Source: a virus. Taken from it: a stretch of 6,046 nt of DNA. The position numbers and the translations under genes were made by a program. The stretch spans positions 1-6,046 of the IMG/VR virus record IMGVR_UViG_3300020029_000059; one strand, given 5' to 3'. Of the stretch, positions 1-6,046 are shown in pieces. The notes beneath the pieces are model-generated. The model ran no database searches and was not told the origin of the DNA. It saw only the letters and a list, made by a program, of their open reading frames with translations. How positions within the stretch are numbered: position 1 is the stretch's first letter; each line of letters begins with the position of its first letter.

Positions 1-121
1 AATGTTGCACTACGATACCGGAGTTGCTCAAGAAGCTGAAGCGTTTCACTTGATACGGCCTGCAAGACATCAGTCTCTTGCCCGTTCTGAGACAACGCAA
101 ACATACAATCTGATATTTCCG
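1..121. repeat. Left copy of the 121-nt exact direct terminal repeat (circular-genome assembly redundancy)
   Basis: Compared base by base with 5926-6046 and found identical. It lies inside the Rep coding sequence, so it is not a biological repeat of the genome. Confidence 0.95.
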
Positions 122-1613
122 GATATTGGGCACGAAGATTATAGACATCTCGTAAACTTTCATAGTCCTTTTTCTTCTCATACTCTATACCTGTTTTAAT
201 GATAAAATAAATACGACCGGAATAAGCACTAATATCAGAGCCAAAGAGAGGAAGATGCCAATTGCGGAAGAATTTATAGACATATAGGAACAATCGATAT
301 AACTTATTAATATAAGATTCAACATCGAAATCAATAGAACAGTAACCAAACCTAGTAAGGCACCGAGAAGCATGTAATATAATCTTATCATCATCAGTAA
401 GAGTAGAATTAGCCTTGAGATACTTATAATAAACACGAGCAAGATCTAGAATTGAATCCTGTCTGTAGGCAACGAATCCGAATCTCGCGATTCTCTGTGG
501 CGTTCGATGCACAGCGAGAAGAATTCGAGCAATCGCAGAACTATCATCATTGCAAGCAGATGAGAATCGTGGAAGTAAGGAACGGATATACGACATGGGT
601 GGAGTTGACCGAACACTGACGCCATTGAAGTTATAGACTCTTCCGTTAACGACAGAGTCGATTTTTTGCTCAATTTGCGCATAAGCGTCTTCACCTTCCA
701 CGTAGTCACAGCCTTTTTCAAAAAATCCAACAGACGATCTCGATTTGGGTCTAAACGCGCGGCATGAGCGATATAACAAGGGAGAAGAGCACAAGCTGTT
801 AACGTAACTCGCAACGTACGAGCCAGCTCCACCAGCGGAACGTTGGAAATCTGAACGACCGAGTTTCCAACTCTTATCGTGACAGTATCGTAAAACCTCG
901 GAGACTTTCTCCGAGTTTGTGAATAATAAGAGATGATAATGCGGGCGGAAATGCACGGGTCCGTACTCACCCACAGCGTAGAAATGTAACGTTTCATAAG
1001 AACCTAATGTTTGAAATAAATGTTTACGCAAACGTTTAATATAATTTTGGACATCAACATAGTTTAAGAAGGGAATAAGGTTATCACGACCGTATTGCGA
1101 AGAAGCGGGATAATCCGTTTTGTCAACGGCCTGCGTCTTAGTAATAAAACTACGAATAGCGTCCATACTAAGAAACCAATTATCTTTAACAGGTACATAT
1201 TCCTTAATTTCACGGTCAAACGGCACAGTGCCTTGAACCTGTTCGAAGAATATATGACGCAGCATGAAGTTATCATCACATCGATATTCAGAGACAGGGA
1301 TATATTGATGATGTTCATGACCAAAATGAATATCTCCTGAAATACCTAAGACATCCTCATAATCACTGTGAAGAACCTTACAATTCATAAGAGGAATATG
1401 AGCATTGTCATAAGTAAGAGTTACAAAATAAGAATACTTAAAAGCACTTCCAGCGGTCTTCACGCGCATGGACGCTTTTTTAGCTCTCTTATGAATACAA
1501 TAATCGCATTGACCACAATCTACGGCAATACGTGCACCAGTATATTTATTCGTAATAAACGAACGATGCTGACAATGATCAACAGCCTTAAGCAAATCAG
1601 GAGAAAATTTCAT
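1..1613 (-). CDS. VP4: Replication initiator protein (HUH rolling-circle endonuclease, VP4 / phiX174 A-like). N-terminal 537 codons plus 2 nt; the ORF continues over the circular junction to the stop at 5855-5853, for 561 aa in total.
   Basis: Hand translation from ATG 1613-1611 is open to position 1. It begins MKFSPDLLKAVDHCQHRSFITNKYTGARIAVDCGQCDYCIHKRAKKASMRVKTAGSAFKYSYFVTLTYDNAHIPLMNCK. It contains a Cys cluster (CGQCDYC), motif 1 (FVTLTY), an HUH motif GPVHFRPHYHLLLF (HYH at 941-933) and a two-tyrosine motif GSYVASYVNS (Tyr codons at 818-816 and 806-804). That last motif closely resembles the Y-x3-Y active site of phiX174 protein A. An in-frame TAA at 1622-1620 lies upstream of the ATG. 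The ORF is absent from the track only because it has no stop inside the window on this side. Confidence 0.93.
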   Translation of the reverse strand, partial: MKFSPDLLKAVDHCQHRSFITNKYTGARIAVDCGQCDYCIHKRAKKASMRVKTAGSAFKYSYFVTLTYDNAHIPLMNCKVLHSDYEDVLGISGDIHFGHEHHQYIPVSEYRCDDNFMLRHIFFEQVQGTVPFDREIKEYVPVKDNWFLSMDAIRSFITKTQAVDKTDYPASSQYGRDNLIPFLNYVDVQNYIKRLRKHLFQTLGSYETLHFYAVGEYGPVHFRPHYHLLLFTNSEKVSEVLRYCHDKSWKLGRSDFQRSAGGAGSYVASYVNSLCSSPLLYRSCRAFRPKSRSSVGFFEKGCDYVEGEDAYAQIEQKIDSVVNGRVYNFNGVSVRSTPPMSYIRSLLPRFSSACNDDSSAIARILLAVHRTPQRIARFGFVAYRQDSILDLARVYYKYLKANSTLTDDDKIILHASRCLTRFGYCSIDFDVESYINKLYRLFLYVYKFFRNWHLPLFGSDISAYSGRIYFIIKTGIEYEKKKDYESLRDVYNLRAQYPEISDCMFALSQNGQETDVLQAVSSETLQLLEQLRYRSAT

Positions 1614-1615
1614 AA

Positions 1616-1924
1616 TTATTTACGTTTATCAATAACTTGGTGACGACTACGGTGACCAAATGAAATATGAATAAATGTAGGATACAATATCAGCTGGTCA
1701 AACACATGAATATTATCCGAATATCTATGAATATGTTCAAGCAACTGATTATAAGAAGTAGAACCATAAGGCTTCATATCAATAGCTTCTCCGGTCAAAT
1801 GTTGAGAAGTAGGAACACCACCACAAGCCTTATTTTGTTCAGGAGTACGACGAGCACTAGTTATTGTAAAATGAACATTAGAAACCAACAAGTACTCAAG
1901 AAAATGTATAAGAGCATAATTCAT
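1616..1924 (-). CDS. Zn-dependent peptidoglycan peptidase, Peptidase M15 (M15A/M15_3, YcbK/VanY-like fold), 102 aa; candidate endolysin or entry hydrolase
   Basis: The sequence TSARRTPEQNKACGGVPTSQHLTGEAIDM matches the family signature S-x-R-(T/S)-x-x-x-N-x-x-x-GG-x-x-x-S-x-H-x6-D. A C-terminal His lies in FIHISFGH. No signal peptide or TM segment is apparent. The start overlaps the stop of the preceding small ORF as ATGA. Confidence 0.85.
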   Translation of the reverse strand: MNYALIHFLEYLLVSNVHFTITSARRTPEQNKACGGVPTSQHLTGEAIDMKPYGSTSYNQLLEHIHRYSDNIHVFDQLILYPTFIHISFGHRSRHQVIDKRK

Positions 1925-2004
1925 AATCCAATAGCGTTAAGGATGTAACCTAAAGCGGCAGAAACAGCTCCAATGATAATTTTCCAAATATTATTACTTT
2001 TCAT
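1921..2004 (-). CDS. 27-aa single-pass membrane peptide (MKSNNIWKIIIGAVSAALGYILNAIGL); candidate holin-like or membrane partner of the M15 peptidase
   Basis: This is an internal ATG (2004-2002) of the track ORF 1921..2145. Only these 27 codons lie outside the overlap with the 64-aa gene (apart from 11 nt). 14 of the 27 codons end in T, matching the usage of the real genes. A polar, basic N-terminus is followed by a 19-residue hydrophobic stretch. The stop TGA overlaps the peptidase ATG (ATGA at 1924-1921). Confidence 0.5.
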   Translation of the reverse strand: MKSNNIWKIIIGAVSAALGYILNAIGL

Positions 2005-2188
2005 TGCTTTGAATCTTAAGTTCAACAAAATCATTTTCCTCTTTAATCGAATCCACAATAACAATAAGACCCAATGAAGAAACTCGCTCAGAATAGCTTC
2101 CAAGACCATCGAGAGAATTGACAATATAAGGCGAAACAACATCACGACCAGTAGTTTTTTCCTTAACTGAGATAATAAATTTCTGCAT
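1994..2188 (-). CDS. Hypothetical 64-aa protein, first gene downstream of the long non-coding region
   Basis: It is an ATG-to-TAA ORF with balanced, non-hydrophobic composition (MQKFIISVKEKTTGRDVVSPYIVNSLDGLG...). It sits in the coding orientation shared by all other genes. I recognise no motif. Confidence 0.6.
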   Translation of the reverse strand: MQKFIISVKEKTTGRDVVSPYIVNSLDGLGSYSERVSSLGLIVIVDSIKEENDFVELKIQSNEK

Positions 2189-2238
2189 AATTGTGAGATT
2201 TTAAAATGTTAATAACAGTTGTATCTTCTAACTGGGAG

Positions 2239-2246
2239 CAAATATA
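2239..2246 (-). promoter_or_regulatory. Candidate Bacteroidota-type -7 promoter element TATATTTG (consensus TAnnTTTG)
   Basis: The minus strand reads ...ATAGTTTGTATATTTGCTCC..., an exact TAnnTTTG about 50 nt upstream of the ATG at 2188. No clean -33 TTTG lies at the canonical spacing; only CTTG sits about 21-24 nt upstream. Confidence 0.3.
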
Positions 2247-2273
2247 CAAACTATTTTTATAATCCCAAGAGAA

Positions 2274-2293
2274 AATCTATTTTTTTTTAGATT
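2274..2293 (-). terminator. Weak AT-rich hairpin (AATCTA-A8-TAGATT) followed by TTTCTCTT; possible terminator at the end of the structural-gene transcript
   Basis: A 6-bp stem (2274-2279 with 2288-2293) carries an 8-nt homopolymer loop and a T-rich tail on the minus strand. It sits between the structured element and the candidate promoter. The stem is weak and the loop is large. Confidence 0.25.
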
Positions 2294-2308
2294 CTACGGT
2301 AGAGTGTG

Positions 2309-2377
2309 AGTTGTGCGTTTATGGACAAGGAAAGGAGAATTCGAGAGGATAACTCGGAATTTGCTTCGCACACAACT
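2309..2377 (-). repeat. Nested stems H8 (9 bp, long-range) enclosing H9 (8 bp with one bulge)
   Basis: H8 pairs 2309-2317 with 2369-2377: on the minus strand AGTTGTGTG pairs with CGCACAACT, with one G-T wobble. H9 pairs 2338-2345 with 2353-2361 (AATTC-GAG / CTC-g-GAATT, loop AGGATAA). Confidence 0.55.
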
Positions 2378-2388
2378 AGGGGCTTCGC
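2363..2388 (-). repeat. Two copies of GCGAAGC (minus strand) 19 nt apart, each able to form the GC/GAA/GC mini-hairpin
   Basis: Plus-strand GCTTCGC occurs at 2363-2369 and at 2382-2388. The minus strand reads AAGCGAAGCCCCTAGTTGTGTGCGAAGCAAA. Confidence 0.7.
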
Positions 2389-2406
2389 TTAATTAACAAG
2401 TGGATG

Positions 2407-2422
2407 TATACAGGGGTGTATA
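2407..2422 (-). repeat. Perfect hairpin H5 (6-bp stem TATACA/TGTATA, 4-nt homopolymer loop)
   Basis: TATACA GGGG TGTATA on the plus strand, giving a CCCC loop on the minus strand. Confidence 0.6.
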
Positions 2423-2427
2423 GCCAC

Positions 2428-2449
2428 GGCAGGTCAGATAGAACCTGCC
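2428..2449 (-). repeat. Perfect hairpin H4 (7-bp stem, 8-nt loop)
   Basis: GGCAGGT cagataga ACCTGCC on the plus strand. Confidence 0.7.
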
Positions 2450-2473
2450 TTTGCGCACTCCGTGCTAAAATAC

Positions 2474-2512
2474 CGAAGCGGAACGCTTCTCTATGGAAGT
2501 CGCTCCGCTCCG
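2474..2512 (-). repeat. Long hairpin H2 (16 bp, one bulge, 6-nt loop)
   Basis: The minus strand reads CGGAGCGGAGCG-A-CTTC [CATAGA] GAAG-CGTTCCGCTTCG. It forms 14 Watson-Crick pairs plus 2 G-T/U wobbles. An alternative local fold is GAAGCG-TTC-CGCTTC (6 bp). Confidence 0.65.
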
Positions 2513-2524
2513 TTTTTCGACCAG

Positions 2525-2571
2525 GCCCTACGCGGGCGGCGGGTGTATATCGCTCAAACGCCGCGATGGGC
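2525..2571 (-). repeat. Imperfect GC-rich hairpin H1 (about 11 bp)
   Basis: Plus-strand sequence is GCCC-ta-CGCGG-g-CG ...loop... CG-CCGCG-at-GGGC. Pairs are 2525-2528 with 2568-2571, 2531-2535 with 2561-2565 and 2537-2538 with 2559-2560. It begins 19 nt after the VP2 stop codon. Confidence 0.6.
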
Positions 2572-2589
2572 TTCTAGTTCTGAAGAATG

Positions 2590-3732
2590 TCACCGACCAT
2601 TATAAATAGTAGTATTACGTGGGCCATAATCATTACGATAGATATTGGCACCAGGACGAAACGAACCAATAAAATTACCGGCACCAGCAGCAATAGAACC
2701 AATACCACGAGCAACAGATTCCCAATAATGAGTACGACTTTGTTTACGGACCAATTCAGCACCATACTCAGCAGCTTTCTGATTTGCCATAGAAGTTTTA
2801 TACTCCACATGCTTACGAAGCTTAACATTTTTATAATCATAAGTGCTATCACGATACTGCAACTCGTTAGAAGCATTAGCGGCCTTAATCAAAGAATCAG
2901 CAGTTTCAGAAGCTACACGATTATCAATCTTTTTTCCGGAAGTTTCAGCGGAGATAAGAATAGCACGCTGAATTTCAGTCTGAATTTGCTTCTCCGTAAG
3001 AGCGCCTTGAGTCTGAAGATTAACTAGTGTTTGCGCCTTAATGAACAAATCAGCTTGTTGATTCTGGTCCATATATTTATTCATAATACGCTGGGCTTCA
3101 GAATTAAGCAAAATTTGCGTTTCCTGTGCGGCCGAAATACGTTCGGCAAACTGGGCATTCCTCAGATTTTGAGCTTCAGTAGACTGGTCCAGAGCAGCAG
3201 AAATACGACCTGTTTCATTATTCCAGTAACCAGAAGAACCAATAGCCAGATTTTTCCAATTAGTAAGGCCTCTATAATAATCAGACAAAAGAGGAGTTAC
3301 GGTATCAGTCTGACGCGCACGAGAACCTGATTCGTTAGCTGCGGCTTCTGAGGCCTTGGCCTGAGCAAGAGAAGCAAGAGATTCAAAAACACCAGAAAAA
3401 TTAGGTTTATAAGCTTGCATACTAGGAACAGGAGCAGCAGTAGCAGCAGCTCCGCCAGAGGCAGGAGACCTAGAACCAGCCATAGCGGCAGAACCCTGAA
3501 CAAATGGGTTCAAACCGCGAGAAATCATAGCATTGGGAGAATTATAAGCATTATTCATACCCCACATCTGTTGCTGCCAATCACGCTGAATCTGAGCTTG
3601 CTCAGCATTAAATGCATTTTGCTCACGCATCATACGGAGATTAACCTTATTCTGATGATTCTGATTAGCCATGCCGACAATATTATCGGTAAGGTTTCCT
3701 ACAGAAGAAGCAATAGCGTCAAACAAGCCCAT
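2590..3732 (-). CDS. VP2: Minor capsid / DNA pilot protein (VP2, phiX174 H-like), 380 aa
   Basis: The N-terminus MGLFDAI...MMREQNAFNAEQAQIQRDWQQQMWGMNNAYNSPNAMISRGLNPF matches the conserved N-terminal block of microvirus VP2/pilot proteins (N-F-N-A-E-x-A-Q-x-x-R-D-W-Q...GLNP). A Gly/Ala/Ser-rich linker follows, then a long Q/A/E-rich stretch that is presumably helical, as expected for a tube-forming pilot protein. The start overlaps the upstream stop (TAATG). Confidence 0.88.
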   Translation of the reverse strand: MGLFDAIASSVGNLTDNIVGMANQNHQNKVNLRMMREQNAFNAEQAQIQRDWQQQMWGMNNAYNSPNAMISRGLNPFVQGSAAMAGSRSPASGGAAATAAPVPSMQAYKPNFSGVFESLASLAQAKASEAAANESGSRARQTDTVTPLLSDYYRGLTNWKNLAIGSSGYWNNETGRISAALDQSTEAQNLRNAQFAERISAAQETQILLNSEAQRIMNKYMDQNQQADLFIKAQTLVNLQTQGALTEKQIQTEIQRAILISAETSGKKIDNRVASETADSLIKAANASNELQYRDSTYDYKNVKLRKHVEYKTSMANQKAAEYGAELVRKQSRTHYWESVARGIGSIAAGAGNFIGSFRPGANIYRNDYGPRNTTIYNGR

Positions 3733-4172
3733 TACTCAGCAGAGGCAGATGCGGAATCCGGAGACGGCGCTGCCTTATTCTCTGCCAACATAGACTCGGC
3801 ATAAGCCGATAACTCAGATTTCTCATTAGCCAACTGCCATAATACAGCCTGTCGCTCAGACATTGTCTGACAGTGCCGAGAAATGACACAATCAAACCGT
3901 TGCTCGTCAGTCATACCATCCATGACAGTAGACTGAGTAGGATGCATCTGAGCAATAATGTTCTGGACATTCATATCACCAAGCAAACGACGATATTTCT
4001 CCTGATTCAATAGAATCTGCGTCATATCGACTTGAATCAAATCGCCATCAATAGTTTCATCGTACATAACTGAATCATACACAGACTGTTGATAACACGG
4101 GTGGCCCTCAATCAATTCGGGAACAACCTCATTTTTAATATAACCGGAATTTTTATAAGCAAAATTTCTCAT
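3732..4172 (-). CDS. Hypothetical 146-aa protein between VP1 and VP2; size and position fit an internal scaffolding (VP3-like) protein, but the function is unverified
   Basis: It is a clean ORF in the shared orientation, 12 nt after the VP1 stop. Its stop overlaps the VP2 start by 1 nt. It is acidic and ends in a low-complexity tail (AAPSPDSASASAE). I recognise no diagnostic motif. Confidence 0.7.
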   Translation of the reverse strand: MRNFAYKNSGYIKNEVVPELIEGHPCYQQSVYDSVMYDETIDGDLIQVDMTQILLNQEKYRRLLGDMNVQNIIAQMHPTQSTVMDGMTDEQRFDCVISRHCQTMSERQAVLWQLANEKSELSAYAESMLAENKAAPSPDSASASAE

Positions 4173-4184
4173 AACAGCACAAAA

Positions 4185-5840
4185 TTAATAAGGTAAACCG
4201 TTTCTATCCAAGTTCTGCACAGCATATACTTGAAAGTTAACATTACACAATAACTGGTCAAATGCGACAGAACAGTTAGCAGCATCAATCTGAGGGACAA
4301 AAATAGAATTAAGCTGTTGGGGGCGAACCTTCATCGACTGATATGACCAAGCACCGGAAGAGGTCAATACTTGCCAGCCGTCAAGGGGAGCAGCCCAAGA
4401 TTGATAAGCAGCACCAGCACGGAATCCGGCGTGGACAGTATCAATATTAGACTTCCACTGCCAATAACGGAGATTATAGCCAAGAGAACCGGAAACATTA
4501 CGACCAGGATTATTCTGAAGATTCAGAGCGGGAACAGCTTGCATACCAAGCTGGTCAAATGCAGGTTGTGGAAAATCAGATATAGCAGTCACAGTCAACT
4601 GAGGAGCCTGACCTGTCAAATTCCAGTCCAGCAGAGGTACAGCGTGATAAACACACATAATCACTTGATGCTCAGCGCCACAATCATAAGTAATAACATG
4701 ACCAGAATTGCTAGATACACCTTTACCGGCAATAGAAGCTTGAGAGGAATCGGTATCAAGGTTAGTATTGACTACCTCGTTAATATTAATAACACTAGAC
4801 CAGCCTCCAATATAATGGGCATGATTTCCCATATATTCAGGAGCCTTAATACCGAATTGGGCGGCCATCTGGTCTGAATAGTCTTTGCTAGAGAATTGAA
4901 CTACTTCTTTCCAACGTTGAAGGTATTCAGTTGCTCGAATTGAAAGAGCAGAGAGATCAGAATTAGCAGATGAAGGTACAACGTTGTTAGAACCAGTCGG
5001 ATCGCTAACCGTAGCCGATAAAGAAGGTAAAACAGCTACGCTACCATACTGAGAAGAAGGAAGCATACCCATAAAATAATCCTTAGGATAGTTCGCATAG
5101 CGGAGCTGAATCATATCCGTAACTAAAGAAATCTGACCAGTACCAGACCAATAGTCAACATTATAGGCATAAGCCTTATGTTTTTCCCACTGAGAATTAC
5201 TGAAGAAGTCATAATAAATCTTCTGATAAGCAAGGAACGGAAGAGCATTAACAATCTGTGAATTCTGGTAAACCAGAGGATTGTCAGAATCACCAAGACT
5301 ATCAACACCTAGATATTTCTGAGTAATAGCAGCCTTAGCTACATTGGAAGAGGCAATCAAAGAACCATAACCAAGCAAATCAAGCAACTTGCAAGAACCA
5401 TAGACAATAGGAAGTCCTGCATCATCACGAGTATTAGTCTGGTCACCGGCATTAGCCGTCTGTAAAAACTGATTAAAAATACTCAGAGAAATATTAGGCA
5501 CAGAAGTAAGTGCAGTCGTATTCGTAGTAGAACTAGACGCACTAGTCATATAATCGGTCATCTGAGTAAACGCCTGTGGTAGCGCACGAGAAATAAGGCG
5601 TAACGGCACAGCGTAAAAATCATAATATTCCTTGATACGAGTATAAGCAGCCGTATTAACCGGAACAGTACGGGTAAACCAGTCCGAAGAAATACGATAC
5701 TTAGTACCGGGAATAGCAATCTGCCAAAAGCAGGGAAGAATCTCACCAACTTTAGCAGTAAATAGTTTTTTCGAACTTAAGTCGAAGGAAGACCGATGGG
5801 TAGGAATCTTAGCTCGGTCTAAAGGATTAAAATCACTCAT
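4185..5840 (-). CDS. VP1: Major capsid protein (VP1, phiX174 F-like jelly-roll), 551 aa
   Basis: The N-terminal block HRSSFDLSSKKLFTAKVGEILPCFW...TRIKEYYDFYAVPLRLI resembles the conserved start of Microviridae VP1, particularly the gut/Bacteroidota-associated Alpavirinae-like type. It is the largest structural ORF and ends ...NLDRNGLPY. Confidence 0.92.
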   Translation of the reverse strand: MSDFNPLDRAKIPTHRSSFDLSSKKLFTAKVGEILPCFWQIAIPGTKYRISSDWFTRTVPVNTAAYTRIKEYYDFYAVPLRLISRALPQAFTQMTDYMTSASSSTTNTTALTSVPNISLSIFNQFLQTANAGDQTNTRDDAGLPIVYGSCKLLDLLGYGSLIASSNVAKAAITQKYLGVDSLGDSDNPLVYQNSQIVNALPFLAYQKIYYDFFSNSQWEKHKAYAYNVDYWSGTGQISLVTDMIQLRYANYPKDYFMGMLPSSQYGSVAVLPSLSATVSDPTGSNNVVPSSANSDLSALSIRATEYLQRWKEVVQFSSKDYSDQMAAQFGIKAPEYMGNHAHYIGGWSSVININEVVNTNLDTDSSQASIAGKGVSSNSGHVITYDCGAEHQVIMCVYHAVPLLDWNLTGQAPQLTVTAISDFPQPAFDQLGMQAVPALNLQNNPGRNVSGSLGYNLRYWQWKSNIDTVHAGFRAGAAYQSWAAPLDGWQVLTSSGAWSYQSMKVRPQQLNSIFVPQIDAANCSVAFDQLLCNVNFQVYAVQNLDRNGLPY

Positions 5841-5852
5841 AATTAATTAATA

Positions 5853-6046
5853 TTTAAATTAAACCATACGGTTGAGAATACCATTAGCATCATTAAGTTG
5901 CTTGTGCTTAATCATATCACGACAGAATGTTGCACTACGATACCGGAGTTGCTCAAGAAGCTGAAGCGTTTCACTTGATACGGCCTGCAAGACATCAGTC
6001 TCTTGCCCGTTCTGAGACAACGCAAACATACAATCTGATATTTCCG
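5853..6046 (-). CDS. VP4: C-terminal end of the same Rep/VP4 gene (5926-6046 duplicates 1-121; the unique tail is 5925-5853)
   Basis: The frame is continuous with the 1..1613 ORF: ...LEQLRYRSATFCRDMIKHKQLNDANGYSQPYGLI, then stop TAA at 5855-5853. A 12-nt spacer separates it from the VP1 ATG at 5840. Confidence 0.9.
5926..6046. repeat. Right copy of the 121-nt exact direct terminal repeat
   Basis: Identical to 1-121. The offset of 5,925 nt is divisible by 3, and the Rep reading frame continues across the junction. Confidence 0.95.

What the first reader, a model, noticed from the sequence alone, without database searches (positions are those of the whole stretch)
1921..2004. 27-aa transmembrane micro-ORF translationally coupled (ATGA) to the peptidase
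The track ORF 1921..2145 is mostly an off-frame artefact over the 64-aa gene. Its last 27 codons (MKSNNIWKIIIGAVSAALGYILNAIGL) occupy otherwise unassigned sequence. They use the T-ending codon bias of the real genes (14/27) and encode a basic N-terminus plus one 19-residue hydrophobic helix with small-residue (G/A/S) spacing. They end in an ATGA overlap with the peptidase start. A membrane peptide immediately upstream of a signal-less wall hydrolase is the holin-endolysin arrangement. At 27 aa it would be much smaller than characterised holins, so it could represent an unusual miniature lysis or export partner.
Basis: inference. Interest (0 to 1): 0.6.

Follow-up and report, generated by a model that had tools for sequence, protein, structure and literature searches.

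The report
Membrane peptide gene beside microvirus endolysin
The 27-codon frame is a real, very strongly conserved membrane-helix gene joined to the cell-wall peptidase of a gut microvirus. In this lineage it is probably also made as a 73-residue two-helix protein hidden in a second reading frame of the upstream gene, which makes it the best untested candidate for how these phages open their host.

Summary
ORF 1921..2004 (-) encodes 27 aa, has 14/27 T-ending codons, and its stop overlaps the start of a 102-aa M15_3 peptidase (ATGA).

The peptide recurs in more than 110 distinct related microvirus sequences. Its pN/pS is 0.12 in its own frame and 1.0 and 8.0 in the other two frames. The ATGA junction is kept in 107/110. 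A sister clade, with only about 50% identical peptidases, keeps a homologous 28-29-aa peptide (pN/pS 0.10).

In this clade the peptide's frame stays open across codons 16-64 of the 64-aa gene in 107/110 sequences (about 4 stops expected, P(0) about 0.009). Synonymous divergence there is the lowest in the genome (0.19-0.25 against a median of 0.51). The ATG at 2142 is kept in 105/110. The likely product here is therefore a 73-aa overprinted two-helix protein, with the 27-aa form as an internal-start product. The sister clade lacks the long form.

The function (a holin-like partner of a signal-less endolysin) is inferred, not shown. No Pfam, PHROG or NCBIfam family matches. A profile comparison points weakly to the Bacteroidales 'smalltalk' micro-proteins, one copy of which (L328) sits just upstream of a wall amidase.

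This scan has already reported the same peptide-peptidase pair in several other microvirus genomes.

The parts
1921..2004 (-). 27-codon micro-ORF plus TGA. It forms the conserved C-terminal membrane helix (TMD2) and has its own conserved ATG at 2004..2002.
   Evidence: pN/pS 0.125 in frame against 1.05 and 8.0 out of frame; ATG kept in 108/110; hydropathy.
1921..2142 (-). Long form: a 73-codon ORF (P0001) from ATG 2142..2140, in the +1 frame over codons 16-64 of the 64-aa gene. It has an N-terminal hydrophobic segment (about residues 2-31), a basic linker, and then the 27-aa helix.
   Evidence: stop avoidance; synonymous suppression in the host gene; ATG in 105/110; GAT 106 against GAC 1 at the Asp codon that supplies the AT of that ATG; called as a 73-74-aa protein in 218 metagenome entries; all-helical model.
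1994..2188 (-). 64-aa gene of unknown function. It is the overprinted host frame, and its last 11 nt overlap the micro-ORF start.
   Evidence: codons 2-15: pN/pS 0.21, pS 0.417; codons 17-60: pS 0.188; homologue in the sister clade, whose ...EK-stop ending overlaps the peptide's MKS start as in the window.
1921..1924 (-). ATGA junction: the stop of the membrane ORF overlaps the start of the peptidase.
   Evidence: ATGA 107, GTGA 2, and TAA in the one peptidase-less genome, of 110.
1616..1924 (-). 102-aa Peptidase_M15_3 without a signal sequence or anchor; the putative endolysin.
   Evidence: Pfam E 5e-10; PHROG 894 endolysin, E 2.6e-16; in most relatives a stop lies 4 codons upstream of its ATG in its own frame.

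Best explanation
Window 1921..2142 (-) holds a small membrane-protein gene that is translationally coupled to the phage's M15 peptidase and most likely acts as the membrane-damaging (holin-like) partner that lets this signal-less wall hydrolase reach the peptidoglycan at the end of infection.

Shown:
- The C-terminal 27 codons are protein-coding and under the strongest purifying selection in the genome.
- They encode one transmembrane-type helix with a small-residue/Asn face (G12, A16 or S15, G19, N23, G26).
- Their stop overlaps the peptidase start.
- In this clade the same frame is kept open, with a conserved ATG, back to 2142 inside the 64-aa gene.

Inferred:
- Two nested products are made. 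One is a 73-aa protein with two hydrophobic segments and a basic linker. The other is the 27-aa helix, started at the internal ATG, probably by ribosomes that terminate at the 64-aa gene's stop 8 nt downstream.
- Ribosomes finishing either product re-initiate at ATGA, so peptidase synthesis is tied to membrane-protein synthesis.
- The helices oligomerise in the inner membrane and breach it.

The short peptide is the ancestral unit, because it stands alone in the sister clade. The N-terminal extension arose by overprinting in this clade.
For: Coding status: pN/pS is 0.125 in frame against 1.05 and 8.0 out of frame, over 63 distinct versions. In 34 genomes pN/pS is 0.11 for the peptide and 0.30 for the peptidase.

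Association: the peptide was found in every peptidase locus of both clades that had upstream sequence. ATGA or GTGA is present in 109/110.

Sister clade: a 28-29-aa homologue has pN/pS 0.10 and off-frame values of 1.9 and 2.2. The peptide is identical in three records whose peptidases are only 50-56% identical to the window's.

Long form:
- There are 0 stops in the +1 frame of the 64-aa gene against 3.7 expected, P(0) 0.008, while the other five genes have as many as expected.
- Of 110 sequences, 18 carry a stop only upstream of the ATG and just 3 carry one downstream of it. Every peptidase gene has 2-7.
- Stop-creating codons at at-risk sites: 3/1477, against 32% in the peptidase.
- By column: 1 of 14 at-risk columns ever shows a stop-creating codon, against 9 of 11 in the peptidase, although 11 of the 14 are polymorphic.
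- pS is 0.188 over the overlap, against 0.417 before it and 0.44-0.48 beside it. These are the lowest 44-codon windows of the genome.
- The ATG is kept in 105/110.

Context:
- Relatives of the peptidase in Bacteroidales prophages are directly preceded by small membrane proteins.
- One Bacteroidales contig fragment (L276) with phage-type genes has a putative holin, a membrane-anchored M15 and a putative u-spanin in a row. These roles were assigned by eye from the translations.
- In L328 a 'smalltalk' micro-protein, weakly similar by profile (hhalign 76.8%, E 2e-5; controls 0.15-0.18%), lies 21 nt upstream of an Amidase_2.
Against: - There is no experimental or expression evidence of any kind.
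- The protein lacks the charged hydrophilic C-terminal tail typical of holins, because it ends with the helix.
- No holin family in Pfam, PHROGs or NCBIfam matches it.
- The extreme sequence conservation is unusual for holins and would fit a specific host target better.
- One relative (L137) keeps the membrane ORF but has no peptidase, so the peptide may not need the enzyme.
- The long form is interrupted in 3/110 sequences, lacks its ATG in about 5/110, and is not conserved in the sister clade.
- Whether a 27-73-aa protein can make holes large enough for a 12-kDa enzyme is unknown.
Confidence: 0.5

Rival explanations
1. Only the 27-aa peptide is made. The upstream open frame would then be kept open for another reason, for example so that ribosomes starting at 2142 are carried to the ATGA restart site. 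It would not contribute a functional N-terminal segment.
For: The sister clade works with the short form alone: it has no conserved upstream ATG, has stops in 4/22, and shows only a mild pS drop. The internal ATG is the better conserved of the two (108/110 against 105/110). Three clade-1 genomes carry a stop between the two ATGs. The weakly similar smalltalk peptides are about 30 aa.
Against: Avoiding stops alone removes only a few synonymous choices at about 14 codons. It cannot explain a more than two-fold drop in synonymous divergence over 44 codons. It also cannot explain the retention of T at the third positions that give hydrophobic residues in the +1 frame (195 of 218 not-at-risk L/I/V codons end in T).
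Confidence: 0.2
2. The peptide is a single-gene-lysis type 'protein antibiotic', like phiX174 E or the 37-aa LysM of phage M. Its helix would bind and block a conserved host membrane enzyme of wall synthesis, and the peptidase would be an accessory.
For: The peptide is the most conserved coding segment of the genome. It is more conserved than the enzyme across clades. L137 keeps it without the peptidase. Small transmembrane lysis proteins that arise by overprinting are the rule in Microviridae and ssRNA phages (established knowledge; LysM in PMC12506998).
Against: The peptidase is present in 108 of 109 contigs that carry the peptide, in a fixed start-stop overlap. That is hard to explain if the enzyme were dispensable. 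A cytoplasmic enzyme would gain nothing from a mere block of wall synthesis. There is no similarity to E or LysM.
Confidence: 0.17
3. The peptide is a detached signal or anchor for the peptidase. It would be joined to the enzyme by recoding (frameshift or read-through), or it would hold the enzyme at the membrane by binding it.
For: The peptide looks like a signal peptide: a basic n-region, a hydrophobic core and a small-residue end. One Bacteroidales contig fragment with phage-type genes (L276) has an M15 enzyme with an N-terminal anchor that starts similarly. In most sister-clade genomes the peptide and enzyme are in the same frame, separated by one stop and one codon.
Against: The junction occurs in at least two relative frames and with 3-21-nt spacers. 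The last four codons hold no slippery site, and in most relatives a stop lies 4 codons upstream in the peptidase frame. TAA and TAG interchange at the stop. No fused protein exists among 1.8 billion representatives. The similarity to the L276 anchor is weak (E 0.017 for a single comparison). If the smalltalk link is real, the same kind of peptide sits beside an unrelated hydrolase fold.
Confidence: 0.06
4. The peptide is a membrane protein with a role unrelated to lysis, for example superinfection exclusion or assembly at the membrane, and merely shares an operon with the peptidase.
For: No functional data exist. The bacterial smalltalk peptides are uncharacterised and were not seen here in any recognisable prophage.
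Against: The adjacency and start-stop overlap with a wall hydrolase are near-perfect across two clades. Nothing else in the 5.9-kb genome could give a cytoplasmic peptidase access to the wall.
Confidence: 0.07

Closest known systems
Holin-endolysin cassettes of tailed phages, for example class II holins and pinholins of 65-95 aa with two TMDs. A Bacteroidales example seen here is L276: a 66-aa two-TMD protein, an anchored M15_3 and a putative u-spanin (roles assigned by eye).
   Same: A small membrane protein sits immediately upstream of, and is translationally linked to, a muralytic enzyme. The long form is of holin size, with two hydrophobic segments and two in-frame starts.
   Different: It has no charged C-terminal tail and no detectable homology (hhalign probability 0.1% to the Bacteroidales two-TMD proteins). 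The two starts are 46 codons apart rather than 2-3. The core unit is only 27-29 aa. Half of the gene is overprinted on another gene. The phage is an ssDNA phage.
phiX174 protein E (Microviridae single-gene lysis protein, an MraY inhibitor) and the 37-aa LysM of ssRNA phage M (a MurJ inhibitor; PMC12506998).
   Same: All are tiny single-helix membrane proteins of very small phages. They arise by overprinting, and the transmembrane helix is the active part.
   Different: There is no sequence similarity. Here the peptide is coupled to a real peptidoglycan hydrolase, which E- and LysM-type lysis does not need.
'Smalltalk' micro-proteins of Bacteroidales (NCBIfam NF033879, Pfam PF20096 DUF6486), which are uncharacterised.
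   Same: They are about 30 aa, with a basic N-terminus carrying a V/I-W-K motif and one hydrophobic helix. In L328 the gene lies 21 nt upstream of a wall hydrolase. The profile-profile match is 76.8%, E 2e-5 over 23 columns, with controls at 0.15-0.18%.
   Different: Neither family model detects the phage peptide. The phage peptide lacks the C-terminal G-V-T-S-C end. Sequence identity is only 22%.
M15_3 peptidase genes of gut Microviridae (Roux et al. 2012, PMC3394797).
   Same: The neighbouring enzyme is of this already described kind, and that paper proposed it as an endolysin.
   Different: That paper noted only an adjacent 'unknown ORF' in 5 of 11 genomes. GenBank records leave the peptide unannotated. 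In three records (Dulem virus 226, 238 and 243: L010, L012, L011) the peptidase CDS is instead extended over it in the wrong frame.

Membership tests
Holin (functional class; criteria recalled from Young-laboratory reviews, not re-read here) | Small protein with at least one transmembrane domain | tested here: met
   hydrophobic 19-mers with KD 2.03 at residues 1-19 and 55-73 of P0001; the model is all-helical.
Holin (functional class; criteria recalled from Young-laboratory reviews, not re-read here) | Gene adjacent to, usually just upstream of, the endolysin gene | tested here: met
   The ATGA overlap with the M15_3 peptidase is kept in 107/110 sequences.
Holin (functional class; criteria recalled from Young-laboratory reviews, not re-read here) | Highly charged, hydrophilic C-terminal domain | tested here: not met
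   The protein ends with the hydrophobic helix (...N-A-I-G-L-stop). The basic residues lie in the linker and at the peptide's N-terminus.
Holin (functional class; criteria recalled from Young-laboratory reviews, not re-read here) | Dual-start motif giving holin and antiholin | tested here: inconclusive
   Two conserved in-frame ATGs are present (105/110 and 108/110), but they are 46 codons apart, and use of either is unproven.
Holin (functional class; criteria recalled from Young-laboratory reviews, not re-read here) | Forms timed lethal membrane lesions that release endolysin | not testable with these tools
   This needs expression and lysis assays.
Any catalogued holin or lysis family (Pfam, PHROGs, NCBIfam) | Significant match to a family model | tested here: not met
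   The best hits are PHROG E values of 0.13-0.4, confined to single transmembrane segments.
Smalltalk / DUF6486 (NF033879, PF20096) | Match to the family model above its cut-off | tested here: not met
   There are no hits, even at E 10, by hmmscan or by a six-frame search of the genome.
Smalltalk / DUF6486 (NF033879, PF20096) | C-terminal G-V-T-S-C-[IM] end (lipobox-like Cys) | tested here: not met
   Three of the four bacterial copies fetched end this way; L330 lacks the Cys. The phage peptides have no Cys.
Smalltalk / DUF6486 (NF033879, PF20096) | About 30 aa, a basic N-terminus plus one helix, next to a wall hydrolase; profile similarity | tested here: inconclusive
   hhalign gives 76.8%, E 2.1e-5 over 23 columns at 22% identity, against 0.15-0.18% for two control alignments. 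The profiles are small. Hydrolase adjacency was seen in L328 only.
Single-gene lysis proteins of Microviridae (E type) | Overprinted membrane protein that is sufficient for lysis without a muralytic enzyme | tested here: inconclusive
   Overprinting is met for the long form. Sufficiency is untestable here. One peptidase-less relative exists (L137), but 108/109 contigs keep the enzyme.
Peptidase_M15_3 (the neighbouring gene) | Pfam model match and an H-x6-D...H zinc motif | tested here: met
   E 5e-10, 39.9 bits against a cut-off of 23.2, covering profile positions 44-107 of 108. H42, D49 and H86 are invariant.

The most novel reading that the evidence does not exclude
A 27-29-residue membrane helix would be the constant lysis effector of a large group of gut microviruses. 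That would make it the smallest phage protein known to open the membrane for an endolysin. It would also be a cysteine-less relative of the bacterial 'smalltalk' peptides, so Bacteroidales and their ssDNA phages would share a minimal, so far undescribed way of getting signal-less wall hydrolases across the inner membrane. This clade would have added a second helix to it by overprinting the upstream gene.
Probability: 0.3. Interest if true: 0.8.

Novelty: new variant of a known kind. Interest (0 to 1): 0.62.

Why it matters
How microviruses other than the phiX174 group lyse their hosts is unknown. These phages are among the commonest in animal guts.

Roux et al. (2012) found the peptidase, but nothing that could bring a signal-less enzyme to the wall. 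This gene is unannotated in GenBank records, is more conserved than the enzyme, and is physically coupled to it, so it is a concrete and easily tested candidate for that missing step.

It is also a clean natural example of gene birth by overprinting: a stand-alone 28-29-aa gene in one clade and an N-terminally extended, dual-coded version in the sister clade. If the link to bacterial smalltalk peptides holds, it would give that uncharacterised family a first functional hypothesis.

Tried and rejected
1. Fusion of peptide and peptidase by frameshift or read-through. Rejected because the frame relation and spacer vary, most relatives have a stop 4 codons upstream in the peptidase frame, and no fused protein appears in the 1.8-billion-protein profile search. 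The apparent 'fusions' there (P0134, P0146 and others) look like chimeric or truncated contigs.

2. The 124-aa 'peptidase' annotated in Dulem virus 226, 238 and 243. Its N-terminal extension is the off-frame reading of the conserved peptide and is not conserved as protein.

3. Family searches in Pfam, PHROGs and NCBIfam found nothing significant.

4. Homology to the 65-68-aa two-TMD proteins upstream of M15_3 genes in Bacteroidales prophages: none.

5. Descent from the N-terminal anchor of an exported M15 enzyme (L276): BLASTP gives E 0.017 over 15 residues, too weak to use.

6. AlphaFold2 of the 73-aa form gives one long helix (pLDDT 88, pTM 0.44), which says nothing about topology or oligomers. 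No fold search was run.

7. Sequencing runs: only wastewater contigs hold part of the stretch (at most 0.44 of the sampled words), and the RNA rows have small shares.

8. A second peptidase-profile scan of viral contigs returned only the same clade.

9. Complex prediction was not run. The peptide is under 30 residues, and the preferred model does not require specific binding.

Full report
WHAT IS THERE

The window is a complete circular microvirus of about 5.9 kb, with all genes on the minus strand:
- Rep: 3..1613, continuing across the ends
- a 102-aa peptidase: 1616..1924
- the 27-codon ORF: 1921..2004
- a 64-aa ORF: 1994..2188
- a non-coding region
- the pilot protein (VP2), scaffold protein (VP3) and capsid protein (VP1)

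The peptidase matches Pfam Peptidase_M15_3 (E 5e-10) and PHROG 894 'endolysin'. It has 27 codons, 14 of them T-ending. Its ATG at 2004 lies 8 nt before the stop of the 64-aa gene. Its TGA overlaps the peptidase ATG as ATGA. Residues 9-27 form one hydrophobic helix after a basic N-terminus. The peptidase N-terminus is not signal-like.

IS THE MICRO-ORF A GENE? YES.

Thirty-five GenBank microviruses (from lemur, dog and human samples) align to this region at 68-85% nucleotide identity. A peptidase-based scan of IMG/VR gave 58 loci. A back-translated peptide pattern gave 109 contigs, of which the 80 listed are all 5.4-9.4 kb. Every locus with upstream sequence has the ORF.

The 21-codon core exists in 63 different nucleotide versions. 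These vary at 19/21 third, 10/21 first and 2/21 second codon positions. Nei-Gojobori pN/pS is 0.125 in this frame and 1.05 and 8.0 in the other two. Among 110 distinct sequences the junction is ATGA in 107 and GTGA in 2. The peptide's ATG is kept in 108. In the same 34 genomes the peptide (pN/pS 0.11) is more constrained than the peptidase (0.30).

GenBank records do not annotate the ORF. In Dulem virus 226, 238 and 243 the peptidase CDS was instead extended upstream over it in the wrong frame. That extension is not conserved as protein, and in most relatives a stop lies 4 codons before the true ATG.

A SISTER CLADE

Microviruses whose peptidase is only about 47-56% identical to the window's carry a homologous 28-29-aa peptide in the same place. 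These are L071, L181-L203, bajarodmic virus 410, Dulem virus 257 and mar62. The peptide starts M-K-S over the ...E-K-stop end of the homologue of the 64-aa gene and ends 3-21 nt before, or overlapping, the peptidase ATG. Its pN/pS is 0.10, with off-frame values of 1.9 and 2.2.

Microviruses with the longer (143-150 aa), independently placed M15 genes show no such ORF.

THE LONGER ORF IS NOT AN ARTEFACT IN THIS CLADE

The peptide's frame is +1 relative to the 64-aa gene.

1. Stop count in the window. Resampling synonymous codons predicts 3.7 stops in that frame over the 64-aa gene, P(0) = 0.008. None is observed. The +1 frames of the other five genes carry as many stops as predicted.

2. Stop positions across relatives. 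Among 110 distinct sequences, 18 have a +1 stop at nt 4 or 22, which is upstream of an ATG at nt 46. Only three (L066, L124, L128) have one downstream of it. Every peptidase gene has 2-7.

3. At-risk codons. At Leu/Ile/Val codons followed by A or G, where some synonymous codons would create a +1 stop, stop-creating codons make up 3/1477 in codons 16 onward, 19/242 in codons 1-15, and 388/1205 in the peptidase.

4. At-risk columns. Counted by alignment column, which avoids counting inherited states many times, 11 of 14 at-risk columns vary at the third base, but only one ever shows a stop-creating codon. In the peptidase the figure is 9 of 11.

5. Synonymous divergence. In the 64-aa gene it is 0.417 in codons 2-15 and 0.188 in codons 17-60. 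The non-overlapped peptide core has 0.439 and the peptidase 0.476.

6. Genome-wide comparison. Across all six genes of 45 genomes, 44-codon windows have a median pS of 0.512 and a 5th percentile of 0.280. The windows in the 64-aa gene are the lowest of all, at 0.22-0.25.

7. Start codon. The ATG (window 2142..2140, formed by the codons GAT GTT) is present in 105/110. The Asp codon is GAT 106 times and GAC once, whereas other Asp codons are GAC 19-23% of the time.

The hydrophobic look of the +1 frame proves nothing by itself, because T-ending codons give xTx codons in that frame. The stop avoidance and the synonymous suppression are not explained by that bias.

The resulting 73-aa protein (P0001) has an N-terminal hydrophobic segment, a linker carrying eight Lys/Arg residues, and then the conserved helix. 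AlphaFold2 models it as one long helix (pLDDT 88). Gene callers already list it as a 73-74-aa hypothetical protein in 218 metagenome entries.

In the sister clade there is no conserved upstream ATG, 4 of 22 genomes have stops in the upstream frame, and synonymous divergence falls only mildly (0.54, 0.46, 0.36). The short peptide is therefore the common unit, and the extension is specific to this clade.

WHAT IT PROBABLY DOES

Nothing here tests function. The argument rests on position and logic:
- A cytoplasmic 12-kDa wall peptidase needs a way through the inner membrane.
- This is the only membrane protein next to it, and their translation is coupled.
- In Bacteroidales prophages the related (37-46% identical) M15_3 enzymes are directly preceded by small membrane proteins.
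- One such contig (L276) shows, reading its translations by eye, a complete row of a putative holin, a membrane-anchored M15 and a putative u-spanin.

The small-residue/Asn face of the helix would suit helix-helix packing; this is inference.

Several points count against a textbook holin:
- There is no charged C-terminal tail.
- No family matches.
- Conservation is unusually strong.
- One relative (L137) keeps the ORF but has Rep where the peptidase should be.

These points keep alive the rival that the helix targets a host membrane enzyme, as phiX174 E and the 37-aa LysM do.

RELATIVES OUTSIDE MICROVIRUSES

A profile of the 73-aa protein, searched against 1.8 billion representative proteins, found only 28 clusters. 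By the 17 sequences inspected, these are the two microvirus clades or broken contigs, and none is a peptide-peptidase fusion.

Following a lead from earlier notes of this scan, I fetched four 'smalltalk' (NF033879) micro-proteins from Bacteroidales genomes. The family models do not detect the phage peptide, and the phage peptide lacks their C-terminal Cys. hhalign, however, aligns 23 columns at 76.8% probability (E 2e-5), against 0.15-0.18% for control alignments. In L328 the smalltalk gene lies between an HU-HIG gene and an Amidase_2 gene that starts 21 nt downstream. This is a weak but interesting link, not a membership.

PRIOR WORK

Roux et al. 2012 (PMC3394797) described the peptidase and suggested a lysis role. 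They mention only an 'unknown ORF' beside 5 of 11 genes. Full-text searches found no paper on this peptide or on smalltalk function.

Earlier follow-ups in this scan reported the same peptide-peptidase pair on other microvirus genomes. One of them reported the overlap with the upstream gene.

VERDICT

The lysis role is plausible but untested.

Noticed in passing
window 446..997 (-), inside Rep: A 183-aa ORF in the +1 frame of Rep (start M-K-R-Y-I-S...) is open at the same place (median 185 codons, Rep codons about 203-388) in 96 of 97 relatives. The longest alternative-frame stretches in VP1, VP2, VP3 and the peptidase have medians of 34-80 codons. The same Rep segment has the second-lowest synonymous divergence in the genome (0.24-0.27 against a median of 0.51). 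This is probably a second overprinted gene.
   Followed up: partly
L010, L011, L012 (GenBank PP511396, PP511322, PP511887): The 'peptidase' or 'hypothetical protein' CDS of 124 aa starts at an upstream ATG and runs over the conserved membrane peptide in the wrong frame. The true start is the internal ATG of the ATGA junction.
   Followed up: yes
L137 (IMG/VR contig of 5400 nt), about 2835..3230: This relative keeps the 64-aa gene and the membrane ORF (ending ...I-G-V, TAA) but has Rep about 30 nt downstream and no peptidase. It is the only such case among 109 contigs carrying the peptide. The contig is open inside VP1.
   Followed up: partly
L188, L193, L195, L197 (sister clade), between the peptide stop and the peptidase ATG: The short spacer is built from one to four copies of TCGTAA-like units, so its length varies from 3 to 21 nt and the frame relation changes.
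   Followed up: no
L276 2134..3249 (contig of 6127 nt in a Bacteroidales MAG): This is a fragment with phage-type genes and what looks, by eye from the translations, like a complete lysis row: a 66-aa two-TMD holin-like protein with a charged tail, a 153-aa M15_3 enzyme with an N-terminal membrane anchor, and a lipoprotein with a C-terminal TMD (u-spanin-like).
   Followed up: partly
L328 617..1676 (Parabacteroides MAG): An HU-HIG gene, a 35-aa smalltalk gene and a 143-aa Amidase_2 gene lie in a row, with the amidase starting 21 nt after smalltalk ends. Smalltalk itself was found in only 2 of 61 genomes sampled from that order.
   Followed up: partly
window 1616..1924 (-): The microviral peptidase covers only positions 44-107 of the 108-position Pfam model. 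The related prophage enzymes are 130-160 aa, with about 25-45 additional N-terminal residues.
   Followed up: no

Follow-up and report, generated by a model that had tools for sequence, protein, structure and literature searches.

The window analyzed here is the whole stretch of 6,046 nucleotides, positions 1 to 6,046 of IMG/VR virus record IMGVR_UViG_3300020029_000059. Its minus strand is both the coding and the packaged strand, and packaged DNA and mRNA have the same sense. Between the stop codon of VP2 (2590-2592) and the start of a 64-aa ORF (2188) there is a non-coding gap of 401 nt (2189-2589), a length that agrees with a preliminary description of this sequence. The contrast in base composition reported there was also reproduced (GC content of 52.9% in 2309-2571 and 27.5% in the remainder of the gap), and the minus strand, described as free of ATG over more than 300 nt, contains no ATG anywhere in the gap. 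The claim that all other gene junctions are 12 nt or less was inaccurate: 69 nt separate the 64-aa and 102-aa ORFs (1925-1993) and 18 nt separate Rep and VP1 (5841-5858); the gap is the sole long non-coding region of the genome. Near its end, ahead of the 64-aa ORF, is a TATATTTG box of the Bacteroidota -7 type, which may act as a promoter, judging from its sequence; relatives have TTTG, followed by 19 nt and then by TAnnTTTG. Since this box precedes the 64-aa ORF, the structured element described below sits just upstream of the putative promoter region. From the promoter-like boxes and the absence of Shine-Dalgarno sequences we infer a Bacteroidota host. A primase in the unassigned C-terminal half of Rep was considered and rejected, as Pfam and PHROGs matched the HUH domain only; the AlphaFold model of Rep (pLDDT 33.5) was unusable.

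The gap contains a conserved structured element, with the following features:

2304-2585, minus strand: whole conserved structured element (nhmmer, alignments of 127 unique homologues, covariation, folding z)
2549-2567, minus strand: P1 hairpin, stem ATCGC/GCGAT and loop of 9 nt; at pair 26-38, 105 sequences have GC, 15 have AT and 5 have CG
2543-2550, minus strand: unpaired invariant ATATACAC; invariant columns in both alignments
2525-2541, minus strand: interleaved helices 49-51/57-59 and 53-56/62-65, supported by covariation
2502-2508, minus strand: mini-hairpin mh1, GCGGAGC (GCGAAGC in 11 relatives)
2475-2489, minus strand: P2' hairpin, GAAGCG-TTC-CGCTTC; at pair 102-114, 78 sequences have GC and 43 have AT, and the loop varies freely
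2464-2474, minus strand: conserved GGTAnTTTAGC, directly after P2'
2455-2465, minus strand: P3 hairpin, GCAC-GGA-GTGC with a cGGAg triloop; at pair 127-133, 99 sequences have AT and 28 have GC
2428-2449, minus strand: P4 hairpin, four pairs changed on both sides
2415-2422, minus strand: TATACACC, a second copy of ATATACAC (direct repeat)
2407-2422, minus strand: P5 hairpin, optional; 16 of the 127 sequences have lost it by deletion
2397-2402, minus strand: hinge between the modules, where insertions of 30-140 nt are concentrated in relatives (alignment columns 201-390)
2300-2398, minus strand: 3' domain, a three-way junction; covariance model R1 scores 113.8 bits here
2382-2388, minus strand: mini-hairpin mh2, GCGAAGC; distant stems are GC/GC, GT/AC, AC/GT and AT/AT around GAA
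2370-2377, minus strand: P7 5' arm, AGTTGTGT, paired with 2309-2316; pairs 217-277, 218-276 and 219-275 covary
2363-2369, minus strand: mini-hairpin mh3, GCGAAGC, stacked directly on P7; outer pair GC in 70, CG in 40 and AT in 9
2338-2361, minus strand: P9 hairpin with the partly conserved loop TTATCNT; 8 of 8 pairs covary in the distant set
2316-2329, minus strand: unpaired junction motif CTTGTCCATAAACG with the core CTYGTCY, a candidate priming or nicking site
2309-2316, minus strand: P7 3' arm, GCACAACT, covarying with the 5' arm
2304-2308, minus strand: conserved 3' tail CACAC (consensus SACAS)
2239-2246, minus strand: TATATTTG box, outside the element

The interval originally delimited (2309-2571) corresponds to a real element, the conserved extent of which is slightly larger. 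The minus strand of 2300-2589 folds better than dinucleotide shuffles do, as the claim of a dense hairpin array implied (z of -4.94 with RNA and -3.94 with DNA parameters; none of 200 shuffles equal to the observed fold), and the plus strand of the same segment folds less well (z of -2.79 and -3.07, respectively). Among the 127 homologues, 22 pairs have compensatory changes, with 163 cells changed on both sides, compared to 7 pairs at most in slid controls; 96.7% of cells are paired, and the observed values were not reached in any of 500 shuffles. G.T pairs number 264 versus 76 for A.C, and at one pair all 127 sequences have T.G. The conserved fold is specific to the coding/packaged strand. 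It should be noted that packaged DNA and mRNA have the same sense, and therefore covariation does not separate a DNA role from an RNA role. With an identity of 0.89, versus 0.80 for Rep and 0.75 for VP1, the element is the most conserved stretch of the genome in a comparison that is biased, the genome set having been picked by the element itself.

A coding function was rejected because there is no conserved open frame across the homologues and their lengths fall in all three classes modulo 3. In some GenBank records, hypothetical proteins are annotated over the element. The Rfam cmscan, with E-values up to 10, returned chance-level matches only, the single one within the region being mir-383 at 17 bits; a scan for tRNA and tmRNA found none, and we did not find a description of the element in the gut-microvirus papers that were searched. 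A long-range helix suggested by RNAalifold (79-88/202-211) was discarded, as all of its pairs are invariant and it clashes with the mini-hairpins.

The hairpin array, initially treated as a single unit, consists of two modules of very different phylogenetic depth. Of the stems proposed within the 5' domain (about 2400-2585), those at 2455-2465, 2428-2449 and 2407-2422 are present and have covariation support, whereas two larger ones had to be redrawn. The outer GCCC/GGGC helix of the proposed hairpin H1 (19-22/62-65) is broken by variants that preserve the pairing 53-56/62-65, and the 16-bp hairpin H2 is limited to the subgroup of the window; covariation favours the 6-bp hairpin at 2475-2489 together with the GCGGAGC mini-hairpin at 2502-2508. 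The interleaved helices are supported by pairs 49-59 (CG in 118, GC in 5 and TA in 4 sequences), 54-64 (CG in 123, GC in 3) and 56-62 (CG in 123, TA in 4); they either coexist as a compact H-type pseudoknot or exclude one another as two alternative hairpins. In one subclade P2' is swapped for a mini-hairpin, some genomes keep the 3' domain without the 5' domain, and in four genomes the 5' domain is swapped for a canonical terminator hairpin. The 5' domain is clade-specific and replaceable.

In the 3' domain, helix P7 closes mh3 and P9, with mh2 located just upstream. The two GCGAAGC mini-hairpins and the nested pair of stems at 2309-2377 that had been proposed here are present and supported by covariation; 17 of the 20 pairs covary in the distant set, and the T220.G274 pair in P7 is invariant. 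By itself, this domain is thermodynamically unremarkable (DNA z of -1.5). Its unpaired CTYGTCY is found in 126 of the 127 family members and in 41 of 48 distant sequences. The mh3 loops of distant genomes conform to GNA in 36 of 48 cases, with N being A, G, T or C; the remaining 12 all begin with G, and 11 of these are GNNA or GNAB.

Homologues are located at the same position downstream of VP2 in more than 130 independent microvirus contigs, and an assembly artefact is excluded by the occurrence of the element in about 140 IMG/VR contigs from many samples as well as in 34 phage records of GenBank. We also used 81 distant microviruses that were chosen by the VP1 capsid protein alone. The R1 model matches 51 of them, every match being on the coding (VP1-sense) strand, and in each of the 14 genomes mapped the 3' domain is flanked by VP2 and the Rep operon, while Rep identity among carriers of the 3' domain is only 27-34%. 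Upstream of the 3' domain in distant genomes a candidate canonical terminator was flagged in 20 of 51 cases, versus about 11 in shuffles.

The preliminary description listed two GCGAAGC mini-hairpins; both are present, and the minus strand of the element has four cGNAg motifs in total. The density of cGNAg is 10.6 per kb inside the element, compared to 0.60 on the sense and 0.68 on the antisense strand in the remainder of these genomes, and the antisense strands of the 127 elements contain only 7 copies. In the non-coding DNA of the distant, VP1-selected microviruses we counted 57 sense versus 10 antisense cGNAg motifs in non-redundant segments; dinucleotide shuffles gave 11.3 +/- 3.3, and none of 200 was as high as 57; the enrichment is confined to the packaged strand. 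The motifs conform to the definition of d(cGNAg), with loops GAA, GGA, GTA and GCA on covarying stems GC/GC, CC/GG, AC/GT and CT/AG. This loop rule, with an invariant G and A and any base between them, is a DNA rule. The stability of cGNAg triloops is far higher as DNA than as RNA, where it is nothing special; GCGNAGC melts at 70-76 C as DNA, the sole RNA figure quoted being 39 C for the related r(GCGAAAGC), and the motif is present at the primase origins of G4, St-1 and alpha3, in RSF1010 ssiA (CCGAAGG) and in N4 promoters (PMC13037366).

We suggest that the element is a composite cis-acting signal of the packaged strand, functional as folded single-stranded DNA, and that its likeliest role, which by analogy we would put at somewhat under an even chance, is that of a complementary-strand origin. 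A signal for complementary-strand synthesis is required by every microvirus. When the viral strand enters the cell, host SSB would coat all of it but a very stable fold; the exposed junction and the unpaired motif may then recruit a host priming enzyme, for which the closest analogy is primase at the G4 origin, and extension of the primer would yield the double-stranded replicative form. The 5' module is presumably accessory, and probably provides the end of a long transcript (P2' with a T-rich tail) and extra SSB-resistant structure; this view is taken because some genomes substitute an ordinary terminator hairpin for it. Of the original proposal of a complementary-strand origin, a packaged-strand fold dense in cGNAg is observed, whereas the function itself is assigned by analogy: R1 has no match on G4, phiX174 or phiMH2K, and the link is therefore one of analogy and not of homology. 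More generally, and a little more tentatively, the 3' domain, as a three-way junction resting on DNA-specific GNA mini-hairpins, may constitute a family of functional folded single-stranded DNA, similar to an RNA family, that serves as a shared replication-initiation signal (a complementary-strand origin or a combined minus/plus origin) in a large lineage of gut microviruses, probably of Bacteroidota. Compensatory evolution would maintain this domain while Rep and the capsid diverge to about 30% identity.

An alternative that we consider unlikely is that the 3' domain is the plus-strand (rolling-circle) origin, with Rep binding the junction and nicking CTYGTCY or the SACAS tail; under this reading Rep would initiate replication on the replicative form and terminate it on the displaced strand in its folded state. 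The HYH motif and the two-tyrosine motif YVASYVNS of Rep are of the phiX174 type, and the protein belongs to the Pfam family REP_ORF2-G2P, which includes the gene II proteins of filamentous phages, and the origins of the latter are in structured intergenic regions. The 3' domain always adjoins the Rep operon, is retained when the 5' domain is swapped, and displays the unpaired CTYGTCY on a conserved scaffold. The nick core of phiX174 and pC194 is CTTG|ATA, and the resemblance of CTYG to CTTG fits nicking as well as it fits priming; however, the similarity is partial, as the G is followed by TC and not by AT, and the phiX174 origin lies within gene A and needs no hairpin. Conservation across Reps that are 27-34% identical is compatible with a nick site without being diagnostic of one, and a plus-strand origin does not account for mini-hairpins being enriched genome-wide in the non-coding part of the packaged strand. 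A phiX-like CTTGATA was sought on the coding strand and dismissed, its one match, within VP1, being at chance level.

It is also rather improbable, in our estimate, that the element acts as RNA, either as a structured 3' end of a genome-length transcript (a terminator with exonuclease protection) or as a separate ncRNA. The best folding z was obtained with RNA parameters on the coding strand, and the element follows the last gene and precedes the next promoter-like box. It has an invariant wobble pair and an arrangement resembling a pseudoknot, features that are better known from RNA. P2' together with GGTATTTTAG was flagged by a terminator scan and has the look of a terminator, a T-run follows P2' in L116, and the replacement in four genomes is a canonical terminator. 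Conversely, one subclade has GGTACTTTAG after P2' in place of a T-run, and if transcripts stop at P2' or at the replacement terminators, the 3' domain is outside the mRNA. Most loops are cGNAg triloops, which are not specially stable as RNA, and Rfam gave no match even with E-values up to 10.

A signal on the viral strand for packaging or for binding of some other protein, such as a capsid-associated DNA-binding protein, would be consistent with the strand specificity and conservation of the element and with its invariant unpaired ATATACAC, GGTAnTTTAGC and CTYGTCY; nothing specific points that way, however, and characterized microviruses package their DNA without a packaging site, in a process coupled to Rep-driven synthesis, which makes this reading very unlikely. 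The least credible of the roles proposed, a folded single-stranded attachment site for host XerCD as in CTX phage, agrees with the insertion hot spot at the hinge and with the dif-like 13-bp repeats that Krupovic and Forterre reported to flank Bacteroidales microvirus proviruses, with the site upstream of Rep (PMC3091885), but in the provirus relative L364 the 13-nt repeat TGCCGATTAGTTT (1-13 and 6133-6145) is 61 nt downstream of the 3' domain (5964-6071) and outside the structure, inspection by eye of the element found no canonical 11-6-11 dif-like site, and no prophage was found among the long contigs with close Rep relatives, which are concatemers and in some cases chimeric. Chimeric concatemers assembled from related strains may result from the conserved element that these strains share. 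A prophage scan of the genome collection with a 15-mer query, too short to be specific, listed 120 matches, all of which were chance matches by nhmmer.

Returning to the complementary-strand origin, we know of no microvirus replication signals that have been defined outside coliphages, although microviruses are among the most abundant gut phages. The element is precisely bounded and offers testable pairs and one unpaired motif as a candidate replication signal, and the covariance model of the 3' domain is a searchable marker for orienting and annotating metagenomic microvirus genomes. GNA mini-hairpins have been studied mostly as synthetic oligonucleotides, and the element may rank among the best natural, covariation-supported DNA secondary structures that are built on them.

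The primase origins of G4, St-1, alpha3 and phiK are likewise located in non-coding microvirus DNA and act on the packaged strand. Origins of the G4 type are hairpin clusters with a GCGNNAGC or GNA mini-hairpin, and the window has four cGNAg motifs; mh3 is GCGAAAGC in 12 relatives. On SSB-coated DNA, primase starts an RNA primer of such origins at a defined trinucleotide 3' of the hairpin. The annotated G4 primer (3970-3997) lies over a GCGAAAGC hairpin and starts at the CTG just 3' of it; this short unpaired motif (3996-3998) may have its counterpart here in CTYGTCY (PMC13037366). There is no homology to G4 in sequence or structure, however (no R1 match on G4 has an E-value below 7): the element has a three-way junction where G4 has three tandem hairpins, it is located after VP2 and upstream of the Rep operon while the G4 origin is between F and G, and it is conserved over a far wider protein divergence than G4-type origins are. 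The RSF1010 signals ssiA and ssiB have a hairpin with CCGAAGG, and the same heptamer forms mh3 in 33 of the 127 family members, with CCCGAAGGG present in distant genomes; these signals are read by the plasmid-encoded primase RepB', whereas the phage studied here has no recognizable primase, and its Rep has the HUH domain only.

The PriA site of phiX174 and the minus-strand origin of Ff phages are also folded intergenic DNA of the packaged strand that starts the complementary strand, and the Ff intergenic region is likewise a composite of several hairpin modules. In the phiX174 genome there was no R1 match better than an E-value of 2.3, and sequence inspection of 2304-2585 found no M13-type promoter mimic (TTTG...TAnnTTTG), the sole box being that at 2239-2246; GGTATTTTAG differs from the TAnnTTTG box at one fixed position. 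An ssoA-type origin has an RSB site and CS-6 (TAGCGT/A) in a terminal loop, and we did not recognize one in the element, where TAGCAC is in the stem of P3 and not in a loop. An unpaired CTYG motif and a two-tyrosine Rep are shared with the plus origins of phiX174 and pC194, but the motif continues here with TCY and not with ATA, and it sits in a structured junction. The reekeekee- and roodoodoo-microviruses have conserved intergenic hairpins with compensatory changes, as here; these are predicted structures that have been proposed, but not certified, as complementary-strand origins (PMC9865509). They belong to other clades and consist of a simple hairpin or two, whereas the element described here is a 280-nt structure of two modules that includes a three-way junction and mini-hairpins and has much deeper covariation support.

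The genome is circular, with a length of 5925 nt and a 121-nt terminal direct repeat (1-121 and 5926-6046), and all of its genes are on the minus strand:

2188-1994, minus strand, 64-aa ORF
1924-1616, minus strand, M15 peptidase, 102 aa
1613 to 5859 across the circle junction, minus strand, Rep, 559 aa
5840-4185, minus strand, VP1
4172-3732, minus strand, 146-aa protein
3732-2590, minus strand, VP2

The non-coding gap at 2189-2589 (401 nt) contains no ATG on the coding strand, and its GC content is 52.9% for 2309-2571 versus 27.5% for the remainder, in agreement with the preliminary description; the statement there that every other gene junction is 12 nt or less is inexact, since 1925-1993 (69 nt) and 5841-5858 (18 nt) are gaps as well. 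A 74-aa ORF with a GTG start (1921-2145, minus strand) overlaps the 64-aa ORF in another frame and continues across the 69-nt gap that precedes the peptidase gene. It appears to encode a highly hydrophobic product, possibly a membrane or lysis protein. In two related contigs (L258 and L259), a 29-aa ORF was called at this place. The Rep family match (REP_ORF2-G2P) is limited to approximately residues 185-272; residues 33-39 form a CxxC cluster. The C-terminal half (~280 residues) matched no family, and helices are predicted for it; an AlphaFold model of Rep was too poor to use (pLDDT 33.5).

With blastn, the gap was matched to 34 microvirus records of GenBank, whose samples came from dogs, humans and lemurs; it lies at the same position after VP2, with ~80-88% identity, and several of these records have capsid genes too diverged for megablast. 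Exact-pattern scans of IMG/VR added ~125 contigs of ~6 kb each, and nhmmer yielded 127 unique full-length copies of the element. No reading frame is conserved across it, and all three remainders modulo 3 are represented among its lengths. Given this recurrence in independent genomes and the lack of a conserved frame, the element can be taken neither for an assembly chimera nor for a gene, the two possibilities against which the preliminary description had cautioned. It should be noted that three metagenome contigs of 12-18 kb (L258, L259 and L261) are head-to-tail concatemers, two of which fuse different strains (VP1 of 579 and 575 aa); these are probably assembly joins via shared conserved sequence such as the element.

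On either strand, 2300-2589 folds better than its dinucleotide shuffles do; the effect is clearest for the coding strand (z = -4.94 with RNA and -3.94 with DNA parameters; 0 of 200 shuffles as good), compared to z = -2.79 and -3.07 for the plus strand. An Rfam scan (E up to 10) and ARAGORN found nothing real. Base pairs were derived from mutual information and alignments, and the curated structure was scored on 53 representatives sharing less than 92% identity. Pairing holds in 96.7% of cells, and two-sided changes occur in 22 pairs and 163 cells, values reached by none of 500 shuffles, with at most 7 pairs and 28 cells in slid controls. The following helices are supported by covariation (positions counted from 2589 on the minus strand):

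23-27/37-41, minus strand, P1
49-51/57-59 and 53-56/62-65, minus strand, two interleaved helices
101-106/110-115, minus strand, P2'
125-128/132-135, minus strand, P3
141-147/156-162, minus strand, P4
168-173/178-183, minus strand, P5, optional
213-220/274-281, minus strand, P7
221-222/226-227, minus strand, mini-hairpin mh3
229-237/245-252, minus strand, P9

For the interleaved helices there are two readings, a very compact H-type pseudoknot or a pair of alternative hairpins. Two helices proposed earlier had to be replaced: the outer GCCC/GGGC helix of H1 is disrupted in precisely those variants in which 54-64 and 56-62 compensate, and the 16-bp H2 would pair A with C at 86-108 in 35 sequences and is impossible in one subclade, whereas the P2' pair 102-114 shows clean A-T/G-C switching. 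There are 264 G.T pairs versus 76 A.C pairs, and T220.G274 is a wobble in 127 of 127 sequences; therefore, the coding strand is the folded strand. In Microviridae, this is the packaged strand. The motif TATACACC is present in two copies of the same orientation, 127 nt apart (2543-2550 and 2415-2422, minus strand). The first shows no variation and is unpaired; the second stays constant even where a genome has lost its P5 pairing partner, which suggests recognition by sequence, not structure.

The element consists of two modules. Four relatives (L118, L125, L128 and L132) retain only its last ~100 nt, preceded by an ordinary terminator-like hairpin and a T-run, and another (L116) retains mini-hairpin mh1 and P2' alone, followed by a T-run. 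A conserved motif, TTCCGAAAGTA(T)CG, follows the replacement hairpin and T-run, upstream of the 3' domain, in L118, L125, L132 and L116. The module boundary (~2399; columns 201-390 of the homologue alignment A2) is an insertion hot spot (30-140 nt), as in L085, L044, L084, L088, L041, L079, L063 and L111. Several genomes have a palindromic insert of ~30 nt (CTAGATCYATTAGTAATGGATCTAGG), a 22-nt unit is repeated three times in tandem in L063, and L111 and L128 have a common insert of ~140 nt.

To obtain a set unbiased by the element, we collected 81 microvirus genomes by VP1 protein profile alone (VP1 31-48% identical to that of the window). The whole-element nhmmer profile matched 19 of them, in the 3' part only, whereas 51 full-length copies were found by a covariance model built on the 3' domain (98 positions with 20 pairs), each on the VP1-sense strand. 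In this alignment, pairing holds in 96.4% of cells, two-sided changes occur in 17 of the 20 pairs and 0 of 500 shuffles reach the covariation score; these counts lean towards the structure, because the alignment was fitted to the model, yet slid controls are far lower. The domain lies between VP2 and the Rep operon in all 14 mapped genomes, where Rep is 27-34% identical to that of the window. Mini-hairpin mh2, P7, mh3, a pyrimidine-rich linker and the SACAS tail are kept, and P9 covaries fully. Loops of mh3 are GNA in 36 of 48 distant sequences (N = A, G, T or C) and GNNA or GNAB in 11 of the other 12, with one GGTA. Of the 127 family members, 126 have the unpaired CTYGTCY, as do 41 of the 48 distant sequences. 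The model had no match in phiX174, G4 or phiMH2K.

The window contains four xCGNAGx' hairpins on the coding strand (2502-2508, 2457-2463, 2382-2388 and 2363-2369). Their density is 10.6/kb in the 127 elements versus 0.60/kb (sense) and 0.68/kb (antisense) in the rest of the same genomes, with only 7 on the antisense strand of all elements together. One subclade has P2' swapped for an extra GCGNAGC with A, T or C as the middle base. In the VP1-selected genomes, the motif is enriched in non-coding DNA of the packaged strand only (57 sense versus 10 antisense in non-redundant segments; dinucleotide shuffles 11.3 +/- 3.3, 0 of 200 reaching 57), and coding DNA has ~0.6 per kb on either strand. The d(GCGNAGC) hairpins have a Tm of 70-76 C, whereas their RNA counterparts are far less stable; SSB binds such motifs poorly, and they are present at the G4, St-1 and alpha3 primase origins, in RSF1010 ssiA (CCGAAGG) and in N4 virion-polymerase promoters (Kimoto and Hirao 2026 review, PMC13037366).

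In this element, the packaged strand has a conserved fold that is specific to that strand and rich in a motif of DNA-specific stability, and its deeply conserved junction displays an unpaired motif. After entry, such a fold may remain free of SSB and would then recruit a host priming enzyme; by analogy with known origins, we tentatively give this reading somewhat less than an even chance. It is unlikely that the 3' domain is instead the plus-strand origin, although Rep carries phiX-type HYH and YVASYVNS motifs, and CTYG is reminiscent of CTTG|ATA, the nick core of phiX174 and pC194 type. Equally doubtful is action of the element as RNA, for which P2' with GGTATTTTAG resembles a terminator and the replacement modules in relatives are terminator-like; such a role may well apply to the 5' module, leaving the 3' module unexplained. 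Upstream of the 3' domain in distant genomes, a canonical terminator was scored in 20 of 51 cases, against ~11 in shuffles, an ambiguous count. A packaging or other protein-binding signal is quite improbable. An XerCD attachment site, suggested in the preliminary description, is hardly credible, because the 13-nt direct repeat TGCCGATTAGTTT flanking the 6.1-kb provirus L364 (1-13 and 6133-6145) is 61 nt past the 3' domain (5964-6071), outside the structure, and long contigs with close Rep relatives are concatemers, not prophages. This repeat is consistent with the dif-like sites at Bacteroidales microvirus proviruses (Krupovic and Forterre, PMC3091885), yet it is beyond the fold. The IMG/VR name of the L364 contig includes what may be an isolate-genome identifier. 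The reconstructed phage site of L364 would hold the palindrome GATTAGT-TT-ACTAATC, and an inverted repeat that loosely resembles it, AGAATCTA-A8-TAGATTTT, occupies the equivalent place in the window (~2270-2300). Upstream of the 3' domain of L364 (5760-5870), a long hairpin was seen by eye, with the apex CTAGCGTAGCGCAG, a GCGTAGC mini-hairpin that also contains TAGCGT, the CS-6 motif of ssoA-type plasmid origins.

Downstream of the element (2239-2292, minus strand), nine consecutive A are followed by a TATATTTG box (2239-2246), with CTTG 19 nt upstream of the box. This box, with TTTG-19 nt-TAnnTTTG at that place in relatives, the lack of a Shine-Dalgarno sequence at any gene start and a gene order similar to that of Bacteroidales proviruses suggest a Bacteroidota host.

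No description of the element was found in Rfam or in the literature searched. The nearest prior work predicted simple intergenic hairpins in other microvirus clades, with a proposed but not certified role in complementary-strand synthesis (PMC9865509). Folded single-strand initiation signals of single-stranded DNA replicons are already known; what seems novel is the way this element is built, how deeply it is conserved and its use of GNA mini-hairpins with support from covariation. The closest worked example of priming at a fold is G4, in the GenBank record of which the primer (3970-3997) covers the GCGAAAGC hairpin and the start CTG (3996-3998) is directly 3' of that hairpin.

Follow-up and report, generated by a model that had tools for sequence, protein, structure and literature searches.

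The window, the whole stretch of 6,046 nucleotides that we analysed, holds a complete circular microvirus genome of 5,925 nt, in which the ORF map and family matches place the genes for Rep, VP1, VP2 and an M15 peptidase all on the minus strand. The Rep displays an HUH motif and matches PF23343; the same ORF map and family matches revealed neither a phage-encoded primase nor a phage-encoded polymerase. The pilot-protein gene is separated from an orf64-peptidase-Rep block, which opens with orf64 (start ATG at 2188), by an intergenic region (Table 1) that is richer in G+C than any other part of the genome and folds better than its shuffles (z = -4.2) with DNA and RNA parameters alike. The region is common to 34 phage records at 71-88% identity, and the gene order is identical in 121 genomes. 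Neither strand of the window contains a match to an Rfam covariance model at E <= 1, and a tRNA/tmRNA scan of the whole window found none. A coding reading of the region, as a 57-aa plus-strand ORF (2404-2577) or as the CDSs annotated in some records, was rejected because the indels are not multiples of three and the changes are compensatory. The host is probably a member of the Bacteroidales, as judged from the promoter type and the phage phiHBP1 (see below) rather than from an integrated copy; a prophage/host search of genome contigs with a 30-mer anchor and with a degenerate pattern of the 3' domain found nothing.

Table 1. Coordinates of the intergenic region and its elements in the window
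Feature	Position	Strand	Description
Intergenic region	2189..2589	-	401 nt, from the pilot-protein (VP2) stop to the orf64 start
5' domain core	2522..2567	-	Hairpin ATCGC/GCGAT (2549-2567) and invariant block GATATACACCCGCCGCCCGCGTAGGGCCTG (2522-2551)
Mini-hairpin site 0 (third mini-hairpin)	2502..2508	-	GCGGAGC; in the 5' domain
Terminator-like hairpin	2465..2489	-	GAAGCG-TTC-CGCTTC (2475-2489), then GGTATTTTAG; terminator scan
Hairpin GCAC-GGA-GTGC	2455..2465	-	Fourth C-G-closed G-N-A loop, ACGGAGT (2457-2463)
Two covarying hairpins	2407..2449	-	GGCAGGT...ACCTGCC (2428-2449); TATACA-CCCC-TGTATA (2407-2422)
3' domain	2303..2400	-	Conserved structured module holding both heptamers; covariance model, alignments
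Mini-hairpin site 1	2382..2388	-	GCGAAGC; G-C and C-G pairs closing a GAA loop
Spacer after site 1	2374..2381	-	CCCTAGTT; invariant; contains CTA; last bases start the long-range helix
Long-range helix, 5' arm	2371..2377	-	AGTTGTG; pairs with 2309-2315, closes the module
Mini-hairpin site 2	2362..2370	-	T-GCGAAGC-A, heptamer at 2363-2369; covariation
Hairpin	2338..2361	-	AATT(C)CGAG-TTATCCT-CTCGAATT; conserved TTATC loop
Unpaired pyrimidine-rich strand	2316..2337	-	Ends in near-invariant CTTGTCCATAAACG (2316-2329)
Long-range helix, 3' arm, and unpaired motif	2304..2315	-	CACAACT (2309-2315), then invariant unpaired TCACAC
A9 tract and promoter candidate	2239..2288	-	A9 at 2280-2288; Bacteroides-type promoter candidate upstream of orf64

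A preliminary description of this DNA had singled out two tandem copies of the heptamer GCGAAGC within 26 nt of the minus strand and deemed them unlikely by chance. The window indeed contains exactly two copies, at sites 1 and 2 (GCTTCGC on the plus strand), and none elsewhere; they do not form a tandem repeat, however, each having its own structural place in a larger element. Their count is not significant by itself, with about 0.61 copies expected per window and two or more seen in 25 of 200 shuffles; what excludes chance is conservation in relatives. Of 4,000 Markov simulations, 2 gave a pair of copies within 26 nt of the same strand, a statistic that counts only because the heptamer had been named beforehand: heptamers of any kind recurring within 26 nt number 13 in the window against 6.6 +/- 3.3 expected. 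Members of the Microviridae package the mRNA-sense strand and, since all genes lie on the minus strand, both motifs would be on the packaged strand.

The DNA sequences d(GCGNAGC) and d(GCGNNAGC) form the mini-hairpin of Hirao, N-C-G-N(N)-A-G-N', in which a C-G pair closes the loop, G and A pair across it and the outer pair is complementary. This sequence rule describes both heptamers, site 0 and the ACGGAGT of the fourth hairpin, and their variation across relatives was as follows: 1) An independent upstream anchor located site 1 in 96 contigs; it is unchanged in 95 of them and reads ACGAAGT, a compensatory change, in the other. The exact 15-mer GCGAAGCCCCTAGTT is present in 92 of the 96 and in 101 of 109 contigs located with a downstream anchor, where five of the eight non-identical ones carry GCGGAGC and three differ outside the hairpin; far relatives display ACGAAGT, ACGTAGT, GCGAAAGC or GCGGAGC at this position. 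2) At site 2 the outer pair is G-C in 68, C-G in 44 and A-T in 10 of 130 sequences, the strongest covariation of the element (mutual information 1.27), while the inner C-G pair is kept; its loops are GAA, GGA, GTA, GAAA, GTAA, GAAC, GAAT, GGAT and rarely GAC. 3) Site 0, GAGCG(G/A)AGCGAC, differs solely in its free loop base: of the 130 aligned sequences 113 have G and 12 have A, the other five rows being misaligned or divergent contigs. An alternative 12-bp hairpin (2474-2512), rich in G.U pairs, shares bases of its 5' arm with this site. 4) The fourth hairpin covaries between A-T (95) and G-C (29). The natural variants, which include GCGAAGC, GCGAAAGC, CCGAAGG, CCGAAAGG, GCGGAGC, CCGTAGG and GCGAACGC, are largely sequences experimentally shown to form DNA mini-hairpins; weaker mini-hairpins have been reported for GAAB loops, and r(GCGAAAGC) melts at 39 C as against 76.5 C for its DNA counterpart (PMC13037366). 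Across more than 150 genomes only the free loop bases and the outer pair change, which is the tolerance rule of Hirao, with GAC, GAAT/GAAC/GGAT, TCTT and one GTGAAGC as rare exceptions. Moreover, the motifs persist in lineages in which every flanking helix has been rewritten. This pattern of sequence variation shows that the mini-hairpin rule d(N-CG-N(N)-AG-N') is under selection.

The motif is also specific to strand and region. Among 114 related genomes the viral strand has 211 copies of GCGAAGC, 163 of these at the two sites, and the non-viral strand has 22, with about 26 expected from composition; every close relative and almost every far one has the motif at the corresponding positions. 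The general motif N-CG-N(N)-AG-N' was counted in 17 far relatives: the 450-nt stretch that ends at the module has 80 on its viral strand and 15 on its opposite strand, as against 86 and 160, respectively, in the remaining ~100 kb. The motif is enriched approximately ten-fold on the viral strand of the region. The preliminary description had proposed a cis function at the level of DNA, which was to fail if the motif were equally frequent on both strands and in coding regions or were absent from relatives that retain the element; both comparisons were made and neither went against the proposal, which supports it as a likely kind of function.

Both heptamers are fixed parts of the 3' domain, a module of ~100 bases that more than 150 gut microvirus genomes share in this non-coding region. 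It begins with an AT-rich leader, followed by mini-hairpin 1 and an invariant spacer; then comes a long-range helix that encloses mini-hairpin 2, an 8-bp hairpin, and a 22-nt unpaired strand bearing invariant motifs. A covariance model, R1, built on close relatives scores 111.9 bits at this module and recovers it on the Rep-sense strand of 23 of 25 far relatives with Reps only 26-43% identical, among them the cultured Bacteroides fragilis phage phiHBP1; a search of viral contigs with the Rep of another phage, mar56, found no relatives. Several deposited "hypothetical protein" CDSs overlying the module are flagged as doubtful by R1. One alignment (A3) comprised 133 distinct sequences. Pairing holds in 96.3% of cells of an alignment of 130 sequences, with double-sided changes at 35 of 54 pairs (slid controls 23-49% paired), and in 97.9% of cells of a deep alignment (A4), with such changes at 18 of 20 pairs (slid controls 22-45% paired). 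Only ~1.2% of the paired cells of the 130-sequence and deep alignments are G.T by a hand tally, which in the former omits the invariant T.G pair that ends the long-range helix. The long-range helix is paired in 99.9% of cells, with compensatory changes such as AGTTCAA/TTGAACT and AGTTGTA/TACAACT, and is wholly replaced in far relatives (GACTTTCG/CGAAAGTC in phiHBP1, ATTTCTA/TAGAAAT in mar56). Likewise, 6 of 8 pairs of the hairpin at 2338-2361 change on both sides with 98.7% of cells paired, and all 8 covary in the deep alignment. Two unpaired motifs, CT(T/C/G)G(T/A/C)(C/T) and (T)(C/G)ACA(C), are kept in far relatives. Four of the genome's seven best-conserved 25-mers lie in the module, with CTTGTCCATAAACGCACAACTCACA ranking second (40 relatives), beside a VP2 that falls to 44.5% identity. 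Folded alone with nearest-neighbour parameters, which do not predict mini-hairpins, the 3' domain is no better than shuffles (z about -1.1); RNAalifold on a first MAFFT alignment recovered the fold in part, and an all-against-all mutual-information scan was noisy at low thresholds, with its high values singling out the true helices.

Every pair of the 5' domain core has compensatory changes, and the core holds the most conserved 25-mer of the genome; two interleaved 3-bp helices in its invariant block possibly form a pseudoknot. The far relatives inspected lack this core, as do a few close ones, whereas the module is universal. Of six contigs that at first seemed to have no 5' domain, one (L013) does have it, together with an insertion; fixed-length extraction had misaligned it. 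Of the two hairpins between the domains, the one at 2407-2422 is deleted in several Dulem viruses. The terminator-like hairpin covaries between A-T and G-C (46/72) with a freely varying loop, and relatives with another sequence there still have a hairpin and a T-run upstream of the 3' domain. This part of the element, and no more of it, corresponds to an intrinsic (rho-independent) terminator, with a G+C-rich hairpin and then a T-run of just four T's. The consensus of Bacteroides promoters is TTTG/TAnnTTTG, and the promoter candidate reads CTTG (2266-2269)-N19-TATATTTG (2239-2246), with both TTTG blocks conserved; phiHBP1 has the same arrangement, ATTG-N20-TATGTTTG, directly before Rep. Both elements are consensus matches, and in every lineage examined the module sits between them. 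Two other types of site were considered: a XerCD/dif-like site (GTGCGCA and TGTTAATT) was dropped by inspection, as its halves lie ~60 nt apart with a structured region between them, and TAGCGW, the CS-6 motif found in the terminal loop of plasmid single-strand origins of the ssoA type, is absent from 2189-2589.

The heptamers are best explained as two of at least three selected DNA mini-hairpins, joined by a fourth C-G-closed G-N-A loop, which are fixed parts of the module. The module most likely marks the start of replication of the packaged single strand; we read it as an origin signal on single-stranded DNA, probably for priming of the complementary strand by analogy to the oric of phage G4, and give this reading a probability of about one half. 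Under this proposal the entering single-stranded genome would be coated by SSB, with the mini-hairpins and the helices that they cap remaining folded; these would keep SSB off and present the invariant unpaired bases to a host enzyme, either primase or RNA polymerase acting as a primase, which would make the primer for complementary-strand synthesis. The resulting double-stranded form could then be transcribed from the adjacent promoter of the Rep operon. The CTA in the spacer might even be a primase start site. A priming origin is favored by: 1) variation at sites 0, 1 and 2 that is limited to free loop bases or compensatory outer-pair swaps; 2) the strand- and region-specific enrichment; 3) the correspondence of natural variants to measured DNA mini-hairpins, whose RNA version is far less stable (PMC13037366); 4) the fold that covaries in both the 130-sequence and deep sets, with few G.T pairs and mostly G-N-A/G-N-N-A loops on 2-3-bp stems that would be marginal as RNA; 5) the placement between terminator-like hairpin and promoter candidate; 6) the ranking among the most conserved 25-mers next to a diverged VP2; and 7) precedents in G4, phiX174, RSF1010, N4 and other microvirus clades. 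Against it stand the poor folding score of the isolated module, the short T-run and consensus-only nature of its flanking signals, the lack of homology to the G4 oric or phiX174 priming site and of an E. coli-type CTG start triplet after the mini-hairpin, the few far relatives that break the G-N-A rule (GAC, GAAT, TCTT), and a place by the Rep promoter and an unpaired CTTG that would fit a Rep nick site equally well.

The closest parallel is with the primase-dependent oric of the Bullavirinae G4, St-1 and alpha3, which is likewise intergenic, on the packaged strand of a microvirus and composed of several hairpins; here too the element is non-coding and, going by gene orientation, on the packaged strand. 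Those origins have a mini-hairpin sequence at the priming hairpin (GCGAAAGC in G4, GCGTTAGC in St-1/alpha3), and a long hairpin and the mini-hairpin have been proposed as alternatives, like 2474-2512 and 2502-2508 here (PMC13037366). The G4 oric nevertheless has no sequence or structure homology to the module, R1 has no significant match in G4, and the sequence after site 1 is CCCCTAGTTG, without the CTG start triplet and with CTA. Further, there are here two mini-hairpins at fixed positions around a three-way junction, with more upstream; the G4 oric lies between F and G rather than between VP2 and the Rep operon, and the host phylum is probably Bacteroidota in our case. The only GCGAAAGC of G4 is inside its annotated primer site, which bears out the statement in the preliminary description that the motif had been noted in origin regions of such phages; for phiX174 it needs correction, as the only GCGAAGC (position 2358) is in the F-G intergenic region and not at the gene-A nick origin. 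That intergenic region holds the complementary-strand priming site (Shlomai and Kornberg 1980, as cited in PMC9865509). This primosome assembly site (PriA n' site) resembles the module as an intergenic hairpin region of the viral strand that starts the complementary strand and contains GCGAAGC, but it has one mini-hairpin motif instead of a cluster, and the best R1 match is not significant (8.7 bits, E = 1.4).

Comparable features recur outside this group. In the Ff phages (M13/fd), a different virus family, a gene stop, a terminator, several hairpins of single-stranded DNA and an A/T-rich tract precede the promoter of the Rep gene, and RNA polymerase reads the folded minus origin as a promoter; the resemblance is one of layout. 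The ssiA and ssiB sites of plasmid RSF1010 have a short hairpin capped by CCGAAGG, a common site 2 variant here, with an adjacent unpaired recognition strand (PMC13037366), although ssiA is read by the plasmid-encoded primase RepB' and the present phage encodes no primase. Tandem mini-hairpins are also known to bind SSB poorly (PMC13037366). Within the Microviridae, reekeekee- and roodoodooviruses have intergenic DNA hairpins by Rep with compensatory substitutions, tentatively tied to negative-strand initiation; these are single, simple hairpins of unrelated clades for which neither a mini-hairpin rule nor a multi-helix module was reported (PMC9865509).

Among the alternatives, one that we regard as rather doubtful, and keep because the Ff hairpins nearest the Rep gene form the plus origin, is that the module is the viral-strand origin, whose unpaired CTTGTC/ATAAACG strand would be nicked by the HUH Rep, and which might serve both origins. 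The helices and mini-hairpins would then present the nick strand single-stranded in the supercoiled replicative form and again at termination. The module is immediately upstream of the Rep-operon promoter, which is the place of the plus origin in Ff phages, CRESS viruses and many rolling-circle plasmids; it is universal where the 5' domain is dispensable, its two unpaired motifs are conserved across Reps only 26-43% identical, and the Rep, which matches PF23343, bears an HUH motif. When the module and the phiX174 origin CTTGATATTAATAACACTATAGACCAC are lined up by eye at CTTG, they agree at 13 of 26 bases; this is the sole resemblance to the conserved 30-nt viral-strand origin of phiX174 (CAACTTGATATTAATAACACTATAGACCAC), whose 17-nt core is absent within 3 mismatches, and the third base of CTTG varies. 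A strand-specific G-N-A loop would bring no benefit to the complementary strand, which must also extrude from duplex DNA, and we know of no mini-hairpin at a Rep nick site. Priming sites, in contrast, offer several precedents (PMC13037366). Unlikely is a dual origin in a large clade of Bacteroidales microviruses, in which one compact fold of single-stranded DNA, scaffolded by SSB-resistant mini-hairpins, would serve both host priming beside mini-hairpin 1 and nicking and rejoining by the HUH Rep at the invariant unpaired CTTGTC of the same junction.

As the viral strand and the mRNAs have the same sense, covariation alone fits DNA and RNA equally, and the element might act as RNA, e.g. as a structured 3' UTR, terminator, stability element, leader or small RNA controlling expression of the late or Rep transcription units. 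Consistent with this are the z-score of -4.2 of the whole intergenic region as RNA, the terminator-like hairpin within it, the possible pseudoknot, the G.U-rich alternative hairpin, and the GAAA, GCAA or GUAA loops of several far relatives, which are classic GNRA tetraloops. We nonetheless hold it to be quite unlikely, given that Rfam gave nothing at E <= 1, only about 1.2% of paired cells are G.U, the module follows the terminator-like hairpin and precedes the promoter candidate in all lineages, and GAA, GGA and GTA triloops interchange with G-N-N-A tetraloops as in DNA stability tables; moreover, the mini-stems are of 2-3 bp with mostly triloops, a type that melts at just 39 C as r(GCGAAAGC) (PMC13037366). 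Very improbable is some other role of the packaged DNA, namely a packaging or condensation signal, protection from nucleases or host defence, or an N4-type hairpin promoter. It would suit the clustering specific to the viral strand; but a circular strand has no ends to protect, the phage encodes no polymerase, and the invariant unpaired motifs suggest that a specific sequence is recognized, not that the strand is protected in bulk. To our knowledge microvirus packaging is coupled to Rep-driven synthesis and has no pac site, which speaks against a packaging signal. In its favor, mini-hairpins resist nucleases, and the virion RNA polymerase of N4 reads GGA/GAA hairpin promoters (PMC13037366). 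Finally, a chance repeat, or conservation by shared ancestry alone, has next to nothing to commend it beyond the insignificant count of two and the 13 nearby heptamer repeats in the window: the comparative data already contradict it, since sites 1 and 2 change, with rare exceptions, only in ways that keep the mini-hairpin, by compensatory outer-pair swaps or at the free loop base, even where all flanking helices are rewritten.

The module provides a defined candidate origin for microviruses outside the phiX174/G4 group, which are among the most abundant phages of mammalian guts. Its presence in phiHBP1, the only cultured microvirus of Bacteroidota, makes genetics and biochemistry feasible, and R1 can be used for annotating it. 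The earlier occurrences of the d(N-CG-N(N)-AG-N') motif in G4, phiX174, RSF1010 and N4 were isolated ones, and the natural compensatory variation described here supplies the evidence of selection on it that the mini-hairpin field has lacked. Should the dual origin prove true, it would also be the first evolutionary proof of G-N-A mini-hairpins as functional elements in nature.

The window has identical 121-nt ends (1-121 and 5926-6046), and hence it represents a complete, circular 5,925-nt genome. Every recognisable gene lies on the minus strand and, since Microviridae package the strand of mRNA sense, we take the minus strand as the viral strand. The sole large non-coding gap has the highest G+C content of the window and holds the two heptamers. 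Upstream of the M15 peptidase are two overlapping small ORFs of 64 and 74 aa; the former, present in 121 of 121 genomes (61.7-100% identity), has no family match.

Features of the window
Feature	Position	Strand	Remarks
Major capsid protein	4185-5840	minus	PF02305, phrog_514
146-aa protein	3732-4172	minus	
Pilot protein VP2	2590-3732	minus	
Non-coding gap	2189-2589		
5' domain	~2407-2567		
CCCGCCGCCCGCGTAGGGCC	2524-2543	minus	
Alternative 12-bp hairpin	2474-2512	minus	
Site 0	2508-2502	minus	GCGGAGC
TATACACC(C) direct repeats	2407-2422, 2540-2551	minus	
3' domain	2303-2400		
Mini-hairpin site 1	2388-2382	minus	GCGAAGC
Mini-hairpin site 2	2369-2363	minus	GCGAAGC
A9 tract and promoter candidate	2239-2288	minus	
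Two overlapping small ORFs	1921-2188	minus	64 aa, 74 aa
64-aa ORF	1994-2188	minus	
M15 peptidase	1616-1924	minus	
HUH replication initiator (Rep)	from 1613 across window start/circle junction	minus	559 aa

The two minus-strand copies of GCGAAGC noted in the preliminary description are the only ones in the window. Its argument that chance would hardly produce them holds for a close pair of this named heptamer, which arose within 26 nt in 2 of 4,000 simulations, but not for the copy count, as at least two copies occurred in 25 of 200 shuffles. Given this unremarkable count and the frequency of close repeats (13 heptamers of any kind recur within 26 nt in the window), the case rests on comparison with relatives.

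The intergenic region is common to 34 deposited phage genomes (71-88% identity; from dog faeces, human vaginal secretion, and lemur faeces or saliva), and three exact-pattern scans of IMG/VR supplied about 130 more contigs of ~6 kb. Each of the 121 full-length genomes has the element on its coding strand, flanked by VP2 and the 64-aa ORF, with amino-acid identity falling as low as 44.5% in VP2 and 54.9% in Rep. Of the seven 25-mers that are best conserved genome-wide, four lie in the non-coding region. Five IMG/VR contigs (L025, of 7,121 nt, L014, L028, L045 and L052) contain the element twice, which is not a true duplication because they show the long terminal redundancy of assembly concatemers. 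"Hypothetical protein" CDSs have been deposited over the element (L006, 606-932; L004, 882-1034; L153, 2326-2736; L154, 3581-3784; records PP511392, PP511648, phiHBP1 CNECMEOK_00004 and Dulem virus 257); indels with lengths not divisible by three, together with compensatory changes, speak against these being genes.

Helices were defined by hand and then counted on a 130-sequence alignment. The resulting 54 pairs form 11 helices; 96.3% of cells are paired and both sides change in 35 pairs, figures that none of the shuffles attained, and pairing in slid controls was 23-49%. The 5' domain comprises one hairpin, an invariant block with two interleaved 3-bp helices, site 0, three more hairpins, and a terminator-like hairpin followed by GGTATTTTAG. 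The 3' domain, or module, runs from an AT-rich leader through mini-hairpin 1, an invariant CCCCTAG spacer and a long-range helix (AGTTGTG/CACAACT) to an invariant TCACAC. This helix encloses mini-hairpin 2, a hairpin (AATTCGAG/CTCGAATT, loop TTATC) and an unpaired strand of 22 nt, the end of which is CTTGTCCATAAACG. Some close relatives retain the 3' domain with much of the 5' domain replaced, each having a different hairpin and T-run ahead of the 3' domain. Downstream of the module, an A9 tract and then CTTG-N19-TATATTTG are conserved in relatives; the latter is a promoter candidate that fits the Bacteroides consensus (TTTG/TAnnTTTG).

Several further observations concern the 5' domain. Both interleaved helices of CCCGCCGCCCGCGTAGGGCC show compensatory changes (C-G/G-C/U-A), and might form an H-type pseudoknot or two mutually exclusive hairpins; no other 25-mer of the genome is as conserved as the block around them, which far relatives lack. 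An alternative 12-bp hairpin, 95.5% paired chiefly via G-C to G-U changes, competes with the short terminator-like hairpin and the GCGGAGC mini-hairpin, resembling the switch between long hairpin and mini-hairpin proposed for G4 hairpin I. The TATACACC(C) direct repeats lie ~125 nt apart, are accompanied by TGTATA as an inverted copy, and may serve as binding sites resembling iterons; Dulem virus 257 has a similar TTATACACC. About 20 relatives (e.g. L002, L011, L028) carry a palindromic insertion of 30-50 nt, CCTAGATCTATTAGTAATGGATCTAGG, and L072 a 23-mer in triplicate, both in columns ~333-410 of the alignment of relatives; the exact junction of the two domains, where these fall, is an apparent insertion hot spot.

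To score site 1, contigs were retrieved with anchors that exclude it. With the upstream anchor, the G-C, C-G stem on a GAA loop was intact in 95 of 96 contigs, the lone exception, ACGAAGT, being compensatory; with the downstream anchor, 15 nt were identical in 101 of 109, five had GCGGAGC and three a change outside the hairpin. The outer pair of site 2 shows the strongest covariation in the element (G-C 68, C-G 44, A-T 10 in the 130 sequences), with the inner C-G kept and loops of GAA, GGA, GTA, GAAA, GTAA, GAAC, GAAT, GGAT and, once, GAC. Site 0 varies at the free loop base alone (G 113, A 12, 130 aligned), and a fourth hairpin, GCAC-GGA-GTGC, likewise has a C-G-closed G-N-A loop. By sequence, these sites are DNA mini-hairpins of the form d(N-CG-N(N)-AG-N'). 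The viral-strand preference implied by the preliminary description is seen in a census of 114 genomes, with 211 viral-strand copies of GCGAAGC, of which sites 1 and 2 account for 163, versus 22 on the opposite strand, where ~26 are expected.

Of 25 genomes with a Rep identity of only 26-43%, 23 gave a full-length match (E 2e-15 to 0.06) to a covariance model of the 3' domain trained on the close family alone, on the Rep-sense strand and within the gap that precedes the Rep block. These 23 include phiHBP1, a phage of Bacteroides fragilis and, according to its description, the first Bacteroidota microvirus brought into culture (PMC13064476). Their helices are rewritten (GACTTTCG/CGAAAGTC in phiHBP1; ATTTCTA/TAGAAAT in Microvirus mar56), and the deep alignment has 97.9% of cells paired and both-sided change in 18 of 20 pairs. 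Both mini-hairpin positions persist: site 1 reads ACGAAGT, ACGTAGT, GCGAAGC, GCGAAAGC or GCGGAGC, and site 2 GCGAAGC, GCGAAAGC, CCGAAGG, CCGTAGG, CCG(A/C/T)AAGG or CCGATAGG. The farthest genomes also show exceptions at site 2, with GAC, GAAT and TCTT, and one site 1 is GTGAAGC. Across 17 far genomes, the 450 nt that end at the module contain 80 instances of the general motif on the viral strand (~10 per kb) and 15 on the opposite strand; the remaining ~100 kb has 86 (~0.9 per kb) and 160, respectively. All eight motifs in the 593-nt intergenic region of mar56 (3401-3993) are on the viral strand; they lie partly in duplicated blocks (GCGCAGC, GCGTAGC and CCGCAGG, twice each). In phiHBP1 the order parallels the window: terminator-like hairpin, mini-hairpin cluster, 3' domain, A-run, ATTG-N20-TATGTTTG and Rep. 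The promoter candidate and the host of phiHBP1 suggest a Bacteroidales host.

As viral strand and mRNA share the same sense, pairing alone cannot decide between DNA and RNA, but other features favour action of the module as DNA. By tally, G.T makes up ~1.2% of the paired cells of either alignment (the 130-sequence figure leaves out an invariant T.G at the end of the long-range helix), which is low for structured RNA. Rfam yielded no match, and the module is flanked in every lineage by a terminator-like hairpin on one side and a promoter candidate on the other. Further, stems are of 2-3 bp and G-N-A triloops interchange with G-N-N-A tetraloops, as in DNA stability tables. In the measurements of Hirao and colleagues, DNA mini-hairpins melt at 76.5 C for GCGAAGC and GCGAAAGC, 70-76 C for GCGNAGC, 67-70 C for GAAB loops and 65 C for CCGAAAGG (PMC13037366), and the natural variants are largely sequences with mini-hairpin formation measured by that group. 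The DNA reading is favoured by the low stability of the RNA counterpart, r(GCGAAAGC) melting at 39 C (PMC13037366).

The connection to phage origins made in the preliminary description is borne out with one correction, on phiX174: the sole GCGAAAGC of G4 (3977) falls within the annotated primer site (3970-3997), and the sole GCGAAGC of phiX174 (2358) in the F-G intergenic region, which houses the primosome assembly site rather than the gene-A nick origin. RSF1010 ssiA contains CCGAAGG, N4 hairpin promoters have GGA or GAA loops, and SSB binds tandem mini-hairpins poorly (PMC13037366); covarying hairpins beside Rep in other microvirus clades have been tentatively ascribed to negative-strand initiation (PMC9865509). 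Because its closest working models are single-strand initiation signals, we propose, with a probability of about 0.5, that the module is a complementary-strand origin. The main rival identifies the Rep nick site with the module or with its unpaired CTTGTC...TCACAC part: the module adjoins the Rep promoter, as does the plus origin in Ff phages, and a by-eye alignment on CTTG with the phiX174 origin gives 13 matching bases out of 26, yet the phiX174 core finds no match at up to three mismatches.

Homology to G4 oric or the phiX174 site is ruled out, as the covariance model gave no significant match, and so is identity with ssoA, whose CS-6 motif is absent. Among the papers searched, the phiHBP1 paper (PMC13064476) included, none describes the element, and pattern scans of 185,579 representative bacterial and archaeal genomes found no copy. 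Acting as a complementary-strand origin, the module would remain folded on the incoming, SSB-coated strand and would present its invariant unpaired bases to a host primase or RNA polymerase.
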